Shown piece by piece: positions 1 through 64,000 of a DNA stretch of 64,000 bases (positions within the stretch are counted from its first letter, which is position 1; each line of letters starts with the position of its first letter). Source of the DNA: Escherichia phage tootiki. The stretch is taken from the sequence record MN850647.1; one strand, written 5' to 3'. The position numbers were made by a program, and so were the translations under genes. The notes under the pieces were generated by a model. That model did no database searches. It saw only the letters and a list, made by a program, of their open reading frames with translations, and was not told where the DNA came from.

Positions 1-29
1 TGTATCAGGAACAGGAATATATTGTGACA

Positions 30-3057
<3,028 letters not shown>

Positions 3058-3058
<1 letters not shown>

Positions 3059-3342
3059 TACATTTTTCCTGCTCTTCTAAGTTCGTTGTAAGCAATTTCC
3101 TCTTTATACGACCTCTGAATTTCAAGAAATTGTCTCAATGATAATAAATCAGAGAATGTCATAGCAAAGAGTTGGTCAAGTGTTTCTTTACACCCTTCCA
3201 TACCATAAATAGCAAGCACAAATTTCATCTCGTCTGCTTCTTCATAGGTTGCCTCTACAGCAGCATCAGTTAGTGGTGTCTGTAGAGTGTTACCCATGTT
3301 TACTGAGAAGTTAGGCTTTTGAAAATGCTTGCTTCGAAAAAA
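3058..3342 (-). CDS. tail assembly chaperone frameshift extension (GT-like C-terminal part)
   Basis: ORF in -1 frame relative to 3300-3698, open from slippery site through to 3058; ends at tape-measure start. Confidence 0.5.
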
Positions 3343-3698
3343 CTTCCGAAGTTTGCCTCCAGCGCAAATGCTAAGTAATCAATGAACTCACCATAGTTTG
3401 CTTGGAAGTACGTATCAATATTAAGTGGGAAGTCATCAACAGTTGCCCCTTGAAATAACAGGGTTGCCATCTCTTCAAGGTTAATTTCTTCAATTCTGTC
3501 AAAACAAGCTTCAACAAGCTCTTTAAATGGAACCATTGGAGCTTCTTTCTTATCTTTATCCGTAAGACTTGACAGCATCTGTGCAAATGTTGGAACAACA
3601 ATTTTACCCAACTTCATAGACATCTTAATACCATCTCTTGCCCCAAGCAGGATGATATTTACTTTCTTACCATTAATTACTCTAGATTCTGTTTTCAT
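3300..3698 (-). CDS. tail assembly chaperone (G-like)
   Basis: 132 aa ORF immediately upstream of tape measure; contains T_TTT_TTC heptamer near its 3' end. Confidence 0.6.
   Translation of the reverse strand: MKTESRVINGKKVNIILLGARDGIKMSMKLGKIVVPTFAQMLSSLTDKDKKEAPMVPFKELVEACFDRIEEINLEEMATLLFQGATVDDFPLNIDTYFQANYGEFIDYLAFALEANFGSFFEASIFKSLTSQ
3336..3342 (-). other. -1 programmed ribosomal frameshift slippery heptamer T_TTT_TTC
   Basis: minus-strand sequence AGT TTT TTC in zero frame (codons S-F-F); -1 frame stays open into ORF 3058-3297. Confidence 0.55.
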
Positions 3699-3728
3699 TG
3701 TGATTCCTTAATACTTTTAAAAGAAACA

Positions 3729-3757
3729 AAAAAGGGGAAGACCTTTTAAAGTCTCCC
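3729..3757 (-). terminator. intrinsic terminator after tail tube gene
   Basis: minus strand hairpin GGGGGAGAC-N8-GTCTTCCCC followed by TTTTTT. Confidence 0.5.
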
Positions 3758-3771
3758 CCTTATAGGATTTA

Positions 3772-4218
3772 TTAAACACTTGACGCTGGAATTGTAGAAG
3801 TGTAGTCTAACTTCTCACAACCAAAAATCCAAGTTTTAGAGTTCTGGTCACGACCAAGTTCAATCTGTGGTAACTCCTGCAACCAAGCGTTAATACCAGT
3901 TGCCAGAACAGAGCCTGATGGGTCGTAGATTACGAAGTTAGAAGAGATATCTTCTTCAAGTTCCATATTGTCTTGTTTAGCTTGAATTGCAGAAAGCATC
4001 TGGTTAGAGAGAGAAGTCTGCATTAACTCAATCTCAATAGTACCTGTCTTGTCTGCATTTCTTGTCAGAGCAACTTGACCACCTGCACCAACAACTGGTG
4101 TCACGAGTGGTGATGTTCTCTGTAGACGCAAGAATGAGTCTGGGGCAAAGCCTTCAATGGCAATACCATTCCAGCTACATACAACGTCTTTAGGGGAATA
4201 TTGCTGATACATAGCCAT
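3772..4218 (-). CDS. tail tube protein
   Basis: 148 aa ORF between 450 aa sheath-like gene and chaperone/tape measure; order typical of contractile tails. Confidence 0.5.
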   Translation of the reverse strand: MAMYQQYSPKDVVCSWNGIAIEGFAPDSFLRLQRTSPLVTPVVGAGGQVALTRNADKTGTIEIELMQTSLSNQMLSAIQAKQDNMELEEDISSNFVIYDPSGSVLATGINAWLQELPQIELGRDQNSKTWIFGCEKLDYTSTIPASSV

Positions 4219-4233
4219 TCCAATTTACCTCTA

Positions 4234-5586
4234 TTATTCGTAAGCCACTGTACCTTTCAAGTCAACATCCAAGATAGCCCCTGCTAAGATACCTGCGAAG
4301 GTAACATCTTTCAGGATACGTGCTTTCTTGTCTGCTAAAGCAACTTGAGAGGCTTTAGGAACATTAACTGTGTAAGATGACAGGAAGTTTCTGTTGACTG
4401 CTCTTTGCAGAGAGGTTTCAATGACTTGACGAATACGGGTAATACCAGTATCATCATAAGTAATCTTACCACCCTTCTGGTTAATTAGCAAGTCTCTCAG
4501 AGAAGTTTTCAGGTCTGATTCTAACCAGTCAACACCACGGACGATATCAATCCATTCCCCACCAGAAGTAATCCCTCTACGAACCACTGGAACACCACCA
4601 TCAAGGTCAATAAAGTTACAGTGACGTACATCTAAAGCAGACTTCTGAATACTTGTCAGAGGTCTCTGATTAGATGGTTGTAGAGAAGCTGCTACGCCAG
4701 TTAGCTGAGCATTACCCCAAGCAATTGAGCCTGCATCATATGGAGCACCATAAGCAATGTATGCCATCTCTGGATAATCTTCTGCTGCTGCGTGATGCCA
4801 CAAGCAAACTGTACGAGTGTACATATTCTTAGCAAGCTGTGCTGGAACATCATTTGCACTGGCTAATTCTGTACCTTGTAGGGCTGTTACATCGGAGTTA
4901 GCCGTAAAGAAGATTTTCTTACGAGCCTGAATCTCAGAAGCCATTGCTAAGACAAACTGTTGAGTTCTGTCTTCTGCTGCAATGAAATACCAGTCAGTAG
5001 AGTAAGCTTCGATAGCTGCCAGAGCAGTTGCTGCTGTATCAGCAGTTGTACTTGCAATATATACAGTCTGTGCTGTGGTTGTTACTTTCACAAAGTCATT
5101 ATCACCAGCTTTGGTAATAATCATTGTGGCAGAGCCATTGCTACCAGTTACATTCACAGAAACCTTATCTTTGATTGTTGGGTCAGCTTCAATCTGTGTT
5201 TTAAACTGTTGCAACACTACCTCAGCAGTGTCTGAATCTTGTGCTGTGTACTGGTATGGTTGAGAAATTCCACCGCCAACAGCTACAGTAATTGAGTAGT
5301 CTGTACTTTCGGTAACGGCATCAGGAATTGATACAGTGTACTGCATAGCGCGTCTACCGATATAAAGCTGAGTTACTTTAGGAGTCTGACTCCAAAGTTG
5401 TTTAGCAGCCTTATATGCAGCAGTATTCTCATCGAAATCTTCAGCAACTTCAGTTAAGGAAGTGTAACCACGCACTCTTTCTTCAAAGTTATCTGTTGAA
5501 GCTAAGAATAGTGGCAAACCAAAACCTTCTCTTGTAGTTCCTGCGGTGTTCAATGTAATATCTACATTAACAATTGGATTCCACAT
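4234..5586 (-). CDS. tail sheath protein
   Basis: 450 aa ORF directly upstream of tube-like gene; size and order as in P2/Mu-type contractile tails. Confidence 0.5.
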   Translation of the reverse strand: MWNPIVNVDITLNTAGTTREGFGLPLFLASTDNFEERVRGYTSLTEVAEDFDENTAAYKAAKQLWSQTPKVTQLYIGRRAMQYTVSIPDAVTESTDYSITVAVGGGISQPYQYTAQDSDTAEVVLQQFKTQIEADPTIKDKVSVNVTGSNGSATMIITKAGDNDFVKVTTTAQTVYIASTTADTAATALAAIEAYSTDWYFIAAEDRTQQFVLAMASEIQARKKIFFTANSDVTALQGTELASANDVPAQLAKNMYTRTVCLWHHAAAEDYPEMAYIAYGAPYDAGSIAWGNAQLTGVAASLQPSNQRPLTSIQKSALDVRHCNFIDLDGGVPVVRRGITSGGEWIDIVRGVDWLESDLKTSLRDLLINQKGGKITYDDTGITRIRQVIETSLQRAVNRNFLSSYTVNVPKASQVALADKKARILKDVTFAGILAGAILDVDLKGTVAYE

Positions 5587-6186
5587 TTATTTTACCCCTT
5601 TGGAGTCTACATCTAGATGGATAGTATATTCTGGTGGCTCTTGTCCTTCTTCATAAACCAACTCACCATCAACAATGACACGCTCAATAATACTTCCACG
5701 TTCATCCTTCAGGACTGAGTTTTTTACAAGAGTTACAACAAGAGGTGCAGAATTTTCGAAATCTGTATTGAGATAAGTATAGTCATTCGGGATAGCTCCA
5801 GTGTCTAGTACTGTAGCTCCTGTTTCTTCAAGGATTAAATCTCTGACTGAACTCATCTCTAATCGTTGTTTAAGCTCAAGCATAATACTGTGAGCACCTT
5901 TACCATTCACCGTAATTAATACTGGAATCTGAAAAGCAATTCTGTAGCAAACTACATCATCCTCAACAAACTTATCAAGAACCCAACCATAAGGTGTTGC
6001 AGCATCTTGACAATATACGGTAATAAATGGCTGGTCAGGTTTTAAACCTTTGTCATTTGAGTTATCAGAAGGGTAAGCTCTAATTACATTTGGTCTATTA
6101 TTTTTATCACGAGCTAGTTTGTGACCAATAACACCCACTAAGGTTCTAACTAGACCTTTTTCAAGTTCTGCTGTTTCTAACTGCAT
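5587..6186 (-). CDS. virion protein (tail completion or terminator candidate)
   Basis: 199 aa ORF between neck genes and sheath. Confidence 0.35.
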   Translation of the reverse strand: MQLETAELEKGLVRTLVGVIGHKLARDKNNRPNVIRAYPSDNSNDKGLKPDQPFITVYCQDAATPYGWVLDKFVEDDVVCYRIAFQIPVLITVNGKGAHSIMLELKQRLEMSSVRDLILEETGATVLDTGAIPNDYTYLNTDFENSAPLVVTLVKNSVLKDERGSIIERVIVDGELVYEEGQEPPEYTIHLDVDSKGVK

Positions 6187-6562
6187 TCATTTTATCCCTT
6201 CTAATAATGATATATTCATAATGGGATGTATGGGCTAATTGCTGTGACCAATCCATAGTCATAAATACTTCATACTCATGACCATCAATCATAACAATAT
6301 CAGACTCATTCCACTCTACATCATCTGAAGTTCTAAGTCTATATGTGGTATACAGGATTCTTGTATCGGTAAGCCTGATACCTTCCGGTAAAGCAATCTG
6401 TGTACCATTCTTTACAGAACCTTTGATATATGGCTGGATATTACCTTTACAGTTAACCTCTACAATATCTTGTGAAGCTACCCAATCACCATCATCATTA
6501 TAATAACCGTCTTCAGAGACTTTACGCTTTACTACAAAGCTGTGTCTGTTTAAGAGTCTCAT
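6161..6562 (-). CDS. head-tail joining protein candidate
   Basis: 133 aa ORF in neck region, overlaps neighbours by a few nt. Confidence 0.35.
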   Translation of the reverse strand: MRLLNRHSFVVKRKVSEDGYYNDDGDWVASQDIVEVNCKGNIQPYIKGSVKNGTQIALPEGIRLTDTRILYTTYRLRTSDDVEWNESDIVMIDGHEYEVFMTMDWSQQLAHTSHYEYIIIRRDKMNAVRNSRT

Positions 6563-7041
6563 TTCTTAATACCCTTCTTAGTAGAAATTTTATAAGCAAG
6601 GTTATCTCTTAAGTCACCTGTCTCAACAAGAGGTGCGTTAAAGCCTTTTTTCTTGACTGTGGAAGGTGCGTTAGGAGGGAGGATAGCAGAATTACCAAAA
6701 CCCCTTTTAATTGCCTTTTGAGCATTCTTTGCAAATGCTTCTAAGGTATTTGAAGGGTCTGTGTTGAGACTGCTAAGTTGCTTATATAGATTCTTCTTAG
6801 TCTGCTCTAACAAGGTCTGTTTGTTTAGCATCATAGTGATTTCAAACAACCTACGATATACTTTACCAGAAGCTGAAGGAACCCCAATAACTTCTTGTAA
6901 ATACATTAAAGCAGGATAAGAAAAACCAGAGCTATGTTGACCTTGTTCTTGAAAATACCCAACTTGAGCATTAGCCGTTTGCAAGTTCTTCATAGCCCCG
7001 ACTAATTTTGCTCTAGCGGGGTGAATAACCCTTTTAACCAT
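6559..7041 (-). CDS. head-tail joining protein candidate
   Basis: 160 aa ORF in neck region. Confidence 0.35.
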   Translation of the reverse strand: MVKRVIHPARAKLVGAMKNLQTANAQVGYFQEQGQHSSGFSYPALMYLQEVIGVPSASGKVYRRLFEITMMLNKQTLLEQTKKNLYKQLSSLNTDPSNTLEAFAKNAQKAIKRGFGNSAILPPNAPSTVKKKGFNAPLVETGDLRDNLAYKISTKKGIKK

Positions 7042-7490
7042 TATTCATCTCGCTCGATAATAAATACGCCATTAACACGGTTGCAGTAATCTCTGCCTTC
7101 GTATCTGGCAGCATCACCATATTCTGTGTATTTCTTGACAGAGCAAGGATTCTGACGACGCATGTCAATATCACACTGATTAATACCACCTGCATAGGGT
7201 AGTCCTGAAACAGAGCTTTTAACAAGGTCGTCATAAACAGCTTTCAGAGACTTGAATCTGGAAGAGTTACGTAAATAAACACCACCAACCTTCTCATCTC
7301 CCATCTTGGCTACTTGAAAGAGTAAATATTTAAGAGCTTTGATGGCTGCTTTCTTTTCATCCTTTCCAGATTCTAGATAGAACCACTCTAGCACAGACTG
7401 TTCAATAAGAATTTCATCATTATTGGTGTCTGTGCAGAGGATTCTTACTCTATCAAGAGGGTTATTGGCTGGGTCGCCTGTATAACACAT
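7041..7490 (-). CDS. head completion/adaptor protein candidate
   Basis: 149 aa ORF immediately downstream of major capsid gene. Confidence 0.35.
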   Translation of the reverse strand: MCYTGDPANNPLDRVRILCTDTNNDEILIEQSVLEWFYLESGKDEKKAAIKALKYLLFQVAKMGDEKVGGVYLRNSSRFKSLKAVYDDLVKSSVSGLPYAGGINQCDIDMRRQNPCSVKKYTEYGDAARYEGRDYCNRVNGVFIIERDE

Positions 7491-7511
7491 TCATAACCCT
7501 CCTTAAGAATA

Positions 7512-8618
7512 TTATTCGCCTTCAGCATCAGCGCGAACATCTACCAGCAACTGAGGACGAGTACAGTATGGCAGCATGTAAGAGTGAGCTTCGAAGTCAA
7601 TACCTTCGTCACGGTCTTTTTCGTATTCGAATACATACAGTTCCTGACCAAGTGTATTTGCGTAACCCATCTTAGGACATGGACCGTATGCAACTTCGAA
7701 GATGTTGTTAGCTTCACCAAGCATAGATACGTTAGGGAAAGCATGACCAACACCAACAGTGTCTGCTACACTATCAATGCTCACCAGAGTGTGAACCTTA
7801 CCACGCTTGTCTTTGAACTTACCGTTGTACTGGACAAACTTAACACCACCGTAGTAGAAGGTGTTCATATGAGCCTGAACGCCGTCAGTACCACCAGTTC
7901 TCAGAGAACCAGTAATCTGTTGCCAAGCCAGTGGAGTCTGCTGTGCAAGATAGGCGTCACGAATCTTAGGGTGCTTAGTCAGTTTGCTGAAGAATACACG
8001 GTCAACAACTACGTGAATTTCTTCACCGTTGATTACAGTGCCAGTCTTAGCTTCGTCTTCCATGTGCATACGCAGTTCTTCAATAGAAGCGTCGATGTCA
8101 GCATTAGGGTTGTCAAGGTCGAAGTAAATAGTCTTCTTCTCAACGTCGAACTGTTTGTACAGGTCAGCGTACAGAGTACCACGAGCATCAACAACTTTAC
8201 CCTTCAGAGCTTGCATAAACAGGAACTCACGAGTAATATCAAACTTGGTACGAATCTTCATCAGCTTCTTGGCACGTACTACAGCTTCAGTAGTCAGTTC
8301 GTTTGCAGTGCCTGGCTGACGTACACCCTGAATCTCATCAGGAGTAATGCTTTCAACTTCTTTGAAGTACATCATTGGGAAGCTGATTTGACGAACACGC
8401 TCAGGTGCGCTAGTCTCTGCTTTACGGCTATCACGGTCTACCGCATCAAGCAAGCTAACATCCCAATCAGTCAAGTCCATAAGGAAAGTAGTTTGGGTGA
8501 TTGGTGCTGAACGGAACAGACCTAAGTTGGAAATATACCCATAAGTATTTGGGATAGACTGGACTTCACCAGTCAGGTCAGCAAGGAAAAATCTGCTTTT
8601 TTCAGAATTAGTCAACAT
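7512..8618 (-). CDS. major capsid protein (lambda E-like)
   Basis: 368 aa; follows protease and decoration-like gene; strongly codon-biased, highly expressed appearance. Confidence 0.8.
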   Translation of the reverse strand: MLTNSEKSRFFLADLTGEVQSIPNTYGYISNLGLFRSAPITQTTFLMDLTDWDVSLLDAVDRDSRKAETSAPERVRQISFPMMYFKEVESITPDEIQGVRQPGTANELTTEAVVRAKKLMKIRTKFDITREFLFMQALKGKVVDARGTLYADLYKQFDVEKKTIYFDLDNPNADIDASIEELRMHMEDEAKTGTVINGEEIHVVVDRVFFSKLTKHPKIRDAYLAQQTPLAWQQITGSLRTGGTDGVQAHMNTFYYGGVKFVQYNGKFKDKRGKVHTLVSIDSVADTVGVGHAFPNVSMLGEANNIFEVAYGPCPKMGYANTLGQELYVFEYEKDRDEGIDFEAHSYMLPYCTRPQLLVDVRADAEGE

Positions 8619-8651
8619 TGTAAAATTCTCCAGAATGTCTTATTATTGTTA

Positions 8652-9029
8652 TTACAGGCCAGTTGGTACGAAATCAATACCTTTAGCAGCCAGAGCTGTC
8701 TTGACTGCATCAGCATCAACACCTGATTCAAGAGTAAGCAGGTCTTTTAGTTCTGCGTCACGGTAAATACCAACGACTTTCAACTGACCATGATAAGATA
8801 GTTGTAGGTCTGCGTAGAAGTTAACGATACATACAGAGTCTGCTTGGGCTTCTTCTCCAGCTTGTACCTTAGTACCATCTGCTTTCAGAACTTCACCTAC
8901 ACGGTATTCTGTTGAAGCAACTGGAGTGTACTCTTTACGAGAGTGGCCTGTTGGGGTAATCTGTTCCCAAAGAATGATATCATTCAGAGGTTCTCTGTTA
9001 CCTAACTTAGTAAAACCTTGATATGCCAT
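8652..9029 (-). CDS. head decoration protein (D-like)
   Basis: 125 aa ORF between prohead protease and major capsid, as in lambda C-D-E order. Confidence 0.45.
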   Translation of the reverse strand: MAYQGFTKLGNREPLNDIILWEQITPTGHSRKEYTPVASTEYRVGEVLKADGTKVQAGEEAQADSVCIVNFYADLQLSYHGQLKVVGIYRDAELKDLLTLESGVDADAVKTALAAKGIDFVPTGL

Positions 9030-9040
9030 TATTGTGTTCC

Positions 9041-10387
9041 TTATTTGATAAGAGATTTTAGAGCATTCTGGAGAGCCAGTTTGCGTTGTTCAGCGGTGTC
9101 TTCGGAAGCATTTTTAGCTGGTTCTTTTTCTTCTTCAACCAAATCAGCTTCGCCGTCATTACCCACTTCTTCCATAGCGTTGGAATGTTCAAGAACAGCA
9201 CCAGCAGTTTCTTTCAGCTTGGTAATTTCTGATTCTTTTTCTTCCATTGCAGAAGCATGGGACGCGATAGTTTCATTAAGTTTCTGGTTAGCACCTTCCA
9301 TAGCATTCATAAACAGAACACTCAGAGGGTTATCAAGACCAGCACCTAAAATAGTCGTTGCAGCTTCTTTTGCATCAAACCCAAAAGCTTCAGCAGAAGC
9401 AGAAATCTTATTAGTCAAATCTGACAAAGCAGCTTCCTGTTCTTTAGCTTTCATTTGAGCAACCTGAAGACGCAAAGCTTCTAGTTCTTGCTTTTCTTGT
9501 TCAGTCATTTCTTCACCTGAATTGTTAACGTTTAAACTTACAGGAGCCTCTTCAGAACCTTGTAAGTAATTTAAGAAATCATCTTGAGACATGATTGAGT
9601 TAATTAAACCAAGTTCAAGAGCTTCCTGAGCAGAATAAACATTCGCCTCAGTATTCTTTACAGCTTCTTCAGAGAGATTACGAGATTCGGCTACAAAACC
9701 TGTAAAGGTTGCGTAGGTATCATTAATTCTCTTTTGAAGTCTTTCTTTGCTTTCTTCTGAAAGTGCTTGGAATGGTGAACCCATACCTTTAAACTCACCA
9801 GCTTTGATGACGTTAATTGTTACGCCATTCTTTTCAAATGCTTTAGTTAATTCCTGATGAACCATAATTACACCAATAGAACCAACATCTGCATCTGGTG
9901 ATGCAATAATTTCTTCAGCAGAAGATGCAAGAGCGTATGCAGCGGAACAAGCGAACTCATCTACATAAGCAATAATTTTCTTTTGGCCTCTTGAAGCCAT
10001 GATGTGACGTGCTAATTCAAAGCAACCTGAAGCTTCACCGCCACCAGAATCAATGTGCAGAACAATAGTCTTGATTGACTCATCTGCTAAAGCTTCGTCA
10101 AAGCCTCTACGCAAACCTTCATAAGAGCTTAATCCACCTGTACACATTGCATCAATGAATGTCATACGATGGGTTAAACCACCCATAATAGGGATAATAG
10201 CAATGTCATCTTTTACTTTTAAAAGACTTCTTGCGTCACCTTTGGGTTTATCAAAGTTTACTGCTGCTTGGACATCACCCAGCAATCTGTTATTCACATA
10301 AGTTGCTGCTGAGTGAGCTAATGATTCAGTGGCTAGTAAAGGTTGGTTGAATAATCTATCAGCAAGTCTGAAGATATTCGAACTCAT
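9041..10387 (-). CDS. prohead protease, S49/ClpP-like, with C-terminal scaffold-like coiled coil
   Basis: 448 aa; N-terminal peptidase-like region (IVLHIDSGGGEASG), acidic coiled-coil C-terminus; between portal and capsid. Confidence 0.75.
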   Translation of the reverse strand: MSSNIFRLADRLFNQPLLATESLAHSAATYVNNRLLGDVQAAVNFDKPKGDARSLLKVKDDIAIIPIMGGLTHRMTFIDAMCTGGLSSYEGLRRGFDEALADESIKTIVLHIDSGGGEASGCFELARHIMASRGQKKIIAYVDEFACSAAYALASSAEEIIASPDADVGSIGVIMVHQELTKAFEKNGVTINVIKAGEFKGMGSPFQALSEESKERLQKRINDTYATFTGFVAESRNLSEEAVKNTEANVYSAQEALELGLINSIMSQDDFLNYLQGSEEAPVSLNVNNSGEEMTEQEKQELEALRLQVAQMKAKEQEAALSDLTNKISASAEAFGFDAKEAATTILGAGLDNPLSVLFMNAMEGANQKLNETIASHASAMEEKESEITKLKETAGAVLEHSNAMEEVGNDGEADLVEEEKEPAKNASEDTAEQRKLALQNALKSLIK

Positions 10388-10398
10388 TTTTACTCACC

Positions 10399-10731
10399 CT
10401 ATTTGTTTAAATCTACAGAGACTGAAGAGATAACATAAATACCTTCTTCAGCAAAGAATTGAGGTTTGCTAAGAGCACCAGTTGCCACGCATTTATCGTT
10501 AGCATCCCACAAGCTATAGTGTGAGACCGTTGCAGAAGCTGGGACAGTAATGTTAACTGTGTCTTCTGAGGCAATTAAGCCATTATCCGGTTCAGAAAAA
10601 TAAATAGCCACTGGCTGAGTAACCTTATTTGCTGTAGGGTCTGCCGTTGGGTCTACATTGTGTAAAATAATAGTCGTTGGGGTTAGCGTGGCGAGGATTT
10701 TATTCTTACCATCAATAGTTAATGTTCCCAT
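10399..10731 (-). CDS. hypothetical protein
   Basis: 110 aa ORF in head module. Confidence 0.4.
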   Translation of the reverse strand: MGTLTIDGKNKILATLTPTTIILHNVDPTADPTANKVTQPVAIYFSEPDNGLIASEDTVNITVPASATVSHYSLWDANDKCVATGALSKPQFFAEEGIYVISSVSVDLNK

Positions 10732-11231
10732 TAATTAAACCTTACTTTTTGTTTAAGGACTGTTGAATGGTTACCAGATTCATCTACCACATTTACAATC
10801 ATATCATAAACTTTACCTTTGACAAGTACTTTGTAATCATTTTGTGAAAAAATGTACTCAAGTCTGTTTGTTTCTTTATTAACTGTCATTGGAGATTGAA
10901 ATGCAGTGTCGAGGGTAATGAAAGCGGCTTCAATGCTATTAACATTGATACGTTTATTCTCGCAGTTATATAACTTTACACCCAAAAGGCATGAACTGTC
11001 AAATGGAATTTTAACAATTTCACTACAATTTCCTGAAATAAACGGTTTTCCACTCATTGGTGCATCAAGTAACCTGCAAATAGTGAAAACGTCAGAGGCT
11101 CCACCATCACTTACATAACCTGAAAGGCTGACCCTTGAGCCAGCCTCTACAGATAATTTGTCAGTGATAATAAGAACACCTCTATACGAATGCACTCGTG
11201 TAGCATTTGAAATAGAGATAACTTCAGCCAT
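10731..11231 (-). CDS. hypothetical protein
   Basis: 166 aa ORF between portal and protease. Confidence 0.4.
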   Translation of the reverse strand: MAEVISISNATRVHSYRGVLIITDKLSVEAGSRVSLSGYVSDGGASDVFTICRLLDAPMSGKPFISGNCSEIVKIPFDSSCLLGVKLYNCENKRINVNSIEAAFITLDTAFQSPMTVNKETNRLEYIFSQNDYKVLVKGKVYDMIVNVVDESGNHSTVLKQKVRFN

Positions 11232-12706
11232 TATTTATTTGCCTTATTTGCTGTGCTTGGGTCTTTTGCTGAAGGTGTCTTTGCAGTACCTTCTCCAGCG
11301 GTCTTATAACCATCTCCTGAACGGCTTTGGCTATTTGGAGAAAGCTTTTCAGATACTGGCTGAGACTCATCAGCAGGAGGAAGACCAATATGCTCTCTAA
11401 GCTTGTTAGATAGCTCTTTGTCAACTTCCAAAGCACCTACTGCAACAGTCTTCTGAATATAAGAACCAATTGCTTCAAGGTCTGGAGTTTCGATATCATC
11501 ATATGTGATTTGCACATGTTCTTCATCATCCCACATATTAAGAGCATAAGTCTGTGCAACTAAATCACGGTTAATTACATTCTTAATTTGCTTCAGCAGG
11601 ATATCTACTGACATCGCTAATAAGCTTGTCTTAGAATCTGCAAGAGAGAATGAACCATATTTTGACTGACCCATAGCAAGAACATCTGACATAAATGCCA
11701 TCATAATCTGCTTGGAATATCTGTCAATAATAGAACCTGTGTCGTATGCTTTAGCACCCTGTCTAGAGACTAATGAGAACTCAAAAATATCCTCTTTAGT
11801 ATCTGGGTCGATATATCTAGGCCAGATTAAACCTGCTCTGTCATTTGCAATCATATCATTAACAACAGTTTTGCAGTATTGTACGAAAGCTTTCTTTTCA
11901 GGTTCTGCATTCTCATCCAGATAGTCCGGTGGTAAACCAATCTTTGGCATACCAACCAAGTCTCTTGAAACACCAACAGCTTCGTACTCTTCAATCTGTA
12001 CTTTATATTTCCACGGTACATAAGCATTAAGTAATGGTGAACGACCTTCTGGGTTTCCATATTCATCGTCATACTTGAACAGCATGAATTTAGCTCGTGG
12101 AAGTTTTCTTGTTAGTGGTCTTTCTCCAAGATTAATTGCTCCAGCAATATGTGAAACATTTCTCAGATTCTGTCTAACACCAGTAACTTTTCTAAAGTCT
12201 TCGTCAAAATACCACTTATCAAGTGTTGATTGGTTTCTGATTGGTAATTTAGCCCATCCAATTAGACCATCATCAAATTTTGACTGGTACTTTCCTTTTT
12301 TACCCTGACGCTTCTTATAAACTTTCTCGTTAACACAGAACCCATAAGTGCAGAATGACATTACAGAGTTAATAAAATCTGCCCAATCATGCTCCATGTC
12401 ATCCATTAAAGAATTAAAGAAGTCTGCTCTTTCAAGCATTTTAGGGTCTTGCTCTTTTCCCTTTGGAGGTACGAATCTCCAGTTGACTTTTCTGACAAAC
12501 ATCTTAATAATATTTACAGATGCTGCTACAGCAGGGTCACGCATCATTAATTGGAAAGTTTTAATACTTTCAGGGAACCTTAGTGCCTGACGAGGTTCTT
12601 CATAGATTCTTCCATTCTTAACCTTCAGACCCAAAGAACCTACTTCACCCATTCTAAATGGTGGTAAGCTTTCTTGTGTTTCTGTAATTTCTGCCATTCT
12701 TCTCAC
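11231..12706 (-). CDS. portal protein
   Basis: 491 aa ORF immediately downstream of large terminase. Confidence 0.75.
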   Translation of the reverse strand: MRRMAEITETQESLPPFRMGEVGSLGLKVKNGRIYEEPRQALRFPESIKTFQLMMRDPAVAASVNIIKMFVRKVNWRFVPPKGKEQDPKMLERADFFNSLMDDMEHDWADFINSVMSFCTYGFCVNEKVYKKRQGKKGKYQSKFDDGLIGWAKLPIRNQSTLDKWYFDEDFRKVTGVRQNLRNVSHIAGAINLGERPLTRKLPRAKFMLFKYDDEYGNPEGRSPLLNAYVPWKYKVQIEEYEAVGVSRDLVGMPKIGLPPDYLDENAEPEKKAFVQYCKTVVNDMIANDRAGLIWPRYIDPDTKEDIFEFSLVSRQGAKAYDTGSIIDRYSKQIMMAFMSDVLAMGQSKYGSFSLADSKTSLLAMSVDILLKQIKNVINRDLVAQTYALNMWDDEEHVQITYDDIETPDLEAIGSYIQKTVAVGALEVDKELSNKLREHIGLPPADESQPVSEKLSPNSQSRSGDGYKTAGEGTAKTPSAKDPSTANKANK

Positions 12707-12713
12707 CTAGCTA

Positions 12714-14330
12714 TCAACGTCTAAGCCCCTCATATGGGTTTCCTCTCACTAAGTCTGTGTGAGCACCCATTGATGGTGGCTTGAATAATTTAACTTCGTT
12801 AAGACTGTTGAAAGCATCACTGGTAGCATCCACTTGGTCATCTTTAGTTTTACCATCACCACAAAAACCTTCAAGTTCTTGAAAGTAAGCTTCGTTCCAA
12901 CTGCCTCTCAAGACTTTTACAAGTCCAGCTTCAGAAGCAGCAGAAAATCCCGCAAAGCGGGTAACTTTATCTTTATTTGTTGGTTTAGCTCTTGCGCGAT
13001 AACCTTTCTCGGCAAGTTTCCTGATGAGGGATGTTGCATAGGATTTACCAGCAGCGCCTGGGTCTTGAGGGATAAAAATACCAGTTCGCTTACCGTCACT
13101 TTCAGCAGTCAAATTAATTTGTGTTTCGACTCCAGAGGGTCTATCTCTAAATCTTACTACATCAATGATATAATAGCAACCGTCTTTTTTAGATTTACCC
13201 ATCTTAACACCCGCTGTCCAGTCTGGGTTAGGGTTAATTTCAGATGGTAAAGTCGCTGCTAAGTCCCATGCTCTGACATCAAACACATCTTCTGGGAGTG
13301 AATCAACAATCTCACACCATTGTCTTTGCCAATAGTTTGAACCTTCTGCACGAGCCTTCCAGTTACCGAAACGAAGTCTTGCAACGTTTACAGGTGTGTT
13401 GTTTTCCAACTTACCACGATATTTAGGCTCTAAGAAGTCAAGAATTGGGTTATCATCAATCGTACCAGAGATGAAGGTGTATGTCTGAGGAATCTCAAGA
13501 GGGAACATTTCAAGAATCTTGTCTCTCTCCCAATCAGAAACCATCACACCATCATTCATAACATACCAACGAATACGACCACACTTCTCAGGGTCTGGGT
13601 AACCTTCTTCATCTAAGAATGGCTCTACCCAATCATAAATGAAGTGGTCTCTGTCTGGGTTCATAGAAATCTTCATGTATGAATCGCCTTCAGCACCAGA
13701 ACGTAGACGGGTCTGTAGGTATGAAATCTGTGAAGCAGAGAAGTGTGTACCTTCGTCAAAGTAGATAGCTGAGTATTCAATACCCTGATGACCTTCAGCG
13801 TGCTTTTCAAGTTCTAAGTAGGTGAACTTAATAGTTGCCCCAGAAGGGAACGTGATAGTCATCTTCTGCTCGTGAGGAACCCCACCAAACTTACCAAATA
13901 GTTTCTTTGCAGCAGGCCATAAACCACCTTGTAACTGTGTTGTATTTCGACGGAAATATACAGCATTATAGTTAGGGTCTTCAATAAACCTTAAAGAGTC
14001 CATTAACAATGCAGCAGTTTTACCAGCACCAGCAGCACCACCATAGAGTACCAAGTCAGCATTAGTGTTTAAAAAGACCTCTTGAGAACCCGGCTGAGGG
14101 GCTACATAGTTCTTATCAGTCATCAACTTAAAGATAAGGCGAACTTGGTCTGGTGTGTATCTTAATAAAGTCAGAATTTGAGTTGGAAGGAATTTAGAGG
14201 GGTCTTTACCGAATGATTTGATAATTTCTTTTACTTCATCAGAAAGCCCCAACTCTCCAGCTAGGACTTTCCTAACATCTTCCACTCGCTTCTGCTTAAC
14301 AGCATTTAAATCCATTAAGCGCCTCCGCAA
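12714..14330 (-). CDS. terminase large subunit
   Basis: 538 aa; Walker A LYGGAAGAGKT; C-terminal nuclease-like acidic residues. Confidence 0.9.
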   Translation of the reverse strand: MRRRLMDLNAVKQKRVEDVRKVLAGELGLSDEVKEIIKSFGKDPSKFLPTQILTLLRYTPDQVRLIFKLMTDKNYVAPQPGSQEVFLNTNADLVLYGGAAGAGKTAALLMDSLRFIEDPNYNAVYFRRNTTQLQGGLWPAAKKLFGKFGGVPHEQKMTITFPSGATIKFTYLELEKHAEGHQGIEYSAIYFDEGTHFSASQISYLQTRLRSGAEGDSYMKISMNPDRDHFIYDWVEPFLDEEGYPDPEKCGRIRWYVMNDGVMVSDWERDKILEMFPLEIPQTYTFISGTIDDNPILDFLEPKYRGKLENNTPVNVARLRFGNWKARAEGSNYWQRQWCEIVDSLPEDVFDVRAWDLAATLPSEINPNPDWTAGVKMGKSKKDGCYYIIDVVRFRDRPSGVETQINLTAESDGKRTGIFIPQDPGAAGKSYATSLIRKLAEKGYRARAKPTNKDKVTRFAGFSAASEAGLVKVLRGSWNEAYFQELEGFCGDGKTKDDQVDATSDAFNSLNEVKLFKPPSMGAHTDLVRGNPYEGLRR

Positions 14331-14336
14331 ATAGAA

Positions 14337-14537
14337 TTATTCAGAGTCTGTAGCAGTCTCTTCTTTCTTAACTTCGAACTTTGCATCAACAGCATCAAGA
14401 AGTGCATCCATAGATGCCTCTTTAATATCAATACCTGTTGCTACAGACAATCTGTCTGCAATTGCCATGATAGTATTCTGCATAAATTCTAGCTTCTTAT
14501 TAGCTTCATAAAGTTCTTTATAAACGGTCTCGCTCAT
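14337..14537 (-). CDS. hypothetical small acidic protein
   Basis: 66 aa ORF just upstream of terminase. Confidence 0.4.
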   Translation of the reverse strand: MSETVYKELYEANKKLEFMQNTIMAIADRLSVATGIDIKEASMDALLDAVDAKFEVKKEETATDSE

Positions 14538-14571
14538 TATGTTTTCTCCAAATAGTTAACCATGTTTCCCC

Positions 14572-14597
14572 TTAAAAAAGACGGCACAGAGACCGTC
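14572..14597 (-). terminator. intrinsic terminator downstream of tRNA array
   Basis: minus strand hairpin GACGG-TCTCTGTG-CCGTC followed by TTTTTT. Confidence 0.5.
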
Positions 14598-14759
14598 AAG
14601 GAGAAACCACAATGTACGTCAGAGACATACTGTATAAGTCTTCTTATAAAGTATAACTCTGTAAAAAAGCCCTGTCTAAAAATACTCTTCGGTAGCGAAA
14701 GGAAGAATACTTATAGCAGGGCATTATTATTATTTTAATTGAGAGAGAGTAAAATAAAT

Positions 14760-14835
14760 TGGAGAATCCGAAGGGACTCGAACCCTTATAAACCTGTTCT
14801 GCAGACAGGTACATATCCATTTCTGTCACGGATTC
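14760..14835 (-). tRNA. tRNA-Cys (anticodon GCA)
   Basis: hand-folded cloverleaf: acceptor GAATCCG/CGGATTC, anticodon loop CTGCAGA, T-arm AAGGG-TTCGAGT-CCCTT, CCA encoded. Confidence 0.7.
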
Positions 14836-14839
14836 AAAT

Positions 14840-14932
14840 TGGAGGAAGATACCAGACTTGAACTGGTACACCGATTTCTCAGCTACTGGCAGTTTAGCAA
14901 ACTGCTCCCTTACCTTTTAGGGTTAATCTTCC
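14840..14932 (-). tRNA. tRNA-Ser (anticodon GCT), class II
   Basis: acceptor GGAAGAT/ATCTTCC, anticodon loop TTGCTAA, long variable arm, T-arm ACCAG-TTCAAGT-CTGGT. Confidence 0.65.
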
Positions 14933-14933
14933 A

Positions 14934-15668
14934 TTATTTCTGTAATGCGTTCTTCATTTCTGGTGTTGCAATAGTGTCAATCACACCAGTTTTACAAGCA
15001 TCGTCAAACCAGTCTGGTAAGATACCTGCTAAGAACCCATTGATATTCGTTTTAAGGTACTCTGCAATAAGGGCAGCTTCTTCTTCAATCATCTGCACAA
15101 CTTCATCTGCATAAGCTGTAATCTTTGAAATACCTTCATTAATTTTACTGACAGCTTGGTTAGCTAAATCAGAAACAGTGTCAAGACCCTTATCAATAGC
15201 GTCTTGTAAGTCACTTAACACACCGTTAACACTGTCTAGTGTGCTGTTAATCATGTCAATAGCTTGCTGACCATACTCTGTAGCAACACCCATAATACCA
15301 CTAAATGGTGTACAACCAACTTGTTCTCCTGCTGCACCCATAACATTGGAGTATCCCTTTGCTACCTGCATACGTGATGAAAACTCATCAATAGACTTTT
15401 GACCGTAGTCTGTTAGGGTCTTAGTAGTCGCTGTAGTGCTTGTAAGGCTTGTTGTAAAGCTGTTTAGAAGGACTGTTGTAAGTCCAGCAGCAACAAGTTT
15501 CTCCTTCATTGTAGGGTCTGTTACAGAGCTAATAGAGCTTACAAGTGATGTAGAGGCAGCTACGGTTCCACCGAGAACTGCTGCACCAGTAATAAGTGGG
15601 TTAGAAAACCCTTTACCGGTTTTTAAGAGATTAAAAATCTCCTTACCTTGTTCTGTCATCTCTTTCAT
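14934..15668 (-). CDS. hypothetical Ala/Ser/Thr-rich protein
   Basis: ORF track start at 15731 overlaps tRNA-Phe; start moved to internal ATG at 15668 (MKEMTEQ). Confidence 0.4.
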   Translation of the reverse strand: MKEMTEQGKEIFNLLKTGKGFSNPLITGAAVLGGTVAASTSLVSSISSVTDPTMKEKLVAAGLTTVLLNSFTTSLTSTTATTKTLTDYGQKSIDEFSSRMQVAKGYSNVMGAAGEQVGCTPFSGIMGVATEYGQQAIDMINSTLDSVNGVLSDLQDAIDKGLDTVSDLANQAVSKINEGISKITAYADEVVQMIEEEAALIAEYLKTNINGFLAGILPDWFDDACKTGVIDTIATPEMKNALQK

Positions 15669-15686
15669 TAAGCACCTTTGAAATTG

Positions 15687-15761
15687 GTAGTCCAGTGGGA
15701 TTTGAACCCTCTTCTCATGTTTTTCAGACACGCGCTTTAACCATATAAGCTACTTGGACTA
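15687..15761 (-). tRNA. tRNA-Phe (anticodon GAA)
   Basis: acceptor TAGTCCA/TGGACTA, anticodon stem CGTGT/ACATG loop CTGAAAA, T-loop TTCAAAT; D-arm weak. Confidence 0.55.
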
Positions 15762-15765
15762 TAAA

Positions 15766-15842
15766 TTGGGGTGACCTACGGGATTTGAACCCGTATAGAC
15801 CATGTTCACAGCATGGGTCATTACCATTTATGATAAGGCCAC
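15766..15842 (-). tRNA. tRNA-His (anticodon GTG)
   Basis: acceptor GTGGCCT/AGGTCAC, D-stem TCAT/ATGA, anticodon loop CTGTGAA, discriminator C, CCA encoded. Confidence 0.7.
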
Positions 15843-15873
15843 ATTTAAGGACTCTCGTAAGAACCCTTAGAAG

Positions 15874-15949
15874 TGGCAGCGGCATAAGGATTTGAACCTT
15901 AATAGGACAGCTTCAGAGACTGCTGCATTGCCAGTTATGCTATACCGCT
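15874..15949 (-). tRNA. tRNA-Gln (anticodon CTG)
   Basis: acceptor AGCGGTA/TGCCGCT, D-stem GCAT/ATGC, anticodon loop CTCTGAA, discriminator G. Confidence 0.65.
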
Positions 15950-15954
15950 AAAAT

Positions 15955-16033
15955 TGGTACTCCATATCGGATTCGAACCGATACATAACACAGATTTTAA
16001 GTCTGGCCTCTCTGCCAATTGGAGTAATGGAGC
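15955..16033 (-). tRNA. tRNA with Leu-type anticodon TAA, class-I length
   Basis: acceptor GCTCCAT/ATGGAGT, T-arm ATCGG-TTCGAAT-CCGAT, anticodon loop CTTAAAA, discriminator A; no long variable arm. Confidence 0.45.
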
Positions 16034-16035
16034 AT

Positions 16036-16111
16036 TGGCGGGGGATGTTGGAATTGAACCAACTTCTTCGATTTCAAAGACCGAGGTTTTAACCTTGTAA
16101 ACTAATCCCCT
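16036..16111 (-). tRNA. tRNA-Gln (anticodon TTG)
   Basis: acceptor with A1-C72 mismatch, D-stem GTTT/AAAC, anticodon stem TCGGT/ATCGA loop CTTTGAA, discriminator G. Confidence 0.6.
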
Positions 16112-16119
16112 TTAAATCT

Positions 16120-16677
16120 TTACTTTCTCAGTGGATGAATAAAGAATGCCAACATAACTCTTTCCCTTGAGAATGCTCTTTCTTCTGGGACAACACTTTT
16201 TAGTTTCCATCCAATATAAATTCTCCAGTAAAACTGTTTACCAAAGACTTTAATTGATGGGATAAAAGCGAATAACCCCCAAGCATTACTGTTCCACATT
16301 AGGAGATAGCCAGTCTGATTATCTTCAGGGTCAGAACTTACGTTGATATTACCTTTCCACTTAGTAACATCTTTTACATCTCTTCCTAATACATGGTAAG
16401 AGAAGTTATAAGCTTTGTTTCTCCAGAGCCATCCAACTCTCTGCATGTAGACACCCAGTTTACCAATCTTTCTAATCTTAGCCCATCTTTTGACGTGGCC
16501 TTCGTCACCATCAATCGGGTTGTCATAGGTCTCCATCCATCTGAATCCAAAAGGCAGATGTCCCTTCTTCTCACTGTAGAATGGAACTACGAAAGGTGCT
16601 AAGATGACTGCTAGGGTTGCTGCAAATGGTTCTAGTAAAGCTAGGAAAATCCATGAAGCATACTTCAAATATCTCAT
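16120..16677 (-). CDS. hypothetical membrane protein
   Basis: 185 aa ORF with hydrophobic N-terminus, embedded in tRNA array. Confidence 0.45.
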   Translation of the reverse strand: MRYLKYASWIFLALLEPFAATLAVILAPFVVPFYSEKKGHLPFGFRWMETYDNPIDGDEGHVKRWAKIRKIGKLGVYMQRVGWLWRNKAYNFSYHVLGRDVKDVTKWKGNINVSSDPEDNQTGYLLMWNSNAWGLFAFIPSIKVFGKQFYWRIYIGWKLKSVVPEERAFSRERVMLAFFIHPLRK

Positions 16678-16696
16678 CTAAATAGCCTCTTAAAAT

Positions 16697-16774
16697 TGGT
16701 GTTCCAAGACGGATTCGAACCGTCACTAATACAAGGTTTGAGCTTGCATCCTCTGCCAATTGGGATACTGGAAC
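16697..16774 (-). tRNA. tRNA with Leu-type anticodon CAA, class-I length
   Basis: acceptor GTTCCAG/TTGGAAC, T-arm GACGG-TTCGAAT-CCGTC, anticodon stem GCAAG/CTTGT loop CTCAAAC, discriminator A. Confidence 0.45.
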
Positions 16775-16775
16775 A

Positions 16776-16850
16776 TGGTACTCACTAAAGGACTTGAACC
16801 TTTTTCTTCATCTTGTAAGGGTGGTGTTTTACCATATAAACTAAGCGAGT
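16776..16850 (-). tRNA. tRNA-like, anticodon position reads TAC (Val) but anticodon stem poorly paired
   Basis: good acceptor, D-arm GTTT/AAAC and T-arm AAAGG-TTCAAGT-CCTTT; anticodon stem only 3 of 5 pairs. Confidence 0.4.
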
Positions 16851-16945
16851 GTGAAAGAGGTCTTAAGTTGTGCCGCTAACTCAACTCCGTGGAATTTGTT
16901 ACGGTCTTCAGTTGACACCAGCGGTCTTTCACTTGACCTCTGAAT

Positions 16946-17022
16946 TGGTGCTGCTCACAGGACTCGAACCTGCATTTCCATCCTTACAAGGGATGTGTAA
17001 TAGCCAATTATACGAAAGCAGC
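16946..17022 (-). tRNA. tRNA-Thr (anticodon TGT)
   Basis: anticodon stem CATCC/GGATG loop CTTGTAA, T-arm GCAGG-TTCGAGT-CCTGT, discriminator A. Confidence 0.7.
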
Positions 17023-17029
17023 ATTAATT

Positions 17030-17104
17030 TGGAGCATCCAGAGGGAATCGAACCCTCAACCTCAGTTTGGAAGACTGTAATTTTCCCGTTTAAACTATGG
17101 ATGC
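17030..17104 (-). tRNA. tRNA-Gly (anticodon TCC)
   Basis: acceptor GCATCCA/TGGATGC, anticodon loop CTTCCAA, T-arm GAGGG-TTCGATT-CCCTC, discriminator T. Confidence 0.65.
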
Positions 17105-17110
17105 ACTAAT

Positions 17111-17186
17111 TGGTGGAGAAGCAGGGAATTGAACCCTGTACTTAAGTTTGCAAAACTTATGTTTTAACCATGTAAACTACATCCCC
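17111..17186 (-). tRNA. tRNA-Ala (anticodon TGC)
   Basis: D-stem GTTT/AAAC, anticodon stem TAAGT/ACTTA loop TTTGCAA, T-arm CAGGG-TTCAATT-CCCTG, discriminator A. Confidence 0.7.
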
Positions 17187-17192
17187 AATATC

Positions 17193-17268
17193 TGGTACAG
17201 GTGGAGGGAATTGAACCCATCGTCTTACTGATTAAGAGTCAGCCGCATAACCATTTTGCTACACCTGC
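17193..17268 (-). tRNA. tRNA-Lys (anticodon CTT)
   Basis: acceptor GCAGGTG/CACCTGT, anticodon loop CTCTTAA; T-stem ATGGG/CCCTC imperfect, same as tRNA-Lys(TTT). Confidence 0.55.
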
Positions 17269-17275
17269 ATTAATT

Positions 17276-17353
17276 TGGTAGGAGACAAGGGATTCGAACC
17301 CTCAAACATCTCGTTCTAAGCGAGATAGGTTTACCAATTACCGTCAATCTCCC
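17276..17353 (-). tRNA. tRNA with Leu-type anticodon TAG, class-I length
   Basis: anticodon stem ATCTCG/CGAGAT perfect, loop CTTAGAA, T-arm GAGGG-TTCGAAT-CCCTT, discriminator A; no long variable arm. Confidence 0.5.
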
Positions 17354-17432
17354 ATTAAATCTTTTTAGAGAACTTCTAAGAACCTAAGCAACAAGGTTCC
17401 ACAACAAGCTGTAATAACCTTAGAAGCCCTCT

Positions 17433-17452
17433 AAAAAGACCTAAAAAGGTCT
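17433..17452 (-). terminator. intrinsic terminator-like hairpin inside tRNA array
   Basis: minus strand AGACC-TTTTTA-GGTCT followed by TTTT. Confidence 0.4.
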
Positions 17453-17611
17453 TTGCATAGTCTTGTTTAATCCGGTGACTATAACCTTTGGAGAGCTTGA
17501 TATTATCTCTTCTCCGTGACACCTACTAGGTGCTTTACTGTGCATGTACGACAATACACTAGGGATACCAAAGCAACATCCGAATGAAGCTTGGCTTTAA
17601 ATCTTATTAGG

Positions 17612-17699
17612 CGGTAAGTAAAGGAGTCGAACCCTCACCGTATCTCTACAGTGGCAACTGTTTTCAAGACAGTTTGGCTACCATTAGCCGCTACCTACC
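17612..17699 (-). tRNA. tRNA-Ser (anticodon TGA), class II
   Basis: acceptor GGTAGGT/ACTTACC, anticodon stem ACTGT/ACAGT loop CTTGAAA, 20 nt variable arm, discriminator G. Confidence 0.7.
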
Positions 17700-17717
17700 C
17701 CTAATAAGACTTTGGCA

Positions 17718-17795
17718 TGGGACGGAGGAGTTGAACCACTTTGAAACGGTTTTGGAGGCCGTTGCTCATGCCTTAGAGTCTTAACATCGTCCCAC
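17718..17795 (-). tRNA. tRNA-like; possible Trp (anticodon CCA) with enlarged D-loop
   Basis: acceptor GTGGGAC/GTCCCAT plus G73 and encoded CCA, T-loop TTCAACT; core does not fold canonically. Confidence 0.35.
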
Positions 17796-17932
17796 ACTAT
17801 AATTCGAAGCTTACCGTATTTTCACAACACTGTAAAGCCCCTTCTCAGATTATTTACATGTTCTGGAAAACATGAGATACAGACCACCTCCTTACAGGAA
17901 GACCCGCTTAGGTCGTCTAAGTAATCTGCTAA

Positions 17933-18280
17933 CTAATACTTTGCATGTCTTACCCTATGGCAATTTGAACATAGCAAAACACATTTGTCAAGTTCATCTT
18001 TTAGTTCTTGAGAGAACTTAAGGCTTTTCCTATGACCAATGTTAAAATCTTTATCTGAAGGATTCAAATGATGGAAGTCATACACTGCTGGATGATATTT
18101 CTTACCACAATCATGACAAACCCCACCTTTGTACTCAATAGCTGAGAGTTTAAGTGCTCTTTGTCTTTCTATGGTTTGCTCATTAACACACTTTTTACAG
18201 TATGAATGAGTTCTCCTACCATCTTTCATGTAGAAATCATTTTCATCCTTGCTAAGTTTGCACCTAATACAAGTTTTCAT
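17933..18280 (-). CDS. HNH endonuclease
   Basis: Cys pairs CIRCK and CKKC, HH-LNPSD-N motif, CSNCH; start moved to MKTCIRC because track start overlaps a tRNA. Confidence 0.7.
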   Translation of the reverse strand: MKTCIRCKLSKDENDFYMKDGRRTHSYCKKCVNEQTIERQRALKLSAIEYKGGVCHDCGKKYHPAVYDFHHLNPSDKDFNIGHRKSLKFSQELKDELDKCVLLCSNCHRVRHAKY

Positions 18281-18294
18281 GATTTCTCCAAAAT

Positions 18295-18376
18295 TGGTCG
18301 AGGCGGCAGGACTCGAACCCGCATACTCCACTTACTCGGTTAACGTCTGTTTAGAAGACAGATGAGATACGCCCCG
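18295..18376 (-). tRNA. tRNA-like; possible Arg (anticodon TCT) with atypical geometry
   Basis: acceptor CGGGGCG/CGCCTCG, T-arm GCGGG-TTCGAGT-CCTGC, CCA encoded; perfect hairpin TCTGT-CTTCTAA-ACAGA but no room for a D-arm. Confidence 0.35.
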
Positions 18377-18624
18377 TAATTATCTTTAAAGACTCTCTTA
18401 GAAAGCCCTTAAAGATGCCCACCTTATTAATCATACCGTGGGCTAGTACGCCAAATTCTTTGATGAGGGATTGGAAGACCTCACTGGTGTTTAGCCTATC
18501 AAGCTACTGCCAGAAAAACATTGTCGTTTGCATTTATTTTAAATTTGCAAAATAGACGCTACGCAACGAAAACTAAGGTTACTATAAAGTAGTCACATCT
18601 CAGTGTCAACAACTTTATTGAAAG

Positions 18625-18699
18625 TGGTTGTAGGTGAGGGTATCGAACCCTCTTCTAACGGTTATCAGCCGTTTGCATTACCATTTATGCTAACCCACA
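18625..18699 (-). tRNA. tRNA-Ile (anticodon GAT)
   Basis: D-stem GCAT/ATGC, anticodon stem AACGG/CCGTT loop CTGATAA, T-arm GAGGG-TTCGATA-CCCTC, discriminator A. Confidence 0.7.
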
Positions 18700-18701
18700 A
18701 T

Positions 18702-18778
18702 TGGAGGTTCAGGTGGGATTCAAACCCACATTCATAGGGCTTATGAAACCCTTGCATTACCTTATCTGCGACTGAACC
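18702..18778 (-). tRNA. tRNA-Met (anticodon CAT)
   Basis: acceptor GGTTCAG/CTGAACC, anticodon stem AAGGG/GCCCT loop TTCATAA, T-arm GTGGG-TTTGAAT-CCCAC. Confidence 0.65.
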
Positions 18779-18783
18779 ATTTT

Positions 18784-18859
18784 TGGTAGAAGTGGAGGGA
18801 TTCGAACCCATCGCCTGTCAGATTAAAAGTCTGCCGCATCACCATTCTGCTACACTTCC
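18784..18859 (-). tRNA. tRNA-Lys (anticodon TTT)
   Basis: acceptor GGAAGTG/CACTTCT, anticodon loop CTTTTAA, discriminator A; T-stem ATGGG/CCCTC imperfect. Confidence 0.55.
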
Positions 18860-19010
18860 ATTAAATCATCTTTGCAGTAACCTACGCAGACCTTGCTAAA
18901 GGGTCTGTAGAGTCATTTCATATTAAGCTAATCTAGAATCATACTAAGGAAATTCATCGGCACTCATGGGACGACATAATTAGCCACATAAGCTACTGCA
19001 AAGATAATTA

Positions 19011-19141
19011 CCAGACCGTTGTTTATCATCTTAAGTGCTACCATTACACCAACTCGACCTCTGCCGAGTGAAGGAATCGAACCTTCGCCTTTTCTTTACC
19101 GAGAAATAGATTGTTTAAGTTTTGCTGTAAACGGTCTTCTG
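19011..19141 (-). ncRNA. structured spacer module a: terminal inverted repeat enclosing a tRNA-like T-arm and D-arm-like segment
   Basis: minus strand CAGAAGACCG...CGGTCTGG ends pair; internal GAAGG-TTCGATT-CCTTC and AGTTGGTGTAATGGTAGCAC; no anticodon arm. Confidence 0.4.
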
Positions 19142-19154
19142 TAAATTTGTTGAG

Positions 19155-19230
19155 CCAGACCAAGTTTTAAATTTTTCAAAATTGAATTGGCTTGAAAATA
19201 TCATACATTCTTGCTGTATTTGGTCTTCTG
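19155..19230 (-). repeat. spacer module b (CCAGACCA...TGGTCTTCTG inverted-repeat unit)
   Basis: same terminal inverted repeat as module a. Confidence 0.4.
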
Positions 19231-19291
19231 CTCCTTTAAAGAATACTCGTAAGAACTCTTTAAGGGAGGGGCTAAATAGCCCTCTCAAAAT

Positions 19292-19368
19292 TGGCGGCTA
19301 CGATGAGACTTGAACTCAAATCATCTCCCGTGACAGGGGAGTATTTTCTCCAGTTAAACTACATAGCC
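19292..19368 (-). tRNA. tRNA-Asp (anticodon GTC)
   Basis: anticodon stem CTCCC/GGGAG loop CTGTCAC, acceptor GGCTATG/CGTAGCC, discriminator G. Confidence 0.7.
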
Positions 19369-19373
19369 TTTAT

Positions 19374-19461
19374 TGGTGTGCCGTGTAGGAGTCGAACCTA
19401 CCGAGTCTCAATGACAAGGGATTTACAGTCCCCACCGCTACCATCTACGGGATAACGACAC
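19374..19461 (-). tRNA. tRNA-Tyr (anticodon GTA), class II
   Basis: T-arm GTAGG-TTCGACT-CCTAC, anticodon loop CTGTAAA, about 15 nt variable arm, discriminator A. Confidence 0.7.
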
Positions 19462-19469
19462 ATTTAATT

Positions 19470-19546
19470 TGGCGGTTAGTCAGGGATTCGAACCCTGTGC
19501 CATTCGCTTAACAGGCGACCGCACATACCTTATGTGCTTCCTAACC
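19470..19546 (-). tRNA. tRNA-Asn (anticodon GTT)
   Basis: D-stem GCAC/GTGC, anticodon loop CTGTTAA, T-arm CAGGG-TTCGAAT-CCCTG, discriminator G. Confidence 0.65.
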
Positions 19547-19557
19547 TTAATACATTG

Positions 19558-19618
19558 CCAGACCGTGTTTTTTCTTTTATCCGCAAAAAAGTATTTTGTT
19601 GCTGAATACGGTCTTCTG
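19558..19618 (-). repeat. spacer module c (CCAGACCG...CGGTCTTCTG inverted-repeat unit)
   Basis: same terminal inverted repeat; internal GCAA/TTGC hairpin. Confidence 0.4.
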
Positions 19619-19624
19619 CAAAAT

Positions 19625-19701
19625 TGGAGGCGGGTGCAGGAGTCGAACCTGCCGATACCATGCTAATGAGACATGTGAGACGCCCTTTCTCTATACCCGC
19701 A
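19625..19701 (-). tRNA. tRNA-Met (anticodon CAT), second copy with 1-72 mismatch
   Basis: T-arm GCAGG-TTCGACT-CCTGC, D-stem GAGA/TCTC, anticodon stem CATGT/GCATG loop CTCATTA; T1-C72 unpaired. Confidence 0.55.
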
Positions 19702-19712
19702 ATTCTCAATGA

Positions 19713-19784
19713 CCAGACCAAATATCTTCTTTGTCCGATTTCGTGTCAGATGAGTAGATTAAGTTTGCTGTAATTGGTCTTCTG
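19713..19784 (-). repeat. spacer module d (CCAGACCA...TGGTCTTCTG inverted-repeat unit)
   Basis: same terminal inverted repeat as modules a-c. Confidence 0.4.
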
Positions 19785-19791
19785 TCAAAAC

Positions 19792-19869
19792 TGGCGTTCC
19801 AGAAGGGATTTGAACCCTCAGATATCCACTTTGAAAGAGTGGTGACTTTACCATTTTGTCTACTGGAAC
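19792..19869 (-). tRNA. tRNA-Glu (anticodon TTC)
   Basis: acceptor GTTCCAG/CTGGAAC, anticodon stem CCACT/AGTGG loop CTTTCAA, discriminator G. Confidence 0.7.
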
Positions 19870-19876
19870 ATTAATT

Positions 19877-19953
19877 TGGTCTCTGTTGGAGGACTTGAAC
19901 CTCCGGCCTTACCGCCCCAAACGGAATGCTCTACCAAGCTGAGCTAAACAGAG
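19877..19953 (-). tRNA. tRNA-Pro (anticodon TGG)
   Basis: acceptor CTCTGTT/AACAGAG, D-stem GCTC/GAGC, anticodon loop TTTGGGG, T-arm GGAGG-TTCAAGT-CCTCC. Confidence 0.65.
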
Positions 19954-19980
19954 ATAAACTTTTCAAACTCTATGTAACCA

Positions 19981-20009
19981 CTTTAACATTATTTTTTAGT
20001 GGTTGTCAA
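19981..20009 (-). promoter_or_regulatory. sigma70-like promoter for the tRNA array
   Basis: minus strand TTGACA, 17 nt spacer, TTAAAG, about 25 nt upstream of first tRNA. Confidence 0.45.
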
Positions 20010-20079
20010 GAACTTTTTTAAAATATTTTTCAGTATCTTAGAAAAGCTCTCATTTCGTTTCTATGTAGGACATATTAAA

Positions 20080-20111
20080 GGGTATCAAACACATTGTCAA
20101 TACCCTTTTTA
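20080..20111. terminator. hairpin terminator after vWA gene
   Basis: GGGTAT-N14-ATACCC hairpin followed by TTTTT on plus strand, immediately after stop of 20119-21534. Confidence 0.4.
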
Positions 20112-20118
20112 AAACTTT

Positions 20119-21534
20119 TTACCAGATGTAACGGTCAATCATTACTGCTTTGAGCATTACGCTGATTGGGTCAAACTTCTCACCACCAAGCAGAGCTTTT
20201 AAAGTGGCTGGAGAGAACCCTGATACCATTGCTACACCATTATCCTTAACAGACACTTCGCAAGTACCATTACGGTTTGCTAAGTACCAGAATACTAGTT
20301 GTGGCATTTCGTATCCAGCTTTTTTGTACTTACTCTGAATTGCTTCAAAGTTTGTACGACCATTTGCACCATCAACCTGATTGAACTCCATATCAGAGAA
20401 GATGATAAGCTTACTTGGCATATCTTTCTGAGTCAAGTTGTTTCTATTACCTACCTCAAGAATACGGTCAAAAGCTGCTTGTAAGTTAGTTGAACCATAT
20501 TCAACATGACGCATTACCTGACGATGACGGTTTCGTAAATCACCACTCAGTTCAATGAAATGAGGGTTTGTTGAATAGACCATTAACTCATCTTTAAAGC
20601 AACCTGTATTGCGTTCTGCTATATACAAGGCAAGTGATACACCAATATCAAGGGCAGTGATTGAGCCAAGATTCACCCAAGACATTGAGCTTGAAACATC
20701 AGTCATACACAGGATGTTTTCACCTTCTGCCATCCAGTTTGGTAGTGCTTTCCACTGCTCATTAGCAACATCTGCATTACCATACTTAATAGATTTAATC
20801 ACATCGTATGGGTAAACAGCACCAGCGTTAATCTTAGCCTCACCCTTTGATAGTGATTCGATGTAAGCTTTGTAACGTTCCCCATCTTTACGGTTAAAGA
20901 GCTTTTGGTAACGTGCAGCAGCAAGTGAGGGAATCTTGCTGTAGTCAATCTTACCAAACTCATTAGCAGAGATTTTTTGCTCAACCGTATCAGACAGTGC
21001 AGATAACAGTGTGCGATACTCCTTCTCGCTTAAGTTTGCAAATTTACAGAAACGTTTTACAAACTGTTTGTGGCGTGGTTTTACTCGTGGCAACCACTTA
21101 GCTGCTAAACCTGCTGTTGCAGGGTCTAGTAATACTGCTTCTAAATGTTTGAAGGCATCTGTCTCAAAACGAGTATCTACAAAGATTTTGAAGTCATCAA
21201 AACGACCCAGTTCTGCAATCTTATCCATAATGCGAAGAACCTGTGTAGGTTCTAAAACCTTATCTTCAATCGCTTGAAGTAAAACAGTTCGGAAAGCTTT
21301 ACGCTCACCCATACCTTCTCGTACATCTCGCATATGCAGTAAAATACGAACTGCAACATCAACATCCTCACGCAAAGCTTTGTAGAACAGGTCTGGTAAG
21401 ATTTCTACATTGCTACGGCTTGAGCCAGCGGATTTGTAGAAGTCTACCAGAGCAGACATTGATGAAGTATGGTTTACAGCACCATTTTCAGTTCGACCTG
21501 CATGAAGGTGCGCATGTTTAAATAACTCGCTCAT
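20119..21534 (-). CDS. vWA/MIDAS-motif protein with helical N-terminal domain (DUF2828-like; Ro60-like architecture)
   Basis: 471 aa; MIDAS-like DVSSSM around residue 275; N-terminal TENGA...S..LVDFY...GSSRS pattern. Confidence 0.55.
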   Translation of the reverse strand: MSELFKHAHLHAGRTENGAVNHTSSMSALVDFYKSAGSSRSNVEILPDLFYKALREDVDVAVRILLHMRDVREGMGERKAFRTVLLQAIEDKVLEPTQVLRIMDKIAELGRFDDFKIFVDTRFETDAFKHLEAVLLDPATAGLAAKWLPRVKPRHKQFVKRFCKFANLSEKEYRTLLSALSDTVEQKISANEFGKIDYSKIPSLAAARYQKLFNRKDGERYKAYIESLSKGEAKINAGAVYPYDVIKSIKYGNADVANEQWKALPNWMAEGENILCMTDVSSSMSWVNLGSITALDIGVSLALYIAERNTGCFKDELMVYSTNPHFIELSGDLRNRHRQVMRHVEYGSTNLQAAFDRILEVGNRNNLTQKDMPSKLIIFSDMEFNQVDGANGRTNFEAIQSKYKKAGYEMPQLVFWYLANRNGTCEVSVKDNGVAMVSGFSPATLKALLGGEKFDPISVMLKAVMIDRYIW

Positions 21535-21615
21535 ATTTTACTCTCTTCTCTCATTTGTTGTTTGATGTGACAGACTTTAGAGCAACTTTGTAGAGTCTGT
21601 CAACATCTTTTAAGA

Positions 21616-21987
21616 TTATTTTTTGAGAGTCGCTACAGCAGAGAACGTTGGTTTGTTATCTGTCTGTTGTTGACCACCATTATCAGGAGTCTTCTTAGTG
21701 TCTGCTGCAAGTGCTTTCATCTCACCTGCTGAGTGAGTAAAGATAGTTTTACCGACCTCAATCATACTCTTGATGGTTACATCATCTGTGTTTAACCCGA
21801 ACTCTGCAAGCTTAGCAGCGTCCCTTGTAACAATCGCCTCAAACAACTTTGCAGCAAACTCAGCAGAATTATCAATGGTCAGTTGAGCTTTTACGAGTGA
21901 GCTTTTGTTACGAGAGCCTTTTGGTCTTCCAGATGGGTTTCCAGACTGGCCTTTTTTAAACTGGCCTTTGTTTGTTCTGTTTTTCAT
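21616..21987 (-). CDS. small protein with GNPSGRPKG motif (DUF5681-like; small terminase candidate)
   Basis: 123 aa; N-terminal FKKGQSGNPSGRPKG, a motif I associate with proteins encoded just upstream of large terminases. Confidence 0.45.
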   Translation of the reverse strand: MKNRTNKGQFKKGQSGNPSGRPKGSRNKSSLVKAQLTIDNSAEFAAKLFEAIVTRDAAKLAEFGLNTDDVTIKSMIEVGKTIFTHSAGEMKALAADTKKTPDNGGQQQTDNKPTFSAVATLKK

Positions 21988-22163
21988 TGGTATGCCTCTT
22001 ATAAGACCTCTTAAAAGGCTTTTAAGATAAAAGATAGATATCCAGAAAGATATCTGTTTAAATAGCCTTTTTAGAGGAACCTTTTAAGTTATCTTCTAAG
22101 TATTTATAAGCCTACACCTTGTCAAGTACTTTGTCAACAACTTTTTTAACTTGCAATAGTTCT

Positions 22164-22192
22164 TGACTTGTTGTATGGATTACTGTACCATC
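22164..22192 (+). promoter_or_regulatory. candidate sigma70-like promoter for plus-strand island
   Basis: TTGACT, 17 nt spacer, TACCAT about 45 nt upstream of first plus-strand ORF. Confidence 0.3.
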
Positions 22193-22236
22193 TTACTTAA
22201 AGCTGTAGGTCTGCCTTGTTCTACAAAGGAGACTTA

Positions 22237-22398
22237 ATGAGAAAATCAAACAACCCGAAGAAAGGTAAAAATACCAATCACTGTAAGGAATCAAAAAGGG
22301 TAGAGTTACTCTACTATTCATCCTCTGAAATTGGTCTGTACCTGTTCTTTCAAAATTACAGAAGACAAGAGGATTATCTATGTGTAGTTCCCAATTAG
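22237..22398 (+). CDS. hypothetical small basic protein
   Basis: start moved to ATG preceded by AAGGAG. Confidence 0.45.
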   Translation: MRKSNNPKKGKNTNHCKESKRVELLYYSSSEIGLYLFFQNYRRQEDYLCVVPN

Positions 22399-22613
22399 AA
22401 ATCGCAGATATTATAGATTTATATCAAACTGCAAAGAGTCATGGCTATATAACCTCAATTGGAAAGAATAGTCACTATGATGCTTTGACTGGAATGTATT
22501 TCAGGGCAATGGCTCAATCTAGTGAACAACACTTAGTAGTTTCTTCCAGTGAGTTTACTTCGTTTCTCTATTGCAGCAAAATTATAAATCGCAGGAGAAC
22601 TGAAAAATGTTAA
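22380..22613 (+). CDS. hypothetical protein
   Basis: 77 aa ORF, overlapping junctions with neighbours. Confidence 0.4.
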   Translation: MCSSQLEIADIIDLYQTAKSHGYITSIGKNSHYDALTGMYFRAMAQSSEQHLVVSSSEFTSFLYCSKIINRRRTEKC

Positions 22614-23197
22614 CAGTAAGTTTTAATTACAATAGTGATGGCTCTGTATCAATTAATTCACCATATGCAAATGACCTGCTTAAAGAGCTAGTCAATCAGT
22701 GTGATAGAGGTCTTCACTATGTTCAAAATTCTTTTAAACAGAAGACTATTGCTAATAACTTGATGCGTGTAACAGTGACGGCATCGAATCTAAATTATGA
22801 CTTTGATAGTGAAAGTCCGTACTCATTAGTTGCGCTTGGAGAGAGCAGCCAATTCAAACTTGTTTGCCACGACTCAGAAACATTCCTTAAGGTATTTTCC
22901 AACCTTATCCATAATAATAAGTACAGCTACGTTGATGGTAGTGTAAACTTCTATCCAGCAAACTATACATGTTTGTTGGTTGATAATATGAGAAAAAGTA
23001 AGCAAGAGCCTACAGAAATTTCATTTGATGTGAACTCTAGTCCAGACGCAGAAACAAGTAAGAACTTTGATATGAGTTACGCATTGTCACTTAGTAAGAA
23101 ATCCGAGTTCATTGATTATGTCAATGGATTTGGTTTTAAGTTTGATGAGAGTATGAATCTTAAAAAACTTAAGAACCTACTTAAGACCAAAGCTTAA
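22607..23197 (+). CDS. hypothetical protein
   Basis: 196 aa ORF with GGAG upstream. Confidence 0.5.
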   Translation: MLTVSFNYNSDGSVSINSPYANDLLKELVNQCDRGLHYVQNSFKQKTIANNLMRVTVTASNLNYDFDSESPYSLVALGESSQFKLVCHDSETFLKVFSNLIHNNKYSYVDGSVNFYPANYTCLLVDNMRKSKQEPTEISFDVNSSPDAETSKNFDMSYALSLSKKSEFIDYVNGFGFKFDESMNLKKLKNLLKTKA

Positions 23198-23244
23198 GTG
23201 TGAATAGGGGCTGATGCCCCTTTAACTATTTATAAGGATATTTA

Positions 23245-23616
23245 ATGAAAGCTAAGAGTGCAAAAGACTTTTATTGCTTCCTACAATCCTATATCAATTC
23301 CGTGCAAAATGGTGAAAGGTACAACCTTAATGATGTTATCCCAACACCTTTGACATGGAGACTCAGCAAATGGCCTGAAGAAGATATTACACCAACAATC
23401 GAACAGCGTACCTACAAACCTGAAATCAATATTCCAGATTCTGAGAACCTATTATATCCAATGTTCCATATTGTTGGACTTGGAAGATTCCTTATGGATA
23501 TCCAGTATGTAATTGGTAAAGGCTATAAGGTTAAAGGTATTGTTGTTGGTGATGTATCTCCGCATCACAAAGGTTATTTTAGACTAAACGCACATTTAGA
23601 GGCTAAAAAGAAATGA
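23245..23616 (+). CDS. hypothetical protein, paralog of N-terminal domain of next gene
   Basis: 123 aa; clear similarity to residues 1-110 of 23613-24497 (both contain FxMDxQYxI). Confidence 0.55.
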   Translation: MKAKSAKDFYCFLQSYINSVQNGERYNLNDVIPTPLTWRLSKWPEEDITPTIEQRTYKPEINIPDSENLLYPMFHIVGLGRFLMDIQYVIGKGYKVKGIVVGDVSPHHKGYFRLNAHLEAKKK

Positions 23617-24497
23617 TTAAAGCAAAGACTTACCCAGACTTCAAAGAGTTTGTGAAGGGTTTCATTGCAAATGTAAAGGCTGGTAAGAGGTATGATTTTA
23701 GAACATATCAAGAGGCTATTTTACCACTTACCTATAGTTCATATTGGCCTGAAGCTGATATTGCAGAAGTTGAGAAGTTTGACTACAAACCAGACTACAA
23801 AGTTCCATTTAGTGATGAATTGCTTTACAGTGTTGGTGCACAGATGAGAACTGCTGATTTCTTCATGGATTTGCAGTATGCAATCATCAATGGTAAAGAT
23901 GTTGACACAATTTACTGTGAATGGTTGGCAAGAGTTAAGCCGTTCTCAATGTTGAATGCTAAGTTGAAGGATGCTATTAAGCCACCAGCAATTACTCAGC
24001 AACCGACAGGTCAAACAGTCAATGAGGGTGGCACACTTACTCTAAGCATTCTAGCAACTAACGCCACTGGATATCAGTGGAAGAAGGATGGTGAGGACAT
24101 CCCTAGTGCCAATTCTGCAACTTACACAAAACAGTCAGTAGCACCTTCTGATGCTGGTTCATACACTTGTGTTGTATCTGGAGAGGGTGGAACAAGTGTT
24201 ACCTCAGATGCAGCAACAGTGACTGTGAATGCACTTCCTGTCATCACTCAACAGCCAACCAATCAAGAAATCAATGAAGGTGAGACCTTAACGTTGAATG
24301 TTGTGGCAACAGGTGCAACAGGTTATCAGTGGAAGAAAGATGAGGAAGACATCCTCGATGCAACTACTGCAACCTACACCAAAGAAGGAGCAACCGCTGC
24401 TGATTCAGGAAGCTACACCTGTGTAGTTACTGGTGCAGGTGGCTCTGTAACATCTAATGCGGCAACAGTTACAGTTAACCCAGCAGGGGAGGCATAA
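23613..24497 (+). CDS. protein with two C-terminal Ig-like domains
   Basis: 294 aa; tandem 80 aa repeats each with YQWKKD...GSYTCVV; ATGA overlap with upstream gene. Confidence 0.6.
   Translation: MIKAKTYPDFKEFVKGFIANVKAGKRYDFRTYQEAILPLTYSSYWPEADIAEVEKFDYKPDYKVPFSDELLYSVGAQMRTADFFMDLQYAIINGKDVDTIYCEWLARVKPFSMLNAKLKDAIKPPAITQQPTGQTVNEGGTLTLSILATNATGYQWKKDGEDIPSANSATYTKQSVAPSDAGSYTCVVSGEGGTSVTSDAATVTVNALPVITQQPTNQEINEGETLTLNVVATGATGYQWKKDEEDILDATTATYTKEGATAADSGSYTCVVTGAGGSVTSNAATVTVNPAGEA
23980..24480 (+). repeat. tandem coding repeat (two Ig-like domain units)
   Basis: two adjacent units of about 245 bp encoding near-identical motif order. Confidence 0.6.
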
Positions 24498-24961
24498 TGC
24501 AACTCTCAAGAAAAGGTTTAGAAGCTATTAAGTTCTTTGAAGGTCTGAAGTTAGAGGCTTACAAAGACTCCGCCGGAATCCCAACAATTGGGTATGGTAC
24601 AATCCGTATTGACGGAAAACCTGTTAAGATGGGTATGAAAATTACTGCTGAACAAGCTGAACAGTATCTTCTCGCAGATGTTGAAAAGTTTGTTGCAGCA
24701 GTGAACAAAGCTATCAAGGTTCCAACCTCTCAGAATGAGTTCGATGCACTTGTAAGTGAAACATACAACATTGGTATCACAGCTATGCAGGATTCTACAT
24801 TTATTAAGCGCCACAATGCTGGTAATAAGGTAGGTTGTGCAGAAGCTATGCAGTGGTGGAACAAGATTACAGTCAAAGGTGAGAAGGTCACTTCAAACGG
24901 TCTGAAAAACAGACGTAGAATGGAAGCTGACATTTATCTTGACAGTGTATATCCAAAGTAA
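24497..24961 (+). CDS. endolysin, GH24 lysozyme family
   Basis: 154 aa; LEAYKDSAGIPTIGYG signature with catalytic E/D/T pattern of T4-type lysozymes. Confidence 0.8.
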   Translation: MQLSRKGLEAIKFFEGLKLEAYKDSAGIPTIGYGTIRIDGKPVKMGMKITAEQAEQYLLADVEKFVAAVNKAIKVPTSQNEFDALVSETYNIGITAMQDSTFIKRHNAGNKVGCAEAMQWWNKITVKGEKVTSNGLKNRRRMEADIYLDSVYPK

Positions 24962-24970
24962 TATCTTCAT

Positions 24971-24999
24971 AGGCTCCTTCGGGAGCCTTTTTTATTTTC
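24971..24999 (+). terminator. intrinsic terminator after endolysin
   Basis: AGGCTCC-TTCG-GGAGCCT hairpin followed by TTTTTTATTTT. Confidence 0.7.
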
Positions 25000-25012
25000 T
25001 AAGGAGAAAACT

Positions 25013-25411
25013 ATGAAGCTTTGGGCTAGTGACTTTGGGACTTTTAAGTACACTCGTAATGGTTCGCTTGTACGCATTGTCGGAAACAATGTGGTTTCAA
25101 GAGGCGACAAGGTGTATACACGGTTTACTGTAGAGCTTGTTGAACTGTCACCTATTGAGTCTGTGAACAATGGCCTGTTCAAGTTTGAGACTTACAATGT
25201 CAATGAGCATGGACAATTCAATCCTCTTGGCGAAAGTGGACTTGATATTATTTCAGAACACCCGTTGACAAAAGAGCAACTTGCAGGTTATTATAAAACT
25301 GTTCTTGAAAGGCAGTTAGCAACACATGAACAAGAAGCTAACTACCATTTACAACATTGCGAAATTTTAAGAGCAAAAATCGAACAAGCAGAGAGAGGTT
25401 TTTATGAATAA
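25013..25411 (+). CDS. hypothetical protein
   Basis: 132 aa, AAGGAG upstream. Confidence 0.5.
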   Translation: MKLWASDFGTFKYTRNGSLVRIVGNNVVSRGDKVYTRFTVELVELSPIESVNNGLFKFETYNVNEHGQFNPLGESGLDIISEHPLTKEQLAGYYKTVLERQLATHEQEANYHLQHCEILRAKIEQAERGFYE

Positions 25412-25799
25412 TAACAGTCATATCCATGTTAAGGTTGATGTCAGCCGTTACAGCGAAAATGAGGAACTAGGCCTGCAAGATGCTCTTCTATTTGAGAAGA
25501 ATGGTAATCTCCATTTGCATTTTGAAGGTACAAACACATATCTCCACAGATGTCGAGATGATGCAGATGGTTGCCCTGTTTTTGCTTGGTATAATTTAGA
25601 GTTTCCACTTTACGCAATCCACTACCCAGATGGTGGAGAAGACTGGACAACTCAATCAATCTTTGATGAGCTTAACGGTATTCCGGTTGAGCAGGAAGAA
25701 CAAGAGCCTGTTGAACTTACCTTCACCTTCGTCAAAGAAGAAACGGTTGGTGATTTGTCAGTAACTGAAGCTATTCAGGTAACACAGGTCATTCGCTAA
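25404..25799 (+). CDS. hypothetical protein
   Basis: 131 aa, overlapping start. Confidence 0.45.
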   Translation: MNNNSHIHVKVDVSRYSENEELGLQDALLFEKNGNLHLHFEGTNTYLHRCRDDADGCPVFAWYNLEFPLYAIHYPDGGEDWTTQSIFDELNGIPVEQEEQEPVELTFTFVKEETVGDLSVTEAIQVTQVIR

Positions 25800-26092
25800 T
25801 GAGTAAAGTACAGGTTATTTTCCCTATTTGTGACTTCTCACTAGAGCGTGAACTTGACCTGTACGAAGAAATTACTGACGAAATCATCTGGTCTGTTGTA
25901 GAAGAGGCTATCAAGAAACTGTATGGTGGCCTCTTAAACCCATCAAGTAAAAAGCTCAATACCAAACAAGTAGCTGATACGTACACGTCATATGATGCCT
26001 ACAACAAACCTTTTGAGAACACCTGCTTTGACCTTATGGTAGGTAATAATAAAGTCAACTACTTCTTCGTCAGAGAGTTTAACGATGAGTAA
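25799..26092 (+). CDS. hypothetical protein
   Basis: 97 aa, ATGA overlap. Confidence 0.45.
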   Translation: MSKVQVIFPICDFSLERELDLYEEITDEIIWSVVEEAIKKLYGGLLNPSSKKLNTKQVADTYTSYDAYNKPFENTCFDLMVGNNKVNYFFVREFNDE

Positions 26093-26429
26093 GCTCCATG
26101 TCACAGTATACAAAAACTTCTCAGATATCAAAGAGTCTTTAACAAATAAGCTTGACTTACAACGTAAAAGACTCTTTTTAATGTACGACATAGACAACTA
26201 CAACCATCCTAAAGAGTTTAACTACAAAGATGGTACAAAGGTTGTCGAATTTGAAGATTCTGTGACGGTGTATGTCAAATATGACTTACCAGCAAAGTAC
26301 ATAGGAATGTTAGAGTATTACATATTCAAACATACAGGTATGCGTGGTGAAGCTGTCAAGATATCTTCTATAGAAGTTTTTGAGAAACCTAACACACAAC
26401 TTAAAAAGTATTTAATGAGGAAACTGTAA
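26085..26429 (+). CDS. hypothetical protein
   Basis: 114 aa. Confidence 0.45.
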   Translation: MSKLHVTVYKNFSDIKESLTNKLDLQRKRLFLMYDIDNYNHPKEFNYKDGTKVVEFEDSVTVYVKYDLPAKYIGMLEYYIFKHTGMRGEAVKISSIEVFEKPNTQLKKYLMRKL

Positions 26430-27010
26430 TGTCCGAAGAGCAACAGGATATCATTCCACAAGTAACACTTGTACAACACTTTGGAAATATTGAAGGGTGT
26501 GTAGCACTTTTTCAACCAAGCATCAACTCTCCTGCAAAAGTTTGCAAGCTGACTATGAATGTTAACAACATCAGTGTTTGCCTTGTTGATGAAGTTCAGT
26601 ACTTCAAGTTTAATGACAGAGAGGTTGATGCTGCACTATTGAAGTACCGAGCAAGCCTCGAAAAAGACATCGACCACAAAGAACTTGTAACACTGTTTGG
26701 TGACCTTCACAAGCTTCTTGAAAAGGTTATGAAGCGTACATATTACATGAACAATGGCTCAATCATCACCACTTTGATTTCACCATGTATTTCAGAGCCG
26801 ATTTTAACTGATGACGGTGGGTACTACGTGGTAGCATCAGCAGACCCTGATTGGTGGATGAAGAACACAGCACTTAAGACGGTTATCGAGGCTATCCGTG
26901 AACATATCCCTTCATTCAGCCCGTGGAAAGGTAAAAGTGATGATTTTATCGCACTATTGAGTGAAGAGAGTAACAAGCGCAGTGCATTACTGCCTAAAAA
27001 ATACTCTTGA
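26429..27010 (+). CDS. hypothetical protein
   Basis: 193 aa. Confidence 0.5.
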   Translation: MSEEQQDIIPQVTLVQHFGNIEGCVALFQPSINSPAKVCKLTMNVNNISVCLVDEVQYFKFNDREVDAALLKYRASLEKDIDHKELVTLFGDLHKLLEKVMKRTYYMNNGSIITTLISPCISEPILTDDGGYYVVASADPDWWMKNTALKTVIEAIREHIPSFSPWKGKSDDFIALLSEESNKRSALLPKKYS

Positions 27011-27093
27011 CCGAGTATACAAAACTGATTATGATGGGAGCTATCGAGAGGTAGTTCCCTTTTTAGTTTCTAGATAAGAGACATGGTAAAAGA

Positions 27094-27312
27094 ATGAAAA
27101 AACTAACTACAGTTGAAGATTACTACAAACTTTCCCTGTTAGAACAGTATCGCAGGAGACAGAATAGCAGAAAATGTTACGGTAAGCACGCTGAAGGTGA
27201 TTTTTACCATTGCTATGATGCAGATTTAAAAGGCGTAACACCTAGAGGGAAAGTCCTGCAAAGACTTGTTGACCTTGAGTGGAACAAACGATTGAGAGGG
27301 GTTGGAAAATGA
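27094..27312 (+). CDS. hypothetical small basic protein
   Basis: 72 aa. Confidence 0.4.
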   Translation: MKKLTTVEDYYKLSLLEQYRRRQNSRKCYGKHAEGDFYHCYDADLKGVTPRGKVLQRLVDLEWNKRLRGVGK

Positions 27313-27812
27313 TTTACGAAGAAAGATACAAGATAGATTTTCAGGATACTTGCCATCATACTTCTTTAAGAGTGACGAAACCAAATGGAGAGGTTGGTAT
27401 CATAGCACATTTTGGTGGTGATTATTGGTATGGTACAGGTTGCTTTGAAGGCTACACTCAAGAATACCTGAAAGCTTTCTACAGAGACTTTGCAAATGAC
27501 TACAACAGAGTTGTTGACGAAAAGAATAAGTGTATTAAGCATGAACACCATGCCAGAGGTTGCCTAAGTATTGTTATGGTACTGGCGTTCTTCTTAGCAA
27601 TGCTACTGGCAGTATCAGCAATTAGCTGCATAGCTCAAGATTTGACCATTACACAGATTACTACAAAGATACATGATATCTGGTACTTGTATGCTGTTCC
27701 TTTAGCTGGTATTATCATCTCACTAATAAGGTTCAGAGTTCATAAGAAACGACTTAAGGATTCTGAGGTTAAACTTGAAGAGGTAAGTAAAGAATGCAAC
27801 CTACAATTATAG
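27309..27812 (+). CDS. hypothetical membrane protein (two C-terminal TM segments)
   Basis: start moved to ATG after GAGGGG; hydrophobic stretches LSIVMVLAFFLAMLLAV and YLYAVPLAGIIISLI. Confidence 0.45.
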   Translation: MIYEERYKIDFQDTCHHTSLRVTKPNGEVGIIAHFGGDYWYGTGCFEGYTQEYLKAFYRDFANDYNRVVDEKNKCIKHEHHARGCLSIVMVLAFFLAMLLAVSAISCIAQDLTITQITTKIHDIWYLYAVPLAGIIISLIRFRVHKKRLKDSEVKLEEVSKECNLQL

Positions 27813-27888
27813 CTGTATGTGTTCGTTTTGCAATCGCTGAAATGATTAACAAGGCAATCTTAAAAGATGCCTATGGAGAGACTAAGTA

Positions 27889-28113
27889 ATGATTAAGACA
27901 CCTGTACCAATTTTTGGATTTCCTTCTATAGAAGAGTTTAAAGTTTATCTTGACAAAAACTTCTACAACGAGCAGCCTGTTACTTTGCTGAAGAGTGACT
28001 TATCAGAGCTTCTTGATATGGTTATTAAGGCAACTTCTGAGAAGGAACCTGAGCAGAAAGCTGAGAAGAAGACTAGTAAGAAATCCGATAAGAAGACTGA
28101 AAAGTCTGAGTAA
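27889..28113 (+). CDS. hypothetical protein with Lys/Glu-rich tail
   Basis: 74 aa. Confidence 0.4.
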   Translation: MIKTPVPIFGFPSIEEFKVYLDKNFYNEQPVTLLKSDLSELLDMVIKATSEKEPEQKAEKKTSKKSDKKTEKSE

Positions 28114-28165
28114 TAGCTTAGGGGTTACTTGATAGCCCCTTTGTAGAAACTTAGAAGGTAGCGAA

Positions 28166-28630
28166 ATGAAAATTAAAGAAGTCGTTCAAAAAGCAATGCT
28201 TGACAACTCAACTAAAGATGAAATGTACAAAGAGATTTGTGATAAGTTGAATTGTTCAAGACATGCTGCTAAGGCTCTTGTACATTGTTTTATCTGGGAA
28301 TGCTCAGAGGCTTATATGCAATATGTAGCTTTTGAAAGTTCTCACTTGCTAGGTGATGTAGAAGTTGGTGAGAAGCTAAAAGAACCTGAGATGAAAACAG
28401 TTCCTAAAGTTGGTAATACATACCCTCTTAAAGATTTCAAGACTGGAAAGATTGTTGCAAAAGGTGTAGTAGAATCTGTCTATCATGATGGTAAATACTT
28501 ACTTAAAATATTTGAGTATGACAGCCACTATACGCACTTATGTGGGATTACATTCTTAGTAACAGAAGAAGACCTTATTAAGAACAACAGCAACAAGTTT
28601 GCAGTACCAGCCTACCAAGTTTTACGATAA
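28166..28630 (+). CDS. hypothetical protein
   Basis: 154 aa. Confidence 0.45.
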   Translation: MKIKEVVQKAMLDNSTKDEMYKEICDKLNCSRHAAKALVHCFIWECSEAYMQYVAFESSHLLGDVEVGEKLKEPEMKTVPKVGNTYPLKDFKTGKIVAKGVVESVYHDGKYLLKIFEYDSHYTHLCGITFLVTEEDLIKNNSNKFAVPAYQVLR

Positions 28631-28643
28631 TGGTGTGATAGCT

Positions 28644-29192
28644 ATGGAAAAAGATAACTTAAAAGAAGTTGAAGGTAACTACCTAGTACTTGACTGGAAC
28701 GATGTTCGAGAAGCACTCTCCGAAGAAAATCTTGACTGGTTCGAACAAATTATCTTTGCAGTACGGCATAACAGAGAAGTTGAAAATGGTAAAGAGCCAC
28801 TTGAAGGAATCTTTGTAGAGAAGTCTTATCCGTTCTATGAAGATACTTTGCAGAAAGTTAAAATGTACTTTAAACAGAAGAACCGTAAAGTGGTCACTAT
28901 GGTATCTTTTGGTGGACAGAGTATGTCTGTGATGGAAGATATCAACCCTAAGAGACCGAGCAAAGGTGTCTGTATAAAAATCACAGGGCATGAAGAGTAT
29001 ATCTCAGTGGACGATTTTAGTGTGTTCTGTAATGGTTCTGCTGTCTTTAATGGGTTTCACTATGATATCCGAGTGTACCCAATCAAGGGAGATGATATCA
29101 TGATGCAGATATTCGATAACAACAATGGATTTACTCATTTTTATCAGACAACCAAGTCATCATTAAAAACAGTTCTGGAAACACTGATTTAA
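28644..29192 (+). CDS. hypothetical protein
   Basis: start moved to first ATG downstream of previous stop. Confidence 0.45.
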   Translation: MEKDNLKEVEGNYLVLDWNDVREALSEENLDWFEQIIFAVRHNREVENGKEPLEGIFVEKSYPFYEDTLQKVKMYFKQKNRKVVTMVSFGGQSMSVMEDINPKRPSKGVCIKITGHEEYISVDDFSVFCNGSAVFNGFHYDIRVYPIKGDDIMMQIFDNNNGFTHFYQTTKSSLKTVLETLI

Positions 29193-29200
29193 AATATCTT

Positions 29201-29232
29201 AAGAGCCTCCTTAATTGGGGGCTTTTTAATTT
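29201..29232 (+). terminator. intrinsic terminator at end of plus-strand island
   Basis: AGCCTCC-N7-GGGGGCT hairpin followed by TTTTTAATTTTT. Confidence 0.55.
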
Positions 29233-30348
29233 TTATAAAATTTTATCGGTTGTCCCAACCTCTGGGTCACCATCATATGTGAATAAAATATCTACCCTTC
29301 TTAACAACCTTCTTAATCTTACTCTCTATATAGTTATATAGTACTATATAGTATCTTAGTAACTATCTAGTGGTCTTAATAGCCCTCTGTATAGCCCTTC
29401 TAAATAGCCTTCTAAACACTCTTCTAACAAGCCCTCTTAACCACCTATACAATCACCTTAACCATCCCTCTACACCCTCTTAGAAGCTCCTATACACCTC
29501 TTAATCTCTAGGTTAGCTATGGCACTCTCTATAGGTGTTCACTAGGTAATACTAAGCCTCTATATAGACTGTTTTAACAAACTTAACAGGAATATCTTTA
29601 CAGACCTTACCTCACAAGGTCTAACACGGTACTAACAAGGTATCTTGTAAGCCTGTTTCTACCTGTATTTTTAAAAGACTGTATAGGTAATTATTCAGAA
29701 TTTTAAAATTTTTATAAAATAGGACTATCAAGTCATTTTTTAGGGTCTTTGAAGGAACTGAAAAATATCTGTCTAGGATGTATATCTGCTTGGTAGCCCT
29801 TAACAGCTCCCTTACAAGTACTTTGCAAAATTTTAAAATATCCTTAACAATCTCTTAACAGTTCTCACATCTTCTTAACAACTCTTCAAAGGTCTTAACA
29901 GATTCTTAACAGAACTAACAAGGCTGTAACAGTTTCTTAACAGTTGATACATAATCTTTACAGAGGCTTAACAGATGACTAACAAGAGCTAACAAGTTAA
30001 TTTTAAAGAGTTATTTTGTTAAGATTATTAACAAGTTTCTAACAAGTCTTTAATCTTTTTAACAAGCTATTAACATGGTCACTATCTCTTTCTTATCGTT
30101 CCCTTTCCTTTCTTAGTGATTCTTTAAACATACCTCTTAAAAGCTCTCTATAGCTCTTTATAAGCTCTTTTAAGTCTCTTCCTAGTAGTTACACCCCAAC
30201 TGTACAGATAGCTCTCTATAGGGCTTTACAGGAGCTTTTAAGGCTATGTCAAAGACTCTTACAAGGCTTTTACGTGGTCTTAACAGAGATTTAACAAGGG
30301 GCTAACAAGTTGCTAACAAGTGTCTTAAAAGCATAACTATGTAGGGAT

Positions 30349-30380
30349 TGTTAAGAAATTGTTAAGAAAATGTTAAGGGG
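30349..30380. repeat. three inverted-orientation iterons (TTGTTAAG)
   Basis: TTGTTAAGAAATTGTTAAGAAAATGTTAAGGG; reverse complement of the upstream TAACA iteron. Confidence 0.6.
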
Positions 30381-30393
30381 GCTAGTATTTACG

Positions 30394-30443
30394 TAACTTT
30401 TAAGCTACTTCAAAATAACTTTTAAGCTACTTCAAAATAACTT
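30394..30443. repeat. 23 bp perfect tandem direct repeat (2 copies)
   Basis: AACTTTTAAGCTACTTCAAAATA repeated back to back. Confidence 0.7.
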
Positions 30444-30767
30444 TATAGCCCCCTTCTTAGATATTCACAAGATAACTAATGAGATGATAAAGCTTACACC
30501 CTTATAAGATTCTTTTAAGGCTCTGGGAAGCTTTATAAAGGGCTTTTAATGGTGAGGTAATGCAATCCCTTAAGTTAGGTTAATAAGGTCGTTATAGGGC
30601 TTTATAGAGCGTTTAAATGGTTGCCCTTCCCTTTCGGGTTATGGGCTTATATTTAAGTTGATTTGATAAGGGGCTATAGAGTAAGCTATAGAGTTATTGT
30701 TTTTTAAGGTCTGATAAGATTCTGGAAAGGAAAGGGAAAGGGTTGTATAAGGGATTTGATAAGACGT

Positions 30768-30790
30768 AAAAAAGCCCCATATAAAGGGGC
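30768..30790 (-). terminator. intrinsic terminator after minus-strand small-gene block
   Basis: minus strand GCCCC-TTTATAT-GGGGC followed by TTTTTT. Confidence 0.55.
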
Positions 30791-30829
30791 TGTAAAGGTA
30801 TCTGGGGCTATTTAGCCCCGTTGCGGCGT

Positions 30830-31078
30830 TTAGTTAGTGCCTTCTTTGTCGTAGTACAAGGAGACAATTTTTTCACCCCAGTAGTGGTATGTATAACCCT
30901 CTTTGAGAACTTCCTCTTTTGTTTCTTTCCAGAATTCATCAGAGGGGTTGTAGTCACTGATGGTCTGGCTGATAAGGCCTTTCACCATTTCAAAGGCGTT
31001 ATCAGTACCTACAAGGTCAAATTTAACGTCCAGAGAGTAGAAGCCAAATTCGTTAACAGTTGCGCGGATAGTAGCCAT
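30830..31078 (-). CDS. hypothetical small protein
   Basis: 82 aa; preceded by type A cassette. Confidence 0.5.
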   Translation of the reverse strand: MATIRATVNEFGFYSLDVKFDLVGTDNAFEMVKGLISQTISDYNPSDEFWKETKEEVLKEGYTYHYWGEKIVSLYYDKEGTN

Positions 31079-31154
31079 TTTAGAATCTCCAGTTTAGGAA
31101 GTTGATTAAGGGTTTTGTTTAGCGGGGAAGGTCATTCCCTCCCCGTTGATTGAC

Positions 31155-31183
31155 AATTTACAGACTTTTGATTGTTTCGTCAA
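31155..31183 (-). promoter_or_regulatory. sigma70-like promoter within type A cassette
   Basis: minus strand TTGACG, 17 nt, TAAATT, followed by 5' hairpin and GGAGA RBS. Confidence 0.5.
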
Positions 31184-31688
31184 TATCTTTTTCAATATCT
31201 TTTAAAGTTTTTTCTAAGTTCTTGATATTGAAAGATAAACCTTCTCCCAGTGTCTTAGAGTAACCGCTAGGACGTGAGTCATATAGTTCAATTTCTTCTA
31301 CTTCGAAGAGGCTAACCAACTCACCGCTTACACTGTAAGCCATTGAAACAGTATTTACAGGGGCTTTATAAAACTTGTTTAAGGACTTGATAGAACGTTC
31401 ATAAGCCATTTTATAGCTATTTAAAAGGTTTTTAACGTGGCTGTGAACGTTTTTACACTCATCTAAATAAAGACCTAAAAACATCGGGAGAAGTTCCGCG
31501 ACAGCTTGCATAAAGTGAGAGACTACAACGGTTGCAACATTACGACGATGAACGTAATAAGCCCCGTTTTCTGATTTGGTAATGGTTGCAAAGTGTACCC
31601 CATTACAACGAAATTCATAGGTATCTTTAACAGGCTTAGACATTACATTATTTGAACGAATATAGTTGATAGCTTTGAACTTGTTCAT
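31158..31688 (-). CDS. hypothetical protein
   Basis: start moved to ATG (MNKFKAINY) preceded by conserved GGAGATTCTAAA leader. Confidence 0.5.
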   Translation of the reverse strand: MNKFKAINYIRSNNVMSKPVKDTYEFRCNGVHFATITKSENGAYYVHRRNVATVVVSHFMQAVAELLPMFLGLYLDECKNVHSHVKNLLNSYKMAYERSIKSLNKFYKAPVNTVSMAYSVSGELVSLFEVEEIELYDSRPSGYSKTLGEGLSFNIKNLEKTLKDIEKDIDETIKSL

Positions 31689-31910
31689 TTTAGAATCTCC
31701 TAGTTTAAGGACTTTACTTAGTAGGGAGGTTATTGCCTCCCCGTTGATGAGTAATTTACTTGTTTTGATATCTGATTGCAAGCAATTTTTTAAGTTTATC
31801 TATAAAGAATCTTTTAAGTTAATCCCTTTTAGATAAACCCCCTCGAACAAATCTACCAATGTCAAGGGGCGTTGTCAATACTTTTTTGAAAGTTTTTTGT
31901 AAGTTATTGA

Positions 31911-32252
31911 TTAACTGATGAATATTTTTTCAGGTTTTACATAGCTGATACGCTGACTTTTTAGCAGGTCATCCCAGATTAACGCGGCGATATGGGCATA
32001 ACCGGATTCACGTAAAAGCTTCATTGTTTTACTTCTCGTTTCAAAACGGCTTGCGTAGTACTCACTATTTAAAACCGTTTTATTCCCTTCGTTATCTACA
32101 TGGATAATCTGCATCACTTGAAAGGGGCTTGTGTCCTCGCCTTTGTTCCACTGTTCAAAGTATTTTAGGCACTGCATAGGTGACATCTTATCACTTACTT
32201 GAGTTGACCAAGATGAATTTTCTTTATCGGTAATTACGGTTACATAAGCCAT
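31911..32252 (-). CDS. hypothetical protein
   Basis: 113 aa; conserved leader upstream. Confidence 0.5.
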   Translation of the reverse strand: MAYVTVITDKENSSWSTQVSDKMSPMQCLKYFEQWNKGEDTSPFQVMQIIHVDNEGNKTVLNSEYYASRFETRSKTMKLLRESGYAHIAALIWDDLLKSQRISYVKPEKIFIS

Positions 32253-32317
32253 TTTTGAATCTCCTAGTTTAAGGATTGTACTTAGTGGGGAAGGTCATTC
32301 CCTCCCCGTTGATTGAC

Positions 32318-32346
32318 AATTTACAGATTTTTATCAGGCTTGTCTA
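32318..32346 (-). promoter_or_regulatory. sigma70-like promoter within type A cassette
   Basis: minus strand TAGACA, 17 nt, TAAATT. Confidence 0.45.
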
Positions 32347-32577
32347 GTCTTTTTCAATGATAATTTCATACTGACCATCTACGCTGTCAAAATAGATACC
32401 GTCTTCATCTTCTGTCTTAAAGTAACATTGTATATCATCACTAGCGGGATAGTCTTGTCTTGCTATCTGACAGACCTGAACAGCATTTTCTTTACTTCCT
32501 GTAAACTCCTCAAGCCCTTTAAAATCACATGAATGACCATTACAAATAGAAAGGATAAGATAAACGGTTGTAAGCAT
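32344..32577 (-). CDS. hypothetical small secreted or membrane protein
   Basis: 77 aa with hydrophobic N-terminus. Confidence 0.45.
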   Translation of the reverse strand: MLTTVYLILSICNGHSCDFKGLEEFTGSKENAVQVCQIARQDYPASDDIQCYFKTEDEDGIYFDSVDGQYEIIIEKD

Positions 32578-32643
32578 GATTTAAGCCTCTTAAAAGCCCC
32601 TGTGAGGGGCTAATCAGTGTTTATAAGGTGATTGCATAGGTTT

Positions 32644-33186
32644 TTAGAAAAAGCTCTTTAAATCTCTCTCTGTGATGTTTCCCGCTAGTGTATCCATGAT
32701 GTCACAAAAAACCTGAATACTATCCGACTGTTGAATACTTTTAGCAAGAAGCTCCAGAGACTCATCAAGATAATTTAAATTTGGGTTATCCAATGAAGGA
32801 AGACAAAAAGGCGAAAACATCGCATTAAACTCGGTTACGTAAACCTTTTTAATCCAATTTAAATCGAAGTATTCTGTAAAACTTGCTACGCCAGACATAT
32901 TATCACAAGAATAATCATCATTCAGGTCATCCTCTGGGATATCAAGTTCTAAGATAACAATATTTTGGGTTTTCATCTGGAAAGCGGCCGTAATAGTGGC
33001 ATTACCTAACGCTTGCTGGATGCCTTCGGCTGTTATCTCTTCCTCATCGTCGCCATAGATTTTATTTTCTGGATACACGTAAAAATTGCCGTCCATGTCC
33101 GAACAATTCCATGCACCTGATGGCTTGTCACCGTTATTAATCAGGTTGAGGAAATTTTCTTGAGTAGTACCGTGAAAGCATTTCAT
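32644..33186 (-). CDS. hypothetical acidic protein
   Basis: 180 aa; type B cassette upstream. Confidence 0.5.
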   Translation of the reverse strand: MKCFHGTTQENFLNLINNGDKPSGAWNCSDMDGNFYVYPENKIYGDDEEEITAEGIQQALGNATITAAFQMKTQNIVILELDIPEDDLNDDYSCDNMSGVASFTEYFDLNWIKKVYVTEFNAMFSPFCLPSLDNPNLNYLDESLELLAKSIQQSDSIQVFCDIMDTLAGNITERDLKSFF

Positions 33187-33200
33187 TTTTGAATCTCCAG

Positions 33201-33275
33201 TTTAGGATTTAGTGGTAAAGCTCTTTATCTGGGGCTTACTTTATCGAACTATAAGCCCCTTGTAAAGTACTTTAT
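33201..33275. repeat. type B cassette copy 1 (about 75 bp, near-identical to 34004-34078 and 36060-36134)
   Basis: TTAGGATTTAGTGGTAAAGCTCTTTATCTGGGGCTTACTTTATCGAACTATAAGCCCCTTGTAAAGTACTTTAT. Confidence 0.7.
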
Positions 33276-33475
33276 TTGTTATTTTTTACTACTTTTAAAA
33301 CCGCACGATAGCCTAAGCAATAGGAATCACCGAAGAGCGACCGACCCATGAAGGAGTCCTCTGTAATATCTTTCGCCGTGACGGTTTTTTCTACGCCGTG
33401 AAAGAGAACTACATCACCGACTTTAATATCTTTGATGTGTGTAGTTTCAATGGTTAAACCGTTAATAATAGCCAT
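33272..33475 (-). CDS. hypothetical small protein
   Basis: 67 aa beginning MAII. Confidence 0.45.
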   Translation of the reverse strand: MAIINGLTIETTHIKDIKVGDVVLFHGVEKTVTAKDITEDSFMGRSLFGDSYCLGYRAVLKVVKNNK

Positions 33476-33538
33476 TTTTGAATCTCCAGTTTAGGACTTT
33501 ATTTAGTGGGGAAGGTCATTCCCGCCCCGTTGATGTGT

Positions 33539-33567
33539 AATTTAATCTATCTGAAAACCAATGTCAA
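33539..33567 (-). promoter_or_regulatory. sigma70-like promoter with upstream A15 tract
   Basis: minus strand A15 then TTGACA, 17 nt, TAAATT, then GGGGCGGGAATGACCTTCCCC hairpin and RBS. Confidence 0.55.
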
Positions 33568-33583
33568 CAATTTTTTTTTTTTT

Positions 33584-33988
33584 TTAGAGTTCTGCATAAA
33601 TTGCATCACAGATACCACGAAAATCATGATTTGTCAAATTACGTTGTAACCAAGTGGCGAAAAAGTCAGCGATTGCAAAGTTAGCGTCATACTCGACAGA
33701 TAGCCACACTTTAACAGCAAACCGAAACATTTTCAAATCAAGCTCTTTATTCATTACCTTAGATTTGCCTAACATGTCGGACATTTCATATTGTGCACCG
33801 TCTAGCGTGATACCTGCTGCAACGTCAGCCAATGAGTTTTTTACGTTTTCAACGTCTAAGATAACGCTTTGAATCTTCCCAATAATGTTGTGCAATGTTT
33901 CGTCCGGTGCTGATGACGTAATAACATTAATCCGGTTAACGGTCAAACGTGCTTTTAAGATTGATAACTCGCGATTATTAATAGCCAT
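33584..33988 (-). CDS. hypothetical protein
   Basis: track start is a TTG inside the conserved leader; ATG start (MAINN) follows GGAGA. Confidence 0.5.
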   Translation of the reverse strand: MAINNRELSILKARLTVNRINVITSSAPDETLHNIIGKIQSVILDVENVKNSLADVAAGITLDGAQYEMSDMLGKSKVMNKELDLKMFRFAVKVWLSVEYDANFAIADFFATWLQRNLTNHDFRGICDAIYAEL

Positions 33989-34003
33989 TTTTAAGTTCTC
34001 CAA

Positions 34004-34078
34004 TTTAGGATTTAGTGGTAAAGCTCTTTATCTGGGGCTTACTTTATCGAACTATAAGCCCCTTGTAAAGTACTTTAT
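34004..34078. repeat. type B cassette copy 2
   Basis: near-identical to 33201-33275. Confidence 0.7.
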
Positions 34079-34347
34079 ACTAAATGCAGCTTTTTACCTT
34101 TTACTATGATGTAACTCGATGCGCTATTGCTTTGCACATCCTGATAAATTCTGCGCAAACGGCCTTCGTAGTATACTTTCCAACTGGTTGGAATCTTTTT
34201 CCCGTATCCTGTAGCAGTTTTTTGTAGTCCTGCAAGTTGCCAATCTAAGATATGTTGTTCGGCTTGTAAATCCTCGAAGTGCATTACACCGTTCACATAG
34301 TGACGAAGGGTTATGTTTAAGGTGCGACCGTTGTTAGTAGTATACAT
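34075..34347 (-). CDS. hypothetical protein
   Basis: 90 aa. Confidence 0.45.
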   Translation of the reverse strand: MYTTNNGRTLNITLRHYVNGVMHFEDLQAEQHILDWQLAGLQKTATGYGKKIPTSWKVYYEGRLRRIYQDVQSNSASSYIIVKGKKLHLV

Positions 34348-34434
34348 TTTGAATCTCCTAGTTTAAGGACTTTGTTTAGTGGGGAGGTCATTACCTCCCG
34401 TTGATTAGTAATTTACTTGTTTTAAAAACCAAAA

Positions 34435-34767
34435 TCAAGAGAAATTTTTTCGTTTGCTCAATTCTTGAACAATTACAGCGTAGTAGTCTTTTAAGTCACT
34501 GACATTTAAAGCATTTATCAGAGAATTATAATCATCGACTAACTGAAAATCATCTTTGAAAATGTCGCTGATTTGATAAGTTTTTGATTGAAATCTGAAG
34601 CTCATTTCTAGCCGCTTTATTTGCTCATCACTGAGGCGCCCTAGAAAGCTTTCTACAAGGTTATTGCTAACCTGCTGTGTGATTGCCTTATTTGCTAGAT
34701 TATAGGCTTTATATGCCTTATATAGCGCGAAAATGGCAATGATTGCAGTGATACCAGTCATTAACAT
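34435..34767 (-). CDS. hypothetical membrane protein
   Basis: 110 aa with N-terminal TM helix. Confidence 0.45.
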   Translation of the reverse strand: MLMTGITAIIAIFALYKAYKAYNLANKAITQQVSNNLVESFLGRLSDEQIKRLEMSFRFQSKTYQISDIFKDDFQLVDDYNSLINALNVSDLKDYYAVIVQELSKRKNFS

Positions 34768-35057
34768 GGTGTTTCCTCTTTACGTGATACTTTGCCATTT
34801 ACAGTTATCTCATAAGAATCTAGTAAGTCACTTTTAGACTTTACTGGACTTTTAAAAGTATCATCATAAATATTTACTTGCAATACAGGTTTTTTATACT
34901 CCCTGCAACTATTCCATAAGCAAATCACTACGCGACGGCCTTTTATTTTGCCGTGCAACCATTCCATAACATCATGATTATTTCTTGATGTCTCGATAAA
35001 ATCAATTTTGTTGAGTAATTTGCTCAGATTTTCACGCACTTGATTTGATAATTTCAT
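34761..35057 (-). CDS. hypothetical protein
   Basis: 98 aa. Confidence 0.45.
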   Translation of the reverse strand: MKLSNQVRENLSKLLNKIDFIETSRNNHDVMEWLHGKIKGRRVVICLWNSCREYKKPVLQVNIYDDTFKSPVKSKSDLLDSYEITVNGKVSRKEETPC

Positions 35058-35149
35058 TTTAGAATCTCCTAGTTTAAGGGCTTTATTTGATAAATCTCTT
35101 TATCTGGGGCTATCTTACCAGCTTGATAACCCCGTGTAAAGAAATCTAT

Positions 35150-35662
35150 TTAGTTCTTAAAGATATTCATCACTGAGTCTTTCAACGATTCCAAACGTTC
35201 TAATACTTCAGTTTCTGCGTCTGAATTGTTCACCTCTTCTTTTAGTCTATCTTCTAAATCCTCACCGTCACTATAGCACCAATCGAAAGCGTAACCAATA
35301 TAAAAGCTGTCTAAAACCGTTTTACCGTTTGCATCTACAACTTTCGCGGCAATGTTATACTCTGAAGCTTCTAAATCTCTTTCTAGTTCTTCCTGTAAGC
35401 TTGCGTAAGCCTCTTTTGATGGATTTTCCCGGCCTTGTTTTGCATAGTCACTAGAAAGCTGCTTAAGGCTGTAATGTAAAGGGATTGCATATTTAAAATC
35501 ATTACGCTGACAGTTAGGATTTTTAATCGTCACACCACCTTGATGGTCATCTGTAAACTTCCAATTATCAAGATTATGGCTTGCTTCAAAGCAATTTACC
35601 GCTTCATAGATAATGGTGAATTTTTCTTTTACAACTTCAAAAGTAGCGTCTACAGTTTTCAT
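35150..35662 (-). CDS. hypothetical acidic protein
   Basis: 170 aa. Confidence 0.5.
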   Translation of the reverse strand: MKTVDATFEVVKEKFTIIYEAVNCFEASHNLDNWKFTDDHQGGVTIKNPNCQRNDFKYAIPLHYSLKQLSSDYAKQGRENPSKEAYASLQEELERDLEASEYNIAAKVVDANGKTVLDSFYIGYAFDWCYSDGEDLEDRLKEEVNNSDAETEVLERLESLKDSVMNIFKN

Positions 35663-35747
35663 TTTTGAATCTCCAATTTAGGATTTAGTGGTAAAGCTCT
35701 TTATCTGGGGCTTAAGATATCAACTTTTAAACCCCATGTAAAGTACT

Positions 35748-36041
35748 TTATTTGTTAATTTTCAGCTTTGCATAACTTCTCATTGTACGAATGGTGGATG
35801 TTAATGCTACGCGTCTAATGTATGCCTTTTTCGTGTATACATTTGTCTTCCCGATAGTGTTTACACATGTAAAAAGGTTTATCGGTGAATTTTTTAACTT
35901 CAACTGTTTATCAGCCTTCACGCCCCACCTTACAGCAGATTGTTTTCCGTTGTCAACCACTTTCCCGCATAACTTTTTAGCCATAACGCGAGCGTCATCA
36001 CGAGTTTTTGCAGCAATTACAACGTTTTTGATAATAGCCAT
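35748..36041 (-). CDS. hypothetical protein
   Basis: start moved from leader TTG to ATG (MAIIK). Confidence 0.45.
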   Translation of the reverse strand: MAIIKNVVIAAKTRDDARVMAKKLCGKVVDNGKQSAVRWGVKADKQLKLKNSPINLFTCVNTIGKTNVYTKKAYIRRVALTSTIRTMRSYAKLKINK

Positions 36042-36059
36042 TTTTAAGTTCTCCAATTT

Positions 36060-36134
36060 AGGATTTAGTGGTAAAGCTCTTTATCTGGGGCTTACTTTAT
36101 CGAACTATAAGCCCCTTGTAAAGTACTTTATTTA
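36060..36134. repeat. type B cassette copy 3
   Basis: near-identical to 33201-33275. Confidence 0.7.
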
Positions 36135-36334
36135 TCGTAGTAGTAAATTGCTGTCTGTCTTGTAAACTTCTTAGTATTTCTTGTCAGATAGCAATTAGAA
36201 TTAATAGCCGTTTCTACATAGTTGCAATAGTCAGCTTCTGATATTCTAGACCATACGCCACAGATTTGCATGTAAAAACGTTTTACCTTTGTGTGAATGT
36301 TAGTTGTAACCATCAATTCGCGACTGTACAGCAT
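36128..36334 (-). CDS. hypothetical Cys-containing small protein
   Basis: 68 aa; conserved leader upstream. Confidence 0.45.
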   Translation of the reverse strand: MLYSRELMVTTNIHTKVKRFYMQICGVWSRISEADYCNYVETAINSNCYLTRNTKKFTRQTAIYYYDK

Positions 36335-36584
36335 TTTTAGATTCTCCAGTTTAGGAAGTGGGCTTGATTGCCCGTCTGATGCAGATATTAGATAACTATA
36401 CTCAAAGAGTCAATAGGAATTTTAAAAATATTTTTTGCAAAAATTGTAATGAAACGGGTGCGCGCGACTACCACAAAACAGAACTACAATCAAGAATTAT
36501 TTTTCAATCCGCTACAAATTTTTCTGTTGACTTTTATTTCCAGATGTGGTAGCCTTGTGAGAAATGGCGACATCCCCACCTGTA

Positions 36585-36780
36585 CCCACCTACCTGCACA
36601 ATTCTAAAATGATTTTTCTTGCCCGACCTGAGCGGGGTCTGCACGTTTTGAAAATGAAAAAGCTCTTTGGAGATTACCTGCACAGTTTAAAAATGAATTT
36701 TCTCTTTGGAGTTCAAAATTCTCTCTACAGATTTCTCTACAGAACTCTACCTGCACAAATCTGAAATGAAAAAGCCCTCC
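36585..36780. repeat. direct repeat array (ACCTGCACA box with AAAATGA(A/T)TTTTC, 3-4 copies)
   Basis: copies at 36591, 36675, 36748 with degenerate copy at 36638; repeated TCTTTGGAG. Confidence 0.6.
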
Positions 36781-36842
36781 TTACCTGAAAAATTTACCAG
36801 ATAAGAAAGGCTTAGGCTATTGTGAATATCCTACAGAGTTTC

Positions 36843-37628
36843 TTAGTTCTTTGCGTCTAAGAAGGTAACTTCTGGTGAAGAGAAAACTGTCTCGATATCC
36901 TCATCAGTTCTTGCATAGATATAAGTATCTGCATCACTGCCAAATGTTACTGCAATCCTGTGATTGCTCTTCGACAGGTGGGTAACTAGAGCGTTACTCA
37001 GAGACATCTTTTCAACCGGAGGGTTACTTTGATGTATCTTACCTTTTCTTCGTCTGAAGAGGGTAACTGCGTTATCTGTGAACACTGCTACACCTGCAAA
37101 GTATTCTGGTTCACAGTAGTTCTTCCAACCTGAGCGTAACTTGTGGTACATCTCTCCTTCGTAGACATAAAGATACACATCTACACTCTTCATCACCTGA
37201 TTAATGATAACTGTGACGGCTTGAGGGTCTAGCCCACCGATACCTGCACCAATCATAGGTAAACCAACCTTCTTCAACTGGTTGACTTCACAGTATCTGT
37301 TAAGCTGCTTCAAAGATGACTCTAAAGCACTGTATCGGGCATCTTTACCAGTCTTAAGCTGAGTGTAAAGGTTAGCTATACGGCCTTGTTCTAAACGTGC
37401 TACAGAGAAATTACCCAGTAAATTTTCACAGGGTTTGTGACCTATACCACCTGCATAGAGGTAAACTTCTGTATCGGTCTCATATGCTTTTGGGTAAAGT
37501 TTAGAAATCTTGTCAGCGATACCTACACCCATTAAATTCATACAGTTGCAACCGTGACCAATAATATCAAACTTACCTTTATCAAATGCTGAGAAGATAT
37601 CCCCATTGATGATTTTTACAATACCCAT
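36843..37628 (-). CDS. macro-domain-like protein (ADP-ribose binding or hydrolase candidate)
   Basis: 261 aa; NGDIF, DIIGHGCNCMNLMGVGIA and LPMIGAGIGG resemble macro-domain GDIT, NAAN..GGGV and ISTG.YG motifs. Confidence 0.45.
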   Translation of the reverse strand: MGIVKIINGDIFSAFDKGKFDIIGHGCNCMNLMGVGIADKISKLYPKAYETDTEVYLYAGGIGHKPCENLLGNFSVARLEQGRIANLYTQLKTGKDARYSALESSLKQLNRYCEVNQLKKVGLPMIGAGIGGLDPQAVTVIINQVMKSVDVYLYVYEGEMYHKLRSGWKNYCEPEYFAGVAVFTDNAVTLFRRRKGKIHQSNPPVEKMSLSNALVTHLSKSNHRIAVTFGSDADTYIYARTDEDIETVFSSPEVTFLDAKN

Positions 37629-37829
37629 TTAGCATCTCTCCCAAGATTCTTTATCTTCTGAAGGTTTTACACGTTGTCCTTCGTGGTCTACCCAGATACA
37701 TCCACAACCTTCACAGATTACTGGCATTGCATAGCCAGCTTTAAAGTCATCTTCAGTGATAAGACCTTTTAAGTCACCTGTATCACGTCCGAACATTTCG
37801 ATAGAACAGTCTTTGCAGAAGTCAGCCAT
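37629..37829 (-). CDS. Cys-rich small protein (zinc-ribbon candidate)
   Basis: CKDC and CEGCGC pairs; start moved to MADFC with GAGG upstream. Confidence 0.4.
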   Translation of the reverse strand: MADFCKDCSIEMFGRDTGDLKGLITEDDFKAGYAMPVICEGCGCIWVDHEGQRVKPSEDKESWERC

Positions 37830-38049
37830 GAATAATTGCCTCTTGAATGATGATACCTTTACCACAACGACTTTTAAAGTTTTCCAATGGTTCAGAGATG
37901 AAGCCACGTAAGCAGTCAGTGAATACTAAGTTCTTCCTGTAAGCTATCACATCATTTGCTGTAAATGGGATGACCTCATTTCGTCCAATGAACACTGCTG
38001 ACCTGATAAGTTTTCGTGCCTTTTTATCTCTGGCTAGTATTACTTTCAT
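37822..38049 (-). CDS. hypothetical protein
   Basis: 75 aa. Confidence 0.4.
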   Translation of the reverse strand: MKVILARDKKARKLIRSAVFIGRNEVIPFTANDVIAYRKNLVFTDCLRGFISEPLENFKSRCGKGIIIQEAIIHG

Positions 38050-38350
38050 AGTTTACCTTCTCGGTTAGCTCATATAAATCAACATGCTCAATACTATCAA
38101 TGTTGATATCAATCTTTTTGAAACGCTCCTTCACTTCGTTGTCAGTCATCCATATCAGACACCAATGATTATGGATGGATTCTTCAAGAAGTTCAACACA
38201 ATCTTTGAAAGTTTTTGTATCACTTCTCGTTCCAACTACTGCGATTGTTCCATATAGCCACTTACCATTGCCATAAGACACTTGTGCTACGCCAACTTCT
38301 TTACCTTTCTCGTAGTAAACGGCTACAAAGTCTCTTCCATTAATCTGCAT
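38024..38350 (-). CDS. hypothetical protein
   Basis: 108 aa. Confidence 0.45.
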   Translation of the reverse strand: MQINGRDFVAVYYEKGKEVGVAQVSYGNGKWLYGTIAVVGTRSDTKTFKDCVELLEESIHNHWCLIWMTDNEVKERFKKIDINIDSIEHVDLYELTEKVNYESNTSQR

Positions 38351-38352
38351 AG

Positions 38353-38622
38353 TTACTTCCTCGTTTTAAGAACTGCTAAGATTTCTTTAGAGTCTGGTAA
38401 GAACCACGTGTAGTGATTCTCTTTGATTTCTGGATGAGTGTCAACCTTTATTTTGCAGTCTTTACCGACATGCTTAAGCTGTGCTGTGACACCTTGCATA
38501 AAGATATGACACATCACATTATCCATAATGGTTGGTATGAAGTCAATTCGCATATAAGTTTCTTTTGGTCGCGGTAACAGTAAGTACCCTTCTACGTAAA
38601 AAGTATCTTCATGCTCTGTCAT
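38353..38622 (-). CDS. hypothetical protein
   Basis: 89 aa. Confidence 0.45.
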   Translation of the reverse strand: MTEHEDTFYVEGYLLLPRPKETYMRIDFIPTIMDNVMCHIFMQGVTAQLKHVGKDCKIKVDTHPEIKENHYTWFLPDSKEILAVLKTRK

Positions 38623-38624
38623 TG

Positions 38625-38888
38625 CTATTTATTTCCTAATAAAATCATATCAATAAGGTTATTAGCTTTGATTGTGCACTGGTAAAATCCATCACGATAG
38701 AACTCAAGGGCTGCTGCTACATCACTGCCTGTGTTGCCTTTGATGGTATACCGTGATTCTTCTTGAGTGTACTTGTCACTCTCACTTACTTGGGAGTTTT
38801 TGAATGTACTGTTCACTTTGTTCGTTGAACACCCTGACATAATTATCAGTAACACAAACATTATAAAACTCTGGCTTAGTTTTTTCAT
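38625..38888 (-). CDS. putative lipoprotein (o-spanin or exclusion lipoprotein candidate)
   Basis: signal peptide with IIMSGC lipobox-like motif; start embedded in 3' end of upstream TM protein gene. Confidence 0.35.
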   Translation of the reverse strand: MKKLSQSFIMFVLLIIMSGCSTNKVNSTFKNSQVSESDKYTQEESRYTIKGNTGSDVAAALEFYRDGFYQCTIKANNLIDMILLGNK

Positions 38889-39129
38889 ATGTTAGTACCT
38901 CTTTTGTATGCTTATTCTTAGCAAGCACATCTTTCAAATCATTTTTGTAATTGGTGCTCAGTGTGACTAAACCTTCCTGATAAGCATCTTTAGCAACACT
39001 GATTAGTTTCTCATTGTTTAGCTCAGCTTCAGCAACTTGATAGTCTCTGTAAGAGTATCCTCCCCAGACACCTGCTCCAACTAAGAAAACAATTATGAAA
39101 GTAGCTTGACAGAACTCTTTAAATGTCAT
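38782..39129 (-). CDS. membrane protein with N-terminal TM helix (i-spanin candidate)
   Basis: 115 aa, N-terminal TM then coiled-coil-like periplasmic part; overlaps lipoprotein gene. Confidence 0.35.
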   Translation of the reverse strand: MTFKEFCQATFIIVFLVGAGVWGGYSYRDYQVAEAELNNEKLISVAKDAYQEGLVTLSTNYKNDLKDVLAKNKHTKEVLTYEKTKPEFYNVCVTDNYVRVFNEQSEQYIQKLPSK

Positions 39130-39148
39130 TTAACAATCTCCTGAAATG

Positions 39149-39170
39149 AAAAAGGCTCCCGAAGGAGCCT
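39149..39170 (-). terminator. intrinsic terminator (GGCTCC-TTCG-GGAGCC family)
   Basis: minus strand AGGCTCCTTCGGGAGCC followed by TTTTT. Confidence 0.6.
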
Positions 39171-39175
39171 GTGTA

Positions 39176-39988
39176 TTATTCTTGACTGTAATAGTTGACA
39201 AGTGAAATCGCTTGATTCATCAACAACTTATCAGCCTGTGCTCCGCGACCAGCTTGTAATGCCAGTTGGTATACCTCTGTAACATATTTGTTAGACATAC
39301 CTTCACAGTAGTCATTATAGTCTTCCCAAAAGGAAAATGCAGCATCACCATATAGGCGTAGTGTAATTAACATTGCTGCACGAATCCCAGAAGAATATTT
39401 CCGTTTTGCGTTTACTACACCTTTAAGCTGTACTTCAAGAGAATCAATTTGTTCCAGCTCATTTTTAAAGTCATTAAGATATTTAACTGTTTCAGTGTTA
39501 GAGACCTGTTGTACACCGTAGTATGCAGCAACATATTTAATAGCAGTTGCCCAAGATGCTTTCATCAGTTCTGACTCTGGGTTGAAAGAAATCATCTTCA
39601 TATTTCCGTAATAAACTTCTGAAGGTTTTTCTCTTGCTAACTCAGAGTCAAAATGAGTGTACAAATCTGTGACATCCAATATGGAGTTCACATGGTATAT
39701 AACTGCAATCAAGTTTTCTGGTCGTGTCAGGTTACCAACTTTCCATGCCTCTCGACGTGAGTGCCCATCAATGATGAACAGTGAACTGCCGAACTTAGCT
39801 ACATGGACTACTGTTTGGTCTGGTGATACGTCACCATTAAGGTGTTTACTTTTCAGACGCTTAAGTGTATTTCGTTGACGAGGGTTTTCTTTGTAACGTT
39901 TTTCATTAAGAAAATCCTCGACACTGATAATCTTAGTGTGAATTTTAACAACCTTGCCATTCAGTGCTACATTGATGCTGTTTGCCAT
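39176..39988 (-). CDS. ParB-like nuclease domain protein
   Basis: 270 aa; FIIDGHSRREAW resembles ParB/Srx DGxxR box. Confidence 0.45.
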   Translation of the reverse strand: MANSINVALNGKVVKIHTKIISVEDFLNEKRYKENPRQRNTLKRLKSKHLNGDVSPDQTVVHVAKFGSSLFIIDGHSRREAWKVGNLTRPENLIAVIYHVNSILDVTDLYTHFDSELAREKPSEVYYGNMKMISFNPESELMKASWATAIKYVAAYYGVQQVSNTETVKYLNDFKNELEQIDSLEVQLKGVVNAKRKYSSGIRAAMLITLRLYGDAAFSFWEDYNDYCEGMSNKYVTEVYQLALQAGRGAQADKLLMNQAISLVNYYSQE

Positions 39989-39999
39989 AACTTGATACC

Positions 40000-40884
40000 T
40001 TAGTTGTGAATAATTACTTCGTTAATATCTTTGCTTCTCTGTGCATGTATTGTGTATGAATGACTAACCTCTGTCAAGTTAAAATTTTCAGGAATTAGGT
40101 TTACCCATCCATCCCACTGAGAGTTTGACATCAAAACTTTAGAGCCTAACTCCCCCCAAGAAATCATATCTTCGCATAATTTTACAGACATCTCAATGTC
40201 AAACTTTGCACCATATTTCTGGTTGGTGTTGATATACGGGGGGTCACAGTAAATAACTGTGCCTTCTCCATGTTTTATGTCAACCCTGTCATAAGGTTCA
40301 CTGCTAAGTATTACCCTCTCATCGGTGATAAAACTGTAGAACTCAGACAGTGACTTCTTAGTTTTTGTGAAGAAAATCTCTTCTTCCAGCAAATACCCGC
40401 AAGGTGTTGCATAGTGACCTTTCATCTCTTTAGTAGTCTGCCATACACCACCAAAACTTAGTTTTTGAAGGAAAAACTGTCTGGCATAGTATCTGTAGTC
40501 ATATGCTCCCTCTTCACCAAGCAAAAGAAGTTCCTCTCTTACACTGTAATACATTTTATAGCGTAGACGGTTATGACGCTGACCTTTCACGGCATACTCT
40601 TCCTGCATAGGTAAGGCTAAGTACCTTTTTGACAAGTACTCAAATTCTTCCATGAAGTTTTCATAGTCATCTCTGAAAGTTGTGTAAAGACCTATAATAT
40701 GTTTATTTATCTCATTAATAAACACTTTTGCCTCTGGATATCTGTTATAAGCCCAGATAGCTACTGAACCACCACCTGAAAACAGGTCATAGAAGTTTTT
40801 ACAGTTGTCTGGAAAGACACCTAAACGCTCATATTCTTTCAGTATTCTTGTTTTACCACCAAGATACTTAAACATTGGTTTCAT
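40000..40884 (-). CDS. dam: DNA N6-adenine methyltransferase (Dam-like)
   Basis: FKYLGGK, LFSGGGSV (AdoMet motif I) and DPPY (motif IV). Confidence 0.75.
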   Translation of the reverse strand: MKPMFKYLGGKTRILKEYERLGVFPDNCKNFYDLFSGGGSVAIWAYNRYPEAKVFINEINKHIIGLYTTFRDDYENFMEEFEYLSKRYLALPMQEEYAVKGQRHNRLRYKMYYSVREELLLLGEEGAYDYRYYARQFFLQKLSFGGVWQTTKEMKGHYATPCGYLLEEEIFFTKTKKSLSEFYSFITDERVILSSEPYDRVDIKHGEGTVIYCDPPYINTNQKYGAKFDIEMSVKLCEDMISWGELGSKVLMSNSQWDGWVNLIPENFNLTEVSHSYTIHAQRSKDINEVIIHN

Positions 40885-40901
40885 TAGTACTCCTTGAATT
40901 T

Positions 40902-40923
40902 AAAAAGGCTCCCGAAGGAGCCT
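40902..40923 (-). terminator. intrinsic terminator (GGCTCC-TTCG-GGAGCC family)
   Basis: minus strand hairpin followed by T-run. Confidence 0.6.
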
Positions 40924-40934
40924 GTATCTTAACC

Positions 40935-41399
40935 TTAACCGAGGACTTTAGCAAGGATATTTGCAGCCATCGAAGAAGCTTTTGCAGCAGCAGCTACCCC
41001 AGCTTTGACAGTGCTATCCTTGATAGCAGATACCGTTGCAGCATCAGTAAAGAGATAAGTAGTTGTTTTAGAACCACTTGTAAAGGAAAGCATGAGAGCA
41101 GTTTCCAGATTGAAAGAGCGATACGGAGCACCTTCTTTAACAATACCTTCAGCACCTAATTCTGAAGCCATCCCCATATCATAGATAGTCATCAGGTTTT
41201 CTTTGTGTGCTGTCGTTGAGCCAGAACCTTTTACGTGTTTCTTAACATTCAAAAGAGCGCGATACTCTCGAACGTTACCATCTGCTTTTACGTTGACAGC
41301 ACGGAAGATTTTACCCTCAAAGTTGTTCTTGATAATGTTACGAACTACTTCAGATTTGTTTGCCGTGACGTCCAGTGCTACCGTAATGATATTGTTCAT
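40935..41399 (-). CDS. hypothetical protein
   Basis: 154 aa, Ala-rich C-terminus. Confidence 0.45.
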   Translation of the reverse strand: MNNIITVALDVTANKSEVVRNIIKNNFEGKIFRAVNVKADGNVREYRALLNVKKHVKGSGSTTAHKENLMTIYDMGMASELGAEGIVKEGAPYRSFNLETALMLSFTSGSKTTTYLFTDAATVSAIKDSTVKAGVAAAAKASSMAANILAKVLG

Positions 41400-41409
41400 A
41401 AGTTTTCTC

Positions 41410-42105
41410 TCAATGTTTAACTAACATGGTTTTGATGTGTGGAAGGATTCTGTTCACCTTCTGCACATTCTTCTCTGTATCTTCTATGAAACATACTATA
41501 TTAAAGTATGGCAGAATGCAAGACTGAATCATCCTCACTTTCAAACTTTCTGCACTTAAAGAATTAGTCCCAAAACCACGCATAAAAAGCATGTAATCAT
41601 GTTCTATATTGTGCCTCAAGAACATCTCAGTAGGTATTCTCTGAGTTTCACCTCTTGCTGTCAAGAGTCCGATAGTAGCATGATTAGCAATTGCATCAAT
41701 GATATTGAAAATATATGTTGGTTTTGCTCTTACAGAGTCAAGAAGATTAGTGTACTGTGAAAATGACCCGTCAGTCAACTCTGTTGAGTAATCTTCGTGA
41801 TTAAAATTTGTAAGAACTCCATCAATATCTGCTAAGATGAGGTTACCTTTTTCTACAAGGTCTTTGTTAACTATGACTAGGCTATCACGTCTTACACCTA
41901 TGGCTTTCCCAGTCTCTTTATCGACAACATTAACAATTGGTTCTGATGTGTGGAACTCTTCAAGTGAACATACAACTTCTCTTGCGGTGTCTTCAAAATC
42001 CCTGCACTGTTCTGGAGTCCATACACAGGAATCAAGACCTAACTCATGAGGATGTAAGTCATAAGCATGGCACAATACTTCATCAGACTTTCTTAATTTT
42101 TTCAT
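41410..42105 (-). CDS. HAD-superfamily phosphatase/nucleotidase
   Basis: LADIDGVLTNF (HAD motif I DxDG) and GLLTARG (motif II). Confidence 0.55.
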   Translation of the reverse strand: MKKLRKSDEVLCHAYDLHPHELGLDSCVWTPEQCRDFEDTAREVVCSLEEFHTSEPIVNVVDKETGKAIGVRRDSLVIVNKDLVEKGNLILADIDGVLTNFNHEDYSTELTDGSFSQYTNLLDSVRAKPTYIFNIIDAIANHATIGLLTARGETQRIPTEMFLRHNIEHDYMLFMRGFGTNSLSAESLKVRMIQSCILPYFNIVCFIEDTEKNVQKVNRILPHIKTMLVKH

Positions 42106-42631
42106 GATTTACCTTAGAAATGTTTGTTGCAAATTCGCATTGAGCAATCGCTTTCATGTTGTTATAGACATCTTGAGAATATTTCTTAGCTTTAGGTATT
42201 TTGTACGAATACCCAGCATTATAAGATGCTAAAACTTTTTGTAAAGTCTTCTTTGACTTTGGATGACCATGTACCTTTGTCCAAAACTCAAGCTCTTTGT
42301 GGGTTTCCTTCGCAGCATAGTCAAAGTCTTTTAAGAGTTTCTTTTTAGCCACATTAGGACTAATTTTGTTACGCTTTACAACAGTCTTCAAGTGATTCTG
42401 GAAAATACCATAATCGTGTGTCTTTTTATTCTCTACCTTCAGACCTAACTCTGACTCTTGTAAGGCTATAGCAGCTAGAGTGATACCCCAACCTTTACCC
42501 ATGTTATTCTCACCATACTGGTAAGCTTTTAACATGTTTACTTTTTGGCTAATTGATAGCTCTGGGCAGTCAACTGCATAAGATAAGTGTGCTGTAAACA
42601 TTAAGCACAAACCTAGAATCAACTTCTTCAT
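42083..42631 (-). CDS. secreted lytic transglycosylase (SLT domain)
   Basis: N-terminal signal peptide; QESELG, YGIFQ and YNAGYS motifs. Confidence 0.6.
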   Translation of the reverse strand: MKKLILGLCLMFTAHLSYAVDCPELSISQKVNMLKAYQYGENNMGKGWGITLAAIALQESELGLKVENKKTHDYGIFQNHLKTVVKRNKISPNVAKKKLLKDFDYAAKETHKELEFWTKVHGHPKSKKTLQKVLASYNAGYSYKIPKAKKYSQDVYNNMKAIAQCEFATNISKVNHEKIKKV

Positions 42632-42695
42632 TGGTTCTCCTGTTTAGTTTATCGTGACAACAATTATACAGCACTCTGCACAAAATACAAATAAA

Positions 42696-42716
42696 AAAGG
42701 CCGCCGAAGCAGCCTT
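42696..42716 (-). terminator. intrinsic terminator
   Basis: minus strand GGCTGC-TTCG-GCGGCC followed by TTTTTT. Confidence 0.55.
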
Positions 42717-42731
42717 TTAAGAAATTACTTA

Positions 42732-43841
42732 TTAGATTTCACGTTTACGTTGGGAGATAAGTTCTCCAGCAGTGCCAACGATGACATGCAAAGCTTCAGT
42801 CTTACCATCCCATTCTTTCAGCACTTTACGTTGATTATCAACGATTGCTGCAACTTCATAACGAGACGAACGCATCTTCATATCGTTGTAATCAGTTGGA
42901 ACGGATACAACATCTCGTGGGTGGACACGAACCTTCAGGATTGTATCACCTGAGAAGTAACGAACATAATCCCAAGCACCAACATGAAGACCTTGAGAGC
43001 AAGTCACGTTACGATTGTTATCAACCATCCAACGTGGCATTTCTACAATGTTACCCAAATCATTAGGTACTCTGTAGGTATGAGAATCAACCAGCTTGCC
43101 CTCATGAGTAGAGACTTTCTTCCAACCAATGATGTAACCTTCTTCATCGATTTCAACATCAAGGTGGGATACGAAGCCCCAAAGTTGTTCTACAGAATCT
43201 TTAGATGGGTTTTCCATCAGTTTTTCGAAGAACATCACAAGGCGTTCAAAACACTTATCTCCAGTCTTCATCATGTGAAGAATACGGTCAACCAGAGTAG
43301 AACGCATCTCAACAGCACCATAGAATAACTTGTCACCTTTGATGGTGATAGCACCCTGAGTGAAGTTTTCGATAGACTTACGAATGTTCATCAGTTCGAA
43401 AGCTTTCTTATACTCACCAGATACAACAGCCATCACGATTTCTTTGTAGTTCGGATGGGTAGATTCAACGATTTCAGAATCTGCACCGAAAGTCATGATA
43501 ACAGAGTCGCCAGTAATCATGTACTCAATCTGGTTGCCATTCTGCATAGCTTCATGCAGTTTATTTACCGGAACTTTCTGTACATCCTCTTTAACAACCT
43601 TTTTAACTGGCTTGTCAGCTTTCTTTTTAAAGGTCTTAGCAACTTGCTTCAAAGTCTTCGTAGCTGGTGTAGAAGTCGCCTTCTTATTACCTTTTAAGGT
43701 TGCTTCATGACGCTCTACAGCACGACCGACTGAACGGGTTGAGGTGTTAAATTTCTGTGCAATAGCTGTTTTAGTCAGCTTGCCCTCTTTAACCAGTTTG
43801 TAAATTTCTGCGTCAATCTGTGCTTTAGTTTTAGTAGTCAT
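42732..43841 (-). CDS. rIIB-like protein
   Basis: 369 aa encoded immediately downstream of rIIA-like GHKL protein; assignment by synteny only. Confidence 0.35.
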   Translation of the reverse strand: MTTKTKAQIDAEIYKLVKEGKLTKTAIAQKFNTSTRSVGRAVERHEATLKGNKKATSTPATKTLKQVAKTFKKKADKPVKKVVKEDVQKVPVNKLHEAMQNGNQIEYMITGDSVIMTFGADSEIVESTHPNYKEIVMAVVSGEYKKAFELMNIRKSIENFTQGAITIKGDKLFYGAVEMRSTLVDRILHMMKTGDKCFERLVMFFEKLMENPSKDSVEQLWGFVSHLDVEIDEEGYIIGWKKVSTHEGKLVDSHTYRVPNDLGNIVEMPRWMVDNNRNVTCSQGLHVGAWDYVRYFSGDTILKVRVHPRDVVSVPTDYNDMKMRSSRYEVAAIVDNQRKVLKEWDGKTEALHVIVGTAGELISQRKREI

Positions 43842-43886
43842 CTTATTACTCTCTCTTGTTAGTTAATAACTCATTTTGTGAGGCTA

Positions 43887-43915
43887 TTCTAAGGGGCTTT
43901 GAAGCCCCTTGTCAA
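43887..43915 (-). promoter_or_regulatory. sigma70-like promoter with hairpin-forming spacer
   Basis: minus strand TTGACA, 17 nt spacer AGGGGCTTCAAAGCCCC, TTAGAAT. Confidence 0.5.
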
Positions 43916-43920
43916 GCACT

Positions 43921-46287
43921 TTAATCGTAAACTGTTGTACCTTCTGGAACACATTTCACATTAAAGCCCAAAAACTTACTCACTTCAATAGGTGACACTT
44001 TATTCCAATCTAAATGGGAAAGCAAGAAGTTTTCTTGTTTTCTTTTTGAAAGGTAGTTTGCCAACTTAATAACCATGCGGTCGCCAGCTTTCTTAATTTT
44101 CTTGTAAAGCTTTGTATCATTGTCAAGACATTCTTTCAAAGTCTTCAACACACTAATAGTGTAAGTGTATGCAAATGGTGCAGCAACATACTGGATTTTA
44201 CCGAAAATTGCCTCTACAGCCTCTTCGTTACCTTCTAGGAAGATAGTTTTGCTAGTATCTCGTGAATAGCAATAGCCACGAGAAATCTTCCTGTTATTGA
44301 ACGTAAAGTTTCTGGCAATAATCCAACTGCTTGTAAGGTTAAGAACACCGTCCATGTAGATGCGTGTCATATACCTGTTATGATTAATCCAGTGAACATC
44401 AGTTAAGCTGTCGTTCAAGAGCTTCTCATCTACTTCAATCCAGTCTTCTGGTATCTTTTTCCAATTTGCTTTTCGGAAAACATAGACTGTCTTCCCTATA
44501 ACATTAGCAACTGACTTCGCTACATCTTCTGGAGATGAGCAAAAGCATTCGCCATCAACTGTGTCACCTACTGCCTTAATGTAAAGCTGGGGTTCTTCAA
44601 TTGTGTCTAAGTCTTCTGACACCTCTGTGTATGAAGCTACAGATTCTGCTGGAACTGCTTTCCAAAGCTTTACAACACCCCTTACAGCTTCTTTGCGCTG
44701 GTAATGGTGCTCCTTATCAGACATTTTCACAATCTTTAACAAGCTTTTATCAAGTTTGTGCAGATTGATTAAATCATCTAACTCTTTTTCAGTCGAGAAT
44801 ACAAACACAATACCATTGTATCTGTGAAACAGGCTTGACTCGTTGGCGTAGTCTCGACATGCACCACGCAAGATTTGATTGCGGCCTACAGTCTTCTCAG
44901 TACCATTTTTATTGCGACGGTCATTAATCACGAACAAAAACTGTTCAATTTGGCTTTTACGCATTGCACCAAAGATATTGAACATACTTGCCTCTTGAGT
45001 GTAGGAAAGTGCTGTTGCACGAATCTTACTCTCTAAAGAGTTGAACTTGACATAAGCAACTGGGTCATAAAGATAATCTACTTTAGGTATATTGTTCCCG
45101 TTCCTATCAACCTTAATATTACCTTTACCGTCACGTTCATAAATGACTGAGCCGTCTTCTGCGTAGATAATTCCACGACGAATGTTTAGTAACTCTTCTT
45201 CCAGAGAATCAAGCTTAACACCGCCCCACTCTAGCTTTGGACACACAGCATTAAACATCTCTCGTGAGTTCAAACGTAACTCAGCATAAGACTGTGCAGC
45301 ATCCATGAGTGTAGGTTGGCTATTAACTTTCTTGATAACATCCTTTGTAATCGCTTCAGTTATCTTTTTAGTAGCCTCAATGATAACATTTTTTGTCGTA
45401 TCATTCATCTGCAATGCTTCACGAGAAGCTGCAATAGCAACTGAACCAATAGGCATGTAGATGTTTACAAGGTCTACGCTCCTACGGAAAAATTCTGGCA
45501 AGATTTTGAAGAAATCATCACCAAGTAATGCTTCCATGTTCACTGGATAGGCAATATTACCCATAACCACGTTAAACTCTGTTCTATTGCTGCTTGAACG
45601 CCAGCTATGCTTATGAGTCATGGCATCATAGACACCTTCTTCACGAGCAATCACATCCATATCTGCTAATATATCATTATACTCCACATTACTCTCTGGT
45701 TTTACAGCAAAGTATGAGTATACATTACCAGCCTCTTCAAAGAACTTTGAAATACGGTGGTCAGCAACTGCTACACGTACAGCTAAACCATTAGGTTCAT
45801 TTGTTGGGTTAGTAGTAAGCTTAGTTACTTGAGGAATACCATTCTCAAGGTAAACAGAGTACTTATTAACAACACCATCAACATAACTAGATACTGTGAA
45901 TGACTGAGCAATTGCAAATGGGGATTTTGAGCCGATACCCATTGCACCAATGTAATCATTAGAGTCATTCTTCGTAGAAGCCCCGTAGTTCAGATACAAA
46001 CTCATTACTTTGTCGTGGGTTAAACCAGTTCCAAAGTCACGGACTTCAAAGTAAGGCTCAAATCGAGTAGGTAAATGCACATGGAATGGGATGTTCTCTT
46101 TTCCAGCTTCTTTCTGAGCATCCACTGCATTACATGACAGTTCACGAATCACTGCTCGCTCTTTAAATGTGTATACACCAGAACTCAAAAGGCTGAACAT
46201 TTCAGGTGTCATTGTAATCTGTGCTTGAGATGTCTCCAAAGAAGTTGAACTCTTAATCACTTCTGCGTGGTCGTTTACCATGCGCAT
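43921..46287 (-). CDS. rIIA: rIIA-like protein with GHKL ATPase domain
   Basis: 788 aa; N-box RELSCNAVDA and G1-box DFGTGLT typical of Bergerat-fold ATPases. Confidence 0.5.
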   Translation of the reverse strand: MRMVNDHAEVIKSSTSLETSQAQITMTPEMFSLLSSGVYTFKERAVIRELSCNAVDAQKEAGKENIPFHVHLPTRFEPYFEVRDFGTGLTHDKVMSLYLNYGASTKNDSNDYIGAMGIGSKSPFAIAQSFTVSSYVDGVVNKYSVYLENGIPQVTKLTTNPTNEPNGLAVRVAVADHRISKFFEEAGNVYSYFAVKPESNVEYNDILADMDVIAREEGVYDAMTHKHSWRSSSNRTEFNVVMGNIAYPVNMEALLGDDFFKILPEFFRRSVDLVNIYMPIGSVAIAASREALQMNDTTKNVIIEATKKITEAITKDVIKKVNSQPTLMDAAQSYAELRLNSREMFNAVCPKLEWGGVKLDSLEEELLNIRRGIIYAEDGSVIYERDGKGNIKVDRNGNNIPKVDYLYDPVAYVKFNSLESKIRATALSYTQEASMFNIFGAMRKSQIEQFLFVINDRRNKNGTEKTVGRNQILRGACRDYANESSLFHRYNGIVFVFSTEKELDDLINLHKLDKSLLKIVKMSDKEHHYQRKEAVRGVVKLWKAVPAESVASYTEVSEDLDTIEEPQLYIKAVGDTVDGECFCSSPEDVAKSVANVIGKTVYVFRKANWKKIPEDWIEVDEKLLNDSLTDVHWINHNRYMTRIYMDGVLNLTSSWIIARNFTFNNRKISRGYCYSRDTSKTIFLEGNEEAVEAIFGKIQYVAAPFAYTYTISVLKTLKECLDNDTKLYKKIKKAGDRMVIKLANYLSKRKQENFLLSHLDWNKVSPIEVSKFLGFNVKCVPEGTTVYD

Positions 46288-46473
46288 AATACTTTCCTCT
46301 TAGTTTACTGTTAAATTACTTATTAAACATTTTACCAGAACCACCACAAATAGGGCAACAACCTGCTCTTGTATACCCTTCCCCGTTGCAGTAATCACAC
46401 TTCTTGCACTCTGCATAGTACTTGCAAAGAAGGTAAACAAATACTGCTACACTACCAAGTGATAGTAAAATTT

Positions 46474-46809
46474 CTATCCAATATGCTTGCATGACTCACC
46501 TCTCATGTTTTTGTAAAGGATAAAGCTTCTGTCATGAATGATACTTGTAGATACTGCAAAGTTACTTTCAAGCATCTGTTTGTTTGGATTGTAGAAGCTT
46601 TTTTTAAACTCGTCAAGCGCAAACTGGTGATGTTGTGGAAGACCTTTTACACAAACCTTTATTGTGATTGCTGCTGCAACCTTTCCAGTCAGTTCTTCTT
46701 TAGCTGCTACTAAAATTTTGTTAAGAAACTTATGGCCATCTTCAGGCTTATTGATGTTCTCCCAACGTTCTTCTAAGACAATGTTGATGTTCATCTCTTT
46801 GATTTTCAT
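46474..46809 (-). CDS. hypothetical protein
   Basis: 111 aa. Confidence 0.45.
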   Translation of the reverse strand: MKIKEMNINIVLEERWENINKPEDGHKFLNKILVAAKEELTGKVAAAITIKVCVKGLPQHHQFALDEFKKSFYNPNKQMLESNFAVSTSIIHDRSFILYKNMRGESCKHIG

Positions 46810-46826
46810 AGTTTTCTCCAGAAATT

Positions 46827-46848
46827 AAAAAGGCTCCCGTAGGAGCCT
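46827..46848 (-). terminator. intrinsic terminator (GGCTCC family)
   Basis: minus strand AGGCTCCTACGGGAGCC followed by TTTTT. Confidence 0.6.
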
Positions 46849-46862
46849 CTTATCATATACTT

Positions 46863-48644
46863 TTAAAGCTGCTTGTCAATATTATTTCGAATATCACCAA
46901 GAGTTGTGTAACCAAACTGCTCAGAGTCACTAAAGACTAAACGTAAAGCACAAGCTGGGTGGTCAAGTACATCTGCAAAACTCTGGAATCCGTAGCCATC
47001 TACAGCTTTCAACTTATCACCATCCCACATAGGCGCTACACCACCAAAGGCAGATTTCTTAACACCACTATCTGTTTTAGGGTCTTTTGCAAGCATAATC
47101 TCTTTGCCACCAATGCTTGCAAGAGTTGCTTTGACAGCAAATGCAAAGGTGTCACGAGTCATGTACTGGTAAGTGTAAGAGCCTACACCAAACACCACGT
47201 TAGAGCTTGCAAACCCCATTTCATACAGACGCTTCAGGATTTCGTTTGCACGTTCCAGCGTGATAGAGTCACCATAGATAAGTCCGATATGCTCATCCAG
47301 TACCTTAAACCCTTTAGAGTTAATAGTTCCCCCAAAAATGTTGTACAGTGTCTTAATAGCTCCATCAATCTCAGCTACAGGACGTGTTACAACGTTTGCA
47401 GAACCAACCATATAAGCATTTTTCAACATCACTGTATCAGCAACTTCAAAGTCTTCTCTGTCAACAACCATTTCGTAGCCTTCTGACAGTAGCCATCCAG
47501 CAATACCATAGTTGATATTTTCAAGCTTCATGTTCAGAACAGCATTCAACATTGTGTCACTGGCTTCCAGCTTGCTTAGGTGCTCGTAATAAGCCTTTTT
47601 AGCACACTCTAAGTGGATTGCTTTATAACCTGTGACAATATGTACAGGGTCTCCAGAGTCAGGACGAATTACCAGTTTGCCATCACGTTCCATAATTTCT
47701 TTACGAAGTGCTGGTAAAATTTCTGACACAGTTCTCCAGAAGTTATAAGTGTCTGAAACAACACTTGCAATACCAGTTGGGTAAGTTTCTGTTAAGAAAC
47801 GACGGAAGGTTTGTAACTCACCTTTAAAGCGTCTTTCTTCTTCAATCAACTCATTACCACCTTCCCAAGCAATGTTTGCACACATTACAGAGTGCTCAGT
47901 GGCTGGTACAGAGCTACCAATATCAGAGATTGGGTAGGACTGTCCATAGATTCGTTTAGCCGTATACACAGCAGGGAAGCTATCAGTTCCTTTAAAGCTG
48001 GTTAAGTGGCCTACAGCGTTAAATGCGTCATCAGTAAAGCCGGACATACCACGCATAGCAAAGTCATGGCACTGATAAGGCAAATGCAAGTCGTTGTCAC
48101 AAGTAAGGTCAGTCCACTTCTTACAGATACGTTTGTAGTGCAATGCAATAGTTGCAATGGTACAAGCCTTCCAAATCTCAGCAGAGAAAGCATCTTCCAG
48201 ATACCCCGCTACCCAATGGAAGCCTGAAACAGTGTTCTGGAAGACAATCATTGGGACGCGCATAGGGACAACTGTACCTTCTTCTACAGCGTATACTTCA
48301 ACTGGTAGATAACCTAAGTCGTGAAGTGCTTCCCAGTGCTCTCGACCGATAGCATCTTTACCCAGAACACCATTCATGACTTCTAAGATTTCATCAATGG
48401 CTTCTTTTTTATCACGTTCAAAGAAAGTGGCGTTCCAGTGGTCTATCAAGTAATCTTTAACGAAACGTTGAATACCAAAAGCCACTACACCGTCAATTGC
48501 CAAAGGGCTGTTAAACCATTTATCACTACGTGGTGTCAGGTTCAACATAAGATATTGCGTAGCATCTGGATACTGATATATATGTGATGCCTTGTAAGCA
48601 TCTGCATTAAGACCTGCTGGTACTGCGTAAAGTGATTTAGTCAT
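46863..48644 (-). CDS. nadV: nicotinamide phosphoribosyltransferase (NadV/NAMPT-like)
   Basis: 593 aa; N-terminal NADAYKASHIYQYP matches NAMPT DSYKVTHYKQYP signature. Confidence 0.65.
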   Translation of the reverse strand: MTKSLYAVPAGLNADAYKASHIYQYPDATQYLMLNLTPRSDKWFNSPLAIDGVVAFGIQRFVKDYLIDHWNATFFERDKKEAIDEILEVMNGVLGKDAIGREHWEALHDLGYLPVEVYAVEEGTVVPMRVPMIVFQNTVSGFHWVAGYLEDAFSAEIWKACTIATIALHYKRICKKWTDLTCDNDLHLPYQCHDFAMRGMSGFTDDAFNAVGHLTSFKGTDSFPAVYTAKRIYGQSYPISDIGSSVPATEHSVMCANIAWEGGNELIEEERRFKGELQTFRRFLTETYPTGIASVVSDTYNFWRTVSEILPALRKEIMERDGKLVIRPDSGDPVHIVTGYKAIHLECAKKAYYEHLSKLEASDTMLNAVLNMKLENINYGIAGWLLSEGYEMVVDREDFEVADTVMLKNAYMVGSANVVTRPVAEIDGAIKTLYNIFGGTINSKGFKVLDEHIGLIYGDSITLERANEILKRLYEMGFASSNVVFGVGSYTYQYMTRDTFAFAVKATLASIGGKEIMLAKDPKTDSGVKKSAFGGVAPMWDGDKLKAVDGYGFQSFADVLDHPACALRLVFSDSEQFGYTTLGDIRNNIDKQL

Positions 48645-48689
48645 CTTTTAATCTCTCTCAAAGTGGGGCTTTCAAGCCCCTATAAAGTT

Positions 48690-49586
48690 TCAATCAATGG
48701 TTGCTACAGTAACTTGGGCGTAATGTGTTAAGCCACGGTCTTTAGCTTCACCTAAAGTGTTTGTAGTGTAGATATGGTCAATACCGTTGTCAAGTAAGTT
48801 TTCAACACCTTTAGAGAAAATACCATGAGTTACATAGAGTTCCACACGTTTTGCACCTGCTTCACGTAGGTGTTTAGCTGCCTCTACGAAGGTTCGACCA
48901 CCATCACAGATATCATCAAGAATCATGACAGTTTTATCGGTCAAATCAACATCGTCAAGGATTCGCATACCAGTGATTTCTCCAGTCTTAAGATTGCGCA
49001 CCTTAGACATTGTGATATACGGTTTATCCACCTCTTTAGCGGTATCTTCAGTCTTCTTAGCTGCACCTGCATCTGGGGCTACCAAGAAATCAATGCGTGG
49101 GTCACTTGCAAAGTGTACTGCCACATCTTTTTGCTTCATGCTTTGAAAGCACTTAAATAAGTTTTCTGCAACATTACTGTGAGGGTCAAGAGCACATACT
49201 GCATCAAAACCCATTACATTAACTAGGTTGGCAAAGACTTTCAGTGCTGCTGCATCACCTTTGAACATGTGGCGGTCATATCGAGCATTTGGTAAGAACC
49301 CGAAAACAACGGTTTTCATCGCTGATTTCTGGGGAACAAGACTGTCAACGGCATCCTTAGCCAAAGCTAATGCAAACAGTGTATCTTTGTCATATCCCTG
49401 TACAGTAATTATAACATTATCAATCTTACCAGCATTACGCTCAGTAAACTTAACAAAATCTTCAGAGAAGTTTCCACCAATTTCTCCAGATGGGAATTGA
49501 ATGATATTAAATTTTTCTGTGTGGAAGAATTTCTCTTGAGCGGTGACGACGGCTTCAATAACAGTTTTCATAGTTTTCTCTCTCAA
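48690..49586 (-). CDS. prs: ribose-phosphate pyrophosphokinase (PRPP synthetase)
   Basis: 298 aa; PRPP-binding loop MILDDICDGGRTF. Confidence 0.7.
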   Translation of the reverse strand: MREKTMKTVIEAVVTAQEKFFHTEKFNIIQFPSGEIGGNFSEDFVKFTERNAGKIDNVIITVQGYDKDTLFALALAKDAVDSLVPQKSAMKTVVFGFLPNARYDRHMFKGDAAALKVFANLVNVMGFDAVCALDPHSNVAENLFKCFQSMKQKDVAVHFASDPRIDFLVAPDAGAAKKTEDTAKEVDKPYITMSKVRNLKTGEITGMRILDDVDLTDKTVMILDDICDGGRTFVEAAKHLREAGAKRVELYVTHGIFSKGVENLLDNGIDHIYTTNTLGEAKDRGLTHYAQVTVATID

Positions 49587-49861
49587 TCAAAAGTTACGTT
49601 TGTTACTGCCATTGCAGATTTGCATTTTGCAGGGTCTACAACGTGATAAAGTACACTACAGTTACCTGTGCTGTCTGGTACAGGCTTTACCCATTGCTGC
49701 TTTATATTTGGCTCCCCTAAGTCTTTGTAAGAGCCATCTGTAAAGTTGTTTACCATCTCAAGTGCAATTGGTTCTGGAACATGCCCACGTATCATGTACA
49801 TTTCACAACCATTACCGCCTTCACTGACTAATGGTAAAATCTCCCACTTCTCTTTAGCCAT
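49583..49861 (-). CDS. hypothetical protein
   Basis: 92 aa. Confidence 0.4.
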   Translation of the reverse strand: MAKEKWEILPLVSEGGNGCEMYMIRGHVPEPIALEMVNNFTDGSYKDLGEPNIKQQWVKPVPDSTGNCSVLYHVVDPAKCKSAMAVTNVTFD

Positions 49862-50369
49862 TGTAAGTTGCCCTATAAACTGTCTCGAACTTCAACAGGA
49901 GAGATATTGCCAAATCTGTATAGTTGTTGTCAAGCACATCTGGCATATTATTTTTGATATATTTCTCTTGCTCTTCATAGGTCATCTTAGGTGTGCTTAG
50001 AAGGTTATCTCCCTGCTTCTGGTTATCAAGTTTAGTCTGGATAAACCAGTTTGCACAGTGATGCTCACCACCCTTTGTAACAGGTTTGTGGTGGCCTAAT
50101 GTGAAGGATTGACTACCTGTGTATCTACAAAGCTTATTGAGCACTGCAATGGTGTTCTTCACAACAAAACATTCATACAGGTTATCTATAGTGTAGTGTG
50201 GGTAATAACGGAATAGTACTCTTTCACGAGTACTTTCACGATTCCAGAGAATCATGTGATTGGAGTTTGAGGGGTCGTATTGGTGGGAGTCAATGAACTC
50301 TTGACGTTCCTCAAAGCTAAGTCTTAACACTGACATTGCAGCAGAACGTTTTAGGTTTGACAGATACAT
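49854..50369 (-). CDS. hypothetical protein with HNH-like HHKP..GG..H..N segment
   Basis: LGHHKPVTKGGEHHCANW; incomplete HNH signature. Confidence 0.35.
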   Translation of the reverse strand: MYLSNLKRSAAMSVLRLSFEERQEFIDSHQYDPSNSNHMILWNRESTRERVLFRYYPHYTIDNLYECFVVKNTIAVLNKLCRYTGSQSFTLGHHKPVTKGGEHHCANWFIQTKLDNQKQGDNLLSTPKMTYEEQEKYIKNNMPDVLDNNYTDLAISLLLKFETVYRATYNG

Positions 50370-50420
50370 ATCATCTCCAAAATAAAAAGGGAACTGTAAA
50401 GGTTCCCTTATAGTATCTGT

Positions 50421-50741
50421 TTACTGAGCTACTTTCAAGATGCTTGTGAATGAAATCTCACTCTCATCCATAAACTCTTTTGCTTCTCCAGTAACTTTTA
50501 CAAAGTTATCTAGGCAGATAATCTTCTTATCTTTCTTGCTATAGGTTAGCTTGACCTTTTCAATATCTTTCTTAGAGTTTTTCTCTTCATTAAAGAGCTT
50601 CACAGCTTCTTTAAATGGTAGGTATGAACCATCATCATCGCTAATAAAACCTGTGCCGCAATAGTAGAAGTTATATTCTTTAGCCATAAACTGGCACAGT
50701 ACGAAAATCTGTAATTTGCGAGTGTTATATACTTTGCTCAT
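50421..50741 (-). CDS. hypothetical protein
   Basis: 106 aa. Confidence 0.45.
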   Translation of the reverse strand: MSKVYNTRKLQIFVLCQFMAKEYNFYYCGTGFISDDDGSYLPFKEAVKLFNEEKNSKKDIEKVKLTYSKKDKKIICLDNFVKVTGEAKEFMDESEISFTSILKVAQ

Positions 50742-50743
50742 GA

Positions 50744-51010
50744 TTATTTAACCTTCTTATTACGTTTACGATTACGAGCTTTCTTAGCTGCTCGTTTAAT
50801 AGCTGCTGCACCAGACTGGTGGTGAGTTTGTTTCTTACCACCTTTACCACGTCCTACGTAGATGTAAGGCTGCTGTTCAATTTGGCTTGTAAGAACCTGT
50901 GCAACCGCTGAAGCATCTACACCGACCTGCTTTCCAGTCATAGAAATGATTGCTGCTGCTTTTGCCAGTGCCTTCAAGAAGCCAGCCTTCATATTACCTA
51001 AAATTCCCAT
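50744..51010 (-). CDS. hypothetical protein with basic C-terminal tail
   Basis: 88 aa ending KKARNRKRNKKVK. Confidence 0.4.
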   Translation of the reverse strand: MGILGNMKAGFLKALAKAAAIISMTGKQVGVDASAVAQVLTSQIEQQPYIYVGRGKGGKKQTHHQSGAAAIKRAAKKARNRKRNKKVK

Positions 51011-51025
51011 TTTTAGTCTCTCTCA

Positions 51026-51382
51026 TTAAAGTTTAATACAGAACTTATGGAGTTCTTCTTCAGTGATACCGATTGGAGTTACACCTTCTCTGATGTTTTG
51101 AATCCTGTAGAAGTCTCCAAATTTATCTGACTCGTGTATGGCAAAGGTGACATTCTTTACAATCGTTGCAAGAGCACATAATGAATGTGCACCAAATTTT
51201 TCTCTTGTATAAATAATCCAGGCATCTAACTTGTTGATGTCATAAGTCCACTTGCCAGAATAATCATTCTGCTCGCCATTGACAATCGCCTTGCCATCCA
51301 TACTCTTTTCTCCAGAGGTTTTGGTTATCAGAACCACGATATGGTTTAACTGTTGGTTTAGACGAATCATACTTACCATCAA
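51026..51382 (-). CDS. hypothetical protein (start uncertain, overlaps nrdG 3' end)
   Basis: 118 aa ORF; first 119 nt overlap nrdG in another frame. Confidence 0.35.
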   Translation of the reverse strand: MMVSMIRLNQQLNHIVVLITKTSGEKSMDGKAIVNGEQNDYSGKWTYDINKLDAWIIYTREKFGAHSLCALATIVKNVTFAIHESDKFGDFYRIQNIREGVTPIGITEEELHKFCIKL

Positions 51383-51749
51383 TCACCACGTCAACATATT
51401 TCATCACATCTAAGTGGATTTTTTCGTGCAGTTGAAAACCTGTCCAAAGCCATATAGACTTTTCTGGATAAACAGTTTTAATACGCTTGCATATGTTGGT
51501 GACCTCTTGAATGTTTCTGTCATCCAGAGGCTCCCCACCAAGTATTGACAGCCCACTGATAGCATTATCATCCATTAACTTAATGATGCCGTAGAAGTTT
51601 GCATAGGTAAACTCTTTACCAGCATTAAACTTCCAAGACTCCCTGTTAAAGCAGCCTTCACAGTGATGCTTACAACCAGCTACGAAGAGGCTTACACGAA
51701 CCCCTTCACCATTAGCTGTGTCAAATGGTCTAATCTCCATGTAATTCAT
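51264..51749 (-). CDS. nrdG: anaerobic ribonucleotide reductase activating protein (radical SAM)
   Basis: 161 aa; CKHHCEGC CxxxCxxC cluster near N-terminus. Confidence 0.75.
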   Translation of the reverse strand: MNYMEIRPFDTANGEGVRVSLFVAGCKHHCEGCFNRESWKFNAGKEFTYANFYGIIKLMDDNAISGLSILGGEPLDDRNIQEVTNICKRIKTVYPEKSIWLWTGFQLHEKIHLDVMKYVDVVIDGKYDSSKPTVKPYRGSDNQNLWRKEYGWQGDCQWRAE

Positions 51750-51808
51750 CTAGTTACCTCACCAATAAATATAAATGTTCTTTAAACCTTTTCTTCGAAT
51801 TGTTTTAC

Positions 51809-52204
51809 TCATTCAAACACCACCTCACAAGGAACCTGTTTAGTAATAAACTCTTCACAGTGTTCTTTAATAAAGTCTTGTAATGGAACACAGTCTTGCG
51901 CGCAAGTCATTAGCATAATGTACTCTGGATTCATGATGTTTTCAAGGGTGTAGAAGACAACATCATCAGATAATTCATGACCATCTTCTTCAGACCAAGT
52001 TCCAGTGACTACAGCTAATTTGTCAAGCAATTCATTAGGCAATGCTACACCATCTTCTACAGAATCACTTAGAACATTGTCGTTGATATACAATGTGAAG
52101 GTCGTATGGAATGTTGAGTACCTTACGTGATTCTTTTCACAAGAGCCACACTCTGAGGCATAATCTTTAATCCACTCTAACTGTTTTTGGTTCAACTTAA
52201 TCAT
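51809..52204 (-). CDS. hypothetical protein
   Basis: 131 aa. Confidence 0.45.
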   Translation of the reverse strand: MIKLNQKQLEWIKDYASECGSCEKNHVRYSTFHTTFTLYINDNVLSDSVEDGVALPNELLDKLAVVTGTWSEEDGHELSDDVVFYTLENIMNPEYIMLMTCAQDCVPLQDFIKEHCEEFITKQVPCEVVFE

Positions 52205-52401
52205 AATTTCACCTTAGTTGGTAATGCACTGAATGCTATAGCTAACCCTAAAAATGGTTTGAAGCATGACCATAAATCCATCTGACCATGATATGAGAAA
52301 CTCCATTGTGGGTCTGAAAATCCCCATACCATAACACTAACACCAAAGAAGAAGATTAGAATGTGGAGTATGTATATCAACGTTTTTGATATTTTAAACA
52401 T
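52201..52401 (-). CDS. hypothetical small membrane protein
   Basis: 66 aa, hydrophobic. Confidence 0.4.
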   Translation of the reverse strand: MFKISKTLIYILHILIFFFGVSVMVWGFSDPQWSFSYHGQMDLWSCFKPFLGLAIAFSALPTKVKL

Positions 52402-52554
52402 TTTAACTTATCTCTCAATTCACAATAAGAAAGTCCTAAAAAGAATCCTAGTAAGACAGAACCTATGAACAAACCGATAATACTCTCTGCCATGTCTGAC
52501 ATCCAATAAAAAAGTGATGTAAGCCTATCAAGACCCACATCACCTTGTCAAGTT

Positions 52555-54699
52555 TTACATAGAAATCCTGTCACGAATCTCAGCGATTTTTGCATCATTC
52601 ATTCGGGATTCACCTTTAATCTTAGTCCATCCCAGATATCCGCACACCCTGTTAATCACAGAGATGTCATGTGAATGGCAAACCTCACATTCTTCAACAT
52701 CAGCCTTTGGTCTGTTACCACAATGTTCACAGATTGCTAAGTCAAAGTTAAGTCCCTGATAAAAACCCTTCAACATCCCTCTGGTAATACAACTTTTAAG
52801 TGCTGTTAAGTTTTCTGGGTTAGCTACCCTTACATACTGGATTCTACCACCTCTACAGATATGGAAGAAGGGTTCTTCTAAGTCCTGCTTCTCAAATGGT
52901 GTAATGTCTGCTGCAACATTCATATGGAAACTGTTTGTAAAGTATTCCTTGTCAGAAACGCCTTTGATAACGCCAAACATATCTCTGAACTGTTTTAGCT
53001 GAGTTCCACAAAGTGATTCTGCTGGAGTGCCATAGACTGCATATAAGAAGCCATCTTCATTTTTAAACTCTTCAGTCTTCATGTTGATATATTCCAGAAC
53101 ATCATATGCAAAACTACAGCTTCCAACTTCATGAAGTCGTTTACCTTCAGCAAGAACAGATAGCTCATCAAGCGCAGTAACCCCAAAAGAAGCTGTGAAG
53201 GACTTCACGATATCCCAGCCAACCTTGTCAGTAGGTTTCTTATTCCCTTTGTACAGGCCACCTTGTGTGAATGCAAGAGGGTTAGAACTTGCTGGCATAT
53301 TAGCAATCATTTCGTAACGTTTCTTGTGGAAGCTGCGAATCATTTCTAGGTACTTATCAAGCTCTTTCCAGAAATCTAAGTCATTCTCTTTAGAATACTG
53401 GTAAATCATTGGTAAGTTCAAAGATACAGCACCAATGTTAGCACGACCAACGTAGAACTCTTCCCCATTCTCGTTAAAATATGGAGATAAGAAGGCTCTG
53501 CAACCCATCGGTGAAATTACCTTACCAGAACGCTCAAAAGCCTCTGCTACAGCACCATGTCCAGATACACTTAAGAAATCTGGATACATAGCTTTAGCGC
53601 AACACTCAATAGCTTTACTGTACAGGTGGCCTTGACAGATATTCTCATTATGTCTCTTCTGGTCATAAATATAAACCAGTTTAGGGAATACAACAGGCTT
53701 CTTGCTCTTACCTTGTCCATTCATACGAACATCTAGGAGAGTGCTTGCAATCATGTATTGCAGTCGGTTATCTTCATTAGACATATCTGAGTCAAGTAAC
53801 CCGAATGTCAAAGTTGTGAATGCAAAATCACCACGGCTACAAGGCACAGTATTGAGCTTCATTTCAAGAGACTGAAAACCTTGAGTTAATTCAATCTGTA
53901 GCTGCTCCATGACATAGTTGTGGTAATGTTCTTTAGGAATACCATAAGCTGTTGCTTTTTCAGCATGGTAACGTAGAGACTTCTTAGCATACGGTACAAG
54001 TACCTTATCAATCTCTGCTAAAGTAAAGCCACCAAATTGCTGTGCAGTTGCTGAAAGAACTACATCACCAATAACCTGTAAGGCTGACAGTACAGACTTC
54101 GGTTCACAGTATTCAATGCCAGACATTTCAAAGCCACCTTTCAGCACTTTACCAATGTCAAACAAGCAACAGTTGATACCACCAAAAATCAGGTCTCTTA
54201 AATCATGGATATAGATAAACCCTTTTTCAATGGCTTCAAGTTCCTCTGGTGTTAGGTGGTACTGTTTAAAGATTTCTTTAGTCAGGTAACCACGAATAAT
54301 TGAGCCTTTTGTAGAAATTAAACTGCTGTCAAAATTAGCGTTTTCTCGGTCACCTAAGAAGAGTGTATCTTTGGTCTTCTGGTAGAGTTCATCCCAATTT
54401 TGAGCAACCTCTTTACGGTAATTTCTATATGTTGAGTAAGACTCATAAATCTCGTGATTGACTTCTGCCAAAGCACCTTCAACAATACTGTGAATATCAT
54501 TTACTGAAATGAGTAAATTATTCTGCTTAGTAGATTTTACCAGAATCCTCATAAATGCTGACTCAAGAGCTTGGGTAACATCTGGTGGAAGTTCTTTATA
54601 CCCAACCCTATTAGCTGACTTTGAGACTGCTGCTAAAACTTTTTTGATATCAGGTTCTTCGAGTGAGCCATTCTTTTTAATAATCTGTACTTTGTTCAT
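52555..54699 (-). CDS. nrdD: anaerobic ribonucleoside-triphosphate reductase
   Basis: 714 aa; C-terminal glycyl-radical motif RVCGYLG and Cys-rich zinc site CEHCG...CEVCH. Confidence 0.85.
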   Translation of the reverse strand: MNKVQIIKKNGSLEEPDIKKVLAAVSKSANRVGYKELPPDVTQALESAFMRILVKSTKQNNLLISVNDIHSIVEGALAEVNHEIYESYSTYRNYRKEVAQNWDELYQKTKDTLFLGDRENANFDSSLISTKGSIIRGYLTKEIFKQYHLTPEELEAIEKGFIYIHDLRDLIFGGINCCLFDIGKVLKGGFEMSGIEYCEPKSVLSALQVIGDVVLSATAQQFGGFTLAEIDKVLVPYAKKSLRYHAEKATAYGIPKEHYHNYVMEQLQIELTQGFQSLEMKLNTVPCSRGDFAFTTLTFGLLDSDMSNEDNRLQYMIASTLLDVRMNGQGKSKKPVVFPKLVYIYDQKRHNENICQGHLYSKAIECCAKAMYPDFLSVSGHGAVAEAFERSGKVISPMGCRAFLSPYFNENGEEFYVGRANIGAVSLNLPMIYQYSKENDLDFWKELDKYLEMIRSFHKKRYEMIANMPASSNPLAFTQGGLYKGNKKPTDKVGWDIVKSFTASFGVTALDELSVLAEGKRLHEVGSCSFAYDVLEYINMKTEEFKNEDGFLYAVYGTPAESLCGTQLKQFRDMFGVIKGVSDKEYFTNSFHMNVAADITPFEKQDLEEPFFHICRGGRIQYVRVANPENLTALKSCITRGMLKGFYQGLNFDLAICEHCGNRPKADVEECEVCHSHDISVINRVCGYLGWTKIKGESRMNDAKIAEIRDRISM

Positions 54700-54716
54700 T
54701 ATTGCCCCTTTACATG

Positions 54717-54741
54717 CTAAAAAGGTCTCCGAAGAGACCCT
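54717..54741 (-). terminator. terminator-like hairpin
   Basis: GGGTCTC-TTCG-GAGACC on minus strand with short T-run. Confidence 0.45.
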
Positions 54742-54747
54742 TTCATT

Positions 54748-54954
54748 TTAAATCTTTTTAGAAAACTTCGCAAAGAGTTCTCTTAGCTTTTCAGTGATAC
54801 CTAACTGTATCTCTAATATTTCAAAGATAACCCATAGTAACATGGCTCCAAACAATGAACCTTGTTCAAAATCAGTAAATAGGTTAACAATAAGCATACC
54901 AATCACAATGGCTGGTGCATCAACAACCAAGCCTTCCCAAAGGCGTTTAAGCAT
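54748..54954 (-). CDS. hypothetical small membrane protein
   Basis: 68 aa. Confidence 0.4.
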   Translation of the reverse strand: MLKRLWEGLVVDAPAIVIGMLIVNLFTDFEQGSLFGAMLLWVIFEILEIQLGITEKLRELFAKFSKKI

Positions 54955-55189
54955 TATTCACCTCTGCCATAAAATTCTGTAGCGTTCCGACAGGTTTTAG
55001 ATTTTGACCATCAGTTTTCATGATGAATGGCATCTGACGAACTGGCATCTGTGCAATATCCATCAGGTCTGACAGTTCATAGTCCTGCCCTAACATTCTC
55101 ACAACATGGTCAATACCACGAGCTTTTGCAAAATTCTTTGCAGTCTCACACTGAGGGCATCCAGTTTTGGAGTAAATTACATAAGTCAT
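54947..55189 (-). CDS. glutaredoxin-like protein (NrdH/Grx family)
   Basis: 80 aa; active site CPQC at residues 11-14. Confidence 0.7.
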   Translation of the reverse strand: MTYVIYSKTGCPQCETAKNFAKARGIDHVVRMLGQDYELSDLMDIAQMPVRQMPFIMKTDGQNLKPVGTLQNFMAEVNNA

Positions 55190-56262
55190 TAAGGAACCTC
55201 TAAAAATCCACTATTCAAATCATCTACAACAGTATTCAACAGGTACGCACCGTTCTGTTGCTCCTGATTAGCATTCTGCTCTTTATCAATTTCCATCTTC
55301 TTAATCATATACTTCAAAGGTGGTTCTTTAGGAGCTACAAAATCTCTGGGAATGCCAAACATATCATACAGTGGGGCAGCATTATAGTAAACCCACTCAT
55401 GAAGAAGTTTTGTATTTAAGCCAACTACAGCACGTCCTTCGGAGAAGATATAATACGACCATTTCTCTTCACTTTCAACTACTTCATCTAAGATTACTTT
55501 AATCTCTGGAAGAATTTGTTGAAAAGCTTTCTGCCACTCATCATCTCTTAAAGTTTCTTTTAAAACTTCAATATCAATTTTAGTGTGAAGGATTTCATCA
55601 AGCATAATCTTCTGCACAGCTTGAGCAATACCCTGAAATTTATCTTGAGCATCAAGTGCAAAAGTACATGCAAAGGATGCCATAAAAGATATACCTTCCA
55701 GTGCAGTCACTGCAAATAGACCTTTCAGAATCACTTTATGGAAGTGTAAAGGGTCTTTGTCTAGAAGTGAGTCACGCACATAACTCAGACGGTAGTTTAT
55801 GCCTTCATCCAGTAATTCTTCAAGAACACGATTCACAGTTTTTAATCGGTCTTGCACAGCAACATTCTGGTTAATCTCATCTAAGATTGTTTCAGGGTTT
55901 TTAATACATTGTCTTACAATCTCTGAGTAAGTAAGAGCATGTAGGTTTTCAATCTCAGACTGCTTCATAATTGCAGTTGCATATATGTCATCAGAGATAA
56001 AAGGTGCAAAGGCAAATGCCAAGCTCTTAGCAACTTGAGTGTCTGCTTCCCATTGCCACTTAAGAATCTCAAGCATTACACCTGACATTGATGCTGGGAC
56101 ACTCTCAAAATCAAGACGTGATTGTTCAAAAGGGAACTCATCTTCTGACCAATCTTGTGCTTTTTGTTGTTTATAAAGCTCAAAGATTTTTAGGTAGTGT
56201 TTATTAAGTGAGTCAAAAGTTTTTCTCTCACCACCTAAAAAGATTGGGTGCTGGTTAATCAT
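55189..56262 (-). CDS. nrdB: ribonucleotide reductase class Ia small subunit
   Basis: iron ligands EIENLH and DEILH, EGISFMASFA; start moved to MINQHP to avoid overlap. Confidence 0.8.
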   Translation of the reverse strand: MINQHPIFLGGERKTFDSLNKHYLKIFELYKQQKAQDWSEDEFPFEQSRLDFESVPASMSGVMLEILKWQWEADTQVAKSLAFAFAPFISDDIYATAIMKQSEIENLHALTYSEIVRQCIKNPETILDEINQNVAVQDRLKTVNRVLEELLDEGINYRLSYVRDSLLDKDPLHFHKVILKGLFAVTALEGISFMASFACTFALDAQDKFQGIAQAVQKIMLDEILHTKIDIEVLKETLRDDEWQKAFQQILPEIKVILDEVVESEEKWSYYIFSEGRAVVGLNTKLLHEWVYYNAAPLYDMFGIPRDFVAPKEPPLKYMIKKMEIDKEQNANQEQQNGAYLLNTVVDDLNSGFLEVP

Positions 56263-56516
56263 AGTGTGATTTCTCCTTTCTTTATCATTTCTAAGGCTTG
56301 TTTTCTGTCTAAAACTTCCCAATTTTCTTCATTGAACATCTCATAAGGTCTTGCGTAGATTTTACCATCTGCTGTAGAGATGTAAGAGATACCAGCAACC
56401 CATGAGTCATCCTTTTGTTTTATCATCATGTCTGTGCTACTCACATAGTACATCGTTTTCCGAGGCTTGTGGAGCAAGTATATAGGTCGCTCATGTTTTT
56501 CTATTAAATCTTTCAT
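56259..56516 (-). CDS. hypothetical protein between nrdA and nrdB
   Basis: start moved to ATG with GGAGAG upstream. Confidence 0.4.
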   Translation of the reverse strand: MKDLIEKHERPIYLLHKPRKTMYYVSSTDMMIKQKDDSWVAGISYISTADGKIYARPYEMFNEENWEVLDRKQALEMIKKGEITL

Positions 56517-56571
56517 GGTCTCTCCAAAGTTATTTTTAGAGGGTCTTTTACGACCCTCATAGTTGTTAAAA

Positions 56572-58806
56572 CTAAACACCACAACCCTCGCAATAAGCAT
56601 CTTGCAGTGCAGATTTACCTACACCAATGCGACTGTTAAGGTAGTACATGGTTTTCATACCTACCGAGTTGGCATAAATCATGTACTTCAGAGCTTGAGC
56701 CAATGATACCTTCTTAGACTTTGCATAGTCAACATAGAAGTCTGAAGAGATAGCTTGACCAGTGAACTTTTGAACAATTGCATAACAATCAATCATATCA
56801 AAGGTGTCAATATTCCAAGCAATTTCATAGACATACTTCAACTCTTCATAATCTGGAACAATAAACAGTACGTTACCAGTTGCAGACTTTTTAGTTAAAA
56901 TAAAGTCACGAATTGGGTACAAGCCGTTTGTCGTATTAGTTGCTAGTGAAGAACTCTCATTAGGCATGTAAGCTTCTAATACAGAGTTTCGGATTCCACC
57001 ATTTTCTTTGATACGTTGTGCTAAGTCATCCCAATCATATCGTAGTTTTGCATCATGCTTTTCATCAATCTTCTTGTTAGCTGTCTTTGGAGGAACCCAG
57101 CCTTCAGGATACTTAGTGAACTTCATGTACTCTGGAACACCACGCTCTTTAGCAAGTCTCAGAGAAGCTTCATGCAGATAGTAAGAGTGCATCTCTGCAA
57201 GTTCATGAAGTTTCGTTTTACCTGCTCGTGAAGAGTAGTTCACGTAGTTCTTCGCAAGGTAATGAGCCACATTTGTAAGGCCAATCCCAACAGAACGACG
57301 CTTCTGAACATGGTTACGCATCGACGGATACGGATAATCCATAAGGTCAATAACGGAGTCAACCATTGCAAGAGCATAATAAGCAACGTCAGCGTATTCA
57401 TCTTCTGAAATTCTCCCTGCAACCAAACTAGCTAGGAAGCAAAGAGCCACCTCACCATCCTCTTTCACAGCATCGTCTCTGTAAAGGTCTGTCTCTTTCT
57501 CAAAACCATACACTGGCAACACAATTTCCATACAAAGATTTGACATCTTCAATGGCTCTTTAAATGGTGTATGTGTGTTTGCATTGTTAGTGAAGAATGG
57601 ATACACACGACCTGTAGCATAACGCTGTTGAATAAACAGCTTAGCAATTTCACGAGCCTTTACTCGTCTGTGCTTAACTCCTGTATGTACTGCGTGACCA
57701 ACTGCCATAGCAAACTCATCAGCAGATGCTGTGTAGAACATGTCATAGAGTTTTGGTGCATCTTTGTAAGAGAATAGCAACCAATCTGTATCATACTGAA
57801 CACACTGCCAGAAATAATCGTTTGTGCCGAATGAGTAGTCCATCTCATTAATACGTTTAGAAGGAACCGTTGTAGGGTGCTTCAAACGCAGTAAATCTTC
57901 AATCTGCGGGTCTAGAGCAGTGTAGAAGTTATTAGCTGAACCACCACGACTCTTCTGTTTGTTTGCCTCTACAGATGAACGTACAAGCTTATAATAAGGC
58001 AGCTTACCCATGTGTTCAATAGTATTTTGACGGATGCCATCACCAATAGTGCGAGTCTCCATCAGCATCCCAATACCAGCTTGCTTTGTGGTCATGTCAT
58101 AGGCAACCTTTGCAGCAATACCTAGAGATTCAGCAGTATCATTCGCCTTAATCAAACAGCATGACGCATAACCTGATTTAGTAGCTCTTAAACCGTTTAA
58201 ATAAGGTGTGGGAGCATTAATCTTCAGGTCAGATAGATAAGTGTACAGCTTGATAACATCTTGCAGTCTACGGTGCTTTGGTTGCTTCTCAAAAGCTTTC
58301 ATAGCCATACCCATAAACATAAATTGTGGTGACTCAAAAAGTCTTCCCGTTTTAATATCACGGATACCATACTTGTCTCTGAACTGTTTCAAGACTGCAT
58401 AACCGTAAGAGATATCTTTTGAGTGTACGATGTAACCTTGCAGGTATTCAAGCTCTTCCTGTGAATAATCCATCTTCTCCCAAAGTCCTGCTCTCTCCAT
58501 ATTTCTAACGAAGGTAACCAGCGTAGGAACCTTAGTAAAGCCTCCAAAGGCTTCTTTGTAGATAATCCCCAGAAGTAGCCGTCCAGCCATGTCTGAGTAC
58601 TCTTGAGTTTGTTTATCAACACAAACATCAATCATGGCTTGGTGCATCTCTTTTGTAGTGCAACCTTCATAGACACGTTTCATAGCTTCCATAGTGACTT
58701 CTGACCAGATAATCCCACGCTTATCTGCCCATGATGCCCACTTATTCAGTCTTTCTGGGTCAAAGTTTACTACTGTACCGTTTGATTTTTTAATTGTCTT
58801 AATCAT
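56572..58806 (-). CDS. nrdA: ribonucleotide reductase class Ia large subunit
   Basis: 744 aa; N-terminal ATP-cone-like region, active site NLCMEI, C-terminal Cys pair CEGC. Confidence 0.85.
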   Translation of the reverse strand: MIKTIKKSNGTVVNFDPERLNKWASWADKRGIIWSEVTMEAMKRVYEGCTTKEMHQAMIDVCVDKQTQEYSDMAGRLLLGIIYKEAFGGFTKVPTLVTFVRNMERAGLWEKMDYSQEELEYLQGYIVHSKDISYGYAVLKQFRDKYGIRDIKTGRLFESPQFMFMGMAMKAFEKQPKHRRLQDVIKLYTYLSDLKINAPTPYLNGLRATKSGYASCCLIKANDTAESLGIAAKVAYDMTTKQAGIGMLMETRTIGDGIRQNTIEHMGKLPYYKLVRSSVEANKQKSRGGSANNFYTALDPQIEDLLRLKHPTTVPSKRINEMDYSFGTNDYFWQCVQYDTDWLLFSYKDAPKLYDMFYTASADEFAMAVGHAVHTGVKHRRVKAREIAKLFIQQRYATGRVYPFFTNNANTHTPFKEPLKMSNLCMEIVLPVYGFEKETDLYRDDAVKEDGEVALCFLASLVAGRISEDEYADVAYYALAMVDSVIDLMDYPYPSMRNHVQKRRSVGIGLTNVAHYLAKNYVNYSSRAGKTKLHELAEMHSYYLHEASLRLAKERGVPEYMKFTKYPEGWVPPKTANKKIDEKHDAKLRYDWDDLAQRIKENGGIRNSVLEAYMPNESSSLATNTTNGLYPIRDFILTKKSATGNVLFIVPDYEELKYVYEIAWNIDTFDMIDCYAIVQKFTGQAISSDFYVDYAKSKKVSLAQALKYMIYANSVGMKTMYYLNSRIGVGKSALQDAYCEGCGV

Positions 58807-58822
58807 TTTTGAATCCTACAGA

Positions 58823-58848
58823 TGAAAAGAGCCTCCGAAGAGGCTCCC
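58823..58848 (-). terminator. intrinsic terminator (GAGCCTC-TTCG-GAGGCTC)
   Basis: minus strand hairpin followed by TTTTC. Confidence 0.5.
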
Positions 58849-58852
58849 TAGT

Positions 58853-59188
58853 TTAAATCTTGAAAATTTGCTCATTCTGCCACATATCGTAAAACTTATC
58901 ACTTACTTTTGTGACTGAAGAAGTGTGCATACAATTCAGGAACCATGATGGTGTATTAGCATCCATAATTGTTTCAAGTTTTTGTGTAACGTTCACATCC
59001 ATGTCTGCAACAACGTAATTACCTCGCATCTTGCAAACAATTCTCCCAAACAAGATTGCACTTCTGCCTCTTCGGTCATCACAGTACATAACTGTGTCCC
59101 CGTGCTTAACATCTTGTCCGATACTATCAACACCTAACTTAGCACCTGAGATAATGTCATCATAAGATAGCTTTTTTGCTTTAGACAC
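58853..59188 (-). CDS. hypothetical protein
   Basis: 111 aa. Confidence 0.45.
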   Translation of the reverse strand: MSKAKKLSYDDIISGAKLGVDSIGQDVKHGDTVMYCDDRRGRSAILFGRIVCKMRGNYVVADMDVNVTQKLETIMDANTPSWFLNCMHTSSVTKVSDKFYDMWQNEQIFKI

Positions 59189-59504
59189 GGTATTTCTCCA
59201 AGTTTCTTTTTAGATATAACCAACCATAGTCAGTTCTTTCTACACCCATGAAGAGTGGAGCCATTACAACTTTACCAAAAGTATTTCTGTGTAGGCAGAT
59301 TTCAAAGGAATACTCTTTCTCAATATCAATCCCATATTTGTACAGGACTGCTTTTAAAACTTGTTCATTATCCAGAAGTGTATCTGGAGTCTCACCATAC
59401 TTCTCAAGTAACGGGTCATTCATAAACACCGTCATCGAAATATTGTAGTTTGAGAAGTGGCTCTTCTGAGCCACAACCTCTTTATTAATGTTCTGTGAAT
59501 CCAT
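59181..59504 (-). CDS. hypothetical protein
   Basis: about 107 aa. Confidence 0.4.
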   Translation of the reverse strand: MDSQNINKEVVAQKSHFSNYNISMTVFMNDPLLEKYGETPDTLLDNEQVLKAVLYKYGIDIEKEYSFEICLHRNTFGKVVMAPLFMGVERTDYGWLYLKRNLEKYRV

Positions 59505-60240
59505 TATAACCAACCCCTTTTAACCAGCACTTCAGGTTATTAGCATCATAATTCAGTTTCGGGTATGAGGTTACATGGAACTGCTCACCATCATAGTAGA
59601 CAATATCTGCAATCCATAGTCCGTTCTCTTTACAGAAGTCTTTATCTGCTTTAGAGGTAATTGGATTAACTTCTACAAAACCATCTACACCCAAATCCTT
59701 TAAGCTACCTACAATACCTTTGCAGATAACGCATGTCTCAGATACTACCACAAAAAGTTCTTGGCTTTCAAGCTCTACAATGTATTCACCAAGCTGTACT
59801 TTAGGGAGATTTGATTGCTTCATAATCTTCCCATCGGCTGCACGAACAATCGCATACCACTCTTTACCATCAACTACTGACATTCTGATAATACACTCTT
59901 GACCAGTACGCTTTTCAATGTCTGCAAGACGTTTTAAAGCTTCTTCATAGTTATCTGTGTACTTCAGGTCATTATTATGGCAAACAGCTTTCATAGCACC
60001 GTTATGGTCATGTTGTGACAGATAAATCAAACCGTCAAGAACATATTGCAAATCTGCCTGAGCATCCAGTGTCTCAATGGGGTCTTTCTCTTCAATTGCT
60101 TTTACAAGCTCTTTTGCTTCTTCAAGCATACACAGAGATTGAGATTTTAAAGATTCCCAATACTCATCACTGTAAGGTTGCTTTTGAGTGTTTCCACAAC
60201 GAAGGTTCCAGTTTTTTACTGATTCTCTTGAGTTAAACAT
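59485..60240 (-). CDS. MazG-like nucleotide pyrophosphohydrolase domain protein
   Basis: N-terminal EEAKELVKAIEE...DLQYVLDGL helical Glu-rich motif; C-terminal CVICKG. Confidence 0.4.
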   Translation of the reverse strand: MFNSRESVKNWNLRCGNTQKQPYSDEYWESLKSQSLCMLEEAKELVKAIEEKDPIETLDAQADLQYVLDGLIYLSQHDHNGAMKAVCHNNDLKYTDNYEEALKRLADIEKRTGQECIIRMSVVDGKEWYAIVRAADGKIMKQSNLPKVQLGEYIVELESQELFVVVSETCVICKGIVGSLKDLGVDGFVEVNPITSKADKDFCKENGLWIADIVYYDGEQFHVTSYPKLNYDANNLKCWLKGVGYNGFTEH

Positions 60241-60464
60241 TCGGACTCCTTAAAATATTTGTTAACCTTTAGCTCTCGTGTTTCAATATATTCTAGATGC
60301 TCACGTAGCTCTTGACGTTTAAGCATTAGGTGCTGCATTTGAGATTCAACAGCTTCAACCTCTTTAATTATTAACTCTCTGGCATTTGTAAGAACGCGCT
60401 CAAGTTCTTCAATCTTGCTGTCAACTTTTGCTACATGACTCACAGCTTTACTTTTGTTAAACAT
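60216..60464 (-). CDS. hypothetical coiled-coil protein
   Basis: 82 aa. Confidence 0.4.
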   Translation of the reverse strand: MFNKSKAVSHVAKVDSKIEELERVLTNARELIIKEVEAVESQMQHLMLKRQELREHLEYIETRELKVNKYFKESECLTQENQ

Positions 60465-60484
60465 TTATTCTCTCTCAATAGTTA

Positions 60485-60982
60485 TCAAGCACAATTTGCT
60501 TTCATGACCTTATGGATTCTTTTTTCAGCATCTTCATAAGTTTCTTTAGTGATAAACTTAATTGCTGCAATATTGGCATTGTAGAAGAGTCTGAGCTTAG
60601 AGTCAATCCTTTTTGTCATTACATCGAATTTATGTTGAAGGTTTGCTTCACCATAGACTAGGCCACCTTTTGTGTAGTAGGTCTGAATAATGTAAAAGTC
60701 AAAAAATTCTTTTCCAAAACTCTCAATATCTTTTTTAATATACTCAGAAGAAGTCTCATAAGTCATCCAATCACTTTCCTTAGTGACTATCTTCTTCCGA
60801 GTCTTCCCAGCAACTTTTCTTTTGGTCACACTGTTAAACTGTTTCTTTCCGATATAATACTGTCCAGTCTTCTTACAGTGTACTAAATAGACAAAGCCAA
60901 AATGTTTAGTGGGGTCAACTTCCCCACATAAAGATACCCAATGACCATAGGTAGGGCAATTACCAAAACCTTTAATCTTCAT
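60485..60982 (-). CDS. GIY-YIG domain protein (homing endonuclease-like)
   Basis: GFVYLVHCKKTGQYYIGKK matches GIY-N10-YIG spacing. Confidence 0.55.
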   Translation of the reverse strand: MKIKGFGNCPTYGHWVSLCGEVDPTKHFGFVYLVHCKKTGQYYIGKKQFNSVTKRKVAGKTRKKIVTKESDWMTYETSSEYIKKDIESFGKEFFDFYIIQTYYTKGGLVYGEANLQHKFDVMTKRIDSKLRLFYNANIAAIKFITKETYEDAEKRIHKVMKANCA

Positions 60983-62012
60983 TCATACACGGCTCCCAAT
61001 TATATTTCTTAAAAGAGAAATTATCTTTTGGATTTCTCTCTTGATATGCTATCCAGAAATGCTGTTCCATTAACTCTAACGGTGTCTTTGTAACAGTCTG
61101 TCCATCCCATGACACGTAGGTATAAGAGTCTTTTTTAGCATAGAGTTCATAGATAGCATCAAGACACTCTTTGTAAGTCTCTTTACCATCCAAAGCATTC
61201 ATCACAGCCACTTTACCAGCACCTTTTAGGCCGAAGTAGTTGTCTGCATTATCTCCAGCAACAGCCTGATAACACAAGAATTTAAAACCTACACCAACTG
61301 TTTTTGCAGCTTTTGGTTTTGATTTGATAGGACAATCCCAGATATCACCAACATTATTGTCAGCAATAAAGATTAGTGGTGATTTTTCATAAGTCATATC
61401 AATACAATAAGTCCCTTCAGCTTGTCGAAGGTCTTTGTCAATACTCATAAGAGCAGCTTTCTTACCCATCTTTTCAGCTTTAGCAATTACGATTGAATCG
61501 GCTTCGAAGCCTCCCCTTAAGAGTTTGAACTCTGGTCTTGACAGAAGATATTCACGACAAGCAACTAAGTGTGTTGGTGTGACAGCATCTTTACGGTTAC
61601 CTTGATATTGGTGCTCAAGACCTTTAATGTCTTTATGTTTATGCACACCTTTCTCTGTTAAGTAACCTACCCAAGTTCTCTCTTTACCAACAACCTTAAG
61701 CCATTCCTGAAGAACCTGTTGAGTAGCCATGATAGCTTCTTTTTCACTCTTAGCTTCTTTCCAAGTCTGTCTTTCCCATTCATCTTCATCAAATGTCAGG
61801 CCAAGTTCTTCCACAAGGATTCTCTGGTCTGCTAACCATCTTGCAGCATCTTTCGCATTATCAAATGGTTCAGATTCTTCTGCTGTGAGTTTATTGACAT
61901 ATTTATATTTTGCTTTCTCAACTACACAAGCACCTTTATAGGCAATACTGTCAGAGTCAATAAAAACATGTGTAACTGAATCGGGAAGTTTTGTTAATGT
62001 GTACTTCTCCAT
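60972..62012 (-). CDS. 5'-3' exonuclease / flap endonuclease
   Basis: N-terminal VFIDSDSIAYK and H3TH-like GDNADNYFGLKGAGKV. Confidence 0.7.
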   Translation of the reverse strand: MEKYTLTKLPDSVTHVFIDSDSIAYKGACVVEKAKYKYVNKLTAEESEPFDNAKDAARWLADQRILVEELGLTFDEDEWERQTWKEAKSEKEAIMATQQVLQEWLKVVGKERTWVGYLTEKGVHKHKDIKGLEHQYQGNRKDAVTPTHLVACREYLLSRPEFKLLRGGFEADSIVIAKAEKMGKKAALMSIDKDLRQAEGTYCIDMTYEKSPLIFIADNNVGDIWDCPIKSKPKAAKTVGVGFKFLCYQAVAGDNADNYFGLKGAGKVAVMNALDGKETYKECLDAIYELYAKKDSYTYVSWDGQTVTKTPLELMEQHFWIAYQERNPKDNFSFKKYNWEPCMNED

Positions 62013-62074
62013 TATGGCTCTCCATATGAAAAAGCCCCATACTAAGTACAGGGCTTTAAAGTAACTTTTAGAGA

Positions 62075-62932
62075 TTAGTCTTCTGTATCGAAGTCTTCAT
62101 CTTCTTCGTCATCTGGGTCTGGCAAATCTTCATCATCACCATCATCAGAAGCATTCGAAGGTTTATGGTCTGTTGCGTCTTCTTCAGTGATTTCACCGTT
62201 ATCTTCAACACCATCAAGACCAAGCATAGCCAGTTCATCTTCATCCAGTTCAGGCTCGCCATTAGCACCGTTACCACCAGTGTAAGGTACAAGAGTATCA
62301 ATGATAAACTGTTCCTGAATAGGTTTTGTCAGAACATTGTTCTCAAAAGTGTAGAAGTGAGTAGAAAGAATCACACTACCAAAAGAACCATTACCAACTG
62401 CGATATCTGGATGAATTACATCATAGTTCTTGTCATCTTCATGTTTATCAGATGCTTGAGCTTTGATTTTCTTCATCGGCTGCTTAACAGCTACACGCTT
62501 ACCATTTACTTCTTCAATCAGCATTACAGGGAATGACTGTTTAGCTGTCCATACAGCACCATCTTTATAAGCTGCTGCACGACTTACTTTCAAGATGTAG
62601 TAAGTGTCTGCTTCAAAAGGTGGTTTACAACCAAACTTCTCTTCGAAGTCATCTGCATCAACTGCTTCAGTAGTAACTTTATCCCAACCTTCTGGGTTCT
62701 TCTTAGACTTAGTAAACTCTTTAAAGAGTTTGTTACCGTCTTCTGCCAGAATTGATACGCTGTAGTTACAGTCTTTGCCTGGGAATTTCTTATCCATAGA
62801 CTTACCTTTCCCCGGACGTGGTGAAGTGTTCAGGTAATAAAACCAGACATCTTTCAGCAGGTAACGCAGAGTTTGACGTTCAGTACCGTTGTACTTCTCT
62901 ACCGGAGCTTTCATTTTAACAACTTTAGACAT
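62075..62932 (-). CDS. putative ssDNA-binding protein with acidic C-terminal tail
   Basis: 285 aa ending DDEEDEDFDTED; position in replication module. Confidence 0.35.
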   Translation of the reverse strand: MSKVVKMKAPVEKYNGTERQTLRYLLKDVWFYYLNTSPRPGKGKSMDKKFPGKDCNYSVSILAEDGNKLFKEFTKSKKNPEGWDKVTTEAVDADDFEEKFGCKPPFEADTYYILKVSRAAAYKDGAVWTAKQSFPVMLIEEVNGKRVAVKQPMKKIKAQASDKHEDDKNYDVIHPDIAVGNGSFGSVILSTHFYTFENNVLTKPIQEQFIIDTLVPYTGGNGANGEPELDEDELAMLGLDGVEDNGEITEEDATDHKPSNASDDGDDEDLPDPDDEEDEDFDTED

Positions 62933-63150
62933 TATTTAAACCTCTATCTCAATTTATGAAGAGTACCAATTCTAGTTTGTTGATACCCTATTGTCAAATA
63001 CTAATTACTGGAAATTGTGCTTATCTTTAGAAGCTGCTTTGCGTGCAGTTTTTCCAGTTCTTACACGTTTTTCTTCATAGTATTTTGCTGGTTTTCCAGC
63101 AGTGGCTTTTAAGGAATCCCCAAAAACTTTTTCAAATGCTTTAGAGTGTT

Positions 63151-63432
63151 TCATGATATTCTCCGATATACTTGATATTCAAACACATTTTCTTTAATTA
63201 TAAACAGCCAACTAATATTATGCTGAGGCAGCGCAATGATGACTGTAATCATGCTCTGGTGAAAATCTTCTTTTATCTCAACCTCTCCATCGCATTTCAT
63301 GAGGAGCATTCTATAGAATCTATCAATCTTTGTCAAACACTCTTCCTGAAATTTATTTAAACTTTTTTCTTCAAAGAAGGGTGTGAACCCCTCTCTTTTA
63401 TAACTATCACTCAGTTTCGAATGGGCAGTCAT
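63151..63432 (-). CDS. hypothetical protein
   Basis: about 93 aa. Confidence 0.4.
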   Translation of the reverse strand: MTAHSKLSDSYKREGFTPFFEEKSLNKFQEECLTKIDRFYRMLLMKCDGEVEIKEDFHQSMITVIIALPQHNISWLFIIKENVFEYQVYRRIS

Positions 63433-63982
63433 CTGCATCCTCACTTAATACAGGTGGAATCGTTGAGCTTTGGCGCTGCTCTTCAGTATAGACTTCACCA
63501 GTCTCACGGTCAAACACTTCATCCTCATAATGTGGCAAAGAGTCATCGTAATGGTCTTCAGCTTCACCAATACCAAACTGTTGGCGAATATTTTCTGCTG
63601 CACCATCAATGTCAACTCCGCAACCAGATGCTTTGATGAGGCGTCCTGTATCTGGATTGTACCAAGTATGACCAGCAATACCCGTTGACTTACCGTGACG
63701 ACGACATTTAGTTAGCTTGATTTTTGTCAAGTTTTTCTTAACAGGGTCTGGGTCAACCTTGTTACGCATTAACAGAATGTTGTTCATAGAAATCTGGAAA
63801 TACGCACCAGAGCCTTTAATATCCTCTTCAGAGATATCCCCACCTTCAGAGTTAGCCTTCTGACCACCTGCACTCTTACGAACGTGACAGACGTTCACTT
63901 GTGCATACTGGTAGCGTTTGCAACGACGCAATAGCTCAGACAAAACTTCCTCTTCATCCGTATCTGAACGTGACAGAGCCAA
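63407..63982 (-). CDS. hypothetical protein (may extend beyond window end)
   Basis: 191 aa to the first Met; no stop before window edge. Confidence 0.4.
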   Translation of the reverse strand: MALSRSDTDEEEVLSELLRRCKRYQYAQVNVCHVRKSAGGQKANSEGGDISEEDIKGSGAYFQISMNNILLMRNKVDPDPVKKNLTKIKLTKCRRHGKSTGIAGHTWYNPDTGRLIKASGCGVDIDGAAENIRQQFGIGEAEDHYDDSLPHYEDEVFDRETGEVYTEEQRQSSTIPPVLSEDADDCPFETE

Positions 63983-64000
63983 CGTAATAGGGTCAAGAAT

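Follow-up and report, generated by a model that had tools for sequence, protein, structure and literature searches.

Between the tail tube gene and the tape-measure gene of a Felix O1-like phage, two small open reading frames (ORFs) follow each other on the minus strand, and the question is whether they encode two separate proteins or one protein together with its frameshifted extension. The window analysed here is the whole stretch of 64,000 nucleotides from Escherichia phage tootiki (MN850647.1). It belongs to a Felix O1-like myovirus of the Felixounavirus group and is 98–100% identical to Shigella phage JK55. Positions 2000–6000 match 297 phage records by megablast, and the best of these matches, with 97–98% identity along all 4 kb, belong to JK55, Escherichia phages momo and Alf5, and Felixounavirus Salmonella phages; in the 681 nt around the proposed slip site the identity to JK55 is 100%. 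A first-pass annotation, made from the letters alone, had interpreted the two ORFs as a tail assembly chaperone pair connected by a −1 programmed frameshift. The comparison of sequences presented below argues strongly that a −1 ribosomal frameshift at the heptamer T_TTT_TTC, positions 3342–3336 of the minus strand, is real. Unless stated otherwise, the genes and elements of this locus are all on the minus strand.

In the direction of transcription the order of genes is sheath, tube, chaperone G, T ORF and tape measure. The sheath gene (5586–4234) is identified by phrog_205 and DUF3383, and the tail tube gene (4218–3772) by Pfam KPP10_Orf10 (3.2e-7) and phrog_280; the tube gene in the record of Citrobacter phage Michonne is labelled as a virion structural protein, 'rv5 Orf52 like'. 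Gene G (3698–3300), the 0-frame translation, encodes the short chaperone (TAC-N) of 132 aa. It matches the Pfam family PF21822, Phage_TAC_15, with an E value of 1.9e-19 and 70.9 bits where the cutoff is 22, the match extending over residues 9–124 of G and positions 1–124 of the 127 in the profile, and it matches the tail assembly chaperones of phrog_1613 at 7e-49. By a PF21822 score above the curated threshold, the product of this upstream ORF is a tail assembly chaperone. The T ORF (3297–3058, 79 aa) matches phrog_4963, also a tail assembly chaperone, at 2.8e-55. The tape-measure gene (3058–827, 743 aa) follows, with Pfam TMP_3 at 1.1e-16 and phrog_4036 at 1523 bits. Both small ORFs sit between the tube gene and the tape-measure gene, as expected of a G/GT-type pair, and the assignment of the region to a tail module, which the first-pass annotation had supported by the gene arrangement, is borne out. 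A sequence search of the PDB with the chaperone profile gave no significant relative, the best full-length match being 5ir0_A, 'ORF19', at E=0.15.

The interval between the tube gene and G contains an intrinsic terminator, a hairpin with a T-run at 3761–3732, whose 13-bp stem of −19.7 kcal/mol is followed by TTTTTTGTTT. Erwinia phage phiEa21-4 and Yersinia phage P778 likewise have a hairpin and T-run here, and the record of Michonne annotates a terminator at this site. The element at 3732–3761 is probably an attenuator that holds the chaperone and tape-measure transcripts below the levels of those for sheath and tube.

The C-terminus of the G ORF reads ...NFGSFFEASIFKSLTSQ followed by the stop, i.e. 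...EANFGSFFEASIFKSLTSQ followed by the stop. The slippery heptamer at 3342–3336 is formed by AGT TTT TTC, which encodes Ser119-Phe120-Phe121 in the phase X_XXY_YYZ, correct base for base as first described. No second in-frame XXXYYYZ heptamer is present anywhere in G. The heptamer had been placed in the ORF upstream of the tape measure; the ORF and its position stand, but it is the second ORF upstream and does not directly adjoin the tape-measure gene. The site lies 40 nt ahead of the G stop, within the overlap of the two frames. Frame −1 opens after the TGA at 3381–3379, and frames 0 and −1 are both open from 3378 to 3300. The −1 frame then continues without a stop from 3378 through the heptamer to the TAA at 3060–3058, while the +1 frame is shut after 6 codons. 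[quoted passage not shown]

After a slip, the T segment would run in the −1 frame from 3336 to 3058, beginning with CGA at 3336–3334 and comprising 92 codons before the TAA. The predicted products are G, of 132 aa, and GT, of 213 aa, the latter consisting of residues 1–121 of G and 92 residues of T. The last A of the T-frame TAA doubles as the first base of the tape-measure ATG at 3058–3056, giving TAATG at 3060–3056; the −1 frame is open through the ORF at 3297–3058 and adjoins the tape-measure start, just as had been proposed. An overlap of two ORFs in different frames that contains a slip sequence is what G/GT-type genes show, and it is present here. The TAATG overlap is identical in the examined loci of Felixounavirus, Mooglevirus, Suspvirus and Yersinia phage P778, and in Kolesnikvirus, Pectobacterium phage Wc4 and the Vequintavirinae the T frame stops 4–66 nt short of the tape-measure start.

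A second, weaker candidate slip site was also noticed, the tetramer T_TTC in ATT_TTC at 3324–3321, which follows the heptamer after 12 nt (18 nt from start to start) and lies in a nucleotide-conserved island, GCAAGCATTTTCAAAA, shared with Kolesnikvirus. A −1 shift there would change five residues of GT. This tetramer was rejected as the slip site, being weaker and lost in distant lineages.

Conservation was followed in two sets of relatives. Twelve GenBank loci represent Felixounavirus, Mooglevirus, Suspvirus, Kolesnikvirus, Yersinia phage P778, Pectobacterium phage Wc4 and three Vequintavirinae, with chaperone identities of about 41% in Kolesnikvirus, 52% in P778, 43% in Wc4 and 26–28% in the Vequintavirinae. 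All 12 have TTTTTTC aligned and in phase, with a −1 frame that stays open up to the tape-measure start or to within 66 nt of it and a +1 frame that is shut within 6–52 codons. Another 80 loci, with 44 distinct contexts, were collected from IMG/VR by a scan with the chaperone alignment. Every one of them has NNT TTT TTY, including contigs of 60–65% GC, and a −1 frame open for 69–116 codons. The peptide pattern used for recruiting the IMG/VR loci required ...[SC]FF, and the conservation of the FF dipeptide is therefore partly a matter of ascertainment; the choice of codons alone provides a free test.

For this test the contexts were clustered into 27 lineages sharing less than 60% chaperone identity. 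The Ser/Cys codon ends in T and the first Phe codon is TTT in 27 of 27. From the codon usage of each lineage, itself a small sample, the joint probability of these Ser/Phe codon choices is about 1e-29, and a conservative bound with a probability of 0.5 for each choice is still below 1e-16. The second Phe codon is TTC and not TTT in 20 of the 27 lineages. At the nucleotide level, only 3353–3313 still aligns with the Erwinia phages by blastn, at 92.7%, and the sliding nucleotide identity peaks at the slip site in each of four distant comparisons, reaching 0.93 with phiEa21-4 against 0.55 overall. In the −1 frame, FF is followed in most cases by Arg and then by a basic linker and a conserved core of T, and the 0-frame tails of G diverge freely in sequence and length among relatives. 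The comparison of frames that had been suggested as a check on the frameshift was in its favor: heptamer, phase and open −1 frame are kept from Felixounavirus through the Vequintavirinae to uncultivated GC-rich phages.

A canonical signal for −1 programmed frameshifting combines a phased heptamer with a stable 3′ structure 5–9 nt downstream. The phased heptamer, AG[T TTT TTC], is present. The class H_HH.U_UU.Y, which includes U_UU.U_UU.C, proved the most efficient in E. coli, and U_UU.U_UU.C shifts at more than 0.1% even without stimulators (PMC4066793). A search for a downstream hairpin or pseudoknot had been suggested as a check; folding of the window and its relatives into pseudoknot-free structures found no stable hairpin at 5–9 nt. 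For the first 50 nt beyond the heptamer the predicted fold has −3.2 kcal/mol (z=+0.94), which is not significant. A fold of 106 nt gives z=−1.9, with 8 of 200 shuffles equally stable, and its sole local hairpin, about 38 nt downstream, is too far away and not conserved. RNAalifold on 10 relatives predicts 0 pairs. Similarly, the 50-nt folds of nine relatives show nothing significant, those of the GC-rich ones being strong but no better than shuffled sequences. A search of the whole window against Rfam at gathering thresholds returned tRNAs only and no known frameshift element. The efficiency of the shift may be low, since no 3′ stimulatory structure was found.

On the 5′ side, an SD-like GGAGG at 3360–3356 precedes the heptamer by 13 nt and is a putative stimulator. 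With a predicted anti-SD duplex of −9.3 kcal/mol, it ranks among the strongest 1.4% of all positions in G. In the review of Atkins et al. (PMC5009743), an internal SD is described as stimulating −1 shifting when the spacing is 9–14 nt, and the 13-nt spacer behind this anti-SD-complementary GGAGG falls within the range of the dnaX and IS types. Of 53 contexts, 44 have GAGG or GGAGG at the corresponding site. Among the 16 low-GC lineages, 13 use GAG rather than GAA for the Glu encoded there, where a frequency of 0.29 is found for GAG elsewhere in these genes (P=2.3e-5). The element is absent from the Kolesnikvirus loci, Yersinia phage P778, L042, CR8 and A5-4; of the three Vequintavirinae loci, two are without it. 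Because it is missing from Kolesnikvirus, P778 and these two Vequintavirinae, it is not essential. No start codon stands at initiation distance after GGAGG in the window sequence, and GGAGG is therefore not an internal ribosome-binding site. From its position and its apparent codon-level maintenance in most lineages, GGAGG may be a dispensable enhancer of the slip, a role for which we consider the chances about even.

The GGAGG is also part of a weak hairpin at 3362–3346 (CTGGAG-GCAAA-CTTCGG, −6.3 kcal/mol) located directly 5′ of the T-run, which was flagged by the terminator scan. As a conserved element this hairpin was rejected: inspection by eye indicates that its pairing is lost where the motif reads N-Y-G, and it would be melted inside the ribosome during decoding of the heptamer. 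It is probably incidental.

A broader proposal, which we hold tentatively and at somewhat less than even confidence, is that the PF21822 family carries a fixed cassette, GAGG or GGAGG exactly 13 nt 5′ of U_UUU_UUY without a 3′ structure, encoded in L-E-[AV]-N-[FY]-G-S-F-F and kept from Felix O1-like to rV5-like and GC-rich uncultivated phages. The peptide motif would then be conserved partly for the RNA signal, the 5′ pairing with rRNA would set the G:GT ratio, and the phage-encoded tRNA-Phe(GAA) and tRNA-Ser(GCU) might modulate it.

ARAGORN finds 24 tRNA genes clustered at 14760–19953 on the minus strand, including tRNA-Phe(GAA) at 15685–15760 and tRNA-Ser(GCU) at 14840–14932, the decoders of AGT-TTT-TTC. 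Rfam reports a further tRNA that ARAGORN does not call, at 18298–18376 on the minus strand, with 33.4 bits where the gathering threshold is 29. Inspected by eye, this sequence forms a sound acceptor stem and T arm, and its anticodon loop reads CTTCTAA (UCU, Arg); a normal D arm is missing and a long extra region is present. Possibly it represents a degenerate or atypical tRNA. Elsewhere in the window, 29326–30444 is AT-rich and repeat-rich, with short tandem or iteron-like arrays of periods 11, 12, 18, 21, 22 and 31 nt and a perfect 22-nt repeat in 2.3 copies at 30394–30444. This region may act as an origin or in regulation.

Translation of T as an independent 79-aa protein (3297–3058), with no frameshift at all, would be an alternative way to express the second ORF. 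Ribosomes terminating on G would reinitiate at TAA-AC-ATG, and the heptamer would be mere Ser-Phe-Phe codons. The geometry is permissive, the G stop and the T ATG being 2 nt apart; most public records have two separate CDSs, and in Mooglevirus GGAAGG precedes the downstream ATG. Nevertheless, the ATG of the public records at 3297–3295 is probably not a genuine start. In the window it is not preceded by an SD: the most favorable anti-SD pairing has +0.7 kcal/mol, compared with −5.1 (tape measure), −6.1 (G), −7.1 (tube) and −7.9 kcal/mol (sheath) at the neighbouring genes. An equivalent ATG or Met is missing in phiEa21-4, Wc4, P778 and the Vequintavirinae: the T stretch is unannotated in the first two, is given a TTG start in P778, and in the Vequintavirinae the annotated ORFs start far downstream of the G stop. 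In all lineages the open stretch of the −1 frame reaches back past any start as far as the heptamer, and the synonymous Ser and Phe choices are fixed against the local codon bias. Reinitiation could be an extra route beside the shift in Felixounavirus, but it cannot account for the family-wide pattern, and as the explanation of this locus it is improbable.

The same fusion protein would also result from slippage of RNA polymerase, which, by adding one U on the T6 run, would produce a minority mRNA encoding GT. The conserved NNT and TTT choices also maximise the length of the T-run and therefore do not by themselves discriminate against this mechanism, and the weak hairpin before the run resembles a pause signal. 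However, the run is 6 here, compared with about 9 A or T for efficient bacterial slippage (PMC5009743), and the TTC kept by 20 of 27 lineages is not the run-lengthening TTT; for these two reasons slippage in transcription is unlikely, and we rank it marginally below even reinitiation. The preference for TTC fits the ribosomal hierarchy U_UU.C > U_UU.U (PMC4066793). The hairpin is, by eye, not kept where the motif reads N-Y-G. An anti-SD element at the ribosomal −1 spacing appears to be maintained by codon choice in most lineages. As for a fortuitous heptamer beside two unrelated small ORFs, one in-frame XXXYYYZ is expected in about 10% of random 26-codon overlaps (an estimate, from 1/256 per codon). 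The conservation of the heptamer in all 27 lineages makes it more than chance. With its phase and the open −1 frame likewise conserved, and with nucleotide identity peaking at the slip site, coincidence is effectively refuted.

In the ribosomal frameshift that we infer, most ribosomes would read G (3698–3300) to its TAA and produce the 132-aa chaperone. A minority would slip back by one base on U_UUU_UUC while tRNA-Phe occupies both the P site (UUU) and the A site (UUC), resume at the CGA at 3336 and follow the −1 frame to the TAA at 3060–3058, yielding the 213-aa GT. By analogy with gpG and gpGT of phage lambda, G and GT would both coat the tape measure protein, whose gene follows directly, the tube protein would be brought in by the rare T domain, and the G:GT ratio would depend on how often the slip occurs. 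An intrinsically shifty heptamer is probably what the slip rests on. In the phage of the window it is probably helped by pairing of the 3′ end of 16S rRNA with the GGAGG 13 nt upstream, and downstream RNA structure is apparently uninvolved.

Two well-studied systems resemble the locus in different respects. As in the window, the two ORFs for gpG and gpGT of lambda overlap and are flanked by the genes for the major tail (tube) protein and the tape measure. The slip heptamer of lambda is G_GGA_AAG, which differs from U_UUU_UUC in the window. In lambda the short form is abundant and the long form rare, and neither is found in virions (Levin et al. 1993; Xu, Hendrix and Duda 2004, 2013, 2014, via PMC5009743). 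In the window the chaperone belongs to the family PF21822, and the virus is a contractile-tailed myovirus. With E. coli dnaX the window shares an internal SD 5′ of an X_XXY_YYZ heptamer at a stimulatory spacing (9–14 nt; 13 nt in the window). In dnaX the heptamer is A_AAA_AAG, a 3′ stem-loop is needed, approximately 50% of ribosomes shift, and the new frame ends one codon later (PMC5009743). Unlike dnaX, the window has no 3′ structure that folding could find, and its −1 frame runs for 92 codons.

Some of the public records already contain the join. Salmonella phage Mushroom (KP143762), identical to the window across the slip site, has a two-piece CDS joined at the heptamer, with a span of 641 nt and a product of 213 aa. 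In Citrobacter phage Michonne (NC_028247) the feature 'ribosomal slippage (47149)' maps inside TTTTTTC, and the CDS is joined there; both joins come from CPT records. The frameshift is stated in the genome announcements of Citrobacter phages Moogle and Mijalis (PMC4319497, PMC5543628). Between these four phages and the window there is no substantive difference, the gene, the TTTTTTC and the join being the same. In the Alf5 RefSeq record, GEC_vB_B1 and momo (our loci L001–L003) and in JK55, G and T are left unjoined as independent CDSs. In phiEa21-4 and Wc4 the T region is an unannotated gap of about 235 nt, which indicates a systematic annotation gap in the group. In the literature on Felix O1-like phages we found no fusion peptide, reporter assay or mutant; the genome papers predict the shift only. 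The reading of the locus as a −1 programmed frameshift of the G/GT type, with which the annotation of the window began, is upheld by agreement among the Pfam chaperone, the gene position, the conservation and the joins in Mushroom and Michonne.

A −1 frameshift between TAC-N and TAC-NC was described in 2025 for the Vandenendeviridae, with Pseudomonas phage Adele, and for 231 Andersonviridae phages (PMC12846349), and the window falls within the Andersonviridae as that paper names them. In the present analysis the site is resolved as a phased T_TTT_TTY, and the sample reaches the Vequintavirinae and GC-rich uncultivated phages. The text of the paper contains neither 'hairpin' nor 'pseudoknot' and has 'Shine' once, and its passages on the frameshift do not treat a 5′ SD-like element; such an element is therefore the only increment made here. 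The chaperone frameshift of Felix O1-like phages is real, very well conserved and already known.

For annotation, the two chaperone CDSs should be replaced by G plus a joined GT, the join being at 3336. Most Felixounavirus records, including those of the nearest relatives of the window, call G and T separately. The G/GT strategy has been textbook knowledge since 1993–2004. With the conservation across the family already published in 2025, the scientific gain is small. The modest addition is evidence for an internal SD maintained at the codon level, at a dnaX-like spacing, together with a 3′ side in which folding found no structure. If this is confirmed, the family would be a clean natural example of a −1 shift stimulated from the 5′ side only.

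Follow-up and report, generated by a model that had tools for sequence, protein, structure and literature searches.

The window analyzed here is a 64,000-nucleotide stretch of Escherichia phage tootiki (MN850647.1), a Felixounavirus with 95–96% identity to Felix O1 and many coliphages. All features located below are on the minus strand. The large terminase gene, terL, occupies positions 12714–14330, and its product matches Terminase_6N (E = 8.6e-43), Terminase_6C (E = 4.4e-33) and phrog_979 (E = 7.9e-234), with about 95 residues preceding the Terminase_6N domain. Downstream of terL, the portal protein gene (11231–12706) opens the head module. On the other side, abutting terL, is a 66-aa ORF (14337–14537; phrog_4397, function unknown) with an acidic product (pI 4.4), and a terminator-like hairpin with a T-run (14580–14597) stands between this ORF and the last tRNA (Cys).

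The tRNA island (14760–19953) contains 24 tRNAs according to ARAGORN. Rfam gave one extra tRNA-like match at 18298–18376 and missed one ARAGORN Met, bringing the union to 25 rather than the approximately 26 counted in a preliminary description of this DNA. Three protein genes interrupt the array: a DUF7217 gene (14934–15731), whose position is conserved in Erwinia and Pectobacterium relatives and whose Felix O1 equivalent, Gp49, has been detected in virions (PMC3185647); a gene for a DUF7338 membrane protein (16120–16677; E = 2e-61); and an HNH homing endonuclease gene (17933–18331), of which the corresponding island in Felix O1 carries three. Directly 5′ of the first tRNA, within 19980–20112, are two sigma-70-like promoter matches (TTGACA-17/18-TAATAT/TAAAGT) at 20009–19980 and 20100–20072. 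They are preceded by a vWA, or Ro60-like, gene (20119–21534) with DUF2828 and DUF7788 domains and a match to phrog_850 ('RNA-binding protein'); its Bas63 counterpart, gp130, counters the Ppl defence and is dispensable.

Upstream of all these features is the gene considered here as a candidate for the small terminase, TerS (21616–21987). The gap between it and terL is 7,285 nt, in agreement with the distance of about 7.3 kb given previously. The vWA gene, promoter, HNH gene, membrane protein gene and terminator had all been listed correctly in this interval, but the DUF7217 gene and the 66-aa ORF had been overlooked. The candidate gene and terL are not direct neighbors within one operon; promoter-like and terminator-like sites separate the two.

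The DUF5681 gene and its product

The gene begins with ATG, has a ribosome-binding site (AAGAGG) 7 nt upstream and encodes a 123-aa protein, the ortholog of Felix O1 ORF41. By the gathering threshold curated for the Pfam HMM, the protein belongs to DUF5681 (PF18932), scoring 54.1 bits where 27.5 are required (E = 2.3e-14). The match covers residues 7–78 and profile positions 2–71 of 77. The protein also matches phrog_4114 (E = 2.4e-75), and it is a bona fide member of a family (DUF5681; PHROG 4114 and 26239) that is annotated throughout as of unknown function.

The N-terminal motif pointed out in the preliminary description, FKKGQSGNPSGRPKG, is indeed present at residues 10–24 (nt 21916–21960), and the protein has the invariant K-G-x-S-G-N-P-x-G-R-P-x-G-S-x-N motif of DUF5681, including the invariant G-R-P core and flanking K/R residues. 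Family membership and motif together are far beyond chance. The basic N-terminal arm carries the GNPSGRPKGSRNK motif at the same nucleotides; residues 1–30 have a net charge of +9, against 0 for the rest of the protein. AF2 predicts helices at residues 28–38, 43–54, 57–61 and 72–98. The C-terminal tail, P113-x-F115-x-x-V118-A119, is conserved, with P113 and A119 invariant and F115 and V118 nearly invariant across Ounavirinae, a pattern that hints at a partner-binding peptide.

A promoter-like element (22119–22149; repeat family D10) is located 5′ of the gene in a divergent intergenic region. It reads TTAAAAAAGTTGTTGACA on the minus strand and recurs upstream of the tRNA array. The DUF5681 gene probably has its own promoter.

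Association of DUF5681 with terL in other phages

We sampled 70 unrelated IMG/VR viral loci with DNA downstream of the DUF5681 ORF. In 67 of them terL is the next gene, mostly with an overlap of 10–50 nt (one of these has terL split into two ORFs), and in two others terL follows after one short ORF. Counting the latter, the DUF5681 gene precedes terL in 69 of the 70 loci; the one remaining locus has no terL. Six TerLs of the sample are of the Terminase_6N/6C type, as in the window. DUF5681 and terL are likewise adjacent in Leptospira phages LE3 and LE4 and in three independent contexts from metagenomes or genomes. A profile search returned at least 6,408 related cluster representatives. Most family members (~110 aa) are encoded right next to terL; the Ounavirinae branch is separated from it and has its own C-terminal P-T-F-x-x-V-A tail. 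The TerL of the window showed no pairwise similarity (BLASTP, phmmer) to 76 sampled DUF5681-adjacent TerLs and has only the Pfam type in common with some DUF5681-adjacent TerLs, so that these loci do not show the window's own TerS–TerL pairing side by side.

Essentiality and alternative explanations

Fitness data are available for Bas63, a related Felixounavirus, from a pooled screen (PhageMaP) that scores fitness rather than packaging. Gene 129, annotated as 'DUF5681 domain-containing protein' and equated with the window gene by this product name and by identical gene and tRNA order, has scores of −3.1, −3.2 and −3.5 in MG1655 and −0.9 to −1.5 in S17; the portal gene has −3.4, −2.7 and −4.1, and terL −1.9, −2.8 and −2.6 (bioRxiv 10.1101/2024.10.10.617714). 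The screen places the DUF5681 gene level with portal and capsid genes in essentiality. In the same data, gene 130 (vWA), the tRNAs and the island ORFs have positive scores and are thus dispensable, which makes a polar effect on terL unlikely. For phage engineering, for example on the Bas63 platform, one essential gene is thereby marked beside about 7 kb of dispensable DNA. In Felix O1, gp41 is the first gene of the gp41–79 morphogenesis unit, and its product is absent from the virion proteome (Whichard et al. 2010, PMC3185647). Neither that study of Felix O1 nor the Bas63 annotation names a TerS. According to the literature on its orthologs, the DUF5681 gene is thus essential and its product non-virion, as would be looked for in a TerS.

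With good, if indirect, support from these data, we infer that the 123-aa DUF5681 protein is probably the small terminase of the phage, split from terL by a tRNA island that extends throughout the Ounavirinae. The same role had been proposed in the preliminary description; the adjacency to terL in other phages and the essentiality in Bas63 strengthen the proposal, but profile searches that recovered DUF5681 matched none of the small-terminase families. No homology of the protein to a non-packaging family was found, and no different TerS is recognizable next to terL, so that neither of the two outcomes named there as refuting the proposal was observed.

Alternatively, the protein could be an essential DNA-binding factor with a non-packaging role, for instance in late or tRNA transcription, as an activator or architectural protein whose gene heads the late unit, and the adjacency to terL elsewhere would then reflect operon position. 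Several observations are consistent with such a regulator: the gene comes first beside a divergent promoter region, one promoter-like element precedes both this gene and the tRNA array, the basic arm is AT-hook-like, homology to known TerS is lacking, and essentiality is equally compatible with this role. However, the DUF5681 gene overlaps the terL start codon in at least 60 diverse phages from at least three TerL clades, which is the signature of a terminase partner rather than of a transcription factor, and no other TerS candidate is recognizable in Felix O1-type genomes. We therefore consider a regulator unlikely.

It is more improbable still that the 66-aa ORF encodes the real TerS and that DUF5681 has another essential role. 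This ORF is a weak rival candidate in the canonical place, ending 7 nt before the start of terL. Erwinia phage phiEa104 and Pectobacterium phage Wc4-1 have a small ORF at the same position, that of Wc4-1 being weakly homologous (phrog_4397, E = 0.004), and the BASEL authors began the Bas63 genome at its counterpart, gene 1, for which the fitness data hold no value. Its product, however, has a net charge of −7 and no DNA-binding-like segment; by BLAST it is detectable only in Felixounavirus-like phages (256 records, none from Erwinia), and beyond the subfamily it shows no family-wide link to terL. Phage PaP1 has no ORF at this position, and in PE09 the ORF at the equivalent position has a match to a PHROG named 'head fiber'.

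Finally, Whichard et al. reported only TerL and no TerS in Felix O1 (PMC3185647), but that a TerL with an N-terminal extension of ~95 residues works alone is the least credible explanation, since the 2010 statement rested on the homology missing at that time, the genome has an essential family otherwise always linked to terL, and the defined 581-bp direct terminal repeat (PMC11737134) implies site recognition in packaging.

Comparison with known small terminases

Like the known TerS proteins (SPP1/SF6 G1P, T4 gp16 / 44RR TerS, P22 gp3 and RcGTA gp1), the DUF5681 protein of the window is small and combines a basic N-terminal part, a helical center and a conserved C-terminal tail. Other shared traits are that genes of its family directly precede terL, mostly with overlap, and that the protein itself is essential and non-virion. 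This architecture agrees with the generic TerS plan, in which DNA binding is N-terminal, the center is helical and TerL is bound by a C-terminal tail (PMC6854486). In contrast to the known proteins, no HTH was detected (no Pfam HTH family matched) and conservation falls on a disordered G-R-P arm; in the window, 7.3 kb separate the gene from terL. Neither sequence nor fold resemblance to the TerS proteins named above was found, and no profile or fold match to a known TerS family was obtained: no significant TerS match came from Pfam (Terminase_2, Terminase_4, Terminase_5, Phage_terminase, Nu1 and others), NCBIfam or PHROGs, with no match of any kind in NCBIfam. TerS phrog_24579 was weakly matched by only 2 of 70 DUF5681 family members (E ~0.007). 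RcGTA gp1 was rejected as a relative of DUF5681, as it has no N-terminal arm. Among cultured phages, we found none in which a DUF5681 homolog is annotated as TerS.

The PDB was searched by sequence, both with the protein itself and with two profiles of its family. The only match was a short HMGA AT-hook, which was the top match of both independent profiles and is non-significant (E = 0.76–0.82); Pfam AT_hook did not match the window protein. Aligned with the HMGA1 AT-hook (PDB entries 2EZD and 2EZE), PRGRPKGSKNK, the DUF5681 segment PSGRPKGSRNK is identical at 9 of 11 positions, with one conservative Arg/Lys difference. Both are disordered basic segments in which a G-R-P core is followed by basic residues. 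The first Arg of the AT-hook R-G-R-P core is replaced by Ser, Asn or Ala in DUF5681, and by Ser in the window protein. At the level of sequence, the resemblance suggests a TerS with a DNA-binding arm other than an HTH.

Proposed role in packaging

The DUF5681 gene opens the minus-strand morphogenesis unit and would supply a TerS that recognizes phage DNA and that recruits and regulates TerL. The disordered basic arm, with its invariant, AT-hook-like G-N-P-x-G-R-P-K-G-S-R-N-K, may contact DNA at the packaging start, probably by binding the minor groove of AT-rich DNA. Oligomerization would fall to the helical core with its long helix (residues ~72–98), and the P-x-F-x-x-V-A tail, which follows a low-complexity linker, could dock TerL. 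TerL would then cut and package unit genomes with the 581-bp direct terminal repeat.

In hundreds of Felixounavirus genomes this gene is still labelled hypothetical or DUF5681, and Felix O1 itself is a classic phage of diagnostics and biocontrol. If the assignment is true, it closes a long-standing annotation gap in the Ounavirinae, assigns a role to a DUF family of thousands of proteins, improves the detection of packaging modules in metagenomic viral contigs and points to a type of TerS without the usual HTH.

Origin of the split layout

The order DUF5681–tRNA array–terL is common to Felix O1, Erwinia phage phiEa104 and Pectobacterium phage Wc4-1. Not all passengers of the island are equally old. 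Erwinia and Pectobacterium Ounavirinae lack the vWA gene, a lineage-specific passenger, and the number of HNH genes varies among the Ounavirinae compared. Direct repeats flanking the island, sought as insertion scars, comprised only tRNA-derived and promoter-like repeats. The separation of the DUF5681 gene from terL is that of an old, subfamily-wide tRNA island and not a recent or single event. The preliminary description had suggested that the array and its passengers were inserted into an ancestral terS–terL junction. Insertion at such a junction fits the DUF5681–terL adjacency in other phages, but the shared order argues against a recent or single insertion. The comparison with relatives lacking the island, which had been proposed as a check, found no such Ounavirinae among the records inspected (Felix O1, phiEa104 and Wc4-1).

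In the phages with the next-closest TerLs, tRNA arrays are located upstream of terL as well, and analogous layouts are found in Pakpunavirus, Otagovirus and Vequintavirinae. We propose that an ancestral terS–terL pair was split long ago by the tRNA array. If the DUF5681 protein is TerS, the rule of terS–terL adjacency that is widely used for finding TerS can be stably broken by a tRNA island. Four small proteins (105–121 aa) are relevant here: PaP1 gp045 and PE09_00055, which belong to phrog_3900, and PVP-SE1 gp081 and rV5 gp070, which belong to phrog_3330. In each, a basic G-R-P segment at the N terminus leads into a helical middle, followed by an acidic linker and a C-terminal P-x-F tail; the genes lie upstream of or inside a tRNA array that is 5′ of terL and on the terL strand. 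The resemblance to DUF5681 is architectural and positional, with no homology found at the profile level; we do not claim homology of the PaP1 gp045 family to DUF5681, because the hhalign probability is ~1% or less. The TerLs of these phage groups are 36–41% identical to that of the window.

A broader reading, which we put forward tentatively and as a whole, is that DUF5681 (at least 6,400 clusters) is a large unrecognized class of TerS in which a disordered AT-hook-like arm replaces the HTH, and that four groups of virulent myoviruses, Ounavirinae, Pakpunavirus, Otagovirus and Vequintavirinae, keep an ancient terS/terL pair split by a tRNA array. The split would predate the divergence of the groups, and their TerS proteins would be sequence-diverged versions of one plan with a G-R-P arm, a helical core and a P-x-F tail. 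Such a history would account for the lack of an annotated TerS in all of these groups.

DUF5681 gene and its product

A megablast search with window positions 12000-22500 matched 316 phage records, including Salmonella phage Felix O1 (NC_005282) and many Escherichia Felixounavirus isolates; in 200 of the 316, the match is 95-96% identical and spans 80% or more of the query. Thus, the region comes from a Felix O1-type myovirus (Ounavirinae) and is its well-conserved segment of tRNA and packaging genes. On the minus strand, the ORF at 21616-21987 has an ATG start and a good ribosome-binding site and encodes a protein of 123 aa. Its counterpart in the Felix O1 RefSeq record is Felix01p078/ORF41, labelled 'DUF5681 domain-containing protein', which is followed there by ORF42 ('RNA-binding protein'), tRNAs, ORF49, ORF51 and ORF52, the large terminase gene (terL).

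The N-terminal motif from which the preliminary description proposed a small terminase (TerS), FKKGQSGNPSGRPKG, is indeed present, at residues 10-24. The profile search suggested there gave a divided answer: the protein scores well above the Pfam DUF5681 threshold (54.1 versus 27.5 bits), but no terminase small subunit family was matched. It also matches phrog_4114 (PHROGs, function unknown). More broadly, none of the TerS families in Pfam, NCBIfam and PHROGs matches the protein, and searches of the PDB with the protein and with family profiles matched no solved structure by sequence, a non-significant HMGA1 AT-hook aside. We therefore do not claim membership in a known TerS family; the claim made here is functional, that the protein works as a TerS, rather than familial.

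The net charge is +9 in residues 1-30 and 0 in the remainder. The AF2 model (pLDDT 65) has a disordered arm at residues 1-27 and then helices spanning 28-38, 43-54, 57-61 and, the longest, 72-98; a low-complexity stretch links these to a short tail. Two segments show equal conservation across Ounavirinae, both invariant or almost so: the motif K12-G13...N17-(P18)-x-G20-R21-P22-x-G24-S25-R26-N27-K28 and the C-terminal P113-x-F115-x-x-V118-A119. This layout fits the general plan of TerS proteins, whose N-terminus binds DNA, whose helical core oligomerises and whose C-terminal segment binds TerL (PMC6854486), except that a disordered, hook-like arm would take the place of the HTH. For profiles of two independent alignments, the top PDB match was the HMGA1 AT-hook (E about 0.8). 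The two segments are alike (PRGRPKGSKNK in HMGA1, PSGRPKGSRNK in DUF5681), but DUF5681 does not have the first Arg of R-G-R-P, and we treat this sequence likeness as a lead, not a result.

Coupling of DUF5681 to terL in other viruses

Three distant homologs (P0053, P0046 and P0057; 25-28% identity overall) from a search of 5.8 billion proteins were traced to contigs. In all three, the next gene is a large terminase, of Terminase_6N/3/3C or TIGR01630/T7 type, that overlaps the DUF5681 stop. We also fetched 80 IMG/VR loci with the two conserved peptides of DUF5681 (3 Felixounaviruses and 77 other viruses); these are the best 80 of 197 confirmed matches, a sample in which marine clades are abundant. 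Among the 70 of the 77 non-Felixounavirus loci whose DNA extends far enough for a downstream ORF, Pfam scans and clustering identified terL as the next ORF in 67, mostly with an overlap of 10-50 nt and in one case (L088) split into two ORFs. One short ORF intervenes in two loci (L038 and L049), and terL is absent from one (L086). Clustering sorts the partner TerLs into three unrelated groups, of Terminase_3 type (59), T7/psiM2 type (5) and Terminase_6N/6C type (4); Terminase_6 domains are also present in those of L077 and L088. Cultured phages with DUF5681 include Ounavirinae and Leptospira phages LE3 and LE4; in LE3 and LE4, the gene overlaps the annotated terL. Coupling this tight and this wide, over several TerL clades, is what classically marks a small subunit.

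A DUF5681-terL pair also lies on a bacterial contig (GCA_041643195.1; loci L002/L003, 6587-9822), preceded by a ParB_N-N6_N4 methyltransferase gene. It adjoins a JetABCD/Wadjet-like cluster, and the remaining neighbourhood is unlike a full prophage.

Genes and elements between DUF5681 and terL

In the window, terL (12714-14330, Terminase_6N/6C) is separated from the DUF5681 gene by 7,285 nt, in agreement with the earlier estimate of about 7.3 kb. The contents had also been listed accurately, apart from the omission of a DUF7217 gene and a 66-aa ORF and a tRNA count of about 26, where the actual number is 24-25. On the minus strand, the interval holds a vWA-type, Ro60-like gene (20119-21534; DUF2828/DUF7788, 'RNA-binding protein'), 24 tRNAs identified by ARAGORN, an HNH endonuclease gene (17933-18331), a DUF7338 gene (16120-16677), the DUF7217 gene inside the tRNA island (14934-15731), a terminator-like hairpin (14597-14580) and the 66-aa ORF (14337-14537), which is acidic and helical and abuts terL. 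Sigma-70-like promoter matches lie just upstream of the first tRNA (20009-19980 and 20100-20072).

The ARAGORN tRNA-Met at 19625-19701 was not recovered by Rfam, which gave an extra tRNA-like match (33 bits, above gathering) at 18298-18376 (minus strand), overlapping the start of the HNH ORF. Beside it, at 18378-18682 (minus strand), are weak, sub-threshold tmRNA-like matches. These may derive from a tRNA that the homing endonuclease left degenerate or interrupted.

Two repeated elements were observed. A 19-nt minus-strand element, TTAAAAAAGTTSTTGACA, consists of an A-tract and then a -35 hexamer and occurs in five copies at four sites (22119-22149, 20094-20112, 20003-20021 and 18603-18621), upstream of the DUF5681 gene and both upstream of and inside the tRNA array. 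Its distribution suggests that several similar host-type promoters drive the DUF5681-tRNA region. Four copies of a 28-nt element (TTGCTGTAAACGGTCTTCTG...) sit in inter-tRNA spacers near the array's upstream end (19122-19149, 19211-19238, 19599-19626 and 19765-19792); they might be signals for processing, or remnants.

The vWA protein is Ro60/TROVE-like. Its Bas63 ortholog, gp130, is dispensable yet counters the Ppl defence system, and gp130 may work together with tRNA-like or Y-like RNAs (bioRxiv 10.1101/2024.10.10.617714). The DUF7217 protein corresponds to Felix O1 Gp49, which was found in the virion proteome, and shows weak similarity to tape-measure segments. Its gene is not essential in Bas63 (gene 159) and keeps its position in Erwinia and Pectobacterium relatives.

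Genetic evidence, packaging type and alternative assignments

Knockout fitness has been measured by PhageMaP in Bas63, a Felixounavirus with the gene order of the window: 129 (DUF5681), 130 (DUF2828), tRNAs Asn-Tyr-Asp etc. with interspersed ORFs, gene 1 (counterpart of the 66-aa ORF), terL (gene 2) and the portal gene (gene 3) (bioRxiv 10.1101/2024.10.10.617714). Gene 129 scored -3.11/-3.22/-3.51 in MG1655 and -1.47/-0.89/-1.39 in S17, values comparable with those of the portal, protease and capsid genes and no less negative than those of terL, whereas gene 130, every measured tRNA and the island ORFs scored positive (same source). The DUF5681 gene is thus essential in its own right, and the tolerance of insertions anywhere in the 7 kb before terL argues against polar effects on terL. 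In Felix O1, for which Whichard et al. (2010, PMC3185647) found no TerS, gp41 comes first in the gp41-79 morphogenesis unit and is absent from the list of virion proteins (same source).

Direct terminal repeats were reported by PhageTerm for Felixounavirus D4 (PP886228; PMC11737134), and we found the first and last 581 nt of that record to be identical. This exact 581-bp repeat maps to a non-coding stretch of the window at about 29800-30382, some 8 kb from the DUF5681 gene, and the physical genome end probably falls in this stretch. A defined terminal repeat implies site-specific packaging, which in turn calls for a recognition subunit.

The DUF5681 protein is thus probably the small terminase, an assignment well supported by context and by published genetics. 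An essential DNA-binding regulator with no part in packaging would account for the fitness scores and for the promoter-proximal position of the gene, but we consider it unlikely, as it leaves the family-wide overlap with terL unexplained. We regard it as quite improbable that the 66-aa ORF is the TerS: it holds the canonical position, and small ORFs occur at the same place in Erwinia and Pectobacterium relatives, but it is acidic and restricted to Felixounavirus-like phages. That Felix O1-type phages have no TerS at all, a view that rested on negative homology in 2010, is the least probable, and very much so. If the DUF5681 protein is the TerS, it represents an uncharacterised family whose arm resembles an AT-hook and whose gene, in this phage, is stably separated from terL.

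Origin of the separation

Because DUF5681 abuts terL outside Ounavirinae, the separation is the derived state, and the proposal that the island split an ancestral terS-terL junction is reasonable. The split is old, being found in all four Ounavirinae compared, with gaps of 8,588 nt in Felix O1, 7,285 in the window, 5,729 in Pectobacterium phage Wc4-1 and 4,861 in Erwinia phage phiEa104. All four share a tRNA array, a DUF7217-like gene and a small ORF before terL. The vWA gene is missing from phiEa104 and Wc4-1, where tRNAs directly follow the DUF5681 gene, and the island has three HNH genes in Felix O1 and one in the window; the island therefore grew by later additions. A search for scars around it, such as flanking direct repeats, gave none. 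We view the insertion as ancient and composite, not as a recent event.

Related large terminases in other myoviruses

The next-closest TerLs to that of the window are from Pakpunavirus PaP1 (41% identity), Otagovirus PE09 (40%) and Vequintavirinae PVP-SE1 (36%), all with same-strand tRNA arrays upstream of terL. At or in each array is a small protein with a basic G-R-P N-terminus, helical middle, acidic linker and P-x-F C-terminus: PaP1 gp045 (locus L093, 6007-6330; phrog_3900), PE09_00055 (L094, 1028-1348; phrog_3900) and PVP-SE1 gp081 (L101, 1259-1624; phrog_3330). Profile comparison showed no homology between these proteins and DUF5681, so the likeness is an architectural parallel. The three may be the unannotated TerS of their groups.

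Follow-up and report, generated by a model that had tools for sequence, protein, structure and literature searches.

Three tRNA-Leu genes with a short variable region in the tRNA array of a Felixounavirus phage

Three tRNA-Leu genes with the anticodons UAA, CAA and UAG and a short variable region were found in a 64,000-nucleotide stretch of DNA from Escherichia phage tootiki (MN850647.1; the whole stretch is called the window here), whose source phage is a Felixounavirus. They are confirmed as real tRNA-Leu genes, and they are short throughout the Felixounavirus lineage. We consider it probable that all three are functional type I tRNA-Leu, which would be transcribed with the array, matured by host enzymes, charged by the host LeuRS and used to read UUA/UUG and CUA/CUN. 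The short-armed build is common in phages and in some bacteria, and the three genes belong to this known kind.

The tRNA array and the structure of its leucine genes

The three Leu genes lie inside an array of 24 tRNAs, nearly all of which carry an encoded CCA according to ARAGORN. The array and its surroundings contain the following features.

20100-20072: promoter-like site upstream of the tRNA array (putative, consensus match only)
20009-19980: promoter-like site upstream of the tRNA array (putative, consensus match only)
14760..19953, minus strand: tRNA array, 24 ARAGORN calls, all on this strand
14597-14580: terminator-like site downstream of the tRNA array (putative, consensus match only)
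15955..16033, minus strand: tRNA-Leu(UAA), 79 nt with encoded CCA (ARAGORN; Rfam RF00005, 47.5 bits)
16697..16774, minus strand: tRNA-Leu(CAA), 78 nt with CCA (ARAGORN; Rfam RF00005, 44.0 bits)
17276..17353, minus strand: tRNA-Leu(UAG), 78 nt with CCA (ARAGORN; Rfam RF00005, 44.5 bits)
14840..14932, minus strand: tRNA-Ser(GCU), 93 nt, class II comparator (ARAGORN; Rfam, 46.2 bits)
17610..17699, minus strand: tRNA-Ser(UGA), 90 nt, class II comparator (ARAGORN; Rfam, 33.2 bits)
19374..19461, minus strand: tRNA-Tyr(GUA), 88 nt, class II comparator (ARAGORN)

The Rfam matches of the Leu genes were full-length (model positions 1-71, E approx. 1e-8 to 1e-7) against a gathering score of 29. The anticodon loops are CUUAAAA in Leu(UAA), CUCAAAC in Leu(CAA) and CUUAGAA in Leu(UAG). 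All three genes have the discriminator A73 followed by the encoded CCA, and a T-arm of 5 bp with the loop UUCGAAU. The variable region is GUUAUGU (7 nt), AUUAGU (6 nt) and UGUUU (5 nt), respectively; segmentation of the same kind gave 15, 13 and 13 nt for leuZ, leuX and leuW of Escherichia coli. The initial annotation, made by hand folding, had given the same anticodons, A73, good T-arms and a variable region of only 4-7 nt, and was borne out on each of these points by ARAGORN, which returned tRNA-Leu(taa), (caa) and (tag) of 79, 78 and 78 nt, and by Rfam. It had also called the Ser and Tyr tRNAs of the same array class II. With lengths of 93, 90 and 88 nt they are, having a variable arm that exceeds 10 nt and forms a stem-loop, and no such arm was found in the Leu genes. 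Instead these have the features described for type I tRNA-Leu, namely a Leu anticodon and a short loop of 5 nt or more with nt 48 in it (PMC6614811), this nucleotide being a U at the end of the loop in all three; the loops of Leu(UAA) and Leu(CAA) (7 and 6 nt) are slightly above the 4-5 nt canonical for class I.

Small irregularities were seen in each gene. Leu(UAA) has a G1-U72 pair, a C27-U43 mismatch in place of the topmost anticodon-stem pair and the D-arm CUCC-AAUUGGCAG-AGAG with a C13-A22 mismatch. The same mismatch is present in Leu(CAA), with the D-arm UCCC-AAUUGGCAG-AGGA. Leu(UAG) contains G1-U72 and U7-G66 in the acceptor stem, and its D-arm is irregular, with an extra U ahead of A14 when compared to the homologue of phage BF23; ARAGORN drew it as a 3-nt connector (U-G-A) and a CGGU/ACCU stem. 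A D-armless tRNA-like element is also present in the array.

In free-energy folding, Leu(CAA) and Leu(UAG) formed the cloverleaf and Leu(UAA) did not; the z-scores were only -1.5 to -2.2. As this is a weak test alone, we relied on covariation. Across 12 homologues the cloverleaf was 94.6% paired, and 17 of 20 pairs showed changes on both sides. Controls with a slid register were 37-56% paired, and none of 500 shuffles reached the observed values.

Could the short region be an artefact of hand folding, with other boundaries or anticodons or an overlooked long arm? The initial annotation had left mis-folding open, and two observations point in this direction: the minimum-energy fold of Leu(UAA) is not a cloverleaf, and the Rfam alignment of Leu(UAG) was shifted by one nucleotide at its boundaries, which forced a deletion in the acceptor stem. 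The shifted register, with U as discriminator, was rejected: in the ARAGORN register the acceptor stem has 7 bp, the discriminator is A73 and the CCA end is that of the rest of the array, and homologues conserve this register. ARAGORN and Rfam, two independent tRNA finders, concur on the anticodons and on a variable region of 5-7 nt, and covariation favours the cloverleaf register over every slid one. A total length of 78-79 nt including CCA leaves no space for a long arm, and neither such an arm nor an alternative anticodon was found in ARAGORN drawings, covariance-model alignment or free-energy folding. We therefore regard the chance of an artefact as negligible.

The three genes are all short in phages Felix O1, Moogle, KhF2, ASO1A, Shy and Arno18, and their stems show compensatory changes. 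Leu(UAA) is identical in Felix O1, KhF2 and ASO1A, differs by 2 substitutions in Moogle, and is 77 nt long in Shy, with a 2-nt deletion in the D-arm. For Leu(CAA), Felix O1, Moogle and ASO1A have the same sequence as the window, and Shy and KhF2 differ by one substitution in the variable region. Homologues of Leu(UAG) were found in Felix O1, Shy, KhF2, ASO1A, Arno18, phiAbaA1 and BF23, while in Moogle the corresponding place in the array is taken by a different short Leu(UAG) of actinobacterial-like type.

The tRNA-Leu(UAG) of T5/BF23 (GenBank AJ604530, gene tRNAL1) is 77 nt long with the 5-nt variable region GUUUU. It shares A73, the encoded CCA and an identical T-arm with Leu(UAG) of the window (75.7% ungapped identity to the BF23 gene), and long Ser and Tyr tRNAs occur in the T5/BF23 array as well. 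However, T5/BF23 belong to the Demerecviridae, the D-stem of the BF23 tRNA is regular and lacks the extra U, and its U30-U40 mismatch is absent from the window allele. It also differs in having experimental support: when given a CUA anticodon, the tRNA is an 'effective amber suppressor' according to the depositors' annotation of AJ604530, in which the inserted residue is unstated. Amber suppression indicates that this tRNA works in E. coli translation.

Leucine identity and charging by the host LeuRS

[quoted passage not shown] For SerRS it is one (PMC9976931). The determinants of E. coli LeuRS, on the other hand, are A73 and the core formed by the D- and T-loops, and the long arm is not among them (PMC9976931; PMC6614811); E. 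coli tRNA-Leu with the arm deleted is still active (reviewed in PMC9976931).

U8, A14, A15 and U48, the last nucleotide of the variable region, are present in all three phage genes; these are base identities, from which tertiary pairing would follow. G18G19 and A20a are kept in the D-loops, and U54, U55, C56 and A58 in the T-loop UUCGAAU. The D-loops, AAUUGGCAG/AAUUGGUAA, have 9 nt and correspond in length and register to E. coli AAUYGGUAG (AAUCGGUAG/AAUUGGUAG in E. coli tRNA-Leu). Judged by base identities, no element of the identity set of E. coli LeuRS is missing, A73, U8:A14 and A15-U48 included. E. coli leuZ (UAA), leuX (CAA) and leuW (UAG) have the same anticodons and share A73, U8, A14, A15, G18G19, A20a and U48, as well as the 9-nt D-loop, the 3-bp D-stem and the N13-A22 mismatch. 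They differ from the phage genes in the variable stem-loop of 13-15 nt, in position 9 (G, versus A in the phage UAA and CAA genes) and in overall sequence, with only 54-55% identity outside the arm.

The same nucleotides are found in short viral tRNA-Leu in general. Among the matches listed in an isotype-neutral sample, A73 is present in 24/27 short viral tRNA-Leu, the remaining three being artefacts of a truncated CCA, and U48 in 26/27; the corresponding values for other class I viral tRNAs in this sample are 49% and 24%. U48 was also seen in 162 of 166 viral and 133 of 135 bacterial short Leu genes among the matches listed; our pattern-based sets were restricted to D-loops with AATTGG, so that AATCGG-type and other D-loops were missed.

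The phage is AT-rich and uses UUA/UUG/CUA-type Leu codons far more than its host. In the open reading frames of the window UUA, UUG and CUA account for 49% of the Leu codons and CUG for only 17%. About half of the Leu codons in E. coli are CUG.

We propose that the three type I tRNA-Leu are transcribed together with the rest of the array and that host enzymes would carry out the maturation. The LeuRS of E. coli or Salmonella would then charge the tRNAs with leucine, after which those with UAA and CAA anticodons would read UUA/UUG and the one with UAG would read CUA/CUN in translation. Charging would be plausible even for tRNAs with no long arm: the enterobacterial LeuRS recognises A73 together with the D/T-loop core and reads neither the arm nor the anticodon, and the phage tRNAs have kept every recognised element.

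A known cellular type I system comes from Streptomyces coelicolor, whose tRNA-Leu(CAA) has 5 nt in the variable loop (Fan et al. 2019, NAR 47:6369, PMC6614811). U8:A14 serves as an identity element there, and the variable loop needs a minimum of 5 nucleotides, among them nt 48 (PMC6614811). In related actinobacterial genes the D-arm is nearly the same, UAGCCCAAUUGGCAGAGGC. In contrast to the phage tRNAs (U48, 5-7 nt), the S. coelicolor tRNA has C48 and a loop of 5 nt, is encoded by a cellular gene and is served by a LeuRS with an adapted leucine-specific domain. The phage hosts E. coli and Salmonella own type II tRNA-Leu only. With the S. coelicolor transcript no leucylation by E. coli LeuRS was found, and the enzyme has been described as charging type II tRNA-Leu only (PMC6614811). 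As the Streptomyces tRNA has C48, it lacks the A15-U48 pair, unlike the phage tRNAs. Because of this failure the charging of the coliphage tRNAs is something we infer; leucylation of U48-type tRNAs by E. coli LeuRS is plausible on their nucleotide content. This creates a testable conflict: the enzyme is reportedly specific for type II, yet coliphages carry type I tRNA-Leu that keep A15-U48. Within the regions read, the coliphages of the Felix O1 and T5/BF23 groups that we examined had tRNA-Leu of type I only. Resolving the conflict would refine the leucine identity rules, benefit annotation pipelines that label such genes 'tRNA-OTHER', and be of use in designing compact orthogonal or suppressor tRNAs.

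Two other readings accept the genes as tRNAs and question their use. In one of them, raised in the initial annotation, the tRNAs with Leu anticodons are reassigned or mischarged with a different amino acid. The hallmark arm of bacterial tRNA-Leu is indeed missing, and E. coli LeuRS failed on one heterologous type I tRNA-Leu (PMC6614811). In alignments with E. coli NrdA, NrdB and NrdD, phage UUA/UUG/CUA codons fell on Leu at 28 of 69 positions (41%), Leu being the top residue; the remaining Leu codons did so in 35% of cases, and the background was 8.7%. These codons thus align mainly with Leu, which argues against reassignment. Furthermore, the acceptor stems contain no G3-U70 (the Ala determinant), SerRS would find no long arm, and the Leu identity set is complete. 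Decoding would presumably also become ambiguous, since in infected cells the type II tRNA-Leu of the host read these codons too. We consider reassignment very unlikely.

The other reading, to which we give somewhat more weight but which we still find unlikely, is that the tRNAs are poor substrates or non-substrates of the host LeuRS. They would then depend on a phage helper or on modification of LeuRS, act mainly outside decoding, for instance as decoys for defence nucleases that target tRNAs, or be decaying relics. The statement that E. coli LeuRS charges type II only (PMC6614811) fits with this, as does the knowledge that phage tRNAs neutralise tRNA-cleaving defences. Some alleles look damaged, e.g. 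the 77-nt Leu(UAA) of Shy, and the D-armless element lies in the same array. But this reading is difficult to reconcile with the strong conservation and the compensatory stem changes, and A73, U48 and the D-loop are kept even in distant phages; all this is the pattern predicted by selection for aminoacylation and use on the ribosome. The effective amber suppression by the BF23 homologue and the activity of arm-deleted E. coli tRNA-Leu (PMC9976931) likewise speak against it.

Distribution and origin of the short variable region

Among the matches listed with an isotype-neutral anchor, tRNA-Leu of at most 80 nt made up 16/43 to 27/71 of the tRNA-Leu in viral tRNA clusters, i.e. about 38%, in a small, non-random sample of first-listed matches that gives no true ratio or absolute count; short Ser or Tyr tRNA genes made up 0% among the matches listed in the same sample. 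Chromosomal short tRNA-Leu genes were present in many Actinomycetota, and bacterial tRNA arrays contained Leu genes only of the short form, e.g. five in L316 (both among the matches listed). The suggestion in the initial annotation that this phage encodes unusual short isoacceptors therefore holds in part. Short isoacceptors are encoded, as the calls, the fold and the covariation agree, but with this share of short viral tRNA-Leu and the examples from T5/BF23, Actinomycetota and Streptomyces they are not unusual. Our literature search turned up the report on the Streptomyces type I tRNA (PMC6614811) and no general account of phage tRNA-Leu with a short arm.

Two more distant systems resemble the phage genes. 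A tRNA-Leu(UAG) with a short variable loop in mycobacterial tRNA clusters lies in a dense, probably mobile array and coexists with a normal long-armed chromosomal isoacceptor, but sits in a bacterial genome and is mentioned in one sentence (PMC6582537). [quoted passage not shown] The phage genes themselves are ordinary, being annotated as tRNA-Leu in hundreds of Felix O1-like genomes. It is the textbook shortcut that tRNA-Leu of the bacterial world is class II which needs correcting.

One explanation for the short arm is defence. The nucleases of Septu and retron-Eco7 cut tRNA-Tyr, a class II tRNA, in the variable loop (PMC13096335). Loss of the long arm in phage tRNA-Leu could then be an adaptation against nucleases that cut there, and not an accident, an idea we regard as speculative and rather unlikely. 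The change would be possible for Leu alone, because the enterobacterial LeuRS, unlike SerRS and TyrRS, does without the arm, and this would explain about 38% short tRNA-Leu versus 0% for Ser and Tyr among the viral matches listed. If true, an armless leucine tRNA would be immune to any variable-loop attack on tRNA-Leu, and efficient charging of armless U48-type tRNA-Leu would be required of E. coli LeuRS, contradicting the 'type II only' statement.

Compatible with functional, host-charged tRNAs is an origin which we judge about equally likely to be right or wrong: the short arm may stem from type I tRNA-Leu genes that form a mobile pool shared among phages, bacterial tRNA arrays and Actinomycetota, and not have arisen by loss from the tRNA-Leu of the host. 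Caution comes from the short sequences with their convergent constraints, from the use of pairwise match counts, and from Leu(UAG), which has a second type of D-arm (UG-ACGG...) and looks closer to type II tRNA-Leu. The actinobacterial-like Leu(UAG) of Moogle at the same array position, on the other hand, is in line with such a pool, and so are the bacterial arrays with only short Leu genes. With the variable region left aside, actinobacterial type I genes agree with Leu(UAA) at 50/69 and with Leu(CAA) at 45-46/69 positions, compared to 38/69 and 37/69 for the host cognates leuZ and leuX. In the D-arm, 15-18 of 20 positions match the actinobacterial type I genes, versus 11 of 20 for leuZ/leuX.

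Structure and leucine identity of the three genes

ARAGORN called 24 tRNA genes in the window, all of them on its minus strand (14760-19953), among them three for leucine:

15955-16033, minus strand, tRNA-Leu(UAA), 79 nt by ARAGORN, 47.5 bits with the Rfam tRNA model
16697-16774, minus strand, tRNA-Leu(CAA), 78 nt by ARAGORN, 44.0 bits with the Rfam tRNA model
17276-17353, minus strand, tRNA-Leu(UAG), 78 nt by ARAGORN, 44.5 bits with the Rfam tRNA model

These coordinates and anticodons agreed exactly with the initial annotation, which had been folded by hand, and the match to the Rfam model (gathering score 29) spanned the full model for all three genes. ARAGORN drawings and manual segmentation gave each an acceptor stem of 7 bp, A73, an encoded CCA and a T-stem of 5 bp with the T-loop UUCGAAU; the anticodon loops were CUUAAAA (UAA), CUCAAAC (CAA) and CUUAGAA (UAG). 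The variable region comprised 7 nt in Leu(UAA), 6 nt in Leu(CAA) and 5 nt in Leu(UAG). The short variable region, A73 and good T-arms described earlier were thus borne out by ARAGORN, Rfam and segmentation, as were the class II Ser and Tyr tRNAs of the same array, which have long arms (ARAGORN lengths 93 and 90 nt for the two Ser tRNAs, 88 nt for Tyr). A long arm missed during hand folding could be ruled out: free-energy folding of the three Leu genes revealed none, and there is no space for a concealed arm because the genes are only 78-79 nt with CCA counted. We concluded that the short-armed tRNA-Leu genes had been described correctly.

The tRNA region was 98.6% identical to that of Escherichia phage bumzen and 95% to that of Salmonella phage Felix O1. 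It matched 315 phage records, chiefly of Felixounavirus and other Ounavirinae, many of which carry the annotation 'tRNA-Leu (x3)'. We compared the arrays of Felix O1, KhF2, ASO1A, Shy, Citrobacter phage Moogle and Pectobacterium phage Arno18, together with the unrelated arrays of Acinetobacter phage phiAbaA1 and the T5-like phage BF23. Every tRNA-Leu in these eight arrays was 77-79 nt long, and Ser and Tyr tRNAs were 86-93 nt. When 12 Leu tRNAs from the compared arrays were aligned, 94.6% of cells were paired in the cloverleaf register and 17 of the 20 pairs had changed on both sides. Slid registers paired in just 37-56%, and none of 500 shuffles attained the observed values. The three Leu genes are real, selected tRNA genes.

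Recognition by E. coli LeuRS (EcLeuRS) is reported to depend on A73, U8:A14, the A15-U48 Levitt pair, G18G19, A20a and the D/T-loop tertiary pairs. Neither the anticodon nor the long variable arm counts as a determinant, as is said explicitly, and arm-less E. coli tRNA-Leu variants are still active (PMC9976931; PMC6614811). By manual segmentation the D-arm architecture of the phage tRNAs was throughout that of leuZ, leuX and leuW: a D-loop of 9 nt (AAUUGGCAG or AAUUGGUAA in the phage, AAUCGGUAG or AAUUGGUAG in E. coli) and a D-stem of 3 bp with an N13-A22 mismatch. U8, A14, A15, G18G19 and A20a were all present, and the final variable nucleotide was U (U48). The sole systematic difference was the variable region, 5-7 nt in the phage versus 13-15 nt in E. 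coli.

That the codons might have been reassigned, as the initial annotation had considered, found no support in alignments of the phage NrdA, NrdB and NrdD to their E. coli homologues, in which we recorded the host residue for each phage codon. Leu was the most frequent host partner of UUA/UUG/CUA (28/69, 41%), compared with 35% for the other phage Leu codons and a background rate of 8.7%; no sign of reassignment at these three codons was detected in the three proteins. Phage tRNAs are usually viewed as serving codons that the host seldom uses. The codon usage of the window's long ORFs fits this view, UUA/UUG/CUA making up 49% of Leu codons and CUG only 17%.

Occurrence and origin of short tRNA-Leu

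The short arm proved far less unusual than had been assumed, as both viral and bacterial samples were rich in short tRNA-Leu. IMG/VR was scanned with a pattern that combined a Leu-type D-loop with a YAR anticodon and a short spacing up to the T-loop, which gave at least 120 matches; among those listed, 119 loci were confirmed by ARAGORN to hold at least 167 tRNA-Leu genes no longer than 80 nt, and the Ser and Tyr tRNAs of these loci were nearly all 81-97 nt. In a neutral viral sample, anchored solely on the consensus T-arm and CCA, 16 of 43 tRNA-Leu in new loci were short (27 of 71 with re-found loci), compared with 0/41 Ser and 0/15 Tyr among the matches listed. Of the 27 short Leu genes, 24 had A73, the remaining three being truncated-CCA artefacts, and 26 had U48; other class-I tRNAs of this sample had A73 in 49% and U48 in 24%. 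The tRNA-Leu of T4 is 87 nt long.

The same pattern gave at least 120 loci in bacterial genomes. Among the matches listed there were about 110 tRNA-Leu genes of 74-79 nt, chiefly from Actinomycetota with the D-arm UAGCCCAAUUGGCAGAGGC. By appearance these include ordinary chromosomal genes, since 77 loci carried a lone tRNA; about 23 of the 120 loci listed were dense tRNA arrays. Of the short Leu genes listed, 162/166 from viruses and 133/135 from bacteria had U48. One array, from Cylindrospermum sp. NIES-4074 (AP018269.1; locus L316, 2790-3266), held 26 tRNAs in 8 kb, and all five of its Leu isoacceptors (UAG, GAG, CAG, UAA, CAA) were 74-78 nt.

Bacterial tRNA-Leu has been described as almost all type II, and the S. 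coelicolor tRNA-Leu(CAA) as type I and charged by its own LeuRS (Fan et al. 2019, PMC6614811). One sentence in a mycobacterial genomics study mentions a tRNA-Leu(UAG) that is encoded in a cluster and has a short variable loop (PMC6582537), and in M. tuberculosis, by implication, just three tRNA-Leu species are long-looped (PMC11541572). On phage tRNA-Leu architecture we found nothing in the literature searched.

With the variable region set aside, the phage Leu(UAA) and Leu(CAA) were closer to actinobacterial type I tRNA-Leu (50/69 and 45-46/69; D-arm 15-18/20) than to their host type II cognates (38/69 and 37/69; D-arm 11/20). The sequences are short, and the comparison hints at a type I lineage in circulation rather than a recent arm deletion from host genes.

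Leu is affected where Ser and Tyr are not. Identity for SerRS depends to a major degree on the size of the arm (PMC9976931). The same presumably holds for bacterial TyrRS. The simplest reading is permissiveness, SerRS and presumably TyrRS depending on arm size whereas the enterobacterial LeuRS has no need for the arm. Selection for an armless tRNA-Leu, which would be immune to attack by defence nucleases such as that on class II variable loops, appears unlikely; we know of no defence system of that type for tRNA-Leu.

Probable charging by E. coli LeuRS

Streptomyces type I tRNA-Leu was not leucylated by E. coli LeuRS, which was described as charging type II only (Fan et al. 2019, PMC6614811), and in earlier work from that laboratory its leucine-specific domain preferred large variable-arm loops. 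In the regions read, every tRNA-Leu of the E. coli and Salmonella phages that we examined from the Felix O1 and T5/BF23 groups was short, so that there is a real tension between the two. The variable loop of the Streptomyces substrate was ACAGC (PMC6614811), which implies C48 and no A15-U48 pair, whereas the phage genes have U48. In Aquifex, deletion of U48 abolished charging, and deletion of the arm mainly reduced affinity. The tRNA-Leu(UAG) of BF23/T5 is 77 nt long and, according to the depositors' note, became an effective amber suppressor when given a CUA anticodon, which is evidence by experiment that a short tRNA-Leu of this kind works in E. coli. Given the U48 kept in the phage tRNAs and the Aquifex deletion data, we think that the host LeuRS is likely to charge them. 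The finding is probably explained by a group of leucine tRNAs of type I; our confidence is good but no higher, mainly because we infer the charging by the host. The interest lies in how common this build is in phages and in the question of charging by EcLeuRS.

Other features of the tRNA arrays

In the window's Leu(UAG) (17276-17353, minus strand) an extra U precedes A14, so that the arm can be drawn with a 3-nt acceptor/D connector or with a C11-C24 mismatch. Two alleles of the anticodon stem of this gene occurred among felixounaviruses: the fully paired UCUCG/CGAGA (the window, Felix O1, ASO1A) and CCAUC/GUUGG (Shy, KhF2), which has a U30-U40 mismatch. The mismatch is common also to BF23 and Arno18, which suggests that tRNA segments may have been exchanged between phage groups. 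Moogle has an unrelated, actinobacterial-like short tRNA-Leu(UAG) of 77 nt (UAGCCCAAUUGGAAGAGGC; 4996-5072 of its locus L465) at this array position, pointing to a probable gene replacement within a conserved array. The tRNA-Leu(UAA) of Shy (L468, 3902-3978) is 77 nt because the D-stem has lost 2 nt from its 3' half (AGAGGCC versus AGAGAGGCC elsewhere), which reflects either damage to the allele or an error in sequencing. The tRNA-His is marked as a pseudogene in the records of Shy and Felix O1.

A tRNA-like element that ARAGORN did not call (18298-18376, minus strand; Rfam 33.4 bits) combines an acceptor stem and a T-arm with an encoded CCA and an anticodon arm that reads UCU (Arg). A 7-nt linker stands in place of the D-arm, and the anticodon stem lies about 24 nt from the T stem. 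At this position a normal 77-nt tRNA-Arg(UCU) occurs in relatives, Shy and Moogle among them, and the element did not align with it outside the loops. In Felix O1, Shy (L468, 3163-3238), KhF2 and ASO1A, tRNA-Arg(ACG) adjoins tRNA-Leu(CAA) downstream; it is absent from the window (site 16678-16696), where a blast search with the gene returned T-loop fragments only. Between Gln(UUG) and Leu(CAA) lies an ORF of 185 aa (16120-16677, minus strand), the counterpart of Felix O1 ORF48 ('phage conserved protein'), with 67-72% DNA identity to hypothetical genes of T4-like Klebsiella, Enterobacter, Cronobacter and Escherichia phages (KP27, RB43, VR5 and others). In BF23 (L464, 14152-14225) ARAGORN called a 74-nt 'tRNA-Ser(ACU)' that lacks a long arm and falls within 'RNAX', annotated by the depositors as a stable RNA of unknown function, and several 'tRNA-like RNAs with unknown functions' are annotated in the same array.

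Follow-up and report, generated by a model that had tools for sequence, protein, structure and literature searches.

The window, i.e., the whole 64,000-nucleotide stretch of Escherichia phage tootiki analyzed here, belongs to a Felix O1-like phage, shares 99.4% identity with Escherichia phage bumzen and carries a tRNA cluster on the minus strand. ARAGORN recognizes 24 tRNAs in the window, which leave arginine and tryptophan as the only unserved amino acids. Three elements, all on the minus strand (Table 1), had been grouped in a sequence-only reading as tRNA-like genes with intact ends and aberrant cores. Their coordinates proved essentially right, and the oddity ascribed to each is present. 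ARAGORN passes over elements 2 and 3.

Table 1. Coordinates of the three elements, their structural parts and the neighboring HNH gene.
Feature	Position	Strand	Remarks
Element 1, canonical tRNA-Val(UAC)	16776-16850	-	ARAGORN tRNA-Val(tac); Rfam tRNA, 55.8 bits
Element 2, putative non-canonical tRNA-Trp(CCA)	17713-17795	-	83 nt with G73 (17716) and CCA (17713-17715)
Element 2 acceptor 5' strand GUGGGACG, 8 nt	17788-17795	-	partner CGUCCCAU, 17717-17724
Element 2 connector AUGUUAAGA, 9 nt	17779-17787	-	2-nt connector in canonical tRNAs
Element 2 D arm CUC-UAAGGCAU-GAG	17765-17778	-	compensatory CUC/GAG, CAC/GUG, CAU/GUG
Element 2 anticodon arm AACGG-C-CUCCAAA-A-CCGUU	17745-17763	-	CCA at 17753-17755; 4 of 5 stem pairs compensatory
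Element 2 T arm GUGG-UUCAACU-CCUC, 4 bp	17725-17739	-	U·U mismatch specific to sub-lineage
HNH endonuclease gene, 115 aa	17933-18280	-	start lies 14 nt beyond the element 3 CCA
Element 3, putative non-canonical tRNA-Arg(UCU)	18295-18376	-	82 nt with encoded CCA (18295-18297) and A73 (18298)
Element 3 acceptor 5' strand CGGGGCG	18370-18376	-	partner CGCCUCG, 18299-18305; all 7 pairs covary, 99.3% of cells paired (62 variants)
Element 3 helix strand a, CUC	18364-18366	-	partner GAG, 18335-18337; after invariant U8 A9 U (18367-18369)
Element 3 anticodon arm UCUGU-CUUCUAA-ACAGA	18346-18362	-	UCU at 18353-18355; all 5 stem pairs covary
Element 3 linker CGUUAACC, 8 nt	18338-18345	-	anticodon stem to helix strand a'
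Element 3 helix strand a' and D-loop-like segment	18323-18337	-	GAG (18335-18337), then UAAGUGGAGUAU (18323-18334)
Element 3 T arm GCGGG-UUCGAGU-CCUGC	18306-18322	-	99% of cells paired; compensatory change in 4 of 5 pairs

Element 1 is a normal tRNA-Val. Only three of the five pairs of its anticodon stem (CCACC/GAUGA) form, because C27·A43 and C30·A40 are mismatched, just as had been described, and ARAGORN agrees with the Val-TAC assignment. The remaining cloverleaf is intact, with a canonical acceptor stem, discriminator and CCA, a local D arm, the T arm AAAGG-UUCAAGU-CCUUU and the anticodon loop CUUACAA. The mismatch at 30·40 is kept across the Ounavirinae, and that at 27·43 is recent. Since a covariance model recovers element 1 as a canonical tRNA-Val, and does not recover a canonical cloverleaf for elements 2 and 3, its grouping with the other two is unjustified.

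Element 3 has a 7-bp acceptor stem with A73 and CCA, a canonical T arm and an anticodon arm, and its acceptor and anticodon arms are not separated by a D hairpin. The sequence-only reading correctly described a perfect TCTGT-CTTCTAA-ACAGA hairpin, the lack of room for a D arm (only 7 nt, UAUCUCA, precede the hairpin) and a 23-nt segment before the T arm, but it missed the D-stem strand and the D loop that lie inside the 23-nt segment. There, GAG pairs with the CUC located upstream of the anticodon arm, which is therefore surrounded by a 3-bp helix, and the adjoining UAAGUGGAGUAU is similar to AAACGGAUA, the D loop in the canonical tRNA-Arg(UCU) of Shigella phage Sf13. We propose that CUC is the counterpart of D-stem positions 23-25 and that GAG together with UAAGUGGAGUAU would correspond to D-stem positions 10-13, A14, A15, G18, G19, A20, A21 and U48. 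The Rfam tRNA model (RF00005) aligns element 3 (33.4 bits, with a gathering score of 29) only if the D arm is deleted and 20 nt are inserted, because the D-stem strand and D loop are found 3' of the anticodon arm. With a family-specific covariance model, element 3 scores 97.6 bits, compared with at most 32.7 bits for the canonical tRNAs of the window.

More than 60 sequence variants, drawn from phage groups that are not related, share the architecture of element 3 and form a phage-wide family that had gone unnoticed in the first reading; all four helices covary. In the family alignment of 62 variants, 94.6% of the cells are paired and 19 of the 21 pairs show compensatory change, although compensatory-cell counts overstate the number of independent events because the sequences are related. 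None of 500 shuffles reached these values, and shifted registers drop to 33-46% paired. The enclosing 3-bp helix (columns 11-13 with 40-42) is paired in 62/62 variants and comes in six helix types, with UA 39, GC 13 and AU 10 at column pair 12-41 and CG 52, GC 6 and UA 4 at column pair 13-40; in its columns, mutual information equals the column entropy. Covariation is the sole evidence for this helix: RNAalifold, applied to the family, returned the acceptor, anticodon and T helices and no others, and single-sequence thermodynamic folding, which was uninformative (z-scores of approximately 0), did not predict it.

Many of the aligned family sequences were collected by patterns in which UUAA, UAA and UGGAGUAUG were fixed, so that the corresponding columns are invariant by construction. 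A scan in which the segment was not fixed uncovered real variation in these columns, with the consensus UAR-N-Y-GG-A(N0-2)GUAU after helix strand a' and linkers of 4-8 nt that end in AA plus 0-2 nt. The notion of GUUAA as a motif universal to elements 2 and 3 is weakened by unforced linkers such as CAUCAAC, CGGAA and CUAA, in which the terminal AA alone persists. Could element 3 then be a functional but floppy D-armless tRNA-Arg, with CUC/GAG just lengthening the anticodon stem and the 12-nt segment being passive? Formally, its secondary structure amounts to a three-way junction whose long anticodon hairpin carries an asymmetric internal loop, as this explanation would have it, and the tertiary mapping of the relocated segment is one that we infer. 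Nevertheless, the connector is strongly conserved and keeps the D-loop signature A-R-N-Y-G-G-A...A even in the unforced members, U8, A9 and U10 are invariant in the alignment set without having been fixed by any search pattern, the T loop is canonical throughout, and bacterial ArgRS normally requires A20. A passive segment thus strikes us as quite improbable. For a Levitt-type 15-48 pair only two sequences are informative, too few to give this check of the three-dimensional model any power; of these, G/C fits and G/G does not.

Homologs of element 3 with approximately 86% identity are found in Asteriusvirus, Demerecviridae, Stephanstirmvirinae, Vequintavirinae and Stanwilliamsviridae, and members of the family are present on at least 73 IMG/VR contigs. 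A scan of 185,579 bacterial and archaeal genomes returned just 4 matching MAG contigs; the family is phage-specific and virtually absent from bacteria and archaea. Its members are embedded in tRNA arrays, and in GenBank such genes carry no annotation, are labeled "tRNA-OTHER" or "tRNA-TERM", or are covered by an overlapping ORF. We found no published description of the element 2 or 3 RNA, including the conserved sequence motif, in the open-access literature, a negative that is not proof of novelty because it covers open-access papers only; the element 3 family is apparently undescribed so far.

The syntenic site in Mooglevirus phages and Pectobacterium phage Wc4-1 is occupied by a canonical tRNA-Arg(UCU), and the homology shared with Sf13 and Citrobacter phage Mordin ends exactly at the 5' end of the tRNA, to return beyond the stop codon of the HNH gene. 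Judging by these junctions, element 3 and the HNH gene form a cassette that precisely replaces the canonical tRNA-Arg(UCU) of the sister phages, and a separate canonical tRNA-Arg(UCU) was found in none of the 32 loci that hold element 3. The 115-aa protein matches Pfam HNH and PHROG 2255 (HNH endonuclease, E = 3e-39). HNH genes belonging to two unrelated families lie directly downstream of the element 3-type tRNA in 11 of the 70 distinct contexts; that they represent one mobile family was rejected, since no relationship links the Felix-type HNH and the HNH_3/NUMOD4 proteins that Roth37, Kamaji and 7t3 encode. Such recurrent proximity to HNH genes, at a distance of only 14 nt in the window, the behavior of element 3 and the HNH gene as a single cassette, and the identity of approximately 86% across unrelated phages, suggestive of horizontal transfer, would also be expected if the elements were tRNA genes that are scrambled or in decay (pseudogenes, or scars left by homing endonucleases), kept only as hitchhikers, flank or target of the HNH gene. 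However, the adjacent HNH gene is missing in most family members, and element 2, whose helices covary too, has no directly neighboring endonuclease. Furthermore, the stems diverge in sequence but stay paired while the loops and the anticodon are fixed, which argues for selection on RNA rather than on a DNA target or on nothing. We thus deem it exceedingly improbable that the elements are remnants of this kind.

The anticodons and discriminators of the family fit an arginine identity. In bacteria, the set recognized by ArgRS comprises A/G73, A20, C35 and U/G36 (PMC9976931). Members retrieved without fixing the anticodon have UCU, CCU or UCG, all of which are arginine anticodons, and 63 of the 66 variants have a purine discriminator, A or G (G 34, A 29, U 2 and C 1). 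The window copy, with UCU and A73, agrees with C35, U/G36 and A/G73. In nearly all members, an A stands right after the GG of the relocated D-loop-like segment (one exception, L310, has GGC), and this A may occupy the spatial position of A20. CCA is encoded in 45/66 family variants and absent in the others, e.g., in Streptomyces phage Sollertia. An alanine identity, for which the window copy has G3·U70 and A73, was rejected, as was charging by AlaRS, because the 3-70 pair is not conserved across the family (GC 27, CG 10, GU 9, AU 9, UA 6 and UG 1).

Element 2, found in the Ounavirinae only (Felix O1-like and Moogle-like phages), has an open acceptor stem with G73 and CCA and a local D hairpin displaced by a 9-nt connector. 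The enlarged D region and possible Trp-CCA identity noted earlier are reflected in the 24 nt that separate the 8-bp acceptor stem from the anticodon stem and in the CCA anticodon; the extent given, 17718-17795, has to be lengthened to that in Table 1, because the encoded CCA lies outside the acceptor strand, 5 nt further downstream than was recognized. Elements 1 and 3 have T arms of the canonical kind (a 5-bp stem and the 7-nt loop U54-U55-C56-R57-A58); element 2 has the loop UUCAACU on a 4-bp stem. All three have a 7-nt anticodon loop with U33 and a purine at 37. An alignment of nine variants, which represent only about four divergent lineages, is 99.4% paired, with compensatory change in 8 pairs. 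The site of the U·U mismatch in the T stem is G·U in relatives, and the 50-64 pair covaries between G-C and U-A; the loop-closing pair (31·39) is always mismatched, as C·A or C·C. G8 can pair with C at would-be position 65 in 9/9 variants, and A49·C65, which a 7/5 geometry would need, never pairs. The acceptor stem is thus probably 8 bp long and element 2 best read as an 8/4 tRNA, a reading not considered previously, with the eighth acceptor pair being invariant in the nine variants and hence providing no covariation for the 8/4 geometry.

The Rfam tRNA model does not match element 2 even at E = 10, and its sole Rfam match is tRNA-Sec (RF01852). This candidate was rejected, given the 21.3 bits against a gathering score of 47, the anticodon CCA rather than UCA and the 5-nt variable region. 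Also discarded was the 4-bp D stem of the Rfam tRNA-Sec alignment (UGUU/AGCA with a 16-nt loop), which shows no compensatory change and breaks in 4/9 variants. The bacterial identity set for TrpRS consists of G73, the anticodon CCA and the first pair A1-U72 (PMC9976931). G73 and CCA are present in all nine variants; the first pair is A1-U72 in five, G1·U72 in three, including the window copy, and G-C in one. The window copy could be slightly impaired because of its T-stem U·U and of G1·U72 in place of A1-U72. Collectively, the conserved, covarying helices of elements 2 and 3 are more than chance would produce and point to selection at the RNA level.

By their anticodons, elements 2 and 3 would complete the 20-amino-acid tRNA set of the phage. 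Moogle-like phages have been reported to cover 19 amino acids (PMC12482277). Besides element 3, the window is without any tRNA-Arg, and AGA makes up 36.6% of its arginine codons (14.3 per 1000 codons). The non-canonical cores, which ARAGORN accepts in neither case, could alternatively indicate that elements 2 and 3 are tRNA mimics idle in translation, acting as decoys or sponges for tRNA-targeting nucleases of the host or for a synthetase, or as partners of an RNA-binding protein of the phage, in the manner of YrlA-type Y RNAs or T4 stable RNAs C and D. Indeed, a YrlA-like tRNA mimic whose acceptor hairpin is closed lies in the same cluster (approximately 19012-19138), so that mimicry has to be reckoned with in this phage. 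The cluster is adjoined by a DUF2828/DUF7788 protein that falls into PHROG 850 ("RNA-binding protein"), and a conserved anticodon loop would also be expected of an anticodon-nuclease decoy. Despite these parallels, open acceptor ends, the A/G discriminator and CCA are all retained, anticodon variation is confined to arginine anticodons, exactly the Arg and Trp gaps of the phage tRNA set are filled, element 3 replaces the canonical tRNA-Arg(UCU) one for one, and AGA is heavily used. A pure decoy does not need all such traits together, and we regard this explanation as unlikely. The DUF2828/DUF7788 protein is 471 aa long; a Ro60-like nature was not borne out, with a PDB sequence search being negative and a single-sequence AlphaFold model (pLDDT 43) unusable.

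We conclude that elements 2 and 3, which lie in one cluster with a normal tRNA-Val, most likely function as tRNAs and that their cores are rewired. Of the three options entertained in the sequence-only reading (pseudo-tRNA, regulatory RNA or unusual functional tRNA), the last fits elements 2 and 3 best, because their helices cov­ary, the Arg and Trp identities fit, the amino acid gaps are filled and a syntenic replacement has occurred; element 1 is a plain tRNA-Val with a mismatched anticodon stem. For both elements, we infer the fold, charging by the host ArgRS and TrpRS, and decoding from sequence. In element 3, the D arm would be split, with U-CUC after U8-A9 running directly into the anticodon stem and the partner strand GAG-U, followed by the D-loop-like AAGUGGAGUA-U, placed 3' of the anticodon arm and just 5' of the T arm. 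The 3-bp helix would stack on the anticodon stem, where the D stem would be, and thereby keep the normal distance between the anticodon and CCA. In the relocated loop, GG is predicted to dock on the T loop, and the next A would be read by ArgRS as A20. The resulting molecule would be an L-shaped tRNA with an altered backbone path, in which the canonical segments 10-21 and 22-47 are exchanged. Its presumed role would be the reading of AGA (and AGG), codons heavily used by the phage and poorly decoded by E. coli. The gene, present in the tRNA arrays of many unrelated phages, travels in some of them at least as a cassette together with a neighboring HNH homing endonuclease.

More tentatively, and with less than even confidence, we suggest that element 3 represents an unrecognized, phage-specific class of fully functional, L-shaped tRNA-Arg charged by the host ArgRS, and element 2 a second, independent rewiring. 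The core of element 3 may have been favored by escape from host tRNA-directed defense nucleases. Alternatively, homing endonucleases directed against the canonical tRNA-Arg genes of phages may carry it as their cleavage-immune allele. If true, a natural and widespread tRNA that retains every part but joins the parts in another order would demonstrate that the L shape tolerates rewiring, and could serve as a new scaffold in the engineering of orthogonal tRNAs. It would also provide a test case for what phage-carried tRNAs are for, be it codon supply, evasion of tRNA-cleaving defenses or the spread of homing endonucleases. Because standard finders miss or mislabel such genes, phage tRNA repertoires would be under-counted, an example being the 19 amino acids reported for Moogle-like phages.

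The segment order of the tRNA cloverleaf is among the most conserved architectures in biology, and to our knowledge, the exceptions mostly drop arms (mitochondria) or resize helices (tRNA-Sec, tRNA-Pyl and allo-tRNAs). Canonical tRNA-Arg(UCU) genes (Sf13, Mordin and the T4 tRNA-Arg) share with element 3 the loop CUUCUAA, the 7-bp acceptor, A/G73, CCA, the canonical T arm and the D-loop motif AA..GGA.A, and those of Sf13 and Mordin occupy the same slot between tRNA-Ile and tRNA-Ser. However, they have a D hairpin, whereas element 3 has none and carries its D strand and loop 3' of the anticodon arm. In the proposed backbone topology of element 3, the 5' strand of the D stem and the D loop would sit in the variable region, which would set it apart from all tRNAs known. 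The absence of a D hairpin and the short connector are shared with the D-armless mt-tRNA-Ser(GCU/AGY) of mammals and mt-tRNA-Ser(UCU) of nematodes. D-armless mitochondrial tRNAs are shrunken and have lost the contact between the D loop and the T loop, as described in a review that also treats allo-tRNAs (PMC7609411). In contrast, element 3 measures 79 nt without CCA, which is longer than a normal tRNA, has a canonical T loop, possesses a D-loop-like segment with GG and, where the D stem would be, a helix that covaries, and resides in phages rather than organelles.

For element 2, the closest parallels are 8/4 tRNAs, with which it shares a possible 8-bp acceptor stem and 4-bp T stem, 12 bp in total. 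Mukai et al. (2017) reportedly described this acceptor/T-stem geometry for allo-tRNAs and for some bacterial and phage Ser and His tRNAs. Bacterial tRNA-Sec has an 8/5 geometry. Unlike allo-tRNAs and tRNA-Sec, element 2 combines CCA with Trp identity, has no long variable arm and has a connector of 9 nt instead of 1-2 nt. A non-canonical segment order is known from the red alga Cyanidioschyzon merolae, where the permutation is circular and takes in the whole tRNA gene, and where the mature tRNA regains its canonical form by processing. The ends of element 3, however, are normal acceptor ends, and its exchange of internal segments would be retained after maturation. YrlA-type Y RNAs resemble elements 2 and 3 in mimicking tRNA by T-arm, D-arm and acceptor-like modules, but have a closed acceptor hairpin, lack an anticodon arm and end in a Ro-binding stem (PMC4201824). 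Elements 2 and 3 differ from them in their open acceptor ends with CCA and in their genuine anticodon arms.

The sequence-only reading singled out three tRNA-like elements with aberrant cores in the tRNA cluster of the phage, and the oddity of all three is borne out. Of the explanations offered there, that of unusually structured, functional tRNAs is the best for element 2 (tRNA-Trp(CCA)) and element 3 (tRNA-Arg(UCU)) and, judging from sequence comparisons, is probably correct, whereas element 1 (tRNA-Val(UAC)) is an ordinary tRNA. ARAGORN calls the latter as tRNA-Val(tac), and the Rfam tRNA model aligns to it over the full length with 55.8 bits. Manual reading gives 7 bp in the acceptor stem and GUUU/AAAC as D stem around a loop of 8 nt; the variable loop measures 4 nt, the T arm is perfect, and the 3' end carries A73 and CCA. 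Its anticodon stem is 3/5 paired, as had been claimed (CCACC/GAUGA, with mismatches C27·A43 and C30·A40), but, apart from this weak stem, the supposedly aberrant core forms a canonical cloverleaf, the very outcome that the sequence-only reading had named as its refutation. Across Ounavirinae, this tRNA keeps a mismatch at 30·40 (Felix-like phages have C·A, and Sf13, Mordin, and Wc4-1 have U·U), whereas that at 27·43 is recent (U-A in Felix O1, C-G in Moogle-like phages).

Coordinates of the tRNA-like elements and associated features in the window and at other viral loci
Feature	Location	Strand
tRNA cluster	14760-19953	minus
Missing tRNA-Arg(ACG), corresponding site	~16675-16697	
Element 1, tRNA-Val(UAC)	16776-16850	
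Anticodon stem of tRNA-Val(UAC)	16808-16824	minus
Imperfect hairpin	17355-17444	
Element 2, tRNA-Trp(CCA)	17713-17795	
HNH endonuclease gene, downstream of element 3	17933-18280	minus
Element 3, tRNA-Arg(UCU)	18295-18376	
Imperfect hairpin	18382-18416	
Sigma-70-like promoter	18581-18609	minus
tRNA-Lys	18784-18859	
Imperfect hairpin	18864-19009	
Fourth tRNA-like element, between tRNA-Asp and tRNA-Lys	19012-19138	minus
Imperfect hairpin	19231-19268	
tRNA-Asp	19292-19368	
Gene for 471-aa protein, adjoining the tRNA cluster	20119-21534	minus
Canonical tRNA-Arg(ACG), bumzen and Felix O1	L001:2693-2767, L003:697-772	
HNH genes at other loci	L005:1598-2107, L009:1584-2147, L004:1606-2124	
Paired non-canonical tRNA-Arg, CCU and divergent UCU	L146:12999-13077, 13348-13426	
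Paired non-canonical tRNA-Arg, UCG and UCU	L128:3788-3865, 4087-4164	
Extra tRNA-like segment, Mordin	L156:~1225-1350	
"tRNA-???" calls, Mydo-like arrays	L008:1063-1137, L014:928-997, 2598-2672	
Second "tRNA-OTHER", Roth37	L005:120-204	

The window comes from a Felixounavirus; over positions 16500-19500, identity is 99.4% with Escherichia phage bumzen and 94% with Salmonella phage Felix O1. The cluster contains 24 tRNAs called by ARAGORN (23 by Rfam), and the 24 leave only Arg and Trp uncovered. The canonical tRNA-Arg(ACG) that bumzen and Felix O1 encode between a conserved ORF and tRNA-Leu(CAA) is missing from the window, and element 3 is thus its sole tRNA-Arg. AGA accounts for 36.6% of Arg codons in the window (14.3 per 1000 codons), where no other tRNA-Arg is present. 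This codon is rare in E. coli.

Element 3 reads CGGGGCG-UAU-CUC-A-UCUGU-CUUCUAA-ACAGA-CGUUAACC-GAG-UAAGUGGAGUAU-GCGGG-UUCGAGU-CCUGC-CGCCUCG-A-CCA. ARAGORN does not call it in the window, and the Rfam tRNA model reaches 33.4 bits only with the D arm deleted (4 nt for 15) and 20 nt inserted in the variable region. A covariance model built from its own family scores it at 97.6 bits, versus at most 32.7 bits for the canonical tRNAs of the window. After U8-A9, U-C-N-N would connect, via a single nucleotide, to the 5' side of the anticodon stem, as positions 22-25 and 26 do in canonical tRNAs. The partner strand would be N-N-G-U, followed by A-A-N-U-G-G-A-G-U-A-U, which may supply the D-loop signature A14, R15, G18, G19, A20, and A21, with a U possibly serving as U48; this relocated segment is much like AAACGGAUA, the D loop of the canonical tRNA-Arg(UCU) in Sf13. 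From the strand order and the D-loop-like signature, we infer that element 3 is a tRNA with its canonical segments 10-21 and 22-47 in swapped order. In the three-dimensional model inferred on this basis, the 3-bp helix and the anticodon stem would provide as many stacked layers as a D stem plus anticodon stem, so that the distance from anticodon to CCA would be kept.

BLAST uncovered copies of element 3, ~86% identical, in unrelated phages: the jumbo phages 7t3 and PBECO4 (Asteriusvirus), Klebsiella phages Sugarland and Roth37 and Serratia phage Kamaji (Demerecviridae), cardinal and muut (Justusliebigvirus), Proteus phage Mydo (Vequintavirinae), and Streptomyces phage Sollertia (Stanwilliamsviridae). 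In GenBank, these are unannotated, labeled tRNA-OTHER or tRNA-TERM, or hidden under overlapping ORF calls. Scanning IMG/VR by pattern gave at least 73 loci. The family alignment, comprising 62 distinct variants in total, is 94.6% paired, with compensatory changes in 19/21 pairs, although some columns are fixed by the pattern-based retrieval and compensatory-cell counts are inflated by sequence relatedness. None of 500 shuffles reached the observed values, and shifted registers were only 33-46% paired. The key helix, which joins the base triplet following UAU to that preceding UAA, is paired in 62/62 variants and occurs in six forms (CUC/GAG, CGC/GCG, CAG/CUG, CAC/GUG, CAU/AUG, and CUU/AAG), its mutual information equaling the column entropy; in a divergent second copy (L146), the otherwise invariant C-G pair is flipped to G-C. 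Since it closes an internal loop that is large and asymmetric, the helix is not predicted by RNAalifold for the family, and its support therefore comes from covariation. When members were retrieved with the D-loop-like region left unfixed, the linker after the anticodon stem measured 4 to 8 nt and ended in AA, and the consensus was UAR-N-Y-GG-A(N0-2)GUAU. For the 15-48 pair, two sequences are informative: G/C fits and G/G does not. Only 4 MAG contigs matched among 185,579 bacterial and archaeal genomes, and the family is effectively restricted to phages.

All anticodons in a scan fixing the D-loop-like segment only were UCU, CCU (L122 and L146), or UCG (L128, alongside a UCU copy), and no non-Arg member turned up when a further 0.87 Mb of viral loci were searched with a covariance model. 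Two viral contigs, L146 and L128, carry pairs of non-canonical Arg tRNAs. The discriminator is A or G in 63/66 variants, and CCA is encoded in 45/66; the bacterial Arg identity set comprises A/G73, A20, C35, and U/G36 (PMC9976931). At 0/32 loci carrying a family member is there a separate canonical tRNA-Arg(UCU) beside it; at two of the loci, ARAGORN calls the member itself, as a 94-96-nt tRNA-Arg.

In Mooglevirus members (Sf13, Mordin, and ESh19) and Pectobacterium phage Wc4-1, the place between tRNA-Ile and element 2 is taken by a canonical tRNA-Arg(UCU). Identity between the window and Sf13/Mordin is ~90% over the 248-nt upstream spacer, reaching the 5' end of the tRNA, and returns directly past the HNH stop codon. 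These breakpoints indicate replacement of the 77-nt canonical gene by the non-canonical tRNA-Arg, a 14-nt spacer, and a gene for a 115-aa HNH endonuclease. In 11/70 distinct contexts, from several unrelated phages, the non-canonical tRNA-Arg is followed after 7-18 nt by an HNH gene. Two families that are not related to each other are represented, one of the Felix type and one of the HNH_3/NUMOD4 type (7t3, Roth37, and Kamaji). Such a pattern suggests repeated invasion of the spot by homing endonucleases or co-mobilization of tRNA-Arg and HNH gene. Since most copies lack an endonuclease, the non-canonical tRNA-Arg is independent of it.

The upstream spacer also contains a near-consensus sigma-70-like promoter (TTGACA-17 nt-TATAGT, 11/12 matches), with the total of promoter-like sites in the region no higher than the shuffled expectation. 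Of four imperfect hairpins, several with a common CUUUAAAG-type motif, three end a few nt before a tRNA that heads a sub-cluster (element 3, tRNA-Leu(TAG), and tRNA-Lys(TTT)), and the fourth follows tRNA-Asp; they could be processing or transcription signals. The hairpin before element 3 is kept in Sf13 and Mordin.

Element 2, confined to Ounavirinae, reads GUGGGACG-AUGUUAAGA-CUC-UAAGGCAU-GAG-C-AACGG-C-CUCCAAA-A-CCGUU-UCAAA-GUGG-UUCAACU-CCUC-CGUCCCAU-G-CCA. Across its nine distinct variants, pairing is 99.4% and compensatory changes affect 8 pairs: the D stem has three versions (CUC/GAG, CAC/GUG, and CAU/GUG), as does the anticodon stem, and T-stem pair 50-64 is G-C or U-A. An alternative D stem with a large loop is unsupported among the variants. 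In all variants, the G that follows acceptor pair 7 is complementary to the C at would-be position 65, and A49·C65 never pairs; this favors a predicted 8-bp acceptor and 4-bp T stem, although the eighth pair never varies. The T stem has U·U in the sub-lineage of the window versus G·U in relatives. With CCA, G73, and A1-U72 (G1·U72 in the window), element 2 agrees with the bacterial Trp identity set. For the Moogle-like phage Sf14, the published count is 26 tRNAs for 19 amino acids (PMC12482277), as expected if the tRNA-Trp goes unrecognized. The loop-closing 31·39 is a mismatch in every variant; with the 30·40 mismatch that tRNA-Val retains, this suggests that Ounavirinae tolerate or favor weak anticodon stems.

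Other unusual elements occur in related arrays. Mordin has, between tRNA-Arg(UCU) and element 2, an unannotated segment of ~125 nt that resembles a tRNA and is missing from Sf13: its acceptor stem is GGUCAAG/CUUGACU and its T arm GUAGG-UUCGACU-CCUAC, the interior is long, and the end is GCCA. Mydo-like arrays contain ARAGORN "tRNA-???" calls with two-base anticodons, and Roth37 has a second "tRNA-OTHER" with no relation to the Arg family. Phage clusters such as these may often contain non-canonical tRNAs.

No description of the element 2 or 3 RNA was found in the full text of open-access papers, and a review of non-canonical tRNAs contains nothing like element 3 among its entries (PMC7609411). 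The main rival to functional tRNAs, that elements 2 and 3 are non-translational tRNA mimics, appears unlikely, even though a genuine mimic resides in the same cluster. This fourth element, uncalled by ARAGORN or Rfam, comprises in order a perfect T arm (GAAGG-UUCGAUU-CCUUC), a closed acceptor-like hairpin (ACUCGGC-AGAG-GUCGAGU), and a D-arm-like part (GUG-UAAUGGUAG-CAC), all enclosed by an 8-bp long-range stem (AGACCGUU/AACGGUCU). The closed hairpin covaries (ACUCGGC/GUCGAGU in the window, ACACG/CGUGU in Sf13, and ACCCUUC/GAAGGGU in Mordin). The neighboring 471-aa protein, which carries the annotation "vWFA protein" in bumzen, has matches to Pfam families DUF2828 and DUF7788 and to PHROG 850 ("RNA-binding protein"); searching the PDB by sequence gave no match, and a single-sequence AlphaFold model (pLDDT 43) was unusable. 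The order of T arm, acceptor hairpin, and D arm is the same as in YrlA-type Y RNAs (PMC4201824), and the protein, with its helical N-terminal and alpha/beta C-terminal parts, would fit a Ro60-like (TROVE plus vWA) partner of such a YrlA-like RNA.
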